A stretch of 64,000 bases of DNA. Origin: Guillardia theta CCMP2712 (lineage: Eukaryota; Protista; Cryptophyta). Each line of letters opens with the position of its first letter. Position 1 is the stretch's first letter. Positions 1 through 64,000 of the stretch are shown in pieces. A program made the position numbers and the translations under genes. The stretch covers positions 277,581 through 341,580 of the forward strand of contig NW_005434643.1 in NCBI RefSeq assembly GCF_000315625.1. Reading direction: 5' to 3'. A model generated the notes under the pieces. That model ran no database searches, was not told the origin of the DNA, and was given only the letters and a program-made list of their open reading frames with translations.

Positions 1-250
1 GGGCCGGGCCGGGGGCCGGCCGGACCGGACGGGCGGGGCGGGGGGGGCCGGGGGGGGGGGGGCGTCTCATCAGCCGCCGCGCGTCAACACCGTGGCACGG
101 TGACTACCGCGGCGGGGGGCGGCTAACCCGGATAGACAGCTAACGGCGACCGTCAGCCGCATGGGGTGGCCCGGGGGTGGGCGGGTCTCAGGGCCACAGA
201 AGTGTGGGGGTGGCTCAGATCATCGTCAATGGCCGACTCTAGCAATGAGG
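1..250. repeat. GC-rich, palindrome-dense (CCGG/GCCGGC/GTGAC) low-complexity intergenic block, truncated by the window start
   Basis: Runs of gggccgggcc, ccggac, gtgac and cacggtgac; same word content as 30170-31085 and 56100-56450. Confidence 0.55.
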
Positions 251-1546
251 GTCAAAGAGATGAGTGAAATGTTTGTACCAGAGTGATGCGGCCGCCCCCC
301 ACCGTCTCCTCACTGCCTGAGAAGCCTAGTAGTGACCGCGTTCTGGGGCCCCACCCCCACCCCCTTAAGTCCTTTAATTTGCCTACCACTTCTTTCCGGA
401 GTTATACCACCTTCACCCAGTTAGTTTTTAGAAAGTATTATTACACCCCACCCACCCCATATGTCGAGGATAAATCCTACTGACCCAACCCCAGACAGAC
501 CATCGGAGCACGGAGGAGTCCGAATCGTATCACCACCACCCACCCGTTACCCCATGTTCACCCCCGCTTCCTATGGTCACCACATGGGTATATCTCACAA
601 GCCACCCCTGCTTTTCGAGAATATCCTTTAGCTACGTTGGGGTAGGCATTCCGTTAGGTAGCAGATAGGGGTGGGGTGGGGTCATGGCCCCTCCCGGTCC
701 TATTATTGCTTCTGCCACTTTTCTTGAGCTTGTTTTTCGCTACCCTCCCTCCTCCTTCTCTTGTCCTCTTACCCGCGCTCCCTCTCCCCCTTCCCTTCTC
801 TTTCCCTCCTCTCCTTGCCAAGCCCCACCGTGCGGTCATAGTCAGAGGTGTGCCCTCCCGCGGATCCTCCCATCTGCGAGTCAGTGGATTTTCTTCACGC
901 TCGTATTGCTAAATCCTTCATTTCTGCTTTCCAACTGCCAAACCTCATCCAAACTACCTTTGCCGCTTTCCTCTTGCGACCAGCTATCTGTACAAGTTCT
1001 TTGACGTTGGGGCTAACATCGTAAGCGCTGGGACGATACCTGCTTTGCCCTATCTCTTGCCCAAACGCAGTTTTTCGTCATCGTCACGAATTCCGCCAAA
1101 TTCTTGAAGTTCGGCGAGTGTGATTGATTATATATCTCGAGTCTTAGTCGCATCCATCAACTTGCTCAAGTTGTGAAATTGAGCTTTTAGACAAGTAGCC
1201 GTTCTCAAACACGGTGACAATCCTGGCCTGAAAGGATCTCATCCCCAAAGCACACCGAACTTGCTGAAACCCTCTATCTACATCGCAAGTTGCAGAAAGG
1301 CGAACTCATAGTATCTCTACAAGCAAGGCACGATGAAATTTGCAAAGATCAGCCACATGTTAGGATCATGCTTGTCACCCAGACTTCCTTCCCCCCGACG
1401 AGAATCTCGCATCGGATCACAAGCTTCTCTCCTCCAATTCGAAGACGTTCCGACCGTGGAACTCTGCTTTCCTCTAGACAGCCTGGAAAGGTATGTGAAC
1501 CCTCTCTTGCATCGCTTGCTCGTCGCCCTGACGGTTCTTGTGCAGC

Positions 1547-2239
1547 ATGAGCACGGCAGGTCATCGACGAGCTACTCTAGTCAAGTTGCTTCCTCCTGCA
1601 AGCATCTGGAGCAATAGCGGACAAATCAAAGAAGACCTCATCAGATCGGATGACCTCAAGGGTGATGTTGAAGATGATGCGCAGCCTCAGACATGCTGGA
1701 GCATGTGGGCCAGCGATGTCAACGGAGCTGTCTCTGTGGTTGACCTACGAAGTAGATATGAAGGCGACTTGCATGCTTCCGCAGACTCTGGACAGTTCAA
1801 GAGGAAAGGTGGCCGCTGCCCTAGAGACGACAGACCATACAATGATACCCGAGGGGAAGAGCAGTGGTCCTCTGGTCACGAGTCCGACAGAGGCGAAGAC
1901 GAACTTTCAAGAGCGTCCACGCCGTTGATACTCCAGATATCGCAGAGGACGCCTCAGAAGATATGGAGTGAGATCGAAATTAACGACCTTCGTCTGCAAG
2001 ACGACTCCGACTTGGATTATGGCAAATTTGCGCGAAGCTCCAGTGTCAAGAAGAACTCAACGCCGGATCATTCTGTAAGGAGAAGTTCAGACCATGCACC
2101 TGTGAAATTCTGCAAACTTGGTCTGCATCAAGGGAAGGTTCAAGTGGTGCAAACTGCTTCTTGCAAATGCTTCCGGAGAGAAAGAGATGAATCGCCAGTA
2201 CAATTTCGGATGCGTGTAAAGCGCCTTCTCGAATTTTGA
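1547..2239 (+). CDS. Hypothetical protein (upstream exons possible)
   Basis: ORF of about 230 codons with plausible composition, followed by AT-rich 3' sequence; no recognisable domain. Confidence 0.35.
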   Translation: MSTAGHRRATLVKLLPPASIWSNSGQIKEDLIRSDDLKGDVEDDAQPQTCWSMWASDVNGAVSVVDLRSRYEGDLHASADSGQFKRKGGRCPRDDRPYNDTRGEEQWSSGHESDRGEDELSRASTPLILQISQRTPQKIWSEIEINDLRLQDDSDLDYGKFARSSSVKKNSTPDHSVRRSSDHAPVKFCKLGLHQGKVQVVQTASCKCFRRERDESPVQFRMRVKRLLEF

Positions 2240-2546
2240 AGAAGATCAAGAATTGTAAGGTAAATACAGAACACGGATTTCGTGAATACAGGACAAGAGG
2301 GGAGGGGGGATCTCAAGAGTTAATGAATAATCTTAATGGAATCAATCATGTAAATTTAATGAAAGCACATTACCATCAGATCAGGTGACTGTTTCTCCCT
2401 TCTCATATGTATACAATCAAAGACAGTATCAATCGAAAGAAGTTCAACTCTTGCGAGACGATTGCGCTGTAGCCTCTGGCATTATTTCTGTTGTGCTCGA
2501 AGATAGAAAGCTAACTACTGTACAAGACGACGACAGTGTTTGAAGC

Positions 2547-3956
2547 TCACCTGGTCGCGTTGCTGCTGCCACCGTTAATGCAAGTGCGGTTCGTGATGTT
2601 GGTGCATGGGGAGGACTCGATCATGCCAGCTGGACATGCCGAGCATTCACTGCAGCTGTACGCGCCCATGCTGTTCAGACGGAAGGATCCGTCCGGACAC
2701 GTATGACATCCTCGTTGAACTCGCACCCCAGCACCACAAAAGCAGCAGTTGGCGGCCACCTCAGGGATATCGCAGTAGTTCTGCTTGCAATTAACCCTTC
2801 CTGATGCTCGACAGAGTGAACCATAATGTTGGAAGTCAGCGCACTCATTGTTGACGTATTTCGTGTCTGTACAGGCAGCCTCCTTCTGGAAGTATTGCCC
2901 TGCTGCACATTGACGGCACACAGCATCATGTGTTGCGTTGCACGCAGACTCTTCGTACTGGTTCAAGTCACAGGCTGAACATGGAGAGCACGAAGTAGAA
3001 TTGGGCGCGCTGGCAAAACTTCCAGCTGGGCATGCAGCACAGCTGCCGGATTCATCGCAGAAAGAACCCGCGGGACAAGGAGGGCACTGCTGGCACTGTC
3101 CTCTGACGTTGCAGAAAGTCCCGACTGGGCATGAAGTACAGTTCACGCATACTCCTGAGTTGAGCTGCGAGCATCCGCTGCGATACTGTCCGACGGGACA
3201 GGAGTCGCATGCGACACAAACGCTGTCGCGTTCACACGTCTGCGATGATATCAGCAGATGCACAGTAGCTCAGGGTATTTGCACCTTCCTATAGAAGCCC
3301 ACATCGCAGGCAGCGCACGCGATGCAGCTCCCAGCGCTCGTGCCGTTGCATCCATCTCGGTACTCGTAGCTCCCGCATGTGGGGCAGTCAACACAGACTC
3401 CCTGCTCCAGCCCGGAGCAGTTCACCCTGTACTGTCCATGAGGGCAGGCCTCACAGGCGGTACAGGACCCGTTGTTCAGACCGAGGCAACCCTTGTTGAA
3501 GAAGCCCTCAGAGCATAGGTCACAGTCCGTGCAGGAGCCAGAGGAATTCCCCACACAGCCATCATTGTATTTCCCAGCAGGGCAGGAAGGGCACGCGGTA
3601 CAGTTGCCCTCTAACATCCCTCCACAACCTTCCCTGTACTGTCCCTTGCTACATGGAGCGCAAGGCTGGCAGACGTCGTAGTTCCAGCTCACTCCCCCTC
3701 CGCATGCGCAGCAATAGAGATTACGTTGTGCCTCGTAGTCCGGGCCCCAGCAACCGCACCCGCAGATGGCGACGTGCGAGCATTGAACACCGTAGAGGCC
3801 CTCCGTCGGGTTAGTGTCGTTGCAGCCTGAGGACTTGTTGCGGAAGGTTCCAGACGGGCATTCTGTTTCAAGTAGCAGCGAAGAAGAGGCTCGGGGATGC
3901 GAGGAAAGGAAGCACAGGGTGAAGGAGATGAGGAGACCCGTCGTAGACTTGAGCAT
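2547..3956 (-). CDS. Secreted/surface cysteine-rich protein with TNFR/ephrin-receptor-like (CxxCxxGxY/F) repeats; at least 2 exons, 3' end uncertain
   Basis: Signal peptide MLKSTTGLLISFTLCFLSSHPRASS; tandem CxxCPxGxY repeats; 45-nt GT-AG intron 3240-3284 joins ORFs 3270-3956 and 2547-3263; further donor (GTGAG) at 2550. Confidence 0.8.
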
Positions 3957-5005
3957 GACAAAGTGGCGATTGTGAGTTGAACGAGCTCTGGCACATCACA
4001 ATGTTGTCAGTACAAGATACCAACATGCATGCAGTATGTAGAACATCCCTCATTTTCTTCGGGCAAGCTTCATCTCCACTGGTTTCCTATCACTTTCAGC
4101 CTATCCTGACCTTTCAAACACTCACTGCTGCGTATTGTTTGAAAATTGCTAGCAAGCTGCGTCACGACAGTCATCAATCATCGCTGTATCCTCCGAACAA
4201 CTGATCTTCTCACTGGGGCACTTATCGCCCTCATATTACGAGGGCTCCCGGAAGATTCCAAGGATCACAGTTCCGACAGTTCCTCTCCCTTTCAAGGGAA
4301 GGTTACTGACGCAACTCACTGAGCTGGAACCACGCTGTGACATCCTCTACCTCTTCGAAGCCCTAGAGTACGACAAAGCTCTCTTCAACCTCAAGCTCCT
4401 TCCTATCTCCATCGTACGTGCCCCCGCGGCCTGCCTCGCGGATCATACTGCCATTGTCTTGATACACGGCCGAGCGGCTGACAAACGAAGGAGTTTGACT
4501 CAGGTCAAGCCGAAGGGTCCCTTCTCCTCAAGGCGATACTTCCAGCCTTGTGTTTTTACATTAATGTCATACTTAAGAAATGTCTCTCCTTCGCAGACAC
4601 GGTGAACGATCCTCTTCCATCGACCTCGATTGCCTTATCCTGGTAACGACAACGGGCGCAACAACAGGATAAAAATGTAACGGATACAAGCAGAAGGAAC
4701 GATGGAAACGGAAATAGACCACTGATGTAACGGGTATAACGCCATTGCAGCGAGTCGGGGTGAGGGATGATAAGGGGGTGGTTCTGAAGAAACGTCTGTG
4801 TAAGGGTGGGGGTACTTTTGGACAGATAGTCTGGCTTGGATAGATAGTCAAACTACCGGGTACTTGAGAAGCTCAGGGGCGAACCACAGGGGTAGGGGTA
4901 TATGGCATCAAGGGGTCATACGGAAGGGGTCCTGACGAGTAGCGAAGTGTCGCACAGGTATGTATGACAGCTGAGGAAAAGTGGCGAGAGAATGGGAGGA
5001 GACAG

Positions 5006-5640
5006 AAGATGAGATGAGATGAGGGGAGATGAGATGAGGTAAGGTGAGATGAGAGTAGATGAGAGTAGATGAGAGTAGAGTAGAGTAGAGTAGAGTAGAT
5101 GAGATGAGATGAGATGAGATGAGATGAGATGAGATGAGATGAGAGTAGATGGGAGTAGATGAGATGAGATGAGATGTGATGTGATGTGATGTAATGCGAT
5201 GCGATGCGAGAAAATGAGATGAGATGAGGTGAGATGAGATGAGATGAGATGAGATGAGATGAGGTGATAGTAGATGAGTAGATGAGTAAATGAGATGAGA
5301 TGAGAGTAGATGCGATGAGAGTAGATGAGATGCGATGAGAGAAAATCAGATGAGATGAGGTAAGGTAAGGTAAGGTGAGATGAGGTGAGATGAGGTGAGA
5401 GTAGATGAGAGTAGATGCGATGCGATAAGGTGAGGTGAGGTGAGGTGAGATGAGATGAGATGAGATGAGACGAGATGAGATGAGATGAGATGAGATGAGA
5501 TGAGATGAGATGAGATGAGTTGAGTTGAGTAAAGGGGAGTAGAGTAGAGTAGAGTAGAGTGGGGAAGTTGAGACGAGGTGAGGTGAGGTGAGTTGAGGTG
5601 AGGTGCGATGCGATAAGATGCGATACGATTCGATGAGATA
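5006..5640. repeat. Compound pentanucleotide microsatellite (GAGAT)n with variant blocks GAGTA, GTGAT, GCGAT, GAGGT, AAGGT, GAGTT
   Basis: Directly visible 5-bp periodic array of about 630 bp. Confidence 0.95.
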
Positions 5641-5852
5641 AGACTCTGAGGTTATACTTGAACTTTGAGGATTACTGCAGAATGGTTCTGAAAGATGGTC
5701 TTGAACATGTGTTGCTACTAGGAATCACTACAAGGACGAATTAGTTGTTAGAACTAACAATATTGTTGATCTTCCCCATCGTTCTGCGGTGTGGCGCTCA
5801 TTTTGGTGACAGGACGTCTTTTTGGTCTTTTGGTCTTGCCATCAAGAGTCAG

Positions 5853-6449
5853 ATGTCCATACTACGCGTCGCTTCTGCCGCCGTGTGCATCTTATTCGTA
5901 GCTTGCGTTGTGATAGCGACTAGGAGGGAAAGCCAAGTCGTGGAGCTCGAGGAGAGGAAGAGTGACTACCTTGGGGATCAACACGCCCTCAACACCGCAG
6001 ATGCGAGGACGGAGGCTGATAAGTTCTTTGACAAGCGGATCAAGCATGATCGTGTTTACCACAGCTCGGCCAAGTCGCTCAAGAAGAAAGGCATGTCTGC
6101 GAGGGCTGCCAGAAGCGATCTCAACAGCTTCTTTGATACTCTGGGGCTGACCAAGTCACACCAGAAGGAGGCGGAGCATGTGAAGAAGAGTCATCAGAAG
6201 ACAACAGTGAACATTTACATCAACGAGAAAGGAGACAAGAAGAAGATGGTGAAGGCGCTGGCTGCGAAGAAGCAGGCAGAGTTGAAGAAAGAACATCAGG
6301 CGAAGAAAGTAGCTAGCAAGCCCATGAGCAAGTTCGACCGCGAGATGAAGGAAGCAAAGCAGCTCCTGAAGCAGAGCAAGATGGAGAGAGCCCTAGCTCA
6401 GGCTCGCACTGTTGCTCTCAAGGCTGAGGCTCCTTACTACACAAGCTGA
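5853..6449 (+). CDS. Hypothetical N-terminally anchored/secreted Lys/Ala-rich protein with an internal repeat
   Basis: ATG at 5853; hydrophobic segment ASAAVCILFVACVVIA; internal repeat ADARTEADKFFD / RAARSDLNSFFD; biased codon usage. Confidence 0.7.
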   Translation: MSILRVASAAVCILFVACVVIATRRESQVVELEERKSDYLGDQHALNTADARTEADKFFDKRIKHDRVYHSSAKSLKKKGMSARAARSDLNSFFDTLGLTKSHQKEAEHVKKSHQKTTVNIYINEKGDKKKMVKALAAKKQAELKKEHQAKKVASKPMSKFDREMKEAKQLLKQSKMERALAQARTVALKAEAPYYTS

Positions 6450-6528
6450 GGAAGGAGTGAACTCACTCACTCTCTCCCTCTCTCCTCTCCCTCAACTCGT
6501 CTTGAACATTAAACACGATGAACTTCCT

Positions 6529-8983
6529 TTACGCTCCCTGCGCTCGTTTACTCCTTCTCCATGCCTCTGAGCAGCTCACCTCGTCCGAGCTCGACCCATC
6601 CTCTTCACTTCCTGAGGATCCCTCGGAACCCTCCTCGCTATCGCCATCCTGCCGTCTCTGTGGTAAGCCTCGCTCACTGGCAAGCCGCTTACCTCTGAGT
6701 CTTCCCCGAGGATCGCGTACATCTCCTGCACACCGTTGACTCTCCTCCTCCTCTCCCCGTAGTCTCACCTGCTCGTCTCCTTCTATCCTCTCCGTTGCCT
6801 GTCGCCAAACTCAGCTCATCCTCCCCGCCCTCATGACTCGCTCGTTCTCACCCGAGCAGCCTCCGTCAAACTAGAGCGGATCAGTTCGGCAGGCCCTGAA
6901 GCAGACGAGCTCTCGGCTGGGAGCGGCAGCTGGCGGACGAACGAAGCAGCTATTTGAGCTGTTGGAGCCAGGTGAGGATGAGGAGACTGTGGGGATAGTT
7001 GACCTTCCGGCTCCGATGCCTGCGAGGCAGTAGGAGTGTCCTCCGAGGGAGGAGGGAGAGCTTTCTTCCCTTCAAGGGGGAGCTGACTGGAGCCAACCAG
7101 AACGCGGAATCTCTTGTGGAAAAGCTCCGCCAGCTGGAAAGGACGTCAGCAGAGACAGAGGAGGAAGCAGTGGGGACAGAGTCAAAGGTGGAGCGATGAA
7201 ACCATCCCGTCCTCTCGTCGCAGATGTCTTGTGTTGGCTCTTCCTGCTCAGCAGCGGGAGCATCAGCGTCGGCGGCTGCAGCTATAGGAGGGCAGGACCT
7301 GCAAGAACCGCTGGATCTGAGCGTCGTCGATGTCAAGGAGTTGATACATCATTTGTGCTTGCGGTGGGACCTGGAGGAAGCAGTCAAGGCAGCAGGTGAG
7401 ACGTGAGTCACCTCTCGGAAACGGAAGACGTCGGCAGGAGAGGCCGTGGAGGAGGAAGTTTCTGCAGCTTCACGAAGATGGATCAAAGGGATGGAGAGAG
7501 GAGGCGACGATCATGAGACGGGGAGGGAGGGGACAAGGAGGAAGAGATGAGAGGCAAGATGAGGATGCGAGCTCTACCTGAATCTCCCTTCATGCCCTTC
7601 AACCTGCACCCACGTCACCCCTCCTTCCTCCGGCGCTCCATCACAAACCTGAACGGCTGCGGCCCCCCCGCCTTACCCCCCTGCTGCTGCAAGAGACACA
7701 GTCAATCGGCAGATCGCAGAGGTAGAAATGAAGGAGGTGTGAGTGAAGGAGGAGGAAGACGATGAATGAAAGCGAGAAGATGATGGAGGGTAGGAGGAGG
7801 GCATGGGGTGTTGGGGAGGAGGAGCAGGGAGAAGAGGGTCCTGTGGTGGTACGGGGGCGGAACTTACTCGAATCTCGGTTGGCTTGAAAAGAGACAAAAA
7901 CTTTGAGGGAACGCGGAAGTCGTAGGACTAGCAGTATAGTCATGAAATCAAATTCAGGAATGTAGAGGAGGAGAGGAGGAGAGGAGGAGAGGAGGCCAAG
8001 GGAAGGGCAGCATAAGGAGTTAAGGAGTTAATGAAATGGAGTCAGGATATAGAAAGAACGGTGCAAGAAAGGCACAGAGCAGGAGAAGAGGAGGACGGAT
8101 AGTGCACCTGTAGGAAACGAGTTGACTTGTCCGATCGAGGGTCGAAGCCATACCTGACCCAGAGGCTTCGCCAGGGCCCGTCCTTGTAGTTGAAGGCGAC
8201 AAGGGGGAGGAAGCGAAGATGCTTCTCTGCCTCCTCCAGGATGGTCCCCTGCAGCGCGAGCCTCGACCATATGGGTCGCTGCTCAAACAGCCTCCTCAGC
8301 ACCCCCATCGAGGCCTCGCGCCCTTCCCATCCCATAGTGACCTCCACTGCCTGAGCATGAGGTGCTGAGGGCGGCGGGTGCCTCCACTGGATGCTCTGCT
8401 TCTTCAGTGTCTGCACGTCCTTGCTTGGCTTCCTCCTCCTCCCTGGCCGCGACCCCTCCGCGGGAGCCTGGTCCTCTGGGTCGCGGTGCTTGAACGCCAT
8501 GTTCTGACGGAACCCGTACGCCTGCGGCTGATCAACCTTGCTGAAAATAGGAGGAACAAGTTGCAACGTCTCTCCTCCCGTCTGCCCCTCCAGCAGGGAG
8601 TAGACGTCCGTCGGAGCCGGACCTCCTCCTCCCCGAGCCTTAGCGGCAGTCGCAGGGTCGACGAACTGGAAGTCCGCCATGCCGCGGAAGTTGTAGATGC
8701 GCTCAGCATGCCCGAGAACTTGAGCCTCGCACTGCCCATCTCCGTTGGGCCTGCGGACCCTCAGGAGGAGGAGCGTTCGCTGCTCGGGGTCCCCGAAGAT
8801 AGGATGTGCATGGGAGTCCCGGCTCCTGAGGAGGAGGGGGAGCAGAGCGCGGGGACGAGAGAAGACGGAGGAGAGGGAGGAGGTGCCTCCGAGAGCCTCC
8901 AAGGCCCTCCCCTCCTCTCGCACTCTTCCTGGCATCTCTACCACCACAGCCTTCCTCCTCCGCCCCTGCTCCCCCTCCACCAT
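6529..8983 (-). CDS. GTF3C5: General transcription factor IIIC subunit 5 (Tau95/Tfc1/Sfc1 family), multi-exon
   Basis: Motifs HPIFG, FRGMADFQF, LFEQRPIWSR, GPWRSLWVRYGFDPR..RFLQ; downstream exons SYDFRVP, PPQAQMMYQLLDI, CDERTGWF; acidic tail YAILGEDSE...GA* ending at 6529. Confidence 0.88.
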
Positions 8984-9144
8984 GTTCGCCCTCCGGGTTC
9001 TGCCCTAATTGAGGCAGTAAGCCTCGTCCATTCGCTGCTGCTGCCCTACTAGAAGCTCCTCGTACTAATTTTTAACTTAACTTTGAGTAAAGAAGCGCCC
9101 TCCTTGCCTCCCGTCCCTTCCACCCCTTCTCATCCCCCTTTCCG

Positions 9145-9147
9145 GCT

Positions 9148-9207
<60 letters not shown>

Positions 9208-9210
9208 CCT
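9145..9210 (+). repeat. (CTCCTG)n hexanucleotide repeat
   Basis: Directly visible; reads as poly-Leu in one frame. Confidence 0.9.
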
Positions 9211-9272
9211 GCTCGTCCTGCTCGTCCTCTCGTGCTCAGGAGCAGTAGCTGCTTCTACACTACTCCCTGCCC

Positions 9273-10624
9273 ATGTCTTCCTTCAAGAACTGTGTCTCAC
9301 CATCTTCTCCTCTCGCTTCCAGCATGGATGTCTCCTCGCTCTCTCGCTCCTGCGCCATGCTCCCGCTCTACCGCCCATCGGCGTTCACTGCTCATCCTCG
9401 TGCGATGCCGACATCCAAGTCTGAGCAACTCCTCGCTCTCTCGTCATCTCCTGCTATCAGCGCGGGACTGAGGTTTACCCTCCTTGCTCCCTTCCTTCCN
9501 NNNNNNNNNNNNNNNNNNNNNNNNNNNNNNNNNNNNNNNNNNNNNNNNNNNNNNNNNNNNNNNNNNNNNNNNNNNNNNNNNNNNNNNNNNNNNNNNNNNC
9601 TCCCCCCCCCCCCCCTCCGCCACCTCCTCTTCCTCCGTTTGCTTCCCATCCCTCCTTGACGTCCTTCCAAGGCTGCGAGGCGGATGGGATGCTCTTCTTT
9701 CCAACGAGATCCTTTTGGCTACAGGCACCATCCTCGTCGCCATCATCGCCCAGGTCCAAGTAACACACCAGAGCATCCACCTACTCCTCTAGTAACACAC
9801 CAGAGCATGCTCCTACTCCTCTGTCCTGCCGTCTCCTGCTCATCCAGTGGCATCTCAGATCGAGCTGTTCGGATTTCTGGCCAAGAGGAAGCTGCTGCCT
9901 TCGGTCGTCACGCGCAAACTCACTGTAAGCTCCTCAAACCTCCTCCTCCAACCACTAACACCTGCTGCTGCTGCTGCTCCTCCTCCTCCTCCTCGTCGTC
10001 GTCATCCTCTAACTCTCACACAGCACATCTTTGCTGGTAGCACCATGCTCACTTGCTTCGCTCTTTTTCCCGTTGGGCAGAGCTGGGTGGGCAGGTTGGT
10101 CGTCGCCTCCTTCCTCTGCAGCTTCATCGTCGCCTTTTCTCTCATCGCCTACATCCCCGAGGAGGAGCTAGTCAGGCTCCCCAAATTCCTGCAGGCAAGG
10201 TTGAGCATGCGCGATGTGCGCGTGATGGCAGAGCAGGTGAGGATAGCAAGCATCCAGTCGATGGCGTGCAGGACGGGGAGGAGGGAGGAGCTCTGCCGTG
10301 GGACGCTGCTGTATTGCGCCATCACAGCGATAGTCATCTGCCTGCTATGGACTTCTCCTGCCAGCGTCATCACTTTGAGGTGAAGGAGGAGGAGGAGGAG
10401 GAGGAGGAGGAGGAAGGAGGACGAGGAAGGAGGATGAGAGGAGGATGCAAGAGGATCAGGGAGGGTTCAACGTTGATGTTGGTTGCTGCAGCTGCCTTTT
10501 TCTCGGCGATGGCCTTGCTGATCCTGTCGGGCGCCTGCTGGGCAGACCAGCAATCCTGCAGTATCGCGTGGGATGGTTTGGAAAGAAAAGTTATCCAGGT
10601 CTCCAGTGCCCCTCCCCGCTCGTC

Positions 10625-10659
<35 letters not shown>

Positions 10660-11287
10660 CCCTGCCTCCTACCTCCTTCCTCCTCATCCTCCACCACCAC
10701 CTCCTCCCCGTCCTCCTCCCTGTCCATCCCTTTCACCGCCCCCCCTTCTCTTCTCACTGACAGTCAGGCTCTCTGGCTTTCTTCCTATCCTCGCTTGCTG
10801 GGAGCTTCTTGTGGGGACGTCTCTTCCTTGCTGCCGGGCACTACGACCGGACCCTCTTTCAAGAAGAAGCCTTCCTCCGAGCTGCTGCTGTCTGCGCGCT
10901 AGTAGCAACAGTGGCAGAAGGGGTAAGGGAAGAGGATGAGGATGAGGAAAAGGGAGACGAAGAGAGGGGAAGAGAGGAGAACGGAGAGAGGACGGAGTGT
11001 TCCTGGGTGAAGGGGTTGAGGATCTGATGAAGCTCAAGACAAGGGAGAGACGGAGAATTGTGAGAGAGGAGCCGGATGCCGGGGAGGGGGCGTTGAAAGT
11101 TGCGAGGAGGCGGAAGAAGGGGAGGCGGAAGAAGAGGAGAGCAGGAGCAGTGCAAGTTGGGCTGAGATTGTTGCAGATATCCCCTCCGGAAGTGGACAAC
11201 ATCCTCATCCCACTCGCCACTCTCCTCACGAGCTACGGGCTACAAGCGTCAGGGTCGGTTCCCTTTCTATTTCACACTCTAGGGTAG
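9273..11287 (+). CDS. Phytol/farnesol/dolichol-kinase family (CTP-dependent polyprenol kinase) membrane protein, multi-exon; start uncertain, spans an assembly gap
   Basis: Exons give VVTRKLT/HIFAG, CRTGRREELCRGTLLY, LGDGLADPVGRLLG, GKKSYPG, ATVAE, VDNILIPL. These are the RKxxH, GDGxAD, KKSxxG and DN motifs of VTE5/FOLK-type kinases. Confidence 0.85.
9500..9599. other. Assembly gap (100 N)
   Basis: Run of exactly 100 n, flanked by C-rich low-complexity sequence. Confidence 0.99.
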
Positions 11288-11303
11288 GAGGAGAGAGCGG
11301 AGG

Positions 11304-14300
11304 CTACTGCTCTGTCTTGAACTGATCCTCCTGCAAGCCTTCCTTCTGCAGCATCTGACGCTGCCGCACTGTCAGCGTGTGGTAGCAGAGGAAGGAGGGG
11401 GGGAGGGAAGGAGGAGAAGAGGAGGATACGCATGAGAGCGGGGCGGTGAGAGGGGAGGGGGACGGCGAGTTACCTTAAGCTCTTCGCGATTCTCATAGGA
11501 ATCGACGATCTTGTGCGCGTCAGCGACGATGAGATTCTCAATCAGAATCTGGAGGGGGAGGAGAGACGTCAGTAGGGGAGGAGGAGCAGAGGACCGAGCC
11601 AGGGAGAAGTGAGAGGAGGAGGAAGGAGGGAGAGGGGAGAGGAATGGGTGAGAATGTTTGGAGAGGGGGAAGTTGGGGGAGAAGAGGATGAGGAGAAGCA
11701 AGGGAGGAGACAGGAGAAGTGGAGGAGTAGGAAGAGGAGGTGGTGGTGGAGGAAGAGGGGTGGGAGGAGAGAGATGAGTCGGAGTGAGAGAAAAAGGAGG
11801 AGGATGAGGTTGAAGGGAGGAAGAGGGAGAGAGGAGGAACGGTGAACCTTGGCGATGAAGAGGAGATGCTCGAGGATGGCAACAGCCCAGAGGCGGTCGA
11901 CGAGGGTCATGTTGGCGTGATAGAAGTAGACGGAATGAGCAGTAAGACCCACCAGGCAGGAGTTGGTCACGATCGAGAGCGTCCCGAACAAGCTGAGGAC
12001 CGACTGAAGCAAACCTCAGCTCCCCGAGAGATGGAAAGGAGGAGGGGATGAGGGGAAGGAAGGACGTTGGAGGGAAGGGGGAACGAAATGAGATGCAGTA
12101 GGCGAGGAGGAGAAGAGCACAGAGAGGATGGACCAGGGGGAAGCAAGGAAGAAGGCTGGAGCAGAAGAGAGATAAGTGACCTGCCAACTGCCGATGTCTG
12201 CCGCGCACTGATAGGCGGGGCGCTGGTAGGAGAGAAGGAGATCTTGAGCATGGCTGCGAAGGAAGATGAGGTTTAAGGGTAGCGCCGTGACAGCAGCCAT
12301 GGGAAAGAGCGTGCCAAACATGGCGATGAAGCCAAACTGCAGGAGGAGCAAGAAGGTGTGAGAGAGACGTAGAGGTAGAGGCGGAGGAGAGGAGAAGACA
12401 AGGAAGTAGAGAAGGAGAAAACGTGGGAAAGAAGGGGAGGACGAGAAAAGTTAGCCAGACCCTTCTCCTCCATGGCTCTCCTCTTACCTGCATCACGACA
12501 GTCTCGTAGAGGAACGTCACTGGCTTTGACTTGCCCAGCTCCAGCTGCGAGCACGTCAGCACCCACGGCAGCAGGCAGTGCGAGCTGACTCGACCTGCTC
12601 CTCCATGGGCAACTTCACCACCTTAACCTTCGCCGCCTTCCTCAACGAGGCATTGTTGACATGATCGATCCAGAGACGCTTGACGACGGGGAAAACCTGC
12701 CAGGTCGTCATTCCTCCACCTCCCCATTCTCCCCTCTCCTCCTCTCCTTTCTATTTTCCTCTCCTCTTGTCGCACCTTCTCCTCGACTATTCGAAAGGCT
12801 GTCATGGACACGAAGGTGGTGGTGAAAATCCCCTGAGCCACTGGCATGCACTGCCACTGCAAAGTGGCGTCAGAGTCATCCCCTCCTCCTTCTCCTCCTC
12901 CTCCTCCTCCTCCTCCTCCTCCTTCATCTCTTCCTTCATCTCTTCCTCCCCCCCGCCTTCATCCTCCTCCCCTCCCCCTCCTCTTTTTCTTCCTCTTCCT
13001 CTTCTGTCCCTTACCTGCGGGCATCTGAAGGCGGCAAGGACGGACTTGCTGAAGAGGAAGGAGGGCAGACGGTTAGCCGCGAATGCGACAAAACAGATGC
13101 CGAAGTAATTGTTCACGACTTTGAACACCTGCCCCCGACCCAGTCATGCCTCCACCTTCCTGCCTGATACCTTCCTCTTCCTCTTCCTCCTCTTCCTCCT
13201 CCTCGTCCTCGTCCTCGTCCTCCTCCACCACCACCTCCTCTTCCTCAACCTCCTCCTCCTCCACCTCCTCTTCCTGCAACCCCCCCCCCCCTCCTCCTCC
13301 TCTATCACCCCTGCCGCCGCCGCCGCCTTCTCCACCTCCTACTCCTCACCGCAGTTCTCAGGATAGCTGCATCCTCTCGCTCGACCTCTGTCCGCCAGTT
13401 CTCAGCTTGCATTCTCCACGTGAGGAAGCGGTCGAAGACTCGGTTCAGAACTTCTCCCACGACAGAGAATCCGATCCCGCAGACAATCTGAGGGGAGAAG
13501 AGGAGGGAGAGAGAGAGAGTCAGACAGAAAGACAGAAGAATGTCAGGAGGAGAAGAAGGGCAGAGAAACAAACACGAAAGACATAACTGACAGAGAGACA
13601 GAAGGAGCGAGCAAGCGAGCAAGAGAGAGAGAGAGAGAGACAGAAGAGAGAAGGAAAAGTGGGATGACAAAGGAAGGAGTAGAAGCAGAAGGAGGAAGAA
13701 GAAGAAAGGTGGAGGAAGAGGAGAAGGGAAGAGATGGAGCAGGAGCAGGAGCAGGAGCAGGTGCAGGAAAAACGTTCACTCACAGCTCCAACGGTTGTAT
13801 GGCCTGGCTTCATCAATGGACGACAGAAGAAGTAAACAGCGATCGCCATCGCCATCGACACCACGCAGAGAACTCCAATCAGCAGGAAAGTGACGAGGAC
13901 CCTGCTCTGAAGTGTCACCGGCGGAGAATGAGGAGGAGAGGAGAAGGGGGAGGAGAGGAAGGAATGGGATGAAGAGGCAGGGAGAAGGAGAGAGGAAGAG
14001 GTGGAGATGAGGAAGAAGAACCGGTCTCACCTACTCTTTCTGCCACGGGGCGGGAATAAACTGCCCTCATCAAACCAGTACTCCTCCACCTGCAACGAGT
14101 GAGCTCAGCGCTCTGAAAACCCTCGCTTATCCTCCTTCGTCCATTCTACCCTCCTGCTCCTGCCCCTGCTCCTGCCGCTCCCGCTCCTGCTTCCCCTCTC
14201 TCTGGTTCGATCCCTCTTTCGCTCACCTCTCCTGTCAGGGGATTGACGTGCGTGTTTTTGACTGTTGACGGATGATTCTTGAACTCTGTCAACATCACCT

Positions 14301-15835
14301 GCGGCGTTCTTTTACTGCTCTTGCCTCCCCACTCGCTTCTCCCTACCTCCTGCTCTTCGAACTCAAGCGTGTCCCACTCATACCTCAACCTCGCCTCGAG
14401 CCTCCTCCACAGCTGCTCGTCATAGTCACCGATCATTCTAGCAAGAGAGCGAACGAGTGGGTGTGGACGAAGAGAGATAAGGGGGGAGAGGGGGAGGAAG
14501 GATGGGAGGAGAAGGGCGAGGGAGAGAAGAGTGCGAGGAGACGTGAAGAAGTCATCATTAAGAGAAACTGCAAGATTAGGTCTAACAGAGAGGGGGAGAA
14601 AGAAGAATGAAGGAGACTGAGGGAAGGGGAAGCAGACAGCGAGTGCGTTTGTGTTTCCTTGCCAAAGGCTGGAGGGGGGGAGTGCACATCGAAGGGACAG
14701 AAAGGGACCTGGCAGACGAGGATGGACCATATGGACATGCCGATAGCATACACGACGACATATGGATTGTCCCACGAGCCTGTGAGTCTGTGCGAGGCCA
14801 TTTGCGAAAATGTCAAGGCTGTGCCGCAGAGGGCTGGAAGCCATTCCATGGAGATCATGTAGCCGTAGAAGGTGAAGAACAGAGCGACCTGAAGCATCTT
14901 CAGCATCTCTGTCCAACCGTTCCCTCCCCTCCCACTCCTTCCCTTCCTCCCATTCTCTTCTTTCTTCCTCCCCCTCCCTGCTTCTCCTCCTCCTCCTCCC
15001 TCCATTCTCTCTTCCATTCTCCTCCTCCACCAGACCTTCTCTCCGAAGTAGACCTTGATGTCTTCAATGGGCTGCAGCCATCTGTCAGCCTGCGCTGCTC
15101 CTCCCTCCCTCCTTCCCTTCCTTCCTACCTGAGGTGAACTCCAGCTACCCGCCCATTCAGCGACGAGCTTGTAGCGGGCTCGGTCGAAGTGCATGTAGAA
15201 GTATCCGATGATAACAGGACTATCTCCTTCCATGAGACTCTCGGGGTCGATCGCTCTGCTCCTGCTCATCATCCGTCAGCTCACCAGGACCATCATGCTT
15301 CTCCTCACGTCTGCGGCCCACTGCCATCGTCTATCGGCTCGCTGCGAATGATCCTGTCCGTGATTTCCAGCTGCTGCAAGCTGCTGAAGTGGCCGATCGC
15401 CTTGTCTGCGGGCTCGAGGAAGCGATCTTTGCCTTGCGGCCCCTCCACTAACTTCTTGCTGAACATGCACAACGCTCCTCCATGCTTGTCTTGCAGCCGG
15501 AGGCGGATGCCTCGAGCTTGGGCTTGCATTGCCATGAGGTGGTCGGGCGTGCTGACGTTGAGGAAGAGCTTGTCTCCTGCACGGTTGATCCTCTGCTCCA
15601 CCTCAAGGTTCAGCTTCCGCAGCTTCTTCATCATGTCCTCCCGCTGCTCCTTGCTCTTCTCCAGCTCGCTCTCATCCAGGACTGAATCTTCATCGGGAAG
15701 GCTGAAGGCAATGCAGATCGAAGGAGGCGCCAGGAGAGCGGCTGCGAGCTCAGCCTCTCCATCCTCCTCCTTGTCATCGTCCTCATCATCCAGGCGCTTG
15801 TAGCGATTGCTCATCACTACATTCTTCCCCACCAT
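11304..15835 (-). CDS. Anoctamin/TMEM16 family Ca2+-activated channel/scramblase, multi-exon
   Basis: Exons QPIEDIKVYFGEK, VALFFTFYGY, LWRRLEARLRYEWD, ENWRTEVEREDAAI, KVVNNYFGICFVAF, QFGFIAMFGTLFPMA, QRP...ADIGSWQ, IVTNSCL, LEHLLF; last exon RQMLQKEG...EQ* with stop at 11304-11306; start approximate. Confidence 0.92.
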
Positions 15836-16141
15836 CTCGATGGAAGAAGAGCGCTTTAGCGATGCTCGACAAGCGCTGATCAAGAACAAGCCGCCAGGAA
15901 CATCACGTCCTCACTCGAGCATGAACGGTGAAGGAGGGAGCACCAGCATAGAGTCTGATCAGGGGAGGGATGCCGATAGTGCATTCCGATTCCCATACAG
16001 ATTCCCATATAGATCGCGGTATGAGTGGGGAAGTGGGTCGTAGAGCCGGCCCGGGGTCGCCAGTGATATGCCAATGCCGGGTGACCAGTCACTGAGCCTT
16101 TTAGGCTGTGGGGGGATGAGGGAGGGGGCGTGGGGAGAAAA

Positions 16142-18608
16142 ATGAAAGGGCTGGTCGGACGGGGGGGCATGGCGTGCTGGAGGATGAGAGGGGAGGCAGA
16201 GGAGCTGAGAAAGGCCAAGACACGTGAGATCAGCTCTCGAATGATGGCACATGCTCATCAGTGCCTGCGGGCTGAATCGTCTCACCCTCACCCTCCACGC
16301 GCATGCTCGTCTCTGCGAGGGAATCTGGCTGTACGAGAGTTCCATGCTGGGATGGCCGATGTCAGGGGCTGGAGATGGTCAACGGAGCATGCATGCAGGA
16401 TAAGCTCTCTCTACTCAACCCGGGATCCTGCATGGAGGAGAAACGTCATCTCAAAACCTCCTGAGGAGAGCGAGGAAGTGAACTACCTGCGCGGGGTGCC
16501 GCAGGAGAACATTCGCAACTTCTCTATCATAGCTCACATTGATCACGGAAAGAGCACCCTCTCTGACCGCCTCCTGCAACTCACCAACACCAAACTATCC
16601 GAGCAGAGGGATCAGTACATGGACAAACTGCAGGTGGAGAGGGAAAGGGGCATCACTGTCAAAGCGCAATCTGCCAGTCTCTTTTACCAGCAGGACGGGA
16701 AGGACTACCTGCTCAACCTGATCGACACCCCGGGGCACGTGGACTTCTCCTACGAGGTCTCAAGGAGTCTGGCAGCTTGCGAGGGAGTCATCCTCCTCAT
16801 AGATGCCAGCCAGGGGATCGAGGCTCAGACCCTCGCCAACCATGCGCTTGCTACCAAGAACGGCCTCAAGATCATCCCCTGCATGAACAAGATCGACCTT
16901 CCTCATGCTGACCCCGATCGGGTCGCTGCTCAAGTCCACGCAGCCCTGGGCTATGCCAAGGAGGAGATCCTACAAGTGTCAGGGAAGACTGGGGTGGGGG
17001 TCGAAGAGCTGCTAAGAGCAGTGATCGAGAGGATCCCTCCTCCTACGGGCTCCCTGCAGAACGGACTGCGCGCGCTGGTGTTCGACACGTGGTACGAGAC
17101 GTTCAAGGGAGTCGTGTCGCTGATCCGGGTGATGGAGGGTCAGATTGCGCACGGGGAGAAGTTTCTCATGAAGTCTACTGACAAGACGTACGAGGTCCAC
17201 GAGCTGGGAATCATGCATCCTGAAGCCACTCCCGTTACCCGCCTGCAGGCTGGTCAGGTCGGCTACATCCTGTGCAACATGAAGTCTCCAGCTGAAGCTC
17301 GGGTGGGCGACACAGTCTGCAGCGACGCGTCTGTGGAAGCGCTTAAGGGGTTCCAGCCGCCCGTGCCAATGGTGTTCGCCGGGATCTATCCGATCGACGC
17401 GAGCGACTTTGACGCGCTGAACAAGGCGATTTCGAAGCTGCTGCTCAACGACACATCGGTCAGCATCTTCAAGGAGAGCTCCAACGCTCTCGGGCTCGGG
17501 TTCCGGTGCGGATTCCTGGGCCTCCTCCACATGGATGTGTTCCGGCAGCGACTGGAGCAGGAGCACAACGCAGACATCATCATCACCAACCCGACGGTTC
17601 CGTTCCGAGTCCGCCTCAAGAAGAACCCGAAGGAGTTCGTCACCATCTCCAACCCGAGCGACTTCCCGGACCAGTCGCAGGTGATTGAGTTCGAAGAGCC
17701 CGTGGTGAAAGCCAGCTTGCTCATGCCTACCGAGGTTAACCGCTGACTTCACTTGCTGGCCTCGTGCTGACTGAGACTTTTCCTTCAGCACCTCGGGGGT
17801 GTCATGGAGCTCTGCACGTCGAGGAGAGCGAGGGATCTGGACATGGTGTACTTGGACTCCGGGCAGGTCCTGCTCAAGTGCATCCTTCCTCTCGGCGAGA
17901 TCGTCATCGATTTCTACGACAAGATCAAGGGGATCTCAGCGGTACGAGGCAGCTGGGCGCAAGCAGAGACTTTGCGCTTTGACTGGCTGTCTGGCAGGGA
18001 TACGCTAGCCTGGAGTATGAGCCCGCAGGGTTCCAGCAAGCTCAGATCAGTAAAGTCACGTTCCACCTCAACGGAAAGCCAGTGGATGCGTTGACCACCA
18101 TCGTCCATCACACCAATGCAGAGCAGGTCTTGTATCATGGCAGCTCTTGATGATGCTCTTCCCCGTCCTGTCCCCTCTCCTCTTGTCTCCTTGTCTTGAC
18201 CTGCTCTCGTGCCGCCACCTCATGGAAGAGTCTGCAGGTGGGACGCAGAGTTACAGAAAAGCTGAAGGAGGTGCTGGATAGGCAGCAGTTTGAAGTTGCG
18301 GTCCAAGCCATGGTGGGAGGGAGGGTGATCGCTAGAGAGACCATCAAGGCTGTGAGGAAGAACGTGCTCTCCAGGAGCGGCAAGGTCAGCCATTGCTCTC
18401 GTTCCGCTGCTACCTCATCCGCTCCTGGCAGACTGTTGGAGGTGGCGATGTGACGAGGAAGAAGAAGCTGCTCGAGAAGCAGAAGGAGGGGAAGAAGAAG
18501 ATGAAGAGGATTGGTACTTGTACCTCGCTCCCTTCCTGTACTGACCTCTCTTCAGGCGACGTAGAGCTCAGCCAAGATGCGTTCTTGACAGTCATCGACA
18601 ATTCTTGA
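16142..18608 (+). CDS. GUF1: Translation factor GUF1/LepA (EF-4), organellar (probably mitochondrial), multi-exon
   Basis: [90 protein letters not shown]; start codon uncertain. Confidence 0.96.
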
Positions 18609-18613
18609 TCACA

Positions 18614-19446
18614 TCAAATGAAGTTGGGCAAGTAAGTTCCGTCAAAGTCGGCAATTGCGTCGATGTCCATCTCCATATGAACATTCTCAAAGCTCGCCGC
18701 ATTCCCTCTTATTCCCTTGCCTGCCCTCCTCGTCACTTTCAAGTCTTTGCATGTCTCCTTCACCTGTGTGCACTCGATGTCCTTCAGGGGGCAACCAAGT
18801 GTCCAGGAACAGTTTTCGTGTACGTATGTCAACAACCTCGTCCGCAAACCTTGAGGCCTCACTGCTGGTATTCCTATGACTGGGTTACACCAAGTGATGG
18901 TGTAGGGTACCCAGTACCGAAGGGAGGATGTTGTCATTGCCGACCATGGTCGAACTCTCGCCGTTTCTACTTCATTGTCATGACCGGGTTTCCGTCTCGT
19001 TGCAGTTTACCTTTCAGCGCGCTTCTTGCGGTGTCTTGTTTACTTGCCAAAGTCTTGAACACGCTGTCAGTTGCACAACCCAGTCTCACTTGCAGCTCCG
19101 AACCTTGTCCTTTGACATGTCGAGGCTCTTGGACTGAGAGACATGTCCGGGCAACAAGTCCGTCCATGAAAACGTTTTCTTGGCTTCAGACTTTGGTCGT
19201 GTGGGTAAGACAGAGATCAGGAGTCAGCAATCAAAGTACCTTCACCGACGCAAGGTTCTCTGCCACATTCAAGAATCGTGATATACTCGCGCTTGCCTGC
19301 GTCAGAGGCGAGGTGAGGCGGAGAAGAGAGGAGGAGGGAAAAGACCAGCCGATCTCTCCACCGCAAGGCTCTATCCAACTGCCCATGCATCATCTTGATG
19401 TGATCTTGCTCCAGTACGGCGAGCATGTCTACCAATCAATCATTCA

Positions 19447-19500
<54 letters not shown>

Positions 19501-20568
19501 GAAGGCACCAGCAACTTTCAATCGAAGGATCGTCGCTGTCTGAGATGCCACATAGCAGCTCTCTGTTGCTATCTGCGGCCACAGATTGAGAAGAGATTCA
19601 CAGTTCGCACGAGGAGGCTCACGCGATCTCCTGCCGTCAGATCTCCGAGCACAGTTCCTTTGGAGCCCACAGCAACAGTTAGATTCACATCTTGGTGTTC
19701 TCTTCCTGGGATCTGATTCGAATACAGTCAGCACAGCCAGGACGAGCAAAGACAAACAGCAAGTCAAGTTCATGATATCAAGCTAAAAGTCGAGAGCATA
19801 CCTTGCTCTTCGAGTCTTGCTTTGATAGAAATCTGAAGGAAGCGTATGCGGCCTTGCAATGATCAGGCAGGGTAACGCTGCGATGGATTGAGACCTTGAA
19901 AGAAGAACAGGGTGAATTGACAATCATGGACAAGGGTTATCTTACTTGTCCTTCCATAACTACAATCATATCCTCATCCACCTTCCCTTCTTTTCGAACA
20001 CACGAGCCGTACATGAGCCGATCGAACCGAGCCTTGGGTATCAACGAGGCTAATGCACGTTTTCAATGAAATGAGCCGATCAAACACAAAAGCTCCTCAC
20101 ATAGAGCGTCTTCACTGATTCCACGGAATACTGGCGAGTCTTTGAGAACAAGGAGAGCATCAAGCAATATTTCTTCGTCAAAGTACTACAAATTTCATCT
20201 TTGTCATCGTCACGTTGAACACTGTGATAGGAACACCTGACTGCGCAGAACATGGCGCTTCGTTTTGGAACCTAAAACAGTTCCTTTCTTCCACGAGAAT
20301 TTGTGAGACAGCCTCTATAGACAAAACTCAACTCAGCTCTCTCAATACAAACCATCCATGCATGATTGCATTGCTCGTATTGCCTAACCTTGGTGATGCC
20401 AGGTGGCGGGGAGTCGCCCGGAGAGGTTTGCGGTTGATCCTTGAGCTTCAAGCTGCGGTGAGATCGACTACGAGTAGCGAGAGCGTCGTGACGAGCCTTG
20501 CTCACATCCTTCCCTTGCAGCAGGGAGAGGAGGAACGGAGACGCACTCCTTGGGGGCTCTGAGGACAT
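18614..20568 (-). CDS. Hypothetical multi-exon protein, possibly with a cyclic-nucleotide-binding-like region
   Basis: Chain of minus-strand exons with short introns; segment LKDSPVFRGISEDAL...SCVRKEGKVDEDMIVVMEG resembles the start of a cNMP-binding fold; final exon ends LPNFI*. Confidence 0.45.
19446..19500. repeat. (TCA)n trinucleotide repeat
   Basis: Directly visible. Confidence 0.95.
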
Positions 20569-21083
20569 GTGAAGTGCCTAGACGTGTTGACAATAGCAAG
20601 TTCACATATCAACACGTCACGTCCGATAGAGCAACGAGACAGCAAACAGTCGAGATGTGAGCGCATCAGCAGAGAGCATACTTACAACACGACCCGCTCC
20701 TCGCCTCTTGCCTGCCCTTGTGCATGCGCGACCAACGGCTGATACATGGAAGGCCAGGGGTCCGGGGTTCGTTCACATGCAACTTGATGCTAATGTTCAG
20801 AAGGGGCCCCAAAACAGCCTTGATAACTTTAAATTAGAACCAAGCGTTTGGTGGAAGATTCAAACTTTGACGACAAACTCCGACAAGCTTCCTCACAGAC
20901 AAAACTTGACCGACACACGACAAGAAAGAAGAGTCGAGAGAGAGGAGACAATACAAGACATGGCAGGAGAGTGTGGTGCATACAAATATTCCAGTGAGTG
21001 TTTATTGGAAAATCACGGTTAATCAAACAAACCAAGACAAGAAACCAGATATCATGTCTCAAGAAAAACACAATCGTACAGCT

Positions 21084-23036
21084 TTAGTCAACCTCCTCAA
21101 TGTGAGGGCCACCACTGCTCTCCCCAGCTCCCGATGCGGCAGCTCCTTCGCCTCCCATGCCCATGCCTCCCGGCATTTGCCCTCCGGCCGAGTACAGCTT
21201 CGTCATGATCGGCATGGCCACCTGCTCAAGCGCCTTCTGCTTGGCCTCGTACTCCTCGGGTGCGGCGCCATGGTTGGCCTCGAGCCAAGAGATGGTCTCC
21301 TCGATCTTTGCAGTGAGCGACGACTTGTCCGACTCGTCGATTTTGCCGGCAACCTTGTCGTCATTGAGCGTGTTCTTGAGTGAGTAGGCGTAGTTCTCCA
21401 GCGCGTTGCGAGCCTCGACCTTCTTGCGCTGTCGCTCGTCTTCCTCCTTGAAGCGCTCCGCCTCCCGCACCATGCGCTCGATGTCGTCCTGGCTGAGGCG
21501 ACCCTTGTCGTTGGTGATGGTGATCTTGTTCTGCTTGCCCGTGGACTTGTCCTGCGCCGAGACGTTCATGATGCCGTTGGCGTCGAGGTCGAAGGAGACT
21601 TCGATCTGAGGGACGCCGCGGGGGGCCGGCGGGATGCCGTCGAGCTGGAACTTGCCTAGCAGGTTGTTGTCTTTGGTCATCTGGCGCTCGCCCTCAAAGA
21701 CCTGGATGAGCACGCCGGGCTGGTTGTCGGCGTAGGTGGAGAAGGTCTGCGACTTCTTGCAGGGGATGGTCGTGTTGCGCTCGATGAGCTTGGTCATGAC
21801 GCCGCCTGCCGTCTCGATGCCGAGCGACAAGGGCGCAACGTCGAGCAGCAGCAGGTCCTGCGTCTTCTGCGAGTCCACGCCAGCAAGGATGGCAGCCTGG
21901 ACGGCAGCACCGTAGGCGACGGCCTCGTCAGGGTTGATGCTCTTGTTCAGCTCCTTGCCATTGAAGAAGTCCTGCAGCAGCGACTGGACCTTGGGGATGC
22001 GGGTTGACCCGCCGACCAGCACGATCTCGTTGACCTGGCCCTTGGAGATCTTGGCGTCGCGCAGCACGCGGTCCACAGGGTCCATGGTCGCTCGGAAGAG
22101 GTCCGCGCAGAGCTCCTCGAACTTGGCACGCGTGATGTTGGTGTAGAAGTCGATGCCGTCATAGCACGAGTCCACCTCGATGGTCGTCTGCGCCGCCGAC
22201 GACAGCGTGCGCTTGGCACGCTCGCACGCCGTGCGGATGCGCCTGAGGGCGCGGGCGTTGTCGGAGGGGTCCTTCTTGTGCTTGCGCTTAAACTCCTGCA
22301 GCACGTACTGCACGAGGCGGTTGTCGAAGTCCTCGCCTCCCAGGTGCGTGTCGCCTGCCGTCGCCTTCACCTCGAAGATCCCGTCGTCGATGGTCAGTAG
22401 CGACACATCGAAAGTGCCTCCGCCCAGGTCGTAGATGAGGATGTTGCGCTCGCCCGAGCCCTTCTTCTCCAGGCCGTAGGCGATGGCAGCTGCAGTCGGC
22501 TCGTTGATGATGCGCAGGACGTTGAGACCCGCAATCATGCCCGCGTCCTTGGTCGCCTGGCGCTGGGAGTCGTTGAAGTAGGCCGGCACCGTGATGACGG
22601 CATGCTTGACCTCCTTGCCGAGGTAGGCCTCGGCGGTCTCCTTCATCTTGGTGAGGACCATGGACGAGATCTCCTCGGGCGAGAAGGTCTTGGTCTGGCC
22701 CTTGTACTCGGCCTGGATGTGGGGCTTGCCGTCCTTGGGGACTACCTTGAAGGGGAAGTGCTTCAAGTCGTTCTGGAGGGCGGGGTCGTCCATCTTGCGG
22801 CCGATGAGGCGCTTGGCGTCGAAGATTGTGTTGTGAGGGTTCATGGCGGCCTGGTTTTTGGCGGCATCGCCGATGAGGCGCTCGCTGTCGGTGAAGGCAA
22901 CCCAGGAGGGGGTCGTGCGGTTACCTTGGTCGTTTGCGATGATCTCGCAGCGCTCTTGCTGCCAGATGCCGACGCAGGAGTAGGTAGTGCCGAGGTCGAT
23001 GCCAACGGCGGGTCCGTCGATCTTCTTGTTAGACAT
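21084..23036 (-). CDS. HSP70: Cytosolic heat shock protein 70, intronless (copy 1, 650 aa)
   Basis: [35 protein letters not shown]-terminal EEVD; true ATG at 23036 by alignment with copy 2. Confidence 0.99.
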
Positions 23037-23591
23037 GGTAGTGGAAGAAAAGGAAGTGTAGGAAGAGAGAGAAGTCGGAGACAACGGTGCAAGGATGTAG
23101 AGTAGCGCGTGGGCGCCGAAAGCAAGGAAGTTTGTTGGGGGAGGAGGGGCAGGGCTCAGGGTTTTATAGGGGAGGGGTGGGGTCAGCAGAATGTTCTGCA
23201 GGTGCAGCCTGTCCCGGTGTACCGTGGTATTTCTCAAAATTTGTGAAAAATTTGTTCTGAAACTTCAAGCTATCTCAATTAATTTTCCTGATATCTTGAA
23301 ATTTGATGGGTATTTTTGAGCCCTATGAACAATTTCAATTATCAAAACCTAAGAACATTCTACAAACGATTGTTCGATCGAAGGACCCGTCTGTTCTGCC
23401 TAAAAATACCAGCACCCACCCGAATCGAAAGAACATTCGAAACGGGGTGGGTGTGAAATAAAACCCTGATCGCTCCCCCGCTCCTCTCAACAAACTTGCA
23501 GGCACTCCTTGTACGCTAGTTCTCAACCAACACCTCCTCCTCCTCAGCACTTACTTGTCTCTCTTCCTACACTTCCTTCTCTTCCTCTACC
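23037..23591. promoter_or_regulatory. Shared divergent HSP70 promoter with heat-shock elements and a TATA-like box for each copy
   Basis: nGAAnnTTCn at 23188-23197, 23352-23361 and 23430-23439; CTATAAAACCCTGA (minus, about 23156-23169) and AATAAAACCCTGA (plus, about 23457-23469) are homologous. Confidence 0.8.
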
Positions 23592-25547
23592 ATGTCTAAC
23601 AAGAAGATCGACGGACCCGCCGTTGGCATCGACCTCGGCACTACCTACTCCTGCGTCGGCATCTGGCAGCAAGAGCGCTGCGAGATCATCGCAAACGACC
23701 AAGGTAACCGCACGACCCCCTCCTGGGTTGCCTTCACCGACAGCGAGCGCCTCATCGGCGATGCCGCCAAAAACCAGGCCGCCATGAACCCTCACAACAC
23801 AATCTTCGACGCCAAGCGCCTCATCGGCCGCAAGATGGACGACCCCGCCCTCCAGAACGACTTGAAGCACTTCCCCTTCAAGGTAGTCCCCAAGGACGGC
23901 AAGCCCCACATCCAGGCCGAGTACAAGGGCCAGACCAAGACCTTCTCGCCCGAGGAGATCTCGTCCATGGTCCTCACCAAGATGAAGGAGACCGCCGAGG
24001 CCTACCTCGGCAAGGAGGTCAAGCATGCCGTCATCACGGTGCCGGCCTACTTCAACGACTCCCAGCGCCAGGCGACCAAGGACGCGGGCATGATTGCGGG
24101 TCTCAACGTCCTGCGCATCATCAACGAGCCGACTGCAGCTGCCATCGCCTACGGCCTGGAGAAGAAGGGCTCGGGCGAGCGCAACATCCTCATCTACGAC
24201 CTGGGCGGAGGCACCTTCGATGTGTCGCTGCTGACCATCGACGACGGGATCTTCGAGGTGAAGGCGACGGCAGGCGACACGCACCTGGGAGGCGAGGACT
24301 TCGACAACCGCCTCGTGCAGTACGTGCTGCAGGAGTTTAAGCGCAAGCACAAGAAGGACCCCTCCGAAAACGCCCGCGCCCTCAGGCGCATCCGCACGGC
24401 GTGCGAGCGTGCCAAGCGCACGCTGTCGTCGGCGGCGCAGACGACCATCGAGGTGGACTCGTGCTATGACGGCATCGACTTCTACACCAACATCACGCGT
24501 GCCAAGTTCGAGGAGCTCTGCGCGGACCTCTTCCGAGCGACCATGGACCCTGTGGACCGCGTGCTGCGCGACGCCAAGATCTCCAAGGGCCAGGTGAACG
24601 AGATCGTGCTGGTCGGCGGGTCTACCCGCATCCCCAAGGTCCAGTCGCTGCTGCAGGACTTCTTCAACGGCAAGGAGCTAAACAAGAGCATCAACCCTGA
24701 CGAGGCCGTCGCCTACGGTGCTGCCGTCCAGGCTGCCATCCTTGCTGGCGTGGACTCGCAGAAGACGCAGGACCTGCTGCTGCTCGACGTTGCGCCCTTG
24801 TCGCTCGGCATCGAGACGGCAGGCGGCGTCATGACCAAGCTCATAGAGCGCAACACGACCATCCCCTGCAAGAAGTCGCAGACCTTCTCCACCTACGCCG
24901 ACAACCAGCCCGGCGTGCTCATCCAGGTCTTTGAGGGCGAGCGCCAGATGACCAAAGACAATAACTTGCTAGGCAAGTTCCAGCTCGACGGTATCCCGCC
25001 GGCCCCCCGCGGCGTCCCTCAGATCGAAGTCTCCTTCGACCTCGACGCCAACGGCATCATGAACGTCTCGGCGCAGGACAAGTCCACGGGCAAGCAGAAC
25101 AAGATCACCATCACCAACGACAAGGGTCGCCTCAGCCAGGACGACATCGAGCGCATGGTGCGGGAGGCGGAGCGCTTCAAGGAGGAAGACGATCGACAGC
25201 GCAAGAAGGTCGAGGCTCGCAACGCGCTGGAGAACTACGCCTACTCACTCAAGAACACGCTCAATGACGACAAGGTTGCCGGCAAAATCGACGAGTCGGA
25301 CAAGTCGTCGCTCACTGCAAAGATCGAGGAGACCATCTCTTGGCTCGAGGCCAACCATGGCGCCGCACCCGAGGAGTACGAGGCCAAGCAGAAGGCGCTT
25401 GAGCAGGTGGCCATGCCGATCATGACGAAGCTGTACTCGGCCGGAGGGCAGATGCCGGGAGGCATGGGCATGGGAGGCGAAGGAGCTGCCGCATCGGGAG
25501 CTGGGGAGAGCAGTGGCGCTGGTCCTCACATTGAGGAAGTAGATTAG
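23592..25547 (+). CDS. HSP70: Cytosolic heat shock protein 70, intronless (copy 2, 651 aa)
   Basis: Full-length ORF with all HSP70 signatures and EEVD terminus. Confidence 0.99.
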
Positions 25548-26613
25548 TTGTGCGGTGATATGTATTGAAGTTGTATCAGTAGATGGAATGATATTTTATT
25601 GATGATGCACGAATAAACGTGAGTGATCTTTATATATTGAACTCTTTTACGATTTCTTCTGATTTCAAGCAAAACGTTCAATTTTGAATGCTTTAATGAT
25701 TTATAATGATTCAACATTGTTCAATCAGCCTTTTGATGGTAACAGATCTTGAGAAGACTTACCTTCTTATTTTTTTGTTTCGACATGGAACTCATATCTC
25801 ATCAGTATTTTTCCCCTATAATATTTCTTTGAAATGATACTCAACACACAATTTTGGTTTCACGCAGACGCTATGGTGTAACTACTGCCACTACATAAAA
25901 CTCCACTACCTCCCCACAACGCACAAGTTAGTTACGCATGCGATTGCCAGTTCTGTTCGTTGAGCTCCGACTCATTTATCGCAGCTGATATTACCCTCCC
26001 TTTGATTCTTCACTGTCTTGAAATGTGCCTTTGATCTTTAGGCAAGGTAGCGATATCACTTCCTGTCTCAATCTTGTTCATCTTTAGTTCCTGAAATACT
26101 TTTTTTGAATTTCTTTTGGATATCACAATAGCAAGAATGTTGGTTGGGTCCAATTGAATCATACTGAACTCACTTCTTTAATCCTTGTTTTTGACATCCC
26201 ACCTAACTTCTCCTACTTGTCTTCTATTGACTGTTACTCTCTACTTTTCGCTTCTCCTTTGATCTCCTCTCCTCTCTTCTCCTCTTCTGTCCTGTCCAGT
26301 CCTGCCCTGCCCTTCCCTGCCCTTCCCTACCCCTACCCCTCCACGTCTCGTCTCGTCATCGCACGTCAGCCCGCGACCCCCAGTTCGCCTCCCGCTCGCC
26401 CCCCGCTTTCGGTCAAATTTGAGATCTATAAATATATACGTCGGAACGACCTCTGTTTCAATGCGATCCGCCTGTTTACCACACGAAACCCCCTCTTAAT
26501 GGCCTCCTTAAGGTTTCATAAGACTTTTTTTCGATATATTAAAAACATTTTATAGAAACCTCTTTTTAAACGAAGGCGCTAGGTTCCCGGGCATGGTATG
26601 CGCACAATCGACG

Positions 26614-27330
26614 ATGGCAGGGCTCTCTGCCGCTCTGCGAAGGTTCAGCTCGATCGCCTCAAGAGTGGAGGTAGGAGACTAAAATGATCTTTGCTTTCCT
26701 GTGCGTTTGTTTGATATGTCAGCGTTCTTCTCAGCTGTTTCGTTCGACCTTGTGCTTTCCTTCTCTTCTTCCACTGCACTGAAACTCTGCTCCTGATAGC
26801 TGCTGACCGGTTGTGGTGCAGAGCCTTGGAGTGGCCTCTAAGACTGAGCAGGCAGCTGCGATGGCGAAGAAGTCAAGAAGAACAGTCCAGACAGAGAAAA
26901 CATCTCCAGGGACGTTGAGGGTGGGATGCCCGGAGTGCGTGAAAGAGAAAGGCGAGCACGATTGTGAGCAGATCGTCACGTGGGACGAGCTCTTCAAGGT
27001 CGACCTCTTTTACCGCAAGTGAAGGCAGCCCAGCGAGTGTAAATAGACTGTGATATAGGAGGTATAGGGCGATGCGTCAAGAAACGGAATGATCGAACAC
27101 CAACGAGTGTTTGCTCCATGCACCATGTCAACACTTTTGCCGTCAGTAGCCCCATGGAGGTAGAGACGTGACATCAATGTAGAGGAACCTCGACTCACGT
27201 CCAGACAGAAGGAATTGCAGGAGCGTTGTCAACAGAAGTCTTTTATTTGATGGCAAAACACAACAATGACACAACGGCTGTCCGCCCGTACCAAGTCGAG
27301 CAAGGGTTTCCTGCGTCCTTGGATATATAG
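26614..27330 (+). CDS. Hypothetical multi-exon protein with a mitochondrial-presequence-like start
   Basis: MAGLSAALRRFSSIASRVE followed by a GT donor; middle exon with CPEC...HDC; putative last exon ...QGFPASLDI*. Exon linkage is inferred. Confidence 0.4.
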
Positions 27331-27335
27331 ATACA

Positions 27336-29688
27336 TTAGCGCCTCCTGCAGATGTACTTCCCCTGAGACCGAAGCTCGAGCTCCTGCCGCTGGAGCATAA
27401 CACTGATAGCCTGCACACAAACATCAGCCCACTCCTCCTCATCCCATCACCAGCTAACTCCTCACCTTTCGCACAGCTCCCTCCGACAGCCCTCGCTCCT
27501 TCAGCTCCCCCACGAGCGATCGCTCTGGCACAGACATGCCAATGCCAACCCGCTCCTTGATCGCCTTCTCGCTCTTGAGCACGTCAGCCATCACCGCTGG
27601 GCTCGTCATCCCCTCCATCATCAGCCCCTTGCTCGCCGCATCCTCGGTAGACTCCTTGAATAGCTGGACTGCTTCCTCCACATGGCGCTCCGTCGCTAGG
27701 GGAGATAAGGTCAGCTTTGCCAGCGACTCTGAGATGCGGATGATAGCCTCCAGCTGCCTGACTGTGATGGGGATCGCGGGGGCTCCTTCCGAGCTTTCCT
27801 GTGCGTACCGCTGCCTGATCCTGATGTACTCGTCCTGGAGGCGCTTGGCTGCTGACTCCGAGAGCCGAGGGGAGCACTTGGTGCGCGCGTAGCAGATGTA
27901 CCTCCTCATGGTATTGAGATCGATCTCTCCTTCCACCTGCTGCACGCTGCTTCCACTGTGCAGGGACATCACGTGCCTTGCGATTCGCTGATCCCTCTCC
28001 TCATTCCTCGCGTCACGGATGATGAAGATCAAGTCGAAGCGAGACAAGATGGTGCTCTGAAAGTCGATGTTGTCCACGGCACTCCTCATATCGTCGTATC
28101 GTCCAAAGGTTGGGTTGGCTGCGGCCAGCACGGCCGTTCGGGTGTTGAGCATGGTGGTGATGCCAGCCTTTGCGATAGAGATCGTCTGCTGCTCCATGGC
28201 CTGGGGGATCAGAAGAGTCAGAAGGGTCGAGCTTCACAATCTTCCTCTTCGTACCTCGTGGATGGCGACTCGGTCCTCCGGCCTCATCTTGTCGAACTCG
28301 TCGATACACACGACCCCTCCATCGGCCAGCACCATCGCTCCTCCCTCCAGGTAGAACTCCCCAGAGTTTGCATCCTTCACTACCGACGCTGTCAGACCCG
28401 CTGCGCTGCTTCCCTTGCCGGAGGTGTAGACGGAGATCGGAGCAACCTTCTCAATGAACTTGAGCAGCTGAGACTTTGCCGTGGAAGGGTCTCCAAGCAT
28501 GAGGACGTTGATGTCTCCCCTCAGCCTGCCGCCATCGGGCAGGAGCTTCCTGGAGCCACCGAACAGCTGGCAGCAAAGAGCTTTCTTGATATCCGCGTGC
28601 CCGAAGATTGAGGGGGCAATGCTCCCGCGCAGTTTCTCCACGAAGTCTGGGCTTGCTGCCATGCTGCGAAACTTGGACTCCTGCATAGCATGTCACAAGG
28701 AGTAAGCAGCAGCCTTTGGCATACCTCTTCCTGCGTGAAGTCCGATTCCGTCATTCTTCCTCCTACTCCGCTCACTTCCATGATTCCAAGAGCTCTCAGG
28801 TACGGCACTCGAACCGAGGAAGCACTACCACCAGCAGAGTCAGCGAGCAGCGCGACAGTCAGAGGGCTCGTTCGATTCTTACCTGGCTTGCCGGGGCTTC
28901 TGGTTCAGGATGGTGAAGATTCCCGCAGCAGATATGACGGCACCAGGAACCACTCGACCGACGAGGTGACGGTCGAGAGTCACCGTGATGTGTCGGGGCA
29001 TCTCGCCCGTCGGCACTTGCTCCGGTAGCTCCTGGATCTTCAGGGTCTGCAGGTCTACATACTTGGAGCGGTCGGAGAGGACTTGGAAGGGATCTAGAGG
29101 ACACTTCTGCTGCAAGTCTGCCCCGGGATTTCCCTCGCACGCCCTTGGAAAGCTGCAGCCATGCAGGCCAGGCTTGACCAACACGTTGACAAGCTTCTTG
29201 CAGCTCTTGCACTGCAGAGTGATCATCGTAGCCTTGACGCGGGGTTTGCTCGCTGATATCACGATGCCTTGAATGTGCACCAGCTTCGAGTAGTCCTTGG
29301 CAGCGAGGTCGCGCATTCCCACAGGGTTGCAGGTGCTTGTCACGATGACTTGAACGTCTGGTGGGGTGTCGCCCTCCTCCCGCCTACCCACAAGCATGGA
29401 AGCGTACACATCTCTCGCGGCCCTCTCAAAGATCGGCATGAGCTCTGCTGGCTTCTCCCGGAGAGCGTCGTTGAGCTTGGGGTTGAAGGTCATGAGATCG
29501 TCCAGGTTCACTTCCAGGCGGTACTCGTGCATGTTTGTGTTCTTCTTCAGCTGATCTCTGTAAGGGAACTCGTCCCCCACCTGGAACTGCCGGATGAAGT
29601 CTTGAAATTCGGCGACTCCGAAGGACCTGCTGTCCTCCGCCAGTCCTTGATCGCTCCATGTTACCCTCCCCTCGTCGAAGCCCGACAT
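27336..29688 (-). CDS. MCM5: DNA replication licensing factor MCM5, multi-exon
   Basis: MSGFDEG start, [61 protein letters not shown]; last exon ends GKYICRRR*. Confidence 0.97.
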
Positions 29689-30169
29689 GCCGCCGTCGCT
29701 GTTTCCTTCCGCCACACCCAAATGGGGGTCCTTGAATCGAGCAGATCGGGGTGGGCATACTACCCCCCACCACTCTGCTACCATACAATCAGGGATATGG
29801 AGTTTTACCTAGGAAGACATATATAGAATCTGTGCTCAATAAGGTATGTGAAATAAAGATATCCCACCCCAATGTTGAAAGAATGGGTGGGGTAGTGGGT
29901 AGGGTAGTCACAGGGCTCCCGCCCTCTTTCCAAGAAAGGAAGGTGCCCGACGGGCGAACCGGCGCCGGCGGCGCAAAACAGTAGGCTGTCACAACTGACT
30001 CAGTAGTTATGCGGCGAAGTCGTCACCTAGCCTACTAAAAGAGAGATTCTTTACTCAAAGTGAAGTTAAAAATCAGTACGAGGACAATAATGAGAGTCAA
30101 GGAGGCTTGACCCTGACTAATAGTGGCACTGACTCTGTGAGTAGCCGCAAAGGCTAGTGAGCCTGAGTG

Positions 30170-31085
30170 AGTGGTAAGGCGGCTGCAAGGCCGCGTGCCG
30201 GGCGCTGGGCCCGGCCGCCAATCGGGTGACAGTCCGAACGTACTAGGCTAGCCTAGTAGGCTAGGTTCCCGGCCCGGGGCTGAGTGGCCGGCCGCCCGGC
30301 CGGCGTGCCACGGTGAACGGTCCGATCCGCCGACTCAGCGATCAGCGGCCGATACAGCAGCCGCCGCCCCGGCGGCCGGGCCGGTGGGCCGGTCACGCCG
30401 CCGCCCCGCGTCAGTCCGGCGTGTTCGGACTCGTGACGCCGGGTCCGACGGTCAGCGGCCGCGCCCCGCGGGCTGGCGCCGGGCCGGCGCCCAGGCCGGC
30501 CGGGGTGACGCCGGTCACGGCCAGTGCCCCGCCGCGCCGGCGGCCGGCCGGGCGGGGGTGACGCCGTGACTCAGTGGCCCCGCCGCACCGTGACTGCAGT
30601 ACGGTCACAGTGACCCGAGTCACCGCCGGCCCGGCCCGGACAGACCGGGCCCGCCGGCGTCAACTTGGCATCCCGGCGGCGACTCCGCCCGGCGGGCCGT
30701 CACCGATAAGTTACCGAGTCACAACCGTTGAACGGTTCCAAAGTTCTGCGGCCGCTGAGTGCCTGCCAGTGCCAGCCGCTGCCCCGCCCGGTGACTGTGG
30801 CCGCGGGCGTGACTCCCGGAAACGGTTGAACTTCAGTTCAAGTTCGGAAGTTAGCCTCCGAGAAATCAGTCACGGTACGGACTCCGGACGGTCGGAGGAC
30901 AATCATGGCCGGCATGGCAGGAGACTCTCGGCTGAGAGTCGAGGAGGCTTGACCCTGACACTGTCGCACTGGCCACACGGCGAGAAGAGAAAAGACCGTA
31001 CAGCGAGAACCAAACTTCACCTAAATTGACAGTGACTCGGAGTCAGGCGGCCCGGGGCCCGGCCCGGGCGGCCGGCGGGGGACTC
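30170..31085. repeat. GC-rich palindrome-dense intergenic block (CCGG, GCCGGC, GGGCCC, GTGAC/GTCAC, GACTC/GAGTC, CTAG)
   Basis: Very high density of a small set of short palindromic and near-palindromic words; ORFs here are low-complexity Pro/Gly/Arg/Ala. Confidence 0.7.
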
Positions 31086-31749
31086 TTTCAAACTTCAATC
31101 AGGATTTCAATCAGCGCGCCGGATTTCAATAAGTTTTTGGAAGGGGCTGGCCCGACTCTTCCATTTTTGTGTGCGGCAAACACACTCCATGCTCCGGCAG
31201 CCCCCGTGCGGGGCGGGGGCAGCGGCAGCAGCTCAGATCTTGTCCTGCTCGTGCCTGTCTCCCTGCATACCTTCCATATTTCTCTCTCGTTTGGTTTCCC
31301 TGCCATCTGCAGCTTGATCTCTTTCTCTTTCTCTTCCTTCGAGCTTTGAATGCCCATAGCTCCCACACCACTCAACCTCTCCTCCCATTCATCGTTGTTG
31401 ACTTCATTGTGCCCACAATTTACCCTCTTTGTGCTGTATTATCTGAGAATTTCACTCCCTCGCCTCTCCATACACAACAGCATGCGCACAACGACTGTCT
31501 TTGAATTCGTCTGCTCTCCCTTGTCCTTTGCGCCGCCGACTCCCTTTGCCCGCCTTTCACCTTTGTCCTATCGTCTCTACTGATTCGTTTCTTTACGTGT
31601 CTTCAACTTATTTTTCAACAGTTTCTCCCTCCACCCGCCTCCTGATACAATCTTTACGAGGACGCACCTGAGGCTCTACTGACTTTTTCTTCAGTCTTTG
31701 AATGTCGTAGAGGCTCTGATCAGCTCGCTGCTCCTTCATCGGACCGGCA

Positions 31750-31782
31750 ATGAAATGCTCCTTCATGCGCTCCCTTGCTTGG

Positions 31783-31826
<44 letters not shown>

Positions 31827-34800
31827 CTCGGCTCCTTCGGAAGGGTCCTCCCTCTCGACGAGGAGCGAGGCGGCAGGCAGCGTGGCTGGGGCTCGACCCA
31901 GGAGGAGGGGCGTTCCCCTAGCCCTCGTTGCCTGTGTCGACGGGACTGTGACGGCAGTCAAGGCTGACACGGGGTCCAAGGTTTGGTATGCCCTGTCACG
32001 TTGTGATGCCACGGCGCTGATAGCGAGCACTTCTGCAGGTCGCTGGACCTGGAGGGCCCGCTGCTGTCATCATGGCAGAACGAGAGTGTGTTCTTCGACG
32101 ACGTCCTCATCCCTAACACCGACGGCTCCCTGTACCTCTTCTCCAAGAAGACGTCCAGGTGACTGCGCGACTGCCTCTCCTTGCCCCCTCACCTCGCTTC
32201 CTGTCCACAGGCTGCAGCGACTGCCTATCTCACTGCAGGACCTTGTTGAGAACTCCCCGTTCGTGGCCGACGACGGCTCCTTGTACGTGGCTCAGAAGCG
32301 CTCGCAGTTCTACATCGTCTCGCGGGACTCGGGGACCGTCCTCTCCGACGTGTCGGTCGATGAGAAGGAGGACGGGGACTTCTTGCGCAGCTTCCGGGAG
32401 GAGACCGCAGCTGGGAACCTGCTCGTGGGCCGCTACGAGTACTTTGTCAAGGCTGTGCATCCGCGCTCCAAGGAGGAGAGCTGGCGGGCCCGCCTGTCCT
32501 ACTTTCCGACCGTCCGGCACCTCCAGGACAGTCTGCATGACCCCAACATGGATGTCTCGGGGATGGAAGACCCAGGGGCCTACTTCTACCATGAGGGCAC
32601 GTTGTACGCTGTGGACATTATGACTGGTATGCTTGAGTGGTGGCAGCAGCTTCCTGCCCCTCCTATGGCTGTTCTTGTCATAGGAGCGAATGACGTGGCG
32701 GTCGAGAGATTCGTCTTCCCTGCCTCAGCCCCACTCAGGTGATATCCGGGCTGCTCCTGCTCCTGCTGCTCCTCCATCTGCTCCTCCTTCCTGCTCCTGA
32801 TTCTGCGCTTTTTGCTCTTGTTGCTTCTGACCTCCAACTTTCAATGCACGGCGCTGACTGCCAGTTGTCTTCAGCTCCAACGTCGATCTGTGGAAGAGCC
32901 GCATGCTGGTCGGGGAAGACCTCCAATACATACAGCTCCATGGCTCGCAGCTGTTTGCTGTCAACGGAGTCTTGCAACCGGCCGACAGGTTGATCTCGAC
33001 ACCCGCAGGCTCGGCAGAGGACGAGGACGAGGAAGCGAGGAAGAGGATGAGCTGGTGGAGCTGGATGGGGCAGCAGAACCGGAGGAGGATCGAGCAGAAG
33101 ATTGCGCAGCTTGAAGGGAGTCCGGGGGCCACGTCGACGTCCCATCTGGAGGAGGACTTGAGGCTGCAGGACAAGTGTATCCTCAGCGAGTCGAACTTCC
33201 CTTCCTGCATGGAAGGTCTCCATCCCCTCTCGACCCCTCTCAAGGCTCTCTCCCAGTATGCCCAGCTAGAGGACACCCAGCTCGCCATCGACCCCTCCTC
33301 AGCTGAAGTTCAGCCCGAGGCCAGCGGGATAAGGGTGCAGCCTTCCAACTTCTCGGAGGCAGACGTGAGGCTTCAGCCGGAAGAAGCGTCGAAGGCGCCG
33401 CCTCCCTCAGGGCCAGTTGAGGAGGCAGCGGGGAAGGACGCGGGTCGTCAGGGGACTCGGCAGGAAGAGGGAGGAAGAGAACATGCGTCCCGAGCCGAGC
33501 TGGCATGGCGGGTGGTGACCTGGCTCGCGCGCGAGTGCGGCATGTCGGAGGTCAATGTGATTTTCTTCTCTTCCCTGATCCTCTTCCTCCTGCTCGCTGG
33601 AACGTACATCGAGATTGGACATCGGTGGCAGGAGCAGGAGCAGCAGAGTTTGCATGCTGGGGCCGGCAGCCAGGCTGGAGGAGAGCAGAAGAAGAGGCAG
33701 GGGGGGGCGAGGGGAGGAAAGAACCTGCGGCGGAGGAAGGAGGCGATAGCCAGGTCTCAACGAGACTCAGCAGAGGTGGTTGGAGCTTCTTCCCTAGTCT
33801 CCTCGGGGAGGATGGAGGAGGAGGATGCGGGGGAAGGAACTCACGCGCAGGAGGGACAGGGAGAAGTTCGGGTGGGTCGACTGCGGGTGCACACTGGAAG
33901 CATCCTGGGGCACGGGAGCCAAGGGACCATCGTCTACGTTGGGGAGCTGGACGGGAGAAAAGTTGCGGTCAAACGCCTGCTGTCGACCTTCGTCGACGTA
34001 GCGCTTGGAGAGGCAAGAGCTACTGACTGACTGACTGACTGACTGACTGACTGACTGACTGACTGACTGACTGCTGGTTCAGGTTGACCTGCTGATGAAG
34101 GCCGACGCGCATCCAAACATCACGCGCTACTTCGCCAAGGAGGAGGACGGAGATTTCATCTACCTCGCCCTTGAGCTCTGCGACACGAGCCTAGCCAGCC
34201 ACGTCGAGGAGCATAGCAACGCCAACAGCTCTGATATCAGCGCGGAGTTCTGCAGAAGGCAAGAGGAGGGAGGTAAATTCTTCCTTGAAATAGCTCTGTC
34301 ACTCACCATCCTTCTCAAGCTGCGCAGCAAGAGCCTGTTTCGTCTCCCTCCGAGAGCAACGTGAACAAGAGCACTGGAGCACGAGACGTCTGTGTCGGAA
34401 GCGCGCAGGGATGGATGGAGGTGGATCGAGCTCAGCAGCTGCTGGCGGATCTACTTGATGGAGTCTCCTTCCTCCACAGGTGAATCAAAAACCCCAGTGG
34501 AGACAAGCTGCTGGCCCTGCTTCTTATTCGCTCCTTTCCCCTTCCTCTTCATCCTCCTACTGATTCTTCCTCTCCTTATTCTCGTCCTTCTACTCCTACT
34601 CCTGCTCCTGCTCTTGCTCCTCCTGCCCCTTGTGCACCATATGCCCCTAACTCTACCTGCTCTCCTTTCTCCGTCTTTTTTGTGCTTTTTGTTCCTCTCG
34701 GTTGTCCTCCTGAGCGGATTTCCTTTCAGCATGGGAATCGTCCACAGGGACTTGAAGCCAGGGAACGTCTTGCTGACGGCCGCTGGAAGGTGAGGCGGAG

Positions 34801-37133
34801 GATGGGGAGAGGAGGACAAGGAGGGAGAGAAGGAAGACAAGGAGGAATGAACAAGTGATGGGGGACGAGGATTTCGAGCGTGACTTTCTTGCAGGATCAA
34901 AATTTCTGACATGGGCTTCTCAAAGCGCCTGGACAATGGCCAGGTTACAAGGAGGAGAAAGGGGAGAGAGGAGAGGAGAGACACGAGTGCGACGGAAGGA
35001 AGAGTAAAGAGGTCGAGCAGAGAAGAAAACGGCAAGAATGGAGAGGAGGAGCAAGAGGAGGAGGAGGATGGGGATGCAAGGTATGCACAACAACGCAGAA
35101 AGTAACTTCCCACTCCCTCCCCAGTCCTCCTTCGACACGGTTCACGCGGGCACCATGGGATGGCGAGCGCCTGAGCTTCTGCTGAAGCAGGTGAGGGCAG
35201 GAGAAGCCTGCATGTCGTGCTGATGCTGCTCTCAGAGGTGCACCAAGTCTGTTGACATCTTCGCTGTTGGCTGCATCTTCTACTACGTCCTCACTCACGG
35301 TTCCCTCCATCTTCCAGCTCTGCTCCTTTCGCTTCATCTTGCATTTCCTTCTAATATTCCTAAAGTGCCCTTTTCATCTCCTCTCCTCCCCTCTCTCTCC
35401 TCTCTCTCCTCTCCTCTCCTCTCCTCTCCTCTCCTCTCCTCTCCTCTCCTCTCCTCTCCTCTCCTCTCCTCTCCTCTCCTCTCTTAGTCGTTCTTATTTC
35501 GTAGCATTTTCATTCTCCTGAGTCTTTTGCACTTCTTCTAGGTCATCACGCGTTTGGCGAGTGGCTTGAACGAGACTCAAACATCGTGCGAGATCGAACA
35601 AACCTTTCGTTGCTAGGTCCATACAAGCAACTCCCTCCTGTCCGCTCTTGTCCTCCCCACTTGTGTTGTCTTGTGTTTGCTGGCCCCCTCCTTTCCCCTC
35701 TCCCTCTCCTTGTCGCCGCCTTCCTCTCCCCCCTCGTCCTGCATCGGCAAGAGCTTGCCTGCTTCATGTTCACTCTCTCTCCTTCAGATCACTGGCCGGA
35801 AGCTCAGGACTTGATCGCTGAGCTCATTCGTCATGACTCGTCCAAGGTAATTCAGATCTCCTCGCTCGTGTCCCTCCGACAAATTTCAACATTGCCCTTC
35901 CTCCCTCTCCCTCTCCTTTCTCTTCCCATTCCCAAATCTCCTCCTCCTCCTCCTCCTCCTCCTTTTGAGCGTTTGCTCCTCATGTCATTGGATTGATCTC
36001 GCAGAGACCGACGGCAGCGGAGGCGAGGAAGCATCCCTTCTTTTGGAGCAAAGCAACATGTCTCCGGTGACTGCTGCTCGTCTCCCTTCTCTTCCTCCTT
36101 CATATCGCCTCCCTTTCTTGTCTGCTCCCGCTCTCCGCTCCCTCTTGCTCGTTGCCCGCGCTCTTATACTTTCTCAGCTTTCTGCTTGATTGCTCGGACC
36201 GTGTGGAGAACGAGGATGCGTCTTCCTTGTTGGTAACGGCCATGGAGAGAAGAGCGCAGATGGTGAGGAACAAAGATGATTACTCCTTCGTTGTCAGCCC
36301 TGTACAATCTCGTCTCAATTCTCGTCTTCCTCTTCCTCTTCCCCATATTGCCTCCCATCCTTCACTTCTTCTATTACGTTTATCTCGTCCACCTGCTCGT
36401 CTATTAGAAAAATCGCAATATTTTACTACCACTATCTCCTCCTCCTCCACCACCACCACCTCCTCCTCCTCCATCTCAACTAATTGCTACTTTCTGTGTT
36501 GACGCTTCATCTGAAAGGTGTTCGCGAGCCCTTGGAACCTTCAGCTTGACAGCAGCTTCATTGCAACCTTGCTCGAGTACCTGAGACAAGACGCTTCCCC
36601 TGCTCTGACCCTGCTGGCAGGAGGAGGAAGTACAACTACAACTCCCTTAGAGATCTCCTGCGGGCGATCAGAAACAAGAAAAATCACTTCAGGCACGCCC
36701 TCCTCCCTCCCCTCTTCTCCATCTTCCTCCTCTCTCTGGACATGCTCTCGCTCCTTGTCATTCTTGTTCGCTGTGCCATGTTGCTCCTCACCTAACGCCA
36801 CTGCAGGGAGCTGCCGCAGGCCGTGCAGGACATGCTGGGAGGAGTGCCGGACGGGTACATGCTCTACTTCAAGACCAAGTTCCCCCGCATCATTCTTGAG
36901 ATGTACTTGTTCGCGCTTGAGACGGGTGAGGCAGCTGAGGGAGAGGTGAGGAGGTTGATGAGTATGTGCAGAGCTGACGAGGAACGAGGCTGTGTTTTCT
37001 GCCTACTTGTCTCCATGAGCGTTTTTCCCTGTTTGAACGTCTGAGGTTTTTGGAGTTGAAGGAGGAGGGTTGTACAGTAAGCGAGGGTATCAAGTATCTC
37101 GACTTCTTTATCCTTCAACAGATTGTTACACTA
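31750..37133 (+). CDS. IRE1: IRE1 ER-stress sensor kinase/endoribonuclease, multi-exon (3' end approximate)
   Basis: Signal peptide; luminal DGSLY / LQDLVENSPF; TM segment; kinase LGHGSQGTIVY, VAVKRLL, HPNITRYF, HRDLKPGN, ISDMG, GTMGWRAPE; KEN RNase LLDCSDRVE, LRDLLRAIRNKKNHFRELP, YFKTKFP. Confidence 0.96.
34022..34073 (+). repeat. (ACTG)13 tandem repeat inside an IRE1 intron
   Basis: Directly visible. Confidence 0.95.
35380..35485. repeat. (CTCCT)n intronic pentanucleotide repeat
   Basis: Directly visible. Confidence 0.9.
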
Positions 37134-37193
37134 AATCACAAGCAGCTCGACCCCAGCAGACACGCGAGGAGGAGCATCAGAGAGTCTGAGAGC

Positions 37194-38865
37194 TCACAAC
37201 TCTCTCCACACGCTTGAGAGGCGGCTAGCGAGGTCGCGGCTGATGTCCCGGTCGAAGAGCATCTGCCCGTGGTTGGCGTTTCTCATGGTGTAGCTCCTGA
37301 CGCAGTTGTGCTGCCCGAGGCGAGAGGCGTGCTGCTCGATGTGCCTGTGAACGGCATGGGAGGGAACGATCTCGTCGTGCTCGGAGAGGCACACGAGGGA
37401 GGGGATGTTCTGCTTCTGGAGGTCCTGCGCCCACAGGATGTTGCGGTACCACCAGAAGTTGCGGCGGAGGGCGTTGTTGAGGTAGAGCTCCGACCCGATG
37501 AGATCTCCCAGCTTGTTTCCCAGCTTCCTCCTGTCGTTGTCCTGCGTCTTCTTGTAGAGGAAGTTGTACAGCACGTCCTTTAGGTTCAACATCATCACCA
37601 CTGGGTCGATGAGCCCGATCCCCGCAACCCGCTCGGGCAGGTGCTGCACCATCCAGGAGAGCACGACAGACCCGTACGAGTGGCCCACCCAGAACGCGTC
37701 CTGCAGTTCCCAGCGCTGAAAGATCCTCTCGATGCCGTAGAGATGGTCGTCGATGGAAGGGACAACAGGGCTGATGGTGCAGGAAATGTGGGGGAGCTCG
37801 ATGAGAATCATGGGGCAGTCGTTCACCATGAGCTCCTTGAGGAAGGACAGGTAGGTGATGAGACCAACCCCAACGCCATGCACGAACACGATCGGCTTCT
37901 TCTTCCTGCTCTCCTCGCACTCCGGCAGGCGGATCCAGTAACTGATTTCCCCATCCACGTGCTTGGCGAAGCCCTCCTTCCTCAGCTGGAAGCCAGCCGC
38001 TGCTCCTAGCAGCCACTGGCACACGAGGTAGAAGACGATGGGCTTGTGCTTGTACAGCAACGGCTCGATGGTAAACCTCATGCAAGGGAGAGGCTGCTGG
38101 CTCGGCAGACGGGTGGGAAACTCGTAGTTGAGCTGCTCCTGGATCTTGACGAAGATTCGGTGGATGCTGCACTTCTTGTCTTCGTCCAGCACCTCGTAGG
38201 TCGTGCTGAACGTGGCCCACGTCAGGAAGCTGTGAACGTCCTCCACGGTGATGGACTCGAACTTGGAGTCATAGAACCATCCCGAGAGGAACTGCCGCGT
38301 GCAGTGGGAGGAGGACAGGATCATGTCCCACAGCTCGTCAAGGTCTCGTGCGACGGGCTCCGGCTCCATCGGGGTCTCGAGCACACTCGCTTGCAAGCAG
38401 TTGTAGCCAAAGAACATCATCTCTGCTATCCCGAGGACAATCGCAGGGAGGTTCGACCCTGATGTGAAGCTGGCAGTGACAAGAATGGCTAAGGAAATCA
38501 TCCAGGGGAGCAAATCGGTCTTGACAGAGTGAGGATTGGAGAGATGTTGTGAAGCATCCATGCCGGATGGAATGGTCTCCCTCAACACCTTCTGATCACT
38601 CTCAAAGAACGAGAACGATGTCAGCCGGTTCAAGCTGAAGTCCTTAGGGAAACTTGCTGCCTGCAGCAAACGTCACTACAAAACTCCGCACCTTGTCAGA
38701 AATGTTGCGTACCTTCATTGCAGTTTTTCTTCTATGTGATCCAACGGATTGCATGGTAAGAGACCTTGCTGTAGGAGCATGCATAGAGATGGAAAACGCC
38801 AGCGATGGTGAGTAAAAAGCATACGAAAATGTTGTTAACTGAAGCAAAATCATCTGTCCGACCAT
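37194..38865 (-). CDS. Alpha/beta-hydrolase fold protein with a probable bipartite (signal + transit) N-terminus; one short intron near 38661-38711
   Basis: PIVFVHGVGVGL, nucleophile motif VGHSYGS, LIDPV, LSEHDEIVP, ANHG; N-terminus MVGQMILLQLTTFSYAF...SLAF. Confidence 0.88.
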
Positions 38866-40370
38866 GCCAGGAAACCGGAAAAGTTGAGAATGTGAAGATG
38901 CGAAACGGGAAGATAAACAATGCAAGCAGATGCTTCGCAACTTCCCTGCCACTCCCCACCCAAGACTCCAAAGGAGTGGAAGGAGTGAGGAGTGGTGGTT
39001 GGTGACCGCGCGAGCTGTCGGGTGAGCTGATCAAGTACAGTAGATAGCTGACGGGTTACTGGAAGTTGACTCTCAGAAGACTGTAGAAGGAAGAGAGAGG
39101 AGGAGAGAAGATGAACGGCGAGGAGCAGGTGGTGGAGGAGGAGGAGCAGGGTCCTACGGGAGCCGGAGGCGACAGATGGGGGCAGGGGATGTGTAAATAG
39201 AATTGTGGGCTTAAAGTAAGACTGAAATGCTATATTTCTCTTAAAACAATTATTTGTACCAACATGTACAATAGAAAAACTCTTATAGTGAAATACTGAA
39301 TTTAAGGCCACAAGAAACGACCGCTCGCATGAGATAAGTCTAGATTACCACAGAGCTCTGTACCGGGATTTATAGCATTAAAACATTTATGTGTATAAGT
39401 ATTTTTGGGGGGTTGCAGTACACATGGCCTCGTCATCAGACCCTCATAATATATCGAATAATATATTTTTCGTATATCTTAAAATAGTTATTTGTTATCT
39501 CGGTACGATCTGGATGTACGGCCCCGACTGATCTCGTCTCGGTACCGCCATAAAATGGTATATCTGGAACTACCCACCCAGGACATCATGAGAATGGGAG
39601 GGGTACTTGCCTCCTCTGCAACCTCTCGGCCTTTTTTAGCAACCTGTTTACATCGACCACCCACCTCATTTGATCTTCTTCATGACCCCCACCCTATCCA
39701 ACCCTGTCTTTCACCCACCCTTGATAGGTTCTATCGCAACCTCACTTTCTCGTCCTTCTACCCCCACCCCCAAGAATCCCCCCGCTTGTATCCTCATTGT
39801 GAGTGAAACTGTCACAACCGTTGTCTGGCATGAACAGGCCCGCCCCAGAATAAACACAATTCCCGGGCCCGGAGCCCGAGGTGCCGAAACACTGAGACTT
39901 ACCGGGTGAGGAGTCTGAAGGCCCATCGAACATTCCGAGGTCCCTGCCCACGTCATACTCCCCAACCCTACCCATGTTTTGAAGATGTCACTCCATTGAC
40001 CGGTACTTCCCAGATAGCAAAGTTCTGTCAATAACGGGTTCATTGGTACCCCACCCCCTCGTGTGGAGCTTTCTTCAGGCTCATACAGCACGCCAATGCA
40101 CCTCATTACAACAACTTCAGACTACCCACCCATATTGTTTCACTACCCTACCCCCTTTGGGCTACGAAAGCAAAGAAACCCATTTCTTGGCAGCATTGGA
40201 ATCTCGTTCATTCATAGAAAACTTTTATCAACTAAGATGAGTCAAACTTAAGTAACTGTTGTTGAATAATGCACTACCCCACCCAAAACAAGGACCCTAC
40301 GTTTTTCACCACCCTACCCACCCTGAGGGCACATGGACGACCGATCGCACTGAGCTAGAGTATCGTCGCC

Positions 40371-43072
40371 ATGCAGTGGAGGACGAGGGTGGCAGCGCTG
40401 GTTCTTTGTGCCGCTGTGATGGTGACAGGGGAAAAGCAAGAGAAGTTGCGGTGGGCACAAGACAAGGAAAGACTTTATGTCACCATCGCTGTTGAATGCG
40501 CAAGTGACAGGAGCGTGGGTCACACCGAAGATCGATTCTTGTTCTCCTGCAAGGGGAGTGATGGGAACTTACATAAGACAGACTTTGAGTTGAGAGAACC
40601 GATCAAACCGTCGGCCAGTCACTGCAAGCAACAAAGAGGAGAAGAAGTCTGCATGTGAGCATCTTGCCAACTACCCCTCTTTGCATCGCCTTCGAACATT
40701 GAATCTTGTTCAGCCCCCTCCCTATATTCTCCTCTCTTCTCCTCGACATCCCTCTCTCTCCATACACTTAGACGTGGATGTCGCAAGCATTGCTGATACT
40801 TGTAATGACAGACTACAAAAAGCGCACCCTCACTATTTCGACAAGCTTACAACTGATAAGGAAATCCTGAACATTCTGAAGCCAGATTGGTCGAGGTGGA
40901 AGGATGAAGACGAGGGGTGCGCATGATTGTGTCACCCTCTTGGCTGGCTGATTTTTTCTGTTCTTTGCAATACAGAGGAGCTTTCGAAAACGATTACGAG
41001 GTGTTGCCCAAGTCAATCATGCTCCCGGGGACGGTCGAACTCGTGGACAAGACTGTCAAGGAAGGCAAAGTAGCCTTCGTGCACGCCTACTTGCCCTGGT
41101 GAGGAGGAGGAGGAGGAGGAGGAGGAGGAGGAGGAGAAGGAGGAGGAGGAGGAGGAGGAGGAGGAGGAGGAGGAGGAGATATGTAGGGATCGCTCACATG
41201 GTTGTAGGTGCAATATGTGTGCCTACACCCGGCAAGGCTTCATCCGAGCCGCAAAAGAACTCGGGGGGAACCAGACAAACAACGTCTTCATTTACATTGA
41301 CGCGAGGGAGGACAAGGCGGCGGCAAAGCGCTACAACATCACGTGCGTGCCGGAGTGTTTCTTCGTCATCTCTAGGAATGGCGAGCAAGATGAGGTGATG
41401 GCGGCCAAGGGGAGTAACGACGACATTGCAAATGCGATCAAGGCACATTTGCCCCCAGCGCTCAGCAAGGTGAGCACGGACAGCGAGGTCAATCATTTCA
41501 TCGAGGAGAACGCAGTTTCTGTTCTCGTTGCGGTCAAGGGTGGTCTGATGTCCAAGGCGACCGACTCCAGTGAGTATGTTGCAGCCAAGAAAGCCGCACA
41601 GACCCTGCGGGGGAAGGTGATGTTGGAATCAAGGTGGAGGGGGTCAACTGAATCTGATTTGTCAGGCGAGCTTCATGTACACTGACAAGAAACTCTTGGG
41701 ACTTGCGCCAGGAAACATGCGGGTCTGGGTGAATGGATCAAATCCTCAGACCGCAGCGCTGGGCTCCGATTCCACGGCACTAGCGAAACAAGTCATTGGG
41801 CTGAGCTGGGGTCTAGAGCTCTTCAACTACACCTGGAAGAAAAGAGAAGTGTTCGACAGCGTTGGAATCCCGATCGCCCATGTGTATCCGGGTACCAAGT
41901 CAGAAGATCTTGAGATGTTCAAGGAAGTCGCGAAGGAGCTTAGTGGCAAGATTGCATTCCTCCGCTTCGCGGAATCTGAGAATTACATGCTCAAAGACTT
42001 TGGGCTTGTGGAAGACAAGTTCCCTGCATTTGGAATCGCTGAGAGCTTCGATGCCAAGGCAAAGAGATATGCCTTCGAAGGAGATTCTTTCACCAAGGAA
42101 AAAATCATTGAGTTCTGCAAACGTTTCCTTGATGGGAAGCTTGAGCCCTCTTACAAATCAGAAGTGGTTCCAGGGGGAGAGCATGTTCGTGGGACTGTGC
42201 GGCATGTTGTGTGGAAGACTCTTGCCGAGAGCAAGTGGAATGACATCACTGCAAAAGAAGATGTTCTCCTCCTGCTCTACAAACCTTGGTCCAACGATAA
42301 CCAGAAAGTTCTGACCATATTCGACAAGGTTGCAGCGGCGTTGGAGAAGGTCGAAGGAGTTTCTTTGGGCAAGCTTGACACAAGCAAGAATCACTATGAT
42401 GCCGAACGGTTTCCGATTGATGAGTACAGCAGCGAACCAGCTGTCTTCTTGTGCAAAGCCGGATCGAAGCCGACACAGTTCGCCGGGGCGCTGACTCAGA
42501 AGGATCTCTTCAAGTTCCTTGCCAAGAATTCCCCAGCGGTTAAAGCCGGTTGGGAGACACTTGTGAAACCAAAGCTGCAAGAGATCAAGGCAGCAGAGGA
42601 AGAGAAGAAGAAGAAAGCAGAGGAGGCAGCAGCTGCTGAAAAGGCCAAACTAGAGGAAGAGAGGAAGAAGCTCGACGAGCTGGCGGCCACGGCTGAGAAG
42701 ATCGACGTGGGCTCGAAAAAGGATGGGGGCCTGATCAAGCAGATCATCTCTCCCGGCTCAGGAGACTCAACCCCGCAAAAGGGAGACCTCGTCAAGGCTC
42801 ACTACACTGGAACCCTGCTCGATGGAAGCAAGTTCGACAGCTCACGGGATCGGGGCGATCCCTTCTCTTTCACCATCGGGCAAGGACAAGTAATCGCGTG
42901 TTGGGACGAAGCCTTCCTTACCATGAAGAAAGGAGAGAGAGCTCTTTTGACTTGCACGGCTGAGAATGCCTACGGAGACAGAGGAGCTGGAGAGAAGATT
43001 CCTCCTGGCGCCACCCTCAGGTTTGATGTGGAGCTCATCGACTTTGGCAACAAAGCCAAGTCAGAGTTGTAG
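40371..43072 (+). CDS. ER-luminal multidomain foldase: signal peptide + p23/CS domain + PDI-like thioredoxin domains + FKBP PPIase + KSEL
   Basis: Signal MQWRTRVAALVLCAAVMVTG; p23 motifs LRWAQDKERLYVTI and LKPDWSRWKDEDE; WCNMC across intron 41099-41207; FLDGKLEPSYKSE; FKBP VKAHYTGTLLDGSKFDSSRDRG...IPPGATLRFDVELI; ends KSEL*. Confidence 0.85.
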
Positions 43073-43209
43073 GAAGGATCTCATTGGTGAAGAGAATACA
43101 TGTTGTGTACACGCGTGGCATTCCAACTCAACTACGATCGCGACCATGCTGGAAGAATATACACTCTTTGTTACAACTATACATAGATGATCTACTGTAA
43201 GTAGCTTTT

Positions 43210-43545
43210 TCACATGGACTGATTGTCCCTCGGGGAGAGAAGAAAGCGTCTTCGTCTCTTGACAATGTAGTTAGCAAACGATCCTGGCATAACAGGACGG
43301 GAGGTCGGAAGAACGTGACTTGATTCTGTGTTCATAACGAAATTATGGGAGTGCCTCTTGTATTTGCTGCACCATTGTGGGAGAAACTCGAAGCAACCAT
43401 GATGGTCCTCTTCACCATAACTGATCGCGTCGTGGGATGATAGCAATATCGTGCTGCATTGGCGAGATCCTGCTGCCTGCGTGTGTACAAGGCGTCTCCT
43501 GAATTGCGACACGAATGCTCTGGACAACAGTGTACCTTTGACCAT
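43210..43545 (-). CDS. Small intronless protein of an unnamed PGS[WF]A...RRF family (copy A), mitochondrial-presequence-like N-terminus
   Basis: MVKGTLLSRAFVSQFRRRLVHT...; shares PQWCSKYKRHSH and PVMPGSFANYIVKRRRRF with the ORFs at 52964 and 53522. Confidence 0.7.
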   Translation of the reverse strand: MVKGTLLSRAFVSQFRRRLVHTQAAGSRQCSTILLSSHDAISYGEEDHHGCFEFLPQWCSKYKRHSHNFVMNTESSHVLPTSRPVMPGSFANYIVKRRRRFLLSPRDNQSM

Positions 43546-44881
43546 CTCTTGCAAGGATATCGGATGTCTGCGGGAGTAAAGAAGCAGGTCAAGGGGAAGT
43601 GAGAAGATGCGGGAGGTTATCAAGGAGATAGGTTGTAGCGGTGGGAGGGCGGGGAGGGGGTGAGGACGAGAAGGATCGAACTGATCTGTCGGGGGAGCAG
43701 AGGGCGGGGTCTTGTTGGAAGTCAGGAACCCCGATGATGCTGACGTCAAGTGTCAGCGATCACCCTAAAACACGTCGTTTCGAATATCAAAAGAATCCTT
43801 TTTCAATCGAAAAGGTGTATGTTCACAAAATTTCATTGGTGGGTGGAGGAGCAAAGGGTGAATGTGATACTTTGAGAGGTAGGAGACCAGGGGTACAGGG
43901 GGAAACAGGGATGAGAAGGGGGTCAAGTGAAGTACCCCCTCCGATGTGATGCTCAACTTAAAAAGAAATTATAAAAACAGGACGGCCTCCTCTCCACCCG
44001 TCAATATCCATACGCGTACCCCTTGACTTGGGACCTCGATTATTTCAACAAGAATTATAAAGGTACCCCCTTCCTGCATATGATTTTCACGGGTGTTGTG
44101 AGAGCATGGTTCTTTTTATCATATTGAGTAAATCCAGTTACTCAACTAAACTTCAAGTCCCTCATACAGCACTTACTAGGCTTCGCGCGAGGTCCGGGCC
44201 CGGCATGGAGGAGCCGCCCGGAACCCGGCGAAGACACTGAGGCAGGTCACGGCACTACTGCGTCGCCGGCGCTCCGATCTGAGGACTCTGACGCGGGCTC
44301 GGGGAGTGGAGGCTGCACACGGAGAAGATCTCCGTGCACAGTTGACTCTCACGGCGATGGGCTCCGGGGCAACTATTCCAAGTATACCTGAGCTGAGGTT
44401 ACGATAGGGGTGAAGGCAAGAGATTGTTCGAGTGGTTCAATAAGTAGATAAAGGGATCTGCAGACCCTGACGGACCACTCAGATGATAAGGGGGAAGATA
44501 CAACGCTTCAGCATCGCTGTTCTGATTTACTACAGCACAAGCAGAACCTTACACAGAATTTGAAGGGTTGCAAAATACTTCAACTCTCTCAATTCAAACT
44601 TGAACTTTGGACCCAATATTTGGAGGCTTCATTTTCGTACTCAACATGAAAACTGAAAAGAGATCTTTTCGATAGACCCCTTCGGAGCGGCGGGCCGACA
44701 GGTGGTACACGTGGGTGGCTCACGGGATCAATCGGAGGAGTCACGGGATCCTTGGCCCCGTCCCCCTCGCAACTTCAACCGACCTCCTCGCGCATCCTCG
44801 CTCACTTGCTCTCCTCCCTGCTCCCTCCACGCACTTGTCGTCAACGCTCAGGTCGCTGATACCTCTTCCTCCTTTTCCACT

Positions 44882-45184
44882 ATGGTTTCTACCGACATCA
44901 TGATCGATGCCCCTCATGTGAAGATCTTGCATCAATCTAGCCCAGCAGATCGCCCCCGAGCCAACCGTATCTCTATCCAATCCACCGAATGGTTCCTTCC
45001 AACAACCGCTTCAAGCTGCAGGCAGGACAGCATCGAGTCCTCGCCTCCTCCAGCACACTTTGTCAAGAGAGGACGAGGAAACCGAGTGAAGCTGGACGAG
45101 AAGGTGATTGACTGCGTCAGCGTCAACGAGTGGAGACGGCAAAGAAACAGACAAGTCGGAGCTGAGTTGTCTCAAGAGCTGTAG
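44882..45184 (+). CDS. Small hypothetical protein
   Basis: ATG after a pyrimidine-rich leader; 100 codons; ends tail-to-tail with the next gene. Confidence 0.45.
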   Translation: MVSTDIMIDAPHVKILHQSSPADRPRANRISIQSTEWFLPTTASSCRQDSIESSPPPAHFVKRGRGNRVKLDEKVIDCVSVNEWRRQRNRQVGAELSQEL

Positions 45185-45301
45185 ACCTCTCGATGCCTGT
45201 GCCACCATTGAAACATTCTTCTTGTTGTATTATACATATTCAAAATAAACAGAATTGGAGTGAACCAAGATACAAAAACTGCCCCTCAGAGTGACAAGCA
45301 T

Positions 45302-48300
45302 TCACAGCACGACAACCTCGTCGTGGTTTGGCAGCTCTTTGACAAGTGTGTTGGACCTCGACAGTGAAGCATGCGACGGGGCGACCTGCGAGTCGACCAA
45401 GACGAGGCTGCTCGCAGTGACATCGAGGTCGAGGGAGGTAGTCGAGTCGCGGATCACTGTGACCACGACGGTAGCATGATTCTCGAGTAGAGAGAAGACC
45501 TGCGATGAGGTCAGAGTAGGTGAGAGTCATGGAGAACATGACAAGAAAGGTGAGAGGCAGTGAGATAGACGTCACCTCAGCATCCGTCACGATAGCAACA
45601 TCTTGACCCTGCATCGCATGCACAACATCTCCTTCCTTGAGAGACTCGCTCTCCGTATCTCCGTCAGCTTTCACAACAGTAAGCATGCCATCCTCTGTCC
45701 TCGCCAGCTCGAATCGCTGCTGGGCCCTGCCCTTCTCCAAGCTCTGCTTCAGCAACATGTTTCTCTTCCTGAGCAGCAAGGAACTCTCCTGGACTTGCTT
45801 CAACGCATTTCTGATCTCGATGTTGGAAGGAGCTTCCTCCACCTAGCAGCAGGTCAGCGACGGGAGAGGCCCCCGAGAGGTGAAGATGAATCAGACTTGG
45901 TCTATGGACTTGTCCAGCGTGAACACGCCTTTGACCCAATCACTTTCGTCCTGCATAGATGGTGAGCAAGACAAGGAGACAAGTCCAGGGACCTGCTGGG
46001 CAGCCGTGCGGTTGAAGAGGTTGGAGCGCATCTGATTCATCTTGGCGTGAAGCTCATTCCTCTTCATCTGCAACCAGGTCAACACACGACAGCGCCCACA
46101 GACAAGGGGAGAAGCAGCTCGAAGATGAGGATGAGGGGAAGAAGGAGGAGAGGAAGGGGAAGGGGAGGCTTTGAAATGAAGAGGAAAGAAAGGGGAGGGA
46201 GAAGGTTTTGATAAGAGAAAGACGACGTGAACGACGAAGAAGACAACGAGTAGGAGGACAAGGAAAACCTCGAGCAGGTCCAGCCCGTCCTTGACTTGCT
46301 TGCACTTGTCCTTCACCATCTTATCGATGGGAGTCTCAGCATCAGCCTCCTCCTTCTGCTTGATGGCAGGGCTGTAGATTTCCACGTTCGCTGTCTCCCT
46401 GCCCTCCGACGCTCCTTTCTCTCCCTCCTCCACCCGAGCAGCTCCAAGTTTGACGTTCAAGTGCTTCGGAATCGAGTTCGTGTACACAGCAATACCATTC
46501 CTGCACGCCAGTCACTTACGACTTCCCTTCTCCTCCCTTCCCTCCTCTCTCATTCACTAGAACCCTGATCTCCTCCACTTGTCCTCCTCCCTTCCTCCAT
46601 TCGTCCTCCCGGCTCTTTCTCGCGCCCTCTGCTCCACCATCACCTGATGCTCGCCTCGTCGTCGAGGAACTTGTTCTGCACATTCATCCCACGGGAGGGA
46701 GCGAGAGGAGAGTCGAGGTCGCTGATCTTGATCTCTCGTTGCTTCCCCTTGGGCCGCAGGCTCCCTTCCAGCAGACAATCTCGATTCCACCTGCTCCCAG
46801 TAAGACCTGGCGCCCTGTCCCTTCCGCCAGACATATCTTCCTCCTTCTCACTCACTTGAGCCGGAGGTAAACCCTCCCCTTCACCGGCTCCTCCTCCTCG
46901 TAGGCTCCTTCCGGATCCTCGAGGTCGAACCATCCCTCCTGCATGAAACTGAGTCAATACATCCCTCCCCTCCCTCCCTCCCTCCCCTCCATCTCCCTCG
47001 CCTCTCCCTCCTCCTTCTTTTCCCCTGCCCCTTCTCCCCTCATCCCCTGAGCTCACCAGCGTACGGCAAGTCATGAGGGGGCAGAGTGGAACTCTGCCAA
47101 GTTGAATCAGCGGAAGAAAGGAGGTCGAGAGGTCATGGAGGAGGAGGACACAAGGACTGATGAGACGCGAGCAGGAAAAGAAGGAGAAGGGGGAGGAAGT
47201 GTTGTATGAGGGCTAACCTGATTTCACCCATGAAGTCGTCGAGCGAGAGCTTATCATTGTCGAACATTTGTACGCGCAACATGGTGAAAGGGGCAGAGTG
47301 GTTCTGATACACCCCGTGATCGCTCAAGTTTCCTCCCTGCAATCGCGAGTGAGGGGAGGAGAAGAAAGGGCAAGACAAGTACCTCGAGGTACAGCTTGAA
47401 CTTCTGATCGAACTTGGGGTTGAGGGACTTCGAAACTATCCGAGATTTCACCTGCTCCTCATCAGCATGCAAAAATCCCGCACCCCACTTCTTCCCTCAC
47501 TTCCTCGTCATCTTCCCCTTCCTCTCTCCCTCCCCTTCTCCTCCTTGTCTTTCGTTTCCTCTTTTCCAATTTCTTCTTCCCAAAGATTGTACTTCTCCTC
47601 CCACCAGCCACCTCAACCACCACCTCCACCATTTTGTCTCCCTCGCTCTCGCTTCCGTTCCGTTCAATCCTCTCTCACACCTTTGCGTACTCCCCAGGAA
47701 GAGACGGAGGTCCCTTCGACACAACCTGAAGAGATAAGAAGGTCAAGGAGACGAGGGGAAAAGAACTCAAACAGGAGCAGCAGCGGAAGGAGGGGGAAGA
47801 AGATGTGAGTTGGCTCACCTTCCACATTGCCTGAAGAGAAATCGCAGATGGAACCCTCTTCACTCCCTGTGACACGTTTAAACGAGGAGGAGGTGGAGAG
47901 ATAGGAGAGAGAGAGAGGTAGAAAGGGTGGAGGATGGGAAAGAGCAAGAGGGCAAGAGAGCAGTAAGAGGGGATGGGAAAGAGCAGGAGGGCAAGAGAGC
48001 AGGAAGAGGCAGGAGCACTATAAGGAACAGCAAGTGGAAAGAGGGGGGTGTAGGTAGAGGGAGGAGCAGCATGCACGAACATTAACAGCCTCCGTCAAGT
48101 CGCCTTCCGACTTCCATGAAGTCGATGAAGTGAGTCGTTTCCTGGCATGCTCTCAGTCCGATCCTCCTTGCTCCCTCTCAACCCCTGAACCCCATTCTCC
48201 TCTCTGACCATACCCTCCCTCCTCCCTCCTCCCTCCTCCCTCCTCCCTCCTCCCTCCTCCCTCCTCCCTCCTCCCTCCTCCCTCGTCTTACTCTCTCTCA

Positions 48301-51300
48301 AGGGCTGCACTCGTGGACATGGTACGGGATCGTGCCAGGGGAGCAGAACGCTTTTCTTGAGGGATCTCGACCTTCAACCCCTTGAGGGGTCGACAAAGTT
48401 TATTCGCCTCCTTGTGTGTGGGCTGTGGCGCGTCCTGCTCCTGCTCTTTTCCCTTCATCCCGATCAGAGACTGTTGGAGCGACGAGTTAGTGAAGGCCGC
48501 GATGACAGAAGGAGAAGAGGCAGCTTCATGCCTTGAGGCGAGAGATGACCGCTGAAAGTCCTAACGTCTCGAGTCAGTTTCCTTCCTTTTCTTCGCTCTC
48601 AAGTCACCAGATTGTACGAGCAGCTTCAGCCTCGCGAATCTCGTGAGGGCGTGAGACGACGCGTCCTCGATCTCCTCTGCTCTTCTTGTCAGTCTCCTGG
48701 ACAACCAGCGGCTGCTCTCACCCTCCTCGCGAGCGGTAGGAACGAGGCTGAGGAGGCAGTAGGGGTCGCTCAAGCCGTTGGCGTCCATGGCCGCGAGCCC
48801 CTCCGCCTTCACCAGGTGAACTTCAACGTACCTACACCATCAGAGTCATCGTCCTCCCTCGGCCCCTTCCTTCTCCTCCTTCGCCTCCTCCTGTCCTTCT
48901 TCTTGTCCCTTCCCTGTCTTCGCCCTTCCTCTACTCTTCTTCCCTCCACCTTGTCATCTCTCCTCTGTCCTCCTCTTCCCCTTCCCCTCCCCCCGCCCCA
49001 TAGTCTCATTCTCCACCTTGGGTTGACATCTTCAAAGGCGCGCAGCAGCTGCTTAGTGCGACGGTCTCGCAGCATGTCCTCCATGTCACTCCTGTCCCCA
49101 CGTCACCCGTCCATCCTCCATCCTCCTCCTCCTCTCGCACCTGCTCGTAAACTTGCGGAAGACGCAACCAGGCCCTCCGCACTCTTTGATGGTCTCAGCC
49201 AGTCCCAGCGGCAGCGTCTCGAGGTACTCTTCCTCCTGCGCGCACGTTCCTCGTCACCAGCAGGAGCATCAGCGGGACTGCCTCACGTTCCACTCCTCGT
49301 AGACGACTTCCGGGATAACGTGCAGCCTGACCAGCAGCTGACAAGCTCGTGAGATGTTGTGCTCGTGAGAAACTGACAGGGCGGATGCTTCTCACCGCGT
49401 GGATCACTTCGAACAGGCTGTGAACCCTGCGGTAGAGCTGGAGGAACCGGTCAGATACATGCTGAAACGAGGAGGGGAAACGACAAGGAAGAGGAAGAGG
49501 AAGAGGAAGAGGGAAAGGGAGAAAGAAAGGGAGAGGGAGAGGGAGAGGACGAAGTGCATGGAGATGATGGAGAGTAAGACAAAGACGGAGATAGACTGAA
49601 AGAGGGGAAGCAGCAGCAACTCACAATGTCGGCTCCCTCGAAGAAGATGAGCCATGCCAGCAGCACGAACTTGGCCTCATAGTAGGAAGGGATCTATCGC
49701 AAACTCAGGGGAGAGAAGAGCATATCCGAAGGCATCACCCAAGAGAGAAGAACGTCCGTCATGTTCTCAATCACATTCAGAATGAGGAAGATGATCCAGA
49801 ACGACAGCCACTGCCTATCGTCGTCTCCTCCTGCCGCCATGGCCGTCAATGCAAGCATGTAGAGCGGAAGGAGAGGGGCGAGAGGAAGACGAGAGGTGAA
49901 ACCAAGAGGACGAGTTACACGAGGGACACAAGGAGTGAAAGAAGCAAGAGAGGAAGCAACAAGGGAGGAGCAGCAGCAGAAGAGAAACAGGAGGAGCCTG
50001 TGAGGCTTGCCTGGAGTCTCGATGGCATGAACTGACTTGAAGCAGGCCCATAGAGCCAGCACGTAGGAGAGTCTCATCGCCCACAAGCCAGAGCCTGTCG
50101 GCTCGTTGATGCAGAACAAGGGATGCGCTCCTATTCCGGGCCAGTCACAATATGATCTCCCTCCCCTCCCCTCTCCTCCCATCCCCTCCCCTCATACACT
50201 TTTTCCCATCTCCTTGTCCTCACATCACCTGGTTCTCCACACTTGGGAGCTTTGCCGAGTGCGTTCGCGAGGGCTCCCACGTTCTCCGACATCATCTTGT
50301 TCATCTGAACTCCTTGTCACCTCCTCCTCCTTCACATCTCACACACACCTTTCGCCATTTCTTGTAACCGTCCGACAACTGACAGCCTGGAAATTTGTAG
50401 GTGCACATGTTGGATGGCTGAGCAAGATGTCAGGAAGGGACAGGGGAACGGGAAGTTCACTCGCCTCGCATGAAGCAGGAAAGTGATACTTGCACTTAGG
50501 AACTTCACCGAACTCGTCGATCTGTAGAAACGTCACACTCGATCCTCGGGGACTCAGTCACATGCCTGAGGGCAGTAGCCAGCAGCCACGCATGGAAACT
50601 TGGAGCTCTCTGAAAGAGCCTGGGACAGATGAGAGGAGGCGATTGGGCACAGGGGCGGTAGGGGAGGGGAAATAAAGTATGAGGTTGAAAAACGTGTAGA
50701 AAGAACAAAGGAAGGAGACAGAAAAACTGAAGATGAAAAGACAGGCGAAAGATGCTTCTTACTTTGACGAGCTTGTCGCAAATGGTGATACACCTAGATG
50801 AAAACATCACATCTGCTCGGTAGCCTAGTTCTCGTTCACCTCTTGAGGCCAAAGCACATCGCCCGGCAGTCAATGTCTGACAGCCCTCCTTCTGCTTCGC
50901 CGGACAGCATCATCGTCATGACCTACGAGCCTTGAGCATCCTCAACCCCTTCCATCCCTCTCACCTTGTCGCATAGAGTGCACATGGCGCCTTCGCCTTT
51001 GAATATCACGTCGACGACCTGGAGGTACAAGATCAGCCGGCGCAAGAGCTTCCTCTGAGAGCTGACCAGCATCCCGATGTCCTTGACGGTCGTGATGGTC
51101 TTGGCGAACGCCATGGTTCCCCACAGCATGACCCTAGAGGTTCTCGCAGTCACGCTCAGGCACACAGCATGTCAGCTCCTCGCTACCATGGCGGCGGTAA
51201 GGGAATCCCTCCTGACAACAGACATGTCAAGCTTGAACAAGGCAGCTCAAGAGCTTTACCTTCAGCTGGGGTTGGGAAAGACACGAGCAACAATACAAAC

Positions 51301-51389
51301 AGAAGCGTCGCTAGATTAAAAATGTTTACCGCAGGTAAATTCACAGAGCAATATCTTCTCTCCTCACCTGTCTGCGCTGTACTGACCAT
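45302..51389 (-). CDS. Multi-exon membrane protein with a Cys-rich N-terminal region, HVA22/REEP (TB2/DP1) domain, C2 domain, coiled coil and C-terminal PDZ-like domain
   Basis: HAIETPGGDDDRQWLSFWII...SWIPSYYEAKFVLLAWL..EGADI (REEP); VKAEGLAAMDANGLSDPYC, KSRIVSKSLNPKFDQ, VQMFDNDKLSLDDFMGE, EGWFDL (C2); LKEGDVVHAMQGQDV...TVVVTVIR (PDZ-like). The domains are confident; single-gene linkage and start are inferred. Confidence 0.7.
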
Positions 51390-51718
51390 GGAGTCTTGTA
51401 TTTTGGAGATCAATACAACATCAAATCAGTTTCCTGGAAATGACAAACGTGAGCAAGAAGGAAAGAGAGTGATTTGCTATCCAAAAAAAAAATTGTCACG
51501 TCGTGCTGCTCATGTTTCGGCGCTAAGCCTTGAATGAAGAACTTGACGATTAAGACGATGTCCATTGTGGTATGGTACTCAAGCAAGCACAATCCAGATA
51601 CGGCCCGAGAGTTGAAGAGCCGGTCATGCTCGCGAATATAACTAGCGGAGGTTGTGAGATGTTAGGCATCACAAACGGATGCGTCAGGCTGCATGAGGAG
51701 AGGTTGAATCTCGAGTCG

Positions 51719-51813
51719 GAGCATGAGCATGAGCATGAGCATGAGCATGAGCATGAGCATGAGCATGAGCATGAGCACGAGCACGAGCATGAGCATGAGC
51801 ATGAGCATGAGCA
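51719..51813. repeat. (GAGCAT)n hexanucleotide repeat
   Basis: Directly visible, about 15 units with GAGCAC variants. Confidence 0.95.
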
Positions 51814-52963
51814 CGACGTGGGCAAAGAGCGGGGTTGAGCGTAGAGCTCTGCCTTGCAATGAGCGGGTGATTCACATATGTGGCAACGATTATCCTGGGG
51901 GACGGGGTACCCGTAGCTTTTCCGAGGTGGTGGGGGTGGGTGACTATCTATCTAGTGGGACCTATAGAAAGAAGATCTTATAAGTAAAAGTCTATTTGAT
52001 CATGGCTATGGTCCTTTGCTCGGCTTCAGAGAAAGAGGTCGCACTTTGGCGAGTGGGTGGGGTGGTACTTAGAAGCTCCTGAGTAAAGACGCACTAGGAG
52101 GGAGAATGAGGGGTGCATGCCAATATGGACCCCCTAAAGGTAGCACTGCCAAACCATGAATTAGGGGTAGGGGTGTATACCCCTGTAAGAAGTTTACTTC
52201 CTTGATCTTAGAGAGCTCCTAGGGGGGGTCCTAGTAACTCTCCTATCAGAAATCCAAGGAGGTTTTTTTACTACACATAGTAAACTCGTGGCTGGAGGGA
52301 ATCAAGGAGGGGGTAGTGGAAGTAGGGGTGCAAGTGATTGTAAATCATGGTAGTCTAGACGGGTACAACGACATGGAGGAGGGGTACGAGGGTTAACAAC
52401 AAACATGGTCTAGTCTTCATCTCCTATAGTCCCCGAGCCCGGACGTTGGCCGGTCGCCGGGCCCGTCCGAATGTGGGGGACGGGAGGCCCTCCCTTCTAT
52501 CGTGGAGTAATTTAAAATGTTGTTGATCTTTACTTCATTATAAAAACCGAAAATAATCCTTTCTGAAAATCTATGGTAGGGAAATATAAAACTCTATTAT
52601 CCAATCCCCCAGTCTTTGCGCCCCAAACAGAATCTCCCTCCGAATCCAAACTGGGCAAGTTTGCAACAGGTAGAAGAGCAAGGGGAGCGGCGGGAAATAG
52701 TGGCGAGTATGAAGGCGACACCTGAATAGTAGCAAGGTCTTTAGTATGATCAGAATTTAGATTGTCAGTCCTGTACTTCAAAAGAACATGTGGTGTTTTC
52801 AACCCGTTGTGATAACGAAACGGGTCGTGACAATGCCTCATGTGTACTCGGTGATCAAATGCACTTGAAAATTCTGGCAAGTCTCGTCATTGTTGAAATT
52901 TAGTAATGGAATAGAATAAGAGTTTGTTTTCTTATCTAAGACGTTGCTTGTAGGGAACCAGCC

Positions 52964-53305
52964 ATGCGGACAAATCGTATAGCACAAAGTTGTTGCAGAA
53001 TTCCTTTCCTGAAGCCAGAAAATGCATTGGTAGGAGGTATTCAACGAGAACATTCACTGCAAATCAAACCTGTGACAATCGAAGATATAGACTCTCGCAT
53101 TGCAGGCAGCAATGTATGCTTTCAAGAATGGAAAAGCAAATATAAACAGTCAAAAATCGAAACCGGGTTTGATGGAAAATACTATCTCCCCCCTGACGAG
53201 GGAGCATCAAACAGGGTGCAAATGCCCGTATTGCCAGGTAGCTGGGCACGCTTGGTTCAAAGAAAGAGAAGACGTTTTCTAAACTCGCTACCGGGAAGGC
53301 AATAA
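52964..53305 (+). CDS. Small intronless protein of the PGS[WF]A...RRF family (copy C)
   Basis: QEWKSKYKQ and PVLPGSWARLVQRKRRRFL match copies A and B. Confidence 0.7.
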   Translation: MRTNRIAQSCCRIPFLKPENALVGGIQREHSLQIKPVTIEDIDSRIAGSNVCFQEWKSKYKQSKIETGFDGKYYLPPDEGASNRVQMPVLPGSWARLVQRKRRRFLNSLPGRQ

Positions 53306-53521
53306 GTTCGTACGAAAAGTTGATGGACGTTTTGAAACAACTATCCAGATCAACAATTCTTTATTTTGCATATGAATAAAACCTCTCAATGAGGCTTTTA
53401 CAATGGCATATGTGTGCACAGGGATTACCCTTTTTACAAGAAATCAATCCATCACCTGTCATTCAACCAACTGGTTCTTCCGAGGCCACCATTTACATGT
53501 TTGTACAAGCCAAATAGTCAT

Positions 53522-53905
53522 TTACCGCGGAGGCCACACAAACCTCTTCCTGCGCTTCTGGAAACCATCTGCCCATGACCCAGGGCAGACTTTCTTCTGA
53601 GAATTTTGCCAAGTGCAGTGATCTGCACAATGCTTCTCTAGAAATTGAATGAGATCGTACTTGTGCGAGTGCTGCTCGTATTCTTGACACCATTCTGGGG
53701 CATACTCCCATATCGATGGGGTTGACGACCCTTGAAATTCAGAGGGAGGTTCTTCCTCGTTGTCGTTGAACTGCACGCTTGTTGCAGTTGAAAAACATCT
53801 AGACGCGGTCAAGCCGTTTTTGGCGACCGATACCCGGTCGGGAGATAATACGGACCTCAGCAAGTATCCAGTAGCAGCTTTTCTCATTTGCAGCAGGTTG
53901 CTCAT
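53522..53905 (-). CDS. Small intronless protein of the PGS[WF]A...RRF family (copy B), mitochondrial-presequence-like N-terminus
   Basis: MSNLLQMRKAATGYLLRSVL...SRCFST; PEWCQEYEQHSH and VCPGSWADGFQKRRKRF; start at 53905 or 53887. Confidence 0.7.
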   Translation of the reverse strand: MSNLLQMRKAATGYLLRSVLSPDRVSVAKNGLTASRCFSTATSVQFNDNEEEPPSEFQGSSTPSIWEYAPEWCQEYEQHSHKYDLIQFLEKHCADHCTWQNSQKKVCPGSWADGFQKRRKRFVWPPR

Positions 53906-55159
53906 CACCTCTGATGCAGCACAGAACAATCTAGCTGAATTTTGGCAAAATCTGTGTTTCTTGTACAAGGAAAACTTTGATGGCGAAGAGGAGCGCTTCT
54001 TTCCGAAATTCAAATGTTCCCAACTTCGAAGATTCAAGGTGCAAACTCCTTTCCTCAATGAAAATTGTAAAATCAAATTTGCCTCTGTTTCAGATCAAGA
54101 TTAAATTGCCAAGATTCAAGCGAAAGTAATACCCAAGCAGAAAACGCAGTTCTAATAGACCTTGGAGGGGAAGTGAAATGTAGAAATCGAAACCTCGTTT
54201 GAAGTCGAAAACAGTAAAAGATATCTTGAAATACTCCAATCCCGATTCACGAATACAGGCGATAGTCTTGGACGAGAGCGAGCTCACGAAGAAAGGTCCA
54301 GGTGTGTTGAAATGAAATGAGCGCAATGGAACAAGGGGCTGGTTGACCTAGTCGGGGAGAAGCTGATGAGAGTCCGAACGAAGGGGGGTGGGGTGGGTGG
54401 CTTGTACCTGTACCGGTGCAATTTTCGATGAGGATTCTAGATGGGTGGGGTCTAGAGGGTGGTAGAGTTTACCTGGGTGGATGAAGAGCGATGGATGCTA
54501 GAGAAGGTGGGTGGGGGTAAATTGGTTCGAAACATCAAACTTGCTGAGTATGGTAGGGGTGTGGACTAGTACAGATAACAGCATGACATGGGGTTACTCC
54601 AGCACCCTACCCACATTATGTCAAGGTAGATTTGTTCTCCTCGAACTTTGGGGGGTAGGGGTGGCCTTCCAAACCCTCATATTCTTGGCAAGGCGGGGGT
54701 ACAGTCATCCATGGGGGCACAGGGGGGTAGTAGCACAGAACCAACTAAGGTGAGATGATACCCTGACTTTATTAAGGGCTTGTTCGAGGAAATTAACCTC
54801 TATGCGTCACAATAAGTGCAACCATCAAACGGATTGAAAGGAGGGGTTCTACAAAACAAATTCACGAAAACATAGTTTTTCACTTCATAAAATCGTTGTG
54901 GGTCAGCAGGCCACACCCCGTCCCCCAATTGACCCCCTTTTACCCCAGTCAGCCCATATAGCGTTAGGTGGGTACTCCTTCCACCTACCACCTTTGCTGA
55001 CAATTATGAAATCTCCCTCAGATACTCTCCAACCACCCCACGGACAACACCACCCCCTCACACAACCTGCACCAAGCTTTACTCAAACCTATCCTGCCCA
55101 CTGCTGTTCCTCAAACTTTACTGATAATTTCACTTAACTGCGCGCTGGACCATTACTTC

Positions 55160-56090
55160 ACCCCGCGCCATGCCCGCAATGTCGCTGTGGCCGCCGCCGA
55201 ATGAGACGCATGCCGGCGTCTATCGCAGTGCGGCGGAAGGTCACCCGGCAATCCATGAAGAAACTTGTCAGCGGCAGCCACCAAGCTGATTGGCTGCTGC
55301 TCAAAAATCCCAAGGCTGGTATTTTCCATGATTGAGTGTCAGATCGTGCGCTGAGAGGTAAACTGAGACACAAGTTGATCAACCGGGTGGCCTGGTACTC
55401 GAAGTGAAGTAGAGAAGCTGGAGTGATGCGCCAAGAAAGATCTCTGGCGCTCAGAAGGGTCAGCCCGAATACTGCAGACCGAGGAAACTCCCTGAGGGAT
55501 TGAGCTGTGAGCTCCCGCTGGGCGGGGATGAAAAGCATACTACCAGGCGTCCCAAATCAATCAGGCGAGAGGATCCAGTCATTGTCGCACGCCTGAGGAA
55601 GCTCCGCCAAGCTCCATCAAGTGTCTGTGAGTGTCCAAGAAGGCAGCCAGCATGGGGACAACATCCCCAGCGTCCGCCTGCTGCGGTTGGCGGATTCGAA
55701 GCTCGGTGTCAGAATTGATCCGGTGGAAGAGTGGCGGTGTAGGTAAAATCCAATGCTGGAAGATGGCAATTTCTCCCGCCCATTTGAGAAACTTGGCAGT
55801 CGCAGTCCAGAATGCGGTGTAGGCCAAGCCCTCCTGCGGGGCCGGGGTGAACCCATCCGATGATCCCCTCCAGCACTATAAGGCAACTGACGTTCAAACG
55901 GTTTGAAGTAGGCAAACTGAAGGTCGGACGGTGGGGTGTCAGGGGCAGGTTGCAGGTCGGATGAGCTCTCCGGTGCCTGTTGCTGAGGCCACTGAAACAC
56001 CTTCGCAAGAAGACGGAGATTCGCGACTTCAAATCGCTTGCACCGTGGCACTTGGCAGCTGTCACTCAAGCATGGGAGATTGGGCAACGT
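55160..56090 (-). pseudogene. Degenerate frameshifted coding remnant, possibly from a non-LTR retrotransposon
   Basis: Protein-like segments in shifting frames with stops and no splice signals; PAGGLGL followed by AYTAFWTATAKFLKW recalls the post-RT thumb region of some non-LTR elements. Confidence 0.3.
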
Positions 56091-56099
56091 AAGAAGTAC

Positions 56100-56450
56100 T
56101 CAGGCACTGGCCCGGCCGGCCGGGACTGTAGGGTGGGAACGCGGCCGGTCGCCGCTTCAAGAGCTGTTGAAACCCACCGTGAGTGACGCAACTTGGGAAA
56201 TGCCCGGTTGTTCCAACTCAGCCGGTCATTTCAGCGTTGACCGTCACAGTAGTACTGTGACCGCCGCCCGGGGCCCGGGGTCCGAGTCACGCCGGTGGCA
56301 CTGGACTCTTTCCCCGTTGGCGGGCTGGCCGGGTACGCCGCACCGGCACGGTCAGGGCCGCGCAAGGCGGGGCCCGGCCGGCGGTACTACACTAGTGACG
56401 GCAGGCGGCAGACTACCCGGAACCGCACTGGCTGCAGCCTGAGGTGACTG
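56100..56450. repeat. GC-rich palindrome-dense block of the same type as 30170-31085
   Basis: cccggccggccggg, gggcccgggg, gagtcac, gtgac and actagt words. Confidence 0.65.
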
Positions 56451-56576
56451 AAGAGTTGATCACGTTACTTGAACGTGATAATGGCACCGTGATAGTTCAT
56501 GGGCATTTTGAGGTGCGGGGGAACCTCGCCATAGATACATCCCACGCGATCATCTTTGGGATATCAATAGGTGAAA

Positions 56577-57818
56577 ATGAGGTTGATTGAATTGAGCAGA
56601 GCGTTGCGAAATGTTAGGTATACTTGTATTCTTGGAATGATATGTACAATTTTTCTAGTGTATGATCAATGCATGAAGAGCCTGCACAGCCTGACAAAAG
56701 CAGCTGATGATTGGATCTTGCTTCGTAACCTCTCACAAACTTCCTCACGTCTGAATTGTTCTGGACCCTCCACAGTCAATATTGAGCATTTGAGTTTGGA
56801 AAGTTACTTAATGTTCAATGACAGTGAAAGCTTTCAACACTCTCTAACAACATGGCAGAATCCTCCAACCTGTGCAGGCAAACGATTCTTAGTTTTGTCT
56901 TGGTACTTTTCGAGTGGAGTAGGTTCCTTTCTTCATTTGCGTGCACTTTCGTTGCTTTATGGATTGGAAGCTGGATGTGTCGTTATCGATGATCCTGAAA
57001 TGCAATGGGAATGGACACCAAAGTCATCACAGTTCTGTGGGACTAGGTTACCCGATTGCTATTTTCAACGATTATCTAACTGCACATTTAGTCCCGAATA
57101 TATTCGTGCTGTACAAACAAAAAATATTAACAATTCCAACTTTATTTTTCTAACAGATGCAAGAGTGAGAAGTCTATACAATCATTACATGGATGTACCT
57201 CGGAATGGAGGGTTGTTTGGATTCTCAAAAAAACATCCGCACTATTGGATGTCACAACTGATTAGATATGTCGTACGCGTTCGCCCTTTCCTGTACAAAC
57301 GATATGTTGAACCGCAAATTGTTAACCTATATCCCAAAGGTGTGCCATGCGATTTATTTTCTGTCTTCATTCGTCATGGCGACAAGTACCATGAAACAGA
57401 GTTGGTCTCGGTAGATGAATACATCCGCCTTCTGCAAAACCTCAAAGCGAAACATGTTTATGTGAATTCTGATAGTCAGCTGACGCTTGATTTTTTCATT
57501 AAAAGGAGTCGTGGCTTATTTGATCTGTATTATTTGAATGTTTCACGCCAGTCAAATGGAGCTGGACTATTGGGCGAACATGGCAAAATTTGGAATAAGA
57601 TACTGAATTCAGATGACGTGTACTGGCACATGATTGACAATCTGAAAGAGTTGTATGTTTCAGTTCTGGCCAAGCTCATGATGGGGCAACTAGCGAGTAA
57701 TTGGAATCGTTTGGGACATGAAATTCATGATTCATACGGCCTTGCACAATACCGATACATTCATGTTGGACCCTGCGAAAAAGACAGAAGGAATGTGATG
57801 GATTGCATTGGTATTTGA
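56577..57818 (+). CDS. GT23-like (FUT8/NodZ) alpha-1,6-fucosyltransferase-family type II membrane protein, intronless
   Basis: N-terminal TM segment; SGVGSFLH; motif I FSVFIRHGDK..E; motif II VYVNSDS; motif III GQLASNWNRLGHEI. Confidence 0.8.
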   Translation: MRLIELSRALRNVRYTCILGMICTIFLVYDQCMKSLHSLTKAADDWILLRNLSQTSSRLNCSGPSTVNIEHLSLESYLMFNDSESFQHSLTTWQNPPTCAGKRFLVLSWYFSSGVGSFLHLRALSLLYGLEAGCVVIDDPEMQWEWTPKSSQFCGTRLPDCYFQRLSNCTFSPEYIRAVQTKNINNSNFIFLTDARVRSLYNHYMDVPRNGGLFGFSKKHPHYWMSQLIRYVVRVRPFLYKRYVEPQIVNLYPKGVPCDLFSVFIRHGDKYHETELVSVDEYIRLLQNLKAKHVYVNSDSQLTLDFFIKRSRGLFDLYYLNVSRQSNGAGLLGEHGKIWNKILNSDDVYWHMIDNLKELYVSVLAKLMMGQLASNWNRLGHEIHDSYGLAQYRYIHVGPCEKDRRNVMDCIGI

Positions 57819-58767
57819 CGATCATGTCTCCAGCGGTTCATTCTCTTGAGTAGCCCTCGAATTCGGTGGCAAAGGACGTGCAGTACAGGGGCTGCTGAGA
57901 ATCTTCACAAAAAAACTTTTTTGTGCAATGCATTCCAAGTTCTGATGATAGAGTGAGAAGCTGTCAAAAGCGAGAGCATCTCTGAGTTTTTCACATCAAT
58001 CATTGATATACTCTACACAGGTTAGTCCTTCAGTACAACATTTTCAACTCAACACAATGTAGTGGCAGTGATATAAAAAATTTAGACTAAATGAATGGAT
58101 CCAGACAAGAGGCATTGTTGTTGCAAGTCCCTAAATGTTAAACAAATTGAATTTCAAATTCACAAAGGGTGTTGGGGACATCTGACAGTAGCACCGTAAA
58201 CAGGCTTGGTGCAGGGCAAACGTGGGCCTCAACCCCCGACGATTGGATCTCAGTGGGTGTCTGAAGGTCCAGTGTGGGGGGCGGCCAAACTGCGAAGCTT
58301 CACAGTTCAATCCGAGTGAAATGATCCCCGGCGATCGCAAGGCAGCACTTAAAAGATGGCAGTACAGTGCGGCAAGCAATCATCCAGTACGAAACTTTCT
58401 GAAACAGTCATGTAATGGTCGGGGAGGTTAGTAACTAGCAACCACAACTGTGCACCCGGGCATAACCCCTGGGAGTCCAAGTCGAGATATCTGATGCTGA
58501 GCTATGTTTATTTCTCTTGAATGAACAACTTCATAGAAAAGCCACGGCCAGGAATCTGACGCATTGAGGCTGTCATCTTTAATCGAATCAAAGCTTTGGA
58601 TATTCTAGACGCTTTGTGAACTGCAATTAGTGAGAATGCCCAGAAATGTCATATTCCAGCGAATAAGGAAATGTGTCACAATCAATTATCCATGATTTTG
58701 TTGTGATCAAATTTACCAGGAGTAATCAGTTTTACAAGCTTTTATGAATCAATACTACAATCACAAT

Positions 58768-58953
58768 TTACGAGCGGTTGTAGAAGTAGTCCCAGTGGTT
58801 GCGAGCACGGACCCAGTCGTCATAGGCAGCAGCATCGTTGGCCTTGTAGTAGGTGTCAGCAGAGGCATTGTAGAGCTGGCGGGCCTGGGCGTTCTGGCCG
58901 GCGGCCTTGGCGTAGAGCGCAGCAGCAGTCTGTCCGTAGAGGGTCTGGAACAT
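58768..58953 (-). CDS. Small 61-aa Ala/Tyr-rich protein
   Basis: MFQTLYGQTAAALYAK...YFYNRS*; GC-rich island with strong C-ending codon bias in AT-rich flanks; ATG directly preceded by a splice-acceptor-like pyrimidine tract and CCAG. Confidence 0.7.
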   Translation of the reverse strand: MFQTLYGQTAAALYAKAAGQNAQARQLYNASADTYYKANDAAAYDDWVRARNHWDYFYNRS

Positions 58954-60364
58954 CTGGACGAAATGATCAGATGAAATTGAAAAGAACTCGTAAGCAGACA
59001 AATGAATGCGTTCAAATATTTGTCAAGACTTCAGAATCAACAAGGAAACAGGATGTTACACATATAGCTCTGCCATGCATACACATTACACCAACAGCTC
59101 TGCGATGAATATGCGGTATATCAAATGCATGGCTCACCTCTGGTTTGAGAAACTTTGCCTCCTCCCCTCTTTTTGTGCCCCCTGTGCTATTTCGGGTGCG
59201 CTCACCCCCACCCTCTGATTTCCTGGGGGTACCCCTACAATACCCCATAAGTACCCCAAAGCTCTGTTGCTCTATTCCTGGCGTCAAGTTATTTTCAGGT
59301 ATTATCCTCGAATATTATTGATAAATTTGAAATCATTGGAAAAATAATCAAATATCTCTAATTTGACAAATTGTACACATACATCGTAACCGTTCACTGA
59401 TACATCATAACGGAATGTAGCTCAGTCATCACCCTCATCCCCACCCTCAAGACCAAGAGAATTTGTTTCTGGAATAGCTTCTGCCTCTTAAATTTGTAAT
59501 TTCAAAATAAATTTTCAAACTGCTGAAATGGTTTAGGAGCTCATTCCTGAACTCATACAGCGCGGTGCTCCCGAAATACTGCTTGGACCGAAAATGGCAG
59601 AAGCATATGCAAGGACGAGAAGTCGCGGGCTCTCTTTACCCTTCCTCTTGCAAACTCCCTCACACTTCATCCCGCTCCTCTCGTATCCAATAGCTATTCC
59701 ATGCTCGGTGTTCTTCGACAACTAGTGCTGCTTGTCCATCGAATACTTCTCCTCCCTCAACCGCAACCATCCAGCACTCTCCTTCCTGTCAACACTGCTG
59801 CACTCTCCCTGTCAACACTACTGCTCTCTCCTCCTTCCTCTTCATCAATCTGCTCACTCATTTTGTCTCTGAACTCTTCCCTCATTAATCCTATGCTATT
59901 GCTTTTGGTTGAAATTTATTCCTTTTCATTGCGAATTCTTGATTTTCTCCTCATTCGGGATATTTCCGGCTCTGACCAAATGCTTCATTGACATTAAATT
60001 TTGTTCCAATGGGCCTGATATTACTTGTTGTTTCGTGGATGAAGAGCGTAGCCACTGTTTTCAAACTAGTGGACGTAGACGTAGATCAAGGTTGGAAGCA
60101 GATTTGAAGTGTCATCACTGAAAGCCGGCCTAACAAGGGTTGAGATAGTGAATCTCACTGGAATATGCTGGTGCAGGTCAGAGGCCAGGGATACAGTTGG
60201 CAATCCTATCCGCGGAGCTCGTCGTATTCAGCGCGCTACCATGAATATGACCTCGCAGTACGAGGTGGAGGCTAGCAGGGGAATCATTCTGTTCATGACT
60301 TGTGTCTCTAGGTCTTGATTGACTCTAGGAGATCGCGCAGTGAAGGCTTGCTGACACGGCAGGG

Positions 60365-61050
60365 ATGGAGAAGCCTCTTGTCAGGTGCTCCGTGTGCGGC
60401 TGCTCGTGTCGCCTCATGTTGCCTGCAGTCGCCGGAGGTTTGGGGCTGCTTCTTGTAGTCTTCTCTCTGCATGCAAAGTCTGCGACATTGAGTGCGGCAA
60501 ACATCAAGAGTTCAGCGAGCAGAGCTGTCGGTTCTAAGATGCAAGTGAAGAAGGTCTCCCTCCAAGAGGGTCAAGCTGCTGAGGTTCTCGAGTTGTCTTC
60601 GCCCATGATGTATGACGCATGTGAGTAGGGGTCCGGCGAGGGTTCGGCTGCTCCTGCTCAAGATGGAGCGGGCGAGGGTGACGGTCAGGGACAACCCTAC
60701 TTTGGGCAGTTTGAGATTCCAGCTGGATTGGAGGATGAGGATGAGGGGGCGCCCTGTGCTCACAAGCTTCCCAACGGTGAAGGTGAGGAGGAGGGGGGCA
60801 GGTTGTGATGCCCTGCTGTAGGGCAGTGTGAACCTCGAGGGAGTCAAGACATCGAGCTCAGCCCTCAGGCGGGCCTCATTCTTGTCTTGTGTGCTTTCAT
60901 CCCAGCTGTTGCGTCGTTGATCTACTGGATCCGTGAGCCCTCAAACGTGAGCAGCAGGGACAGAGGTGGATGCGAGGCGGCTGATTGTGAATTACAGGGT
61001 TTGGAGGGCCTCCTCGAAAACTACAAGTTTCCCGAGGAGTTGTGAAGAGT
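60365..61050 (+). CDS. Hypothetical membrane protein, multi-exon (3' end approximate)
   Basis: Hydrophobic LPAVAGGLGLLLVVFSL; later exons QPYFGQFEIPAGLEDED and AGLILVLCAFIPAVASLIYWI separated by short GT-AG introns. Confidence 0.5.
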
Positions 61051-61111
61051 GTCTGCAGTGCTCTCGTTCTTCTCTTCTTGTAACCTATTCAAATAGTCGA
61101 TCTTCTCATTA

Positions 61112-63214
61112 TTAAATTTGCTTAGAGTTTTGATCCGGGCTGCTGGGAATGAGCTCGACTAAGATTTCGTGTTTGAATTTTCCCCGTTCTGCATCTTCAA
61201 ACGACATGCGCATAGCAAACAACCCGGGAGGCTCTGGAGCGGTGGAACTACTTTCCGCCTTGGGCATGGAGAACTGGCTGAGGTCAATAGCAACGCGAGC
61301 AATATTCTTCAGCCTGCTTTCCGCAATCACAAGATGTGGCAGAGATTCACTGCCATGTACCTGCTCACGATCTCTCCAACTTCCCCTCGCCCTTGCCCTT
61401 GTGTCCCCAAACTTGCAGCCTCCCAGCCCTCTTCCGGATCATACCTCAACGGCTGTGAGCAGACGGCAGGCACAGGACAACGTACCTTGCTTCCAGCAGG
61501 ATCTCGACGCCCCCCCTACCTCCTGTCTGTCCTCCTTCCATCGACTGTCCACCTTGCAAGTTGACAGGCTGTAAGATCATCACTCACTGGAGCAGCAAGG
61601 GTGTGGAGACCGCGAGGCAGATCTTGACGGGCGAGTCCGTGGGGTTACGGAGGACAAGCAGAGCACGGCTAGTAGAGGGATGAACCTCCTCGACCTCAAG
61701 GCTCCAGGCGTGTCAGGAGGTGAGCAAGAGGCTTGACAAGTGAACCTGGGTATGAGCATCGATGCATTGTGATTAACACTGAGAAGAAGGTAAGCAGACA
61801 ACGAGGAACAGCAGAAAAAAATAGTGTTGCTGCTGGTGCGGTAAACATGTGTCCCACCGGAATCTAGCAGAAGAATTGCTCGAGTCGAACTTGCGAAGGA
61901 TGCGTTTGCAAGCAGCACAGCGGCGGAGAGACCTGAGGCTCCAGGGTGAGAGAGCAGGAAGAGAGCAAGAGGTCACGCTACTAGCCTGCAAGCAAGCGGG
62001 CAACGGAGAGGCGTCAGGCTCGCGATATCGTTGTCTGTAAGTCTGCAGAGGAGGCTTCACGCATTCAGCACAGCGAGTTGATCTCTGCCTGCTTGCCGCA
62101 TGCCTCTGAGCGATCGTTGCCCTCCTTGCAGGAACAGCACGTGCACTTTCCAGCTGGATAGATATGTCAAACTTGCTCGCCTTGCTCGCCAGCAGAGCAG
62201 AGGTCCAAATTTACCTGCACCGGATGATTCTCCTCTACCTCCTCCCCATCCTTCCTGGGGGCGTAGACTGTCGGCTGCATCTCCACACTCAGACTTTCCT
62301 GCGGTTGACAGCTCGACAGCTCGTAAACTTTCAAGTACCGGACTTGCTTGCAACGTACTGATGAGCTTGTTGAACTCCTGCAAGTACATAGTCCACAAAG
62401 AGGTACAAGAGGAGGTGCAGGTGCAGGTGCAGCAGTAACAGAAATAAGCAGAACAGGAGTGGCAGGAGGCAGGAGGATTAGGATGATACAGGAATGAAGC
62501 GTCCTGGGACCTGCAAGCAATCGTCGTTTCTCTCCCTCTTGAGACTGTTCAGAACAAGAGCTGAAGGATCTTCCGCGTGCCATCCGCAGTCGACTGACTC
62601 CCACTTGCAGAATGTGCAGGAGAAGAAGGCACGACCTGCAACCAGTGATGCTCAGCGCCGACAAGACCAGGGGGCGAAGACCTGAGGAGGAAGAGACCGT
62701 AGAAGTCTGTAAGAGGGTCTCGCAAAGGGGGCAGATGAAGCACTTGGTGCATCTGCAGAGCAAGAGAATGAGGTGGAGAAACACTGAGAAGTGTTTCACT
62801 TGTGAGAGAAGATCCGAGCCTCTTCCTCCTGCACTACCTCCAGGCAGCTCGGACAGAACAAGAAGTCCACCTCCTGCCATCAACTCCGTCACCTCCCCGT
62901 TCTTCCTCCCCTTGAAAGCCTTCACCTCTTGCACCTCTTGCATACTTTTGAGCGAGAGATTTCCTTCTTGACTTGTGCAGTTCTGCGATGAATTTAACGA
63001 CAAATTGACCTTTGCTTCTTGCTCTGCTTGACCTCCCTAACCCTCAAACCTGTTATCCGCCTCCCTCTCCACAGCTTTCATCCTGGCCGGTGAAGAGAGC
63101 CAGCCACCTCACTGTTCGCTTACTTCCTCTTTCTGCTCTTCTCTTCTTCCCTCCTCCTCCTCCTCCTCCCTACCTGGCATACATACAGTCGCTCAAGCTC
63201 GCGCCTCCCGCCAT
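61112..63214 (-). CDS. DCTN4: Dynactin subunit 4 (p62), multi-exon
   Basis: EVDFLFCPSCLE, RCTKCFICPLCETLL, FFSCTFCKWES, CKRILRK and LVLRNPTDS fit the dynactin p62 zinc-binding pattern; start approximate. Confidence 0.75.
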
Positions 63215-63308
63215 AGCGCACTTCCATCGGATCCGGGCCCTGAAAGCTCCTTTTCTACTGGAGCCCTCATCCCCGCTCATTGCATCAACATCGTCGAGGC
63301 TGGTCGCC

Positions 63309-64000
63309 ATGGCAGGGGCGGCAGAGGCGCTGAAGCGATTTGAGATGGAGAATGGCGTGAGCATGGTGGACGGGGACGGAATCTATCGCTTCGACGCTGC
63401 TGAACAGACCAAGCTGCGCGAGCAGAAGCCTTGGAGCAAAGAGTGAGTGCAGCCGCATGTACAGTGAGAGTTTGCTGGCGGCAGAAGGGGATGAGGTTTT
63501 GTTTACGGGTTGGGGCGATTTCATGCAACATTGTTGTTGTAATCTTGCACTCTTACATGAATTACGAGCAGCGCTACCTACTTCCAAAAAGTGAAGATAT
63601 CTGCGCTTGCTTTGCTGAAAATGGTACGTTGACATCAACTGCTTTTTCTTCATCAACAGCTGCATATGACTCTCCTCAAGGCTATGCATGCTCGCTCCGG
63701 TGGTCAGCTGGAGGTTATGGGAATCTTGCAGGGTATGTAGATGCAGAGGCGCGAAGAGTCTGATGTTAGGGTGATGGCAGGGAAACTAGAAGACAAGACG
63801 TTTGTTGTCATGGACGCCTTCGCGCTGCCCGTGGAAGGAACAGAGACGAGAGTGACGGCGCTGGATGAAGGATACGAGTACATGGTTCACTATCAGACCA
63901 CTTGCGAGCGAACAGGACGAGTAGAGCCGGTGAGAGGAGCAGGGAGCTGAAGCTGATAGAGGGCGAGGAAAGTGTTGAATGCTGATAGAAAGCAACTTAG
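63309..64000 (+). CDS. CSN5: COP9 signalosome subunit 5 (JAB1), 5' part, runs off the window
   Basis: KPWSK, YFQKVKISALALLKM, AMHARSGGQLEVMGILQG, MDAFALPVEGTETRV..EGYEYM. Confidence 0.95.

Follow-up and report, generated by a model that had tools for sequence, protein, structure and literature searches.

A nuclear gene of Guillardia theta for a predicted ER-lumen folding catalyst that joins a p23-type domain, a PDI-like body and an FKBP domain

The product of a single nuclear gene of Guillardia theta CCMP2712 is very probably a soluble, multi-domain protein-folding catalyst that works in the ER lumen (probability about 0.85). The gene lies in the window analysed here, a stretch of 64,000 nucleotides of contig NW_005434643.1, and all positions refer to that stretch. 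The product of 775 aa consists, in this order, of a signal peptide, a p23-type CS domain, a PDI-like a-b-b'-a' body, a long helix, an FKBP domain and a C-terminal KSEL (Table 1). All the elements listed in an earlier sequence-only reading (p23-like CS domain, WCNMC, Cys-free KPWSNDN in a', charged helix, FKBP and KSEL) were found where that reading had placed them. The protein appears to be a real, conserved and uncharacterised multi-foldase; beyond the identity of its domains, its activity, location and interactions are predicted from the sequence.

The domain searches were made with the in-frame exon pieces of the window and with homologues, not with the spliced Guillardia protein. The structure models were built on the cryptophyte homologue P0005 (40% identical to Guillardia in the CS domain), not on the Guillardia protein.

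Table 1 Features of the gene and its predicted product in the analysed window.
Feature	Position	Strand	Description
Gene	40371-43072	+	5 exons, 4 GT-AG introns; ORF of 2328 nt = 775 aa
mRNA extent	40352..43115	+	Spliced contigs from runs X1, X2 and X6, three studies
Exon 1	40371..40654	+	Start codon, signal peptide, first part of CS domain, to aa 94
Signal peptide	40371-40430	+	aa 1-20, read directly
Intron 1	40655..40811	+	157 nt, GT..AG; joint 40654->40812 in three runs
Exon 2	40812..40916	+	aa 95-129; end of CS domain, with FDKL and DWSRWKDEDE
Intron 2	40917..40975	+	59 nt, GT..AG; joint in three runs
Exon 3	40976..41098	+	Linker, then beginning of thioredoxin domain a as far as the split Trp codon of WCNMC
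Intron 3	41099..41207	+	109 nt, GT..AG
Exon 4	41208..41616	+	Catalytic a domain and first half of domain b
CNMC	41209-41220	+	In exon 4, a domain
CVPEC	41344-41358	+	In exon 4, a domain; brackets the cis-Pro position
Intron 4	41617..41665	+	49 nt, GT..AG; joint in three runs
Exon 5	41666-43072	+	Remainder of b, then b', a', helix, FKBP and KSEL
Remainder of b, and b'	41666..42139	+	~aa 308-465; PDI-type non-catalytic thioredoxin-like domains
a' domain	42197..42538	+	~aa 485-598; thioredoxin fold, no Cys
Charged long helix	42542..42700	+	~aa 600-652; rich in Lys/Glu/Ala; read directly
FKBP-type PPIase domain	42764..43039	+	aa 674-765; Pfam FKBP_C
ER-retrieval-type C-terminus	43058..43072	+	KSEL and TAG stop; read directly

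Gene structure and transcripts

The spliced translation gave an ORF without internal stop, terminating in KSEL followed by TAG. Spliced contigs of 2388, 2387 and 2383 nt, one per run, were found in three runs from three studies; the runs were taken as RNA by guess, and the contigs are assemblies. Each contig covered the entire ORF as a single uninterrupted reading frame, at uniform depth over the gene. The contigs started at 40352, 40355 or 40364 and ended at 43113 or 43115, giving a 5' UTR of ~19 nt and a 3' UTR of ~41 nt ahead of any poly(A).

The four introns were absent from the contigs at the predicted junctions. At the third junction a (GAG)n repeat was skipped, the contig pieces going from 41092 to 41207; this junction was visible in the piece table only. 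Intron 3 carries a (GAG)26 microsatellite at 41101-41178. The locus is one gene with one mRNA, as the earlier proposal of pieces parted only by short GT-AG introns had implied.

The p23-type CS domain

The N-terminal domain is specifically p23-like, not a generic CS domain, and no other CS class is as close to it as true p23. A profile of canonical p23 matched the window at 40434-40634 in exon 1 (E 1.7e-10) and at 40816-40914 in exon 2 (E 5.9e-4). When the same profile was run against the Guillardia genome, the gene ranked second, behind the true p23. The profile of the family itself, searched against the PDB, gave only p23-type chains (At3g03773, 8e-8; human p23, 1e-6; Sba1, 5e-5), and 17 of the 36 short proteins that it retrieved were Pfam CS proteins. 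Aligned by hhalign with 15 canonical p23 proteins, the family reached a probability of 99.5 (E 3e-23, 113 columns).

The structural comparison agreed with the profiles. The AF2 model of P0005:18-140 was a compact beta-sandwich with a pLDDT of 86, and its top Foldseek matches were human p23 in Hsp90 complexes (TM 0.75/0.81-0.83, rmsd ~2.0), followed by Sba1 and then by Sgt1, NudC, Shq1 and small HSPs. The p23/Sba1-like domain recognised by eye was thus borne out by profile, hhalign and model, with Pfam CS (PF04969) below its cut-off. The cut exon-1 fragment scored 17.0 bits, under the cut-off of 21.3, and none of 19 full-length homologues matched at E<=0.01. This miss was first read as a warning against the CS identity, and was later overturned by the profile and structure tests.

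Seven residues of the domain (W28, Q30, C60, C85, C94, K98 and D105) were invariant in 18/18 members, and C43 was present in 17/18. The four conserved Cys probably form two disulfides. Guillardia has an Hsp90-binding-type motif, DW121-S-R-W124-KDEDE, and the pattern DW-x-x-W-K-D-E-D-E is the consensus of canonical protist p23. Its two Trp align with F121 and W124 of Sba1 (human F103/W106), two residues that contact the Hsp90 middle domain and on which Hsp90 binding and inhibition of the ATPase depend (PMC7864943). The W121-equivalent was a Trp in 16 of the 18 members, with an acidic run after it, and the W124-equivalent was aromatic in 9/18. The motif was retained in cryptophytes, and its second aromatic was lost in diplonemids, the chlorarachniophyte and the euglenid.

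The PDI-like body

In the middle of the protein lies an abb'a' body of PDI type, whose one CxxC site is in domain a. For the full P0005 model (pLDDT 85.7), 470-500 columns aligned with the four domains of PDI and ERp57, at E ~1e-25. The b/b' region matched Pfam Thioredoxin_6 with 38.3 bits (cut-off 27 bits), as did 14 of 19 homologues, and Pfam Thioredoxin gave 30.0 bits for the a' domain and 19.3 bits for the a domain, which is cut by an exon boundary. The best matches of the a-domain profile were the catalytic domains of PDIA4 (1e-23) and PDI (3e-17). The ESM Atlas feature search gave nothing more specific than generic PDI clusters, whose scores (0.82-0.83) were too low to be useful.

All three thioredoxin-type assignments made from the sequence hold up. 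W-C-x-x-C was invariant in the 19 members having the region (19/19), WCNMC being the Guillardia form, and in a' the site is replaced by KPWSNDN, with no Cys there in any of 20 family members. Domain a also carries an invariant Cx3C that brackets its cis-Pro position. The Pro itself is present in Guillardia (CVPEC) and Hanusia (CAPEC), not in most relatives. Because the cis-Pro is not conserved and is bracketed by the invariant Cx3C, the redox chemistry of this domain may be atypical.

The FKBP domain

FKBP_C (PF00254) matched with 112.8 bits (E 9.5e-33). The nearest solved structures were the FK1 domain of wheat FKBP73 (~124 bits; the E of 3e-66 is for the entire three-domain chain) and those of FKBP52 and FKBP51. 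Identity to the FK1 domains was ~55-65%, with a small margin over FKBP12. The domain's 60 best matches among solved structures included no FKBP13/FKBP2 entry.

The FK506/peptide-binding residues, equivalents of Tyr26, Phe36, Asp37, Phe46, Val55, Ile56, Trp59, Tyr82 and Phe99 in FKBP12 numbering, are conserved in Guillardia and in most members. The domain looks catalytically intact, in keeping with the intact FKBP seen in the sequence-only reading. A Cys pair specific to the family, C719 and C737, is found in this domain, one Cys preceding the Trp59-equivalent and the other lying in the strand that corresponds to FKBP12 residue 76.

Family distribution

Full-length orthologues ending in xxEL were found in other cryptophytes, a chlorarachniophyte, diplonemids, a euglenid, a pelagophyte and choanoflagellates. 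They include PTSG_06263 of Salpingoeca rosetta (XP_004993152.1, UniProt F2UCE5), CTAYLR_006383 of Chrysophaeum taylorii (KAJ8599227.1) and transcripts from Gymnochlora, Namystynia, Artemidia, Entosiphon, Rhodomonas, Baffinella and Hanusia. The orthologues were 24-85% identical to the Guillardia protein and shared its architecture, Cys pattern and xxEL end. Those derived from transcripts marked "complete" in other species were 770-816 aa long. The dipeptide of the CxxC varied (CNMC in Guillardia, CGHC in Artemidia), and in four homologues (P0002, P0003, P0004 and P0010) b' and a' were separated by an additional repeat resembling the calreticulin P-domain. Among the named matches from animals, fungi and plants there was no member of the family. 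A wider homologue search, run with residues 1-620 of the Salpingoeca rosetta orthologue and with the 19-sequence alignment, gave back the queries alone, an outcome set by the word index used and uninformative as to distribution.

The architecture is therefore not a one-off: it marks an old, widespread protist family that spans several eukaryotic supergroups. The earlier statement that the architecture was unrecognised fails in so far as it suggested a singular protein, given the public-database orthologues from many protist lineages. It stands for the literature, in which we found no paper on the architecture or on the orthologue accessions, with most subscription journals outside the coverage. 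In the databases the orthologues are labelled either not at all or merely as "peptidylprolyl isomerase".

Possible roles of the p23-type domain

The chances are about even that the CS domain works independently of Hsp90, as a passive beta-sandwich holdase or as a substrate-binding or oligomerisation/interaction module on a PDI-FKBP foldase. CS and alpha-crystallin folds often work without Hsp90, and the Foldseek list of the domain continues into Shq1, NudC and small HSPs. Most of its invariant residues (W28, Q30, the four Cys, K98 and D105) are core or structural positions outside the motif, and the motif itself is degenerate in many lineages. What such a role accounts for less well is the closeness of the domain to true p23 rather than to the other CS classes, and the Trp kept at the F121-equivalent position by 16/18 members together with the acidic run, which the need to keep the fold would hardly account for by itself.

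The other role considered is one with the ER Hsp90. Guillardia has a GRP94 gene whose product ends in KEEL, and according to a 2024 PNAS paper on Grp94 the general co-chaperones of this chaperone are unknown (PMC10962938). As a dedicated general GRP94 co-chaperone, the lumenal p23-like domain would bind the ATP-closed dimer and bring PDI and FKBP to the clients, so that the protein would do in the ER, in one covalent chain, what the Hsp90-p23-FKBP51/52 maturation complex does in the cytosol. We regard this role as plausible, yet rather unlikely. The homology is p23-specific rather than generic to CS domains, and the motif is identical to the canonical protist p23 consensus and matches the residues through which p23 contacts the Hsp90 middle domain and slows the ATPase (PMC7864943). 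Among solved structures, the FKBP domain comes closest to the FK1 domains of FKBP73, FKBP52 and FKBP51, all associated with Hsp90, which points the same way, by a small margin over FKBP12.

However, about half of the family no longer has the motif's second aromatic, the tail helix of p23 is absent, and we know of no use of p23 by mammalian GRP94. Docking of the p23-like domain on closed GRP94 through the retained DW-x-x-W-acidic motif is possible, if doubtful. A fragmented, cross-species complex prediction made without alignments (two copies of the Guillardia GRP94 N-domain, two of the first part of its M-domain, ATP and the CS domain of P0005) scored 0.02, which counts neither for nor against binding. 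If the domain were a genuine p23 of the lumen, GRP94 would have its first general co-chaperone of the conformation-sensing kind, one that supplies the clients bound to GRP94 with both a disulfide and a prolyl isomerase; to this we assign a low probability. Were it so, an ER Hsp90-p23-immunophilin machine would be ancient, given the spread over Cryptista, Rhizaria, Stramenopila, Euglenozoa and choanoflagellates.

ER targeting

The protein is predicted to be resident in the ER lumen, by its leader, its xxEL end and its conserved Cys pairs. Read directly from the sequence, the leader is made up of charged, hydrophobic and VTG|E parts, and in the alignment all family members have a hydrophobic N-terminal leader. 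The KDEL-like KSEL noted from the sequence is kept as xxEL across the family, in 16 of the 17 homologues with a complete C-terminus. Cys pairs conserved in three of the domains (CS, a and FKBP) were counted as support for an ER location.

Cryptophyte plastids sit within the ER and their proteins likewise begin with a signal peptide, so onward routing to the periplastid compartment or the plastid, or secretion, had to be weighed. It is highly improbable: the CS domain begins ~4 residues past the predicted cleavage site, with no extension resembling a transit peptide behind the leader, the C-terminal KSEL/xxEL has been conserved, and the family also occurs in the plastid-less choanoflagellates and diplonemids. 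On these three grounds plastid or periplastid targeting was ruled out. Least probable of all is an artefact in which gene prediction wrongly joined two or three adjacent genes (p23-like, PDI and FKBP), which is ruled out by the RNA contigs of three studies, lacking all four introns and carrying one continuous ORF, and opposed by the identical full-length architecture in genomes and transcriptomes of distant lineages.

Proposed mechanism and significance

In the ER lumen, the single WCxxC of domain a would perform thiol-disulfide exchange on newly translocated proteins, while b/b' and the redox-dead a' would hold the substrate, as in PDI. The helix-tethered FKBP (the tether is a single 45-residue helix in the P0005 model) would isomerise prolyl bonds of the same substrate, and the two slow steps of oxidative folding would in this way be coupled in one chain. 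The p23-like domain, adapted to the oxidising lumen through its four conserved Cys, would act as a chaperone or co-chaperone module.

PDI, FKBP and p23 are each textbook proteins. Here one conserved lumenal chain is predicted to unite a thiol oxidoreductase and a PPIase with a module of the Hsp90-co-chaperone type, and we found no paper describing a p23-type domain within the ER. The family offers a testable handle on whether the ER Hsp90 has a p23-like regulator, and another on how cells couple disulfide with prolyl isomerisation. Both Salpingoeca rosetta and diplonemids are genetically tractable and have orthologues, which makes the question accessible to experiment. There is also an annotation gap, the CS domain being missed by Pfam CS in all 19 homologues tested.

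Comparison with known systems

With p23/Sba1/PTGES3 the N-terminal domain shares the fold, the WAQ start, the [FW]-D/P-[RK]-L motif and a DW-x-x-W plus acidic run corresponding to the F-x-x-W of those proteins. Unlike these cytosolic proteins, the Guillardia domain follows a signal peptide, belongs to a protein with an xxEL end and has four conserved Cys. It is without the long acidic/GM-rich tail with its client-binding helix, and whereas p23 stands alone, it is joined to a thioredoxin domain by a short acidic linker (~15 residues).

The body resembles PDI/P4HB, Pdi1 and ERp57/PDIA3 in the signal peptide, the a-b-b'-a' order, the WCxxC in a and the KDEL-type end. In contrast to classical PDI and ERp57, the a' domain of the family is Cys-free, as in PDI-family members with inactive domains, and the family adds the N-terminal p23-like domain, the C-terminal helix and FKBP, and the Cx3C at the cis-Pro loop.

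The FKBP domain is like the FK1 of animal FKBP51/52 and plant FKBP62/73, a canonical FKBP_C with the catalytic positions kept. The Guillardia protein differs from these in having no TPR; a long helix tethers the FKBP to the PDI body, and the domain has the family-specific Cys pair. In its predicted work site, the ER lumen, it is like FKBP13/FKBP2 and FKBP65.

A parallel in design is ERdj5 (DNAJC10), in which a co-chaperone module for a major ATP-dependent chaperone is likewise fused to PDI-type domains in the ER lumen. The module of ERdj5 is a J domain, which recruits the Hsp70 BiP, whereas that of Guillardia is of the Hsp90-co-chaperone type and is accompanied by a PPIase. The parallel is an analogy, the added domains not being homologous, and ERdj5 is among the Foldseek matches through its thioredoxin domains.

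Gene structure and transcript

The gene was read from five open pieces, which join into an ORF of 2328 nt (775 codons). Its product starts with a leader, read from the sequence, that has a positively charged start and a hydrophobic stretch (VAALVLCAAVMV) followed by VTG|E. The C-terminus is KSEL, and the stop codon follows.

Four public runs were compared with window 40150-43400. In three of them, from three different studies, a single contig per run (2388, 2387 and 2383 nt) started at 40352-40364, ended at 43113-43115 and lacked all four introns. Junctions 40654|40812, 40916|40976 and 41616|41666 were listed as GT..AG joints, identical to the gene model, and junction 41098|41208 was visible in the contig piece table, across a masked repeat. 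The three contigs had zero letter differences to the window and a uniform depth. Raw reads from a 2026 RNA-seq run were found at the 3' end of the gene, on the expected strand. The RNA label of the runs is only a guess, but contigs free of introns indicate cDNA despite this. Public runs containing the gene stretch held ~0.78-0.79 of its sampled words, compatible with an intron-free mRNA. The sequence-only reading had proposed one gene with one mRNA, and the single spliced contigs with the exact model junctions bear this out. Two or three separate genes are excluded, because the intron-free contigs from three studies span the whole ORF.

A (GAG)26 microsatellite (97% matches) makes up nearly all of intron 3, which splits the Trp codon of the WCNMC active site. 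The motif CTACCC[CT]ACCC, with four copies in the window versus 0.03 expected, may be a promoter element.

Coordinates of the gene and of related loci (window positions, unless a contig or locus is named)
Feature	Location	Strand	Remarks
Exons 1-5	40371-40654, 40812-40916, 40976-41098, 41208-41616, 41666-43072	+	joined ORF reading
Introns 1-4		+	157, 59, 109, 49 nt; all GT..AG
(GAG)26 microsatellite	41101-41178		intron 3
Cx3C	41344-41358		CVPEC
FKBP domain, with Cys pair	42764-43039		C719, C737
Canonical-p23 profile match, exon 1	40434-40634		1.7e-10
Canonical-p23 profile match, exon 2	40816-40914		5.9e-4
CTACCC[CT]ACCC	40143-40153, 40274-40284	+	90-230 nt upstream of the ATG, same orientation as gene
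CTACCC[CT]ACCC	29885-29907	-	two copies, tandem
GRP94-type Hsp90 gene (L011)	G000:C113:87431-89273		leader, charged linker on mini-exon, KEEL end
Second Hsp90-like fragment (L013)	C113:84265-84603	opposite to L011	~3 kb upstream of L011
Canonical cytosolic-type p23 (L028)	G000:C1:147459-147788		same genome
Third p23-like stretch (L030)	G000:C81:79123-79476		broken by two TGA codons
Gene of homologue P0003	L027:104-2029		

The p23-type domain

The N-terminal domain is invisible to standard annotation, as Pfam CS reached 17.0 bits on the in-frame piece of exon 1 (cut-off 21.3) and gave no call at E<=0.01 in any of 19 full-length homologues. Six N-terminal domains were combined into a family profile, which among all PDB sequences matched five chains, all p23 proper, including At3g03773 from Arabidopsis (8e-8), human p23/PTGES3 (~1e-6) and yeast Sba1 (5e-5). 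The alignments spanned the first strand through the acidic run. Over 1.84 billion representatives, the family profile retrieved two groups, the long family and many proteins of 160-220 aa; 17 of 36 scanned short proteins were Pfam CS proteins resembling canonical p23. By hhalign, the family matched 15 canonical p23 with a probability of 99.5 (E 3e-23, 113 columns). The profile of these canonical p23 ranked a true p23 on contig 1 of the same genome first (5e-28), followed by exons 1 and 2 of the window.

The AlphaFold2 model of this domain from P0005, a cryptophyte homologue, was a beta-sandwich (pLDDT 86). Its top Foldseek match was human p23 in Hsp90 complexes (TM 0.75/0.81-0.83, rmsd 2.0 A, 25% identity). 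The best matches also included Sba1 and p23 of Arabidopsis, ahead of Sgt1, CacyBP, NudC, Shq1 and small HSPs. The profile searches, hhalign and Foldseek agree with the p23/Sba1-like CS domain first proposed from the sequence. All structure models rest on P0005, 40-41% identical to the Guillardia protein; the window's own letters were tested directly by Pfam on exon pieces, the FKBP sequence comparison and the canonical-p23 genome profile.

W28, Q30, C60, C85, C94, K98 and D105 of the CS domain were present in 18/18 members, and C43 in 17/18. The additional Cys pairs of the family would suit an oxidising compartment and presumably form disulfides. Elsewhere in the genome, the L030 stretch is possibly a pseudogene, or else a gene with introns.

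PDI-like body and FKBP domain

Pfam on in-frame exon pieces recognized Thioredoxin_6 in b/b' (38.3 bits) and Thioredoxin in a' (30.0 bits) and in the a domain, split by an intron (19.3 bits). In the full-length P0005 model (pLDDT 85.7), four thioredoxin-like domains are followed by a helix of 45 residues and an FKBP. The four domains aligned with fungal/human PDI and ERp57 over 470-500 columns (E ~1e-25), and the a-domain profile matched best the catalytic domains of PDIA4 and PDI. W-C-x-x-C was conserved in the a domain across the family, and the a' site was Cys-free in every member. An invariant Cx3C, in the same columns in all homologues, brackets the thioredoxin cis-Pro position and adjoins the CxxC site; its Pro is retained in Guillardia and Hanusia only. 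Lying close together, the four Cys might serve as a structural disulfide, as a second redox pair, or as a metal/Fe-S site.

FKBP_C scored 112.8 bits on its in-frame exon piece and was present in 17/19 homologues (Pfam). Foldseek matched the FKBP domain of the P0005 model to the FK1 domains of FKBP51 and FKBP52. By sequence, the closest was FK1 of wheat FKBP73 (~124 bits for that domain; whole-chain E 3e-66), then FK1 of FKBP52 and FKBP51, with a modest lead over FKBP12. Two Cys are invariant in the family, C737 and, ahead of the Trp59-equivalent, C719; they may be paired in a disulfide in the lumen. Neither is known to occur in FKBP12, in FK1 of FKBP51/52 or at the FKBP13 disulfide positions.

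Distribution of the family

The closest protein was from Hanusia phi (85-87% identity), followed by Rhodomonas abbreviata and Baffinella frigidus. Full-length relatives (770-843 aa) had an identical domain order, many of them from transcripts marked complete. Besides other cryptophytes, members were found in (i) the chlorarachniophyte Gymnochlora; (ii) the diplonemids Namystynia and Artemidia, plus one transcript labelled Hpha; (iii) the euglenid Entosiphon; (iv) the pelagophyte Chrysophaeum (KAJ8599227.1); and (v) the choanoflagellates Salpingoeca rosetta (XP_004993152.1, UniProt F2UCE5, named only "peptidylprolyl isomerase"), S. infusionum and Hartaetosiga. Nearly all complete relatives ended in xxEL (KSEL, KTEL, KAEL, KEEL, REEL, QDEL, SDEL, RDEL, KDEL and others).

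In one subgroup of the family, homologues P0002, P0003, P0004 and P0010 (43-48% identical to the Guillardia protein), b' and a' were separated by an additional repeat resembling the calreticulin/calnexin P-domain (Pfam Calreticulin 35-38 bits, over the cut-off). The chain would thereby gain a fourth module for ER folding.

Possible function

The domain identities and ER signals are established, and the protein is most likely a soluble ER-lumenal folding catalyst. For its activities, its disulfides, its oligomeric state and its partners we rely on inference. The single CxxC domain would exchange disulfides, b/b'/a' would grip the unfolded client as in PDI, and the FKBP, tethered by the helix, would isomerise prolyl bonds in the same client. 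The p23-like domain would supply a chaperone or co-chaperone contact.

For this contact, we give a holdase or interaction role independent of Hsp90 a probability of about 0.5. A link to GRP94 is plausible but less likely. In yeast and human p23, two aromatics just past the core (F121/W124 and F103/W106) contact the middle domain of Hsp90 at a hydrophobic patch; the first of them drives Hsp90 binding, and the second slows the ATPase (PMC7864943). In favour of the link, a recent paper states that GRP94 has no general co-chaperones identified so far (PMC10962938). Also in its favour, the Guillardia lumenal domain has DWSRWKDEDE where the canonical protist p23 consensus is DW-x-x-WKDEDEE, the first aromatic is W in 16/18 members, and the genome encodes an Hsp90 of the ER type (hydrophobic leader, charged linker, KEEL end). 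However, the second position is aromatic in only 9/18 members and the p23 tail helix is missing. In the cytosol, p23 and FKBP51/52 accompany Hsp90 in one complex; a lumenal chain that joins a p23-like module to an FK1-like FKBP is reminiscent of it, which would again favour the link. GRP94 is not known to carry an MEEVD on which TPR domains could dock, so a covalent connection might take its place.

The ORFs adjoining L011 and L013 were near-identical between both loci; either the region was partly duplicated in inverted orientation, or the assembly is at fault here.

Relation to known systems

The sequence-only reading would have fallen had the architecture been already widespread and characterised. 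Widespread it is, with relatives in many lineages; characterised it apparently is not, as our literature search found no publication on a p23-PDI-FKBP family. The family is not new as sequence, being present, unnamed, in public databases. Each part belongs to a known family, and the whole is a new PDI-family variant. Its nearest design analogue is ERdj5, a fusion of thioredoxin domains with a J domain that serves BiP.

Follow-up and report, generated by a model that had tools for sequence, protein, structure and literature searches.

The window analyzed here is a stretch of 64,000 nucleotides from the nuclear scaffold JH992995.1 of Guillardia theta CCMP2712. Three small ORFs, here designated genes A, B and C, are located within 10.7 kb of it. 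Their positions, strands and shared motifs, which come from an original prediction based on the DNA alone, were confirmed. Gene A (43210..43545, minus strand) codes for 111 aa, gene B (53522..53905, minus strand) for 127 aa and gene C (52964..53305, plus strand) for 113 aa, with each interval including the stop codon. The start codons assigned to A and B are in both cases the first ATG within a longer stop-to-stop frame. B and C are arranged tail to tail. Gene B is part of the NCBI gene set, and the sources listed for its protein include NCBI and mmetsp. UniRef holds a protein that is identical to A (P0001). The NCBI annotation of the scaffold has no gene model for C, which is an ORF also carried by a sequenced contig (L002, see below). 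The genes adjoining the family carry introns, one coding for 358 aa over 2.6 kb and another for 444 aa over 2.5 kb.

The three proteins have in common a C-terminal domain of about 65 aa, which carries the motifs W-x3-Y and PG[ST][WF]A-x4-[KR]5-F. It covers residues 46-106 of A (43228..43410, minus strand; CFEFLPQWCSKYKRHSH ... PVMPGSFANYIVKRRRRFLLSPR; alignments and HMM match), residues 60-127 of B (53525..53728, minus strand; alignments) and residues 46-113 of C (53099..53302, plus strand; alignments and HMM). Pairwise BLASTP comparisons gave E-values of 2e-12 (A-B), 5e-8 (A-C) and 6e-6 (B-C). The local alignments among the three have z values of 7.8-16.7, and their significance holds in a shuffling check, the observed scores being reached by none of 2000 shuffles. 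All three frames match the family HMM, with E-values down to 1e-32. When the whole window was searched by tblastn and by the HMM on its six-frame translation, exactly three copies were found (A, B and C) and no fourth one. A 21-aa match at 36866-36928 was rejected as a family copy, being arginine-rich noise.

The paralogs are saturated at the DNA level. The best match between A and B is 47 nt at 70%, in line with the prediction that the DNA is diverged beyond recognition while protein motifs persist. The Ser codon of the PGS motif is TCG, TCA and AGC across the three copies, which is a switch between codon families. The loci and their 500-nt flanks have no significant mutual DNA similarity, and an origin as a DNA repeat or transposon was rejected. 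Old duplication with the motifs kept by selection had also been proposed; it is supported by DNA saturation, by the Ser codon switch and by conservation between species. A, B and C are genuine, locally duplicated paralogs of an unnamed family, and the duplication is old.

An exhaustive profile search among 1.84 billion representative proteins returned, beyond A-C, only three transcriptome proteins from Hanusia phi, and the matches fell into just four clusters. These are P0004 (the ortholog of B), P0005 (the ortholog of C) and P0008 (a fourth paralog). Word searches likewise returned only the family proteins and these three. The Hanusia proteins come from EukProt, and their names resemble transcript contig identifiers. 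A clear Hanusia ortholog of A was not found by the profile search. The word search for a Guillardia ortholog of P0008 returned P0008 alone, and no contig is on record for P0008. Scans of metagenome contigs gave pattern matches, none of which was confirmed as a relative by tblastn. The description of the family as "expanded" was overstated, as G. theta has three copies and three are known from Hanusia. Searches of Pfam-A and NCBIfam gave nothing significant. Their best matches are at chance level, hit one member each (Ribosomal_L36, E 0.034; Thionin, E 0.045) and do not include A, which has no match at all. A sequence search of PDB gave no match at E<=10, and a PDB profile search returned WhiB4 alone (E 0.64). 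Feature and structure searches of the ESM Atlas returned noise-level rows only, with feature scores <= 0.85. It had been stated that no known domain is recognizable, and the Pfam, NCBIfam and PDB profile results agree with this. The literature search did not turn up a paper on a family of this kind. As far as these searches can tell, the family is detectable only in the cryptophytes G. theta and Hanusia phi and on one environmental Guillardia-like contig. It is lineage-specific, as predicted, Hanusia being a sister genus.

The domain of B (residues 59-121) is about 94% identical to that of P0004. In a global alignment, residues 1-58 of B are only about 41% identical, with the motif SR.FS.ATS being kept. 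P0005 has the same length, start and stop as C and is 70% identical to it. C also has a relative on the environmental contig (L003), with a CDS identity of 96.5% between flanks of 83% and 88%, an amino-acid identity of 93% and an intact frame. The dN/dS in this comparison is 0.56, a value that is based on only 12 changes and is not significant by itself. Judging from the sequence comparisons, the domain of about 65 aa is under purifying selection.

A JGI contig of 1,670 nt (L002, sample 3300017164) spans C and B ungapped (52653..54322) in one collinear block at 100% identity. From its sample identifier, we take it to be an MMETSP transcript. If so, B and C are both expressed and intronless. 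For gene A, the region 43188-43453 is covered by minus-strand reads and by small RNA-type contigs that are collinear with the genome. These reads differ in strand from the reads of the plus-strand neighbor, and the intergenic DNA is at zero depth. The read depth of A is about 5% of that of the neighboring gene, and A is the lowest-expressed of the three copies. A, B and C are transcribed, for B and C on the condition that the contig is an MMETSP transcript. The prediction of intronless genes in an intron-bearing region stands for B and C, while A is collinear only over its RNA-covered part. Given its very low expression and the lack of a clear Hanusia ortholog, A could be under relaxed constraint.

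The domain consists of an aromatic segment ([FW]-[EQ]..[EQ]-W-x3-Y-[KE]), a variable linker, the sequence P-G-[ST]-[WF]-A-x4, five K/R residues, an F and a P/R-rich end. Conservation is concentrated in two short blocks, and the linker between them is rich in indels. The run of five K/R residues (KRRRR, KRRKR, RKRRR or RRRRR) is found in all six family members, within the most conserved block. The number of Cys residues in the domain differs: four are common only to B and its Hanusia ortholog, while A contains two, and C and P0008 a single one each. AlphaFold2 reached a pLDDT of 50 with the alignment of full-length A and of 58 with that of the B domain. These low-confidence models have a helix over the basic tail and another over the W-x3-Y segment, with the remainder disordered. 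Tentatively, both conserved segments may be helical.

The N-terminal strings RRLVHT and RCFST, to which the original prediction had drawn attention, are present. Residues 1-38 of A (43432..43545, minus strand) are presequence-like in composition and have the sequence SRQC/ST (here and below, the slash marks the putative processing site). This N-terminus has six K/R among its first 30 residues, its first acidic residue at position 39 and a hydrophobic moment of 0.72. Residues 1-38 of B (53792..53905, minus strand) are also presequence-like, with five K/R and one acidic residue, and end at an R-x-F/S site. The acidic-free stretch in A and B comprises 23-38 residues. The R-x-[FYL]-[SA] processing motif occurs as SRCF/ST in B and as SRGF/SI in Hanusia B, with SRQC/ST in A being a looser fit. 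The N-terminus of Hanusia B has the same character and keeps the SR.FS motif despite low identity. The N-terminus of C is weakly basic and has no obvious R-2/R-3 processing motif, and Hanusia C has three K/R among its first 30 residues. Residues 34-45 of C are invariant between the species, so they would be part of the mature protein. Hanusia P0008 has no N-terminal extension and begins directly at the domain. Together with the weak N-terminus of C, this suggests that mitochondrial import is not family-wide. Thus, the assignment of the family to mitochondria stood in part. The N-termini of A, B and Hanusia B resemble presequences, carry an R-3 type site and evolve fast beside a near-invariant mature part, but C is doubtful and P0008 lacks the extension. 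Because of composition and motif, the N-termini of A and B are read as presequences, and mitochondrial targeting is plausible for A and B only. A signal peptide for a plastid or periplastidial route was rejected by eye, the N-termini having no uninterrupted hydrophobic core. A PTS1 signal was rejected in the same way, the C-termini being QSM, PPR and GRQ.

Our preferred reading, to which we assign a probability of roughly 0.45, is that the genes are transcribed, lineage-restricted paralogs and that A and B are imported into mitochondria as accessory, assembly or regulatory proteins with a basic helix. For import into the mitochondrial matrix, A and B would each be synthesized with a cleavable presequence that is about 38 residues long and has an R-3 type processing site. 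The short mature protein would probably fold only on a partner. Its all-basic helix, capped by Trp/Phe, may dock on a polyanionic surface. This surface could be RNA (mitoribosomal or other), mtDNA, cardiolipin or the acidic face of a protein. Contact with a protein may be made by the aromatic helix. The proteins might then be lineage-specific accessory subunits or assembly/regulatory factors. C and the Hanusia fourth paralog may work outside mitochondria or may use other entry signals. The role as "regulator", as well as the ligands of the basic tail, is a matter of pure inference. It is tempting to speculate that the paralogs are split by compartment, with A and B residing in the matrix and C and the fourth paralog of Hanusia residing in the nucleus or cytosol, and with the same module of aromatic helix and basic helix acting on RNA or DNA, but this is quite unlikely.

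The run of basic residues can also be read in another way. The proteins might be small nuclear or nucleolar proteins (or chromatin- or RNA-binding proteins unrelated to the nucleomorph), in which the run is a monopartite NLS and a nucleic-acid-binding tail and the basic N-termini of A and B do not direct import. The run fits an NLS at least as well and is found in six of six members within the most conserved block. P0008 lacks an N-terminal extension, and that of C is weak. An NLS is, however, superfluous for proteins of 9-14 kDa, profile searches detected no known nuclear protein domain, and acidic-free N-termini with an R-3 site that evolve fast beside a near-invariant mature part are the typical pattern of cleaved presequences. 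We consider a nuclear role doubtful. More doubtful still is that the proteins are cytosolic, or located elsewhere, and act through a short linear motif, with PG[ST][WF]A-basic-F docking on a conserved enzyme or receptor as regulator or inhibitor and with nucleic acid and lipid not being involved. Largely disordered models, and two short conserved blocks separated by a variable, indel-rich linker, are what such proteins would have. Yet neither a partner nor a known class of motif could be matched, and such a role would not account for the presequence-like N-termini.

That at least one of the ORFs is nonfunctional is very unlikely. It might be a chance ORF, an antisense artifact of a merged unstranded contig or a decaying paralog. 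This would apply especially to A, with its depth of about 5% of that of the neighbor and no Hanusia ortholog found, or to C as antisense of the 3' UTR of B. C has no NCBI gene model and a dN/dS of 0.56 on few sites, and the source data of contig L002 may be unstranded. Against this, the frame of C is intact and has the same length in Hanusia (70%), the environmental relative has 93% amino-acid identity, and conservation is far higher in the CDS than in its flanks. For A, the reads are on the sense strand, and the family motifs occur in all three frames, with profile E-values down to 1e-32. Small basic mitochondrial subunits are fast-evolving, which might hide the proteins as very diverged members of a named family (a supernumerary mitoribosomal or respiratory-complex subunit, an LYR-type or a WhiB-like protein) with a link that sequence methods miss. 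We consider this highly improbable. The weak PDB profile match to the G-W-G turn and basic tail of WhiB4 has an E-value of 0.64, which is chance level. Only B has the four Cys required for the 4Fe-4S cluster of WhiB, these not being conserved in A, C and P0008, and the lineage is unrelated; WhiB-like membership was rejected. An Atlas structural row with an LYR cluster has a TM of 0.43, below any threshold. LYR-motif membership (Complex1_LYR; PF05347/PF13233) was rejected, since there is no Pfam match and the tripeptides are KYK, EYE and RYE, not L-Y-R/K. Neither Pfam-A, NCBIfam and PDB profiles nor Atlas feature scores rise above noise.

Beyond one small clade of cryptophytes, no relative of the family is detectable, and none of the libraries searched gives it a name, so it cannot be assigned to any known kind. 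Small genes with a narrow taxonomic distribution are common in protist genomes, and the novelty lies in the sequence alone and does not extend to a demonstrated mechanism. Of modest practical value is that a missing gene model (C) can be added to the G. theta annotation. The family motif is now defined and can be used to find more members. A and B are candidates for lineage-specific mitochondrial components, and the cryptophyte mitochondrial proteome and its complexes are largely uncharted. If the paralogs are indeed split by compartment, they might connect gene expression in mitochondria and nucleus in a lineage-specific way, or else be novel supernumerary subunits of the mitoribosome or respiratory chain of cryptophytes, which are still unsolved.

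Among known systems, actinobacterial WhiB-like (Wbl) proteins share a basic C-terminal tail that comes after a Gly-Trp turn, and B shares four upstream Cys. The likeness of the Wbl turn G[VI]WGG and basic tail to PG[ST][WF]A and the K/R run is, however, a superficial resemblance from a nonsignificant match. The pattern of the classical monopartite NLS, K-(K/R)-X-(K/R), is found near the C-terminus in all six members. Unlike a classical NLS, the basic run is part of a longer conserved block (PG[ST][WF]A-x4-...-F) that an NLS does not require, in proteins small enough to enter the nucleus by diffusion. The third comparison is with small nucleus-encoded mitochondrial proteins with a presequence (supernumerary mitoribosomal and OXPHOS subunits, assembly factors), as a likeness of class and not as homology. 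The family differs from them in that neither sequence nor profile comparison with Pfam and PDB links it to any such family, and in that C and Hanusia P0008 have no convincing presequence. A basic, acidic-poor N-terminus of 20-40 residues, as is usual for the class, is present in A and B but not in P0008. The features in common are a length of 110-130 aa, a basic N-terminus that is rich in hydroxylated and poor in acidic residues, bears an R-3 type site and changes much more rapidly than the mature part, and a short, basic mature part with little structure of its own.

Three small genes in the window code for paralogous proteins that share a C-terminal domain of about 65 residues. Genes A (43210-43545, - strand; 111 aa) and B (53522-53905, - strand; 127 aa) both start at the first ATG within a longer stop-to-stop frame, and gene C (52964-53305, + strand) codes for 113 aa. 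The original prediction had listed these ORFs with exact coordinates and strands. The alignable part of the proteins is their C-terminal halves (BLASTP E-values: A-B 2e-12, A-C 5e-8, B-C 6e-6). When the local alignment scores were subjected to a shuffle test, none of 2000 shuffles scored as high as observed (z 7.8 to 16.7). On a six-frame translation of the window, an HMM recovered the three loci with E-values of about 1e-30 to 1e-32, and neither this search nor tblastn with each protein found a further copy in the window.

The DNA has not kept this similarity. There is no significant match among the three loci and their 500-nt flanks (best match: 47 nt at 70%), and the serine codon of the invariant P-G-S is TCG, TCA or AGC in the three copies. 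Thus, the claim that the DNA has diverged to saturation while protein motifs persist is correct, and an origin of the copies as a repeat or transposon is excluded.

Neither the individual members nor the family profile had a significant match to Pfam-A, NCBIfam or PDB sequences. The best PDB entry is WhiB4 (E 0.64, not significant). Assignment to the WhiB-like proteins fails for want of conserved cysteines (four occur only in B and its orthologue, with two in A and one each in C and P0008, a paralogue described below), and assignment to the LYR-motif proteins fails on the LYR motif. That no known domain could be recognised is borne out by these tests, and the family appears to belong to no named one. 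It is a genuine unnamed orphan family, a common finding in protist genomes. Its newness consists in being unclaimed by any known family; its mechanism is outside that claim.

A word-indexed search of 5.8 billion proteins returned only two further proteins, both from Hanusia phi (EukProt): P0004, the orthologue of B, and P0005, the orthologue of C, which has the same length (113 aa). The claim that other relatives are absent depends on an exhaustive profile search with the domain alignment over 1.84 billion cluster representatives. This matched A, B, C and a fourth paralogue from Hanusia, P0008 (87 aa, E 2e-9); two other matches, both internally repetitive proteins, are regarded as spurious. 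P0008 has both motifs of the domain (DWQAPQWAKRYEK ... PLCPGTWADVFQRRRRRF) and is nearest to B (41% identity). It has no Guillardia orthologue among the predicted proteins. Among environmental sequences, a Guillardia-like contig of 725 nt from an ENA metagenome (L003) matches the C locus with 90.5% identity, and scans of JGI metagenome contigs gave no confirmed relative. As predicted, the family seems to be lineage-restricted, being confined, within the reach of HMMER, to the Guillardia/Hanusia clade.

Guillardia B and its Hanusia orthologue share about 94% identity at residues 59-121 and about 41% at residues 1-58. For C, start, stop and length are kept, and residues 34-76 and 89-113 are nearly invariant. 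Compared to its environmental relative, the C coding sequence differs by 12 changes in 342 nt (96.5% identity), while the flanks are 83.3% (5') and 88.5% (3') identical; the Nei-Gojobori dN/dS of 0.56 is uninformative alone, as it is based on these 12 changes. This conservation, combined with the saturation of the DNA among the paralogues, supports purifying selection on the domain and the proposed view of an old family under selection.

Across six sequences, the (near-)invariant positions are W and Y of W-x3-Y, the P-G-[ST]-[WF]-A block, two Arg inside a run of five Lys/Arg, the Phe that follows, and a Pro/Arg-rich end. Length differences in the linker joining the two blocks reach about 15 residues. 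AlphaFold2 models are poor (pLDDT of 50 for the whole of A and 58 for B's domain), and their only regular elements are helices at the W-x3-Y and [WF]A-x4-K/R5-F segments. Hanusia B diverges from Guillardia B after KRRKR, ending in 25 unrelated residues (P0004 residues 122-146); a retained intron, a transcript-assembly frameshift or a real C-terminal difference are possible.

B and C are convergent, with 216 bp between their stop codons. Judged only from the protein names, which have a common contig number (767204, ORFs 2 and 3), this tail-to-tail pair may be kept in Hanusia. NCBI record JH992995.1 (assembly GCA_000315625.1) encodes B and includes a gene model for it. We take this assembly to be the Guillardia theta CCMP2712 nuclear genome, and a cryptophyte source agrees with Hanusia phi being the sole origin of the related proteins. 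No gene model covers C in this record, an annotation gap despite a transcript-type contig and conservation in Hanusia phi. The B/C locus (52001-54000) is the second most AT-rich 2-kb bin (GC 0.456 vs about 0.54 overall), and the GC3 of C is only 0.37 (vs 0.54-0.60 for A, B and the PDI-FKBP exon next to A).

B and C both lie on a 1,670-nt contig (JGI sample 3300017164), which aligns to 52653-54322 as one block with 100% identity. This sample series presumably consists of re-assembled MMETSP transcriptomes; an RNA origin of the contig would make both genes expressed and intronless. Independently of it, 'mmetsp' is listed among the sources of B. For A, four sequencing runs were analyzed over 42700-44200. 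In an RNA-seq run from 2026, the + strand neighbour of A has first-mate-plus reads only, piled at its 3' end, and the 3' part of A (43210-43413) has first-mate-minus reads only (depth up to 1.45 vs 25.7 for the neighbour). In two older runs, contigs of 205 and 182 nt lie within 43188-43453 (depth 3.6-4.3 vs 84 and 63 for the neighbour); these runs behave as RNA, since depth is zero across the intergenic 43465-44200. The fourth run shows a uniform depth of about 4x across the whole region, as DNA would. Thus, transcription of A proceeds from the strand expected and reaches about 5% of that of the neighbour. Where covered by RNA, A is collinear with the genome, so that the reported absence of introns holds there and, with the contig taken as RNA, for B and C.

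Several other features lie in the window. A long single exon (41675-43072, + strand) has Thioredoxin_6, Thioredoxin and FKBP_C domains and a C-terminal KSEL, suggestive of an ER-retained PDI-FKBP fusion. It is convergent with A; transcript 3' ends, taken as contig ends, are at about 43113 and 43188, about 75 nt apart, with thin depth between. The region separating A from B and C contains the HVA22 and C2 genes, which have several exons each. A dinucleotide microsatellite (51550-51840) gives long spurious ORFs with frames reading (CS)n, (HE)n and (MS)n. An inverted repeat of 1,964 nt (21112-23075 and 23553-25516; 99% complementary, 477-nt spacer) may represent either a recent inverted duplication or a large palindrome able to form a hairpin.

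The N-termini of A and B show the pattern expected of cleaved mitochondrial presequences. That of A has six Lys/Arg in the first 30 residues, no acidic residue before 39, a strong amphipathic stretch and a site SRQC|ST. The first 30 residues of B contain five Lys/Arg and one acidic residue, and SRCF|ST is a classic site of the R-x-F|S (R-3) type; Hanusia B is of similar character and has SRGF|SI, though this region is only about 41% identical. From this composition, matrix import is the most likely reading for A and B. A cryptophyte plastid or periplastidial route requires a signal peptide, and no N-terminus has a hydrophobic core fit for one; none of the C-termini ends in a PTS1 signal. The main rival reads the invariant Lys/Arg run as a classical nuclear localisation signal, which fits equally well. 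The presequence pattern does not seem to be family-wide: C is basic in its first 18 residues only, Hanusia C is weaker, and P0008 lacks an N-terminal extension, starting at the domain itself. Residues 34-45 of C are invariant and so would be part of the mature protein. Mitochondrial import, originally proposed for the whole family, is thus plausible for two of the three copies. In its working, the family is predicted from sequence to most resemble the many small accessory proteins of mitochondria that carry a presequence and need their partner in order to fold.
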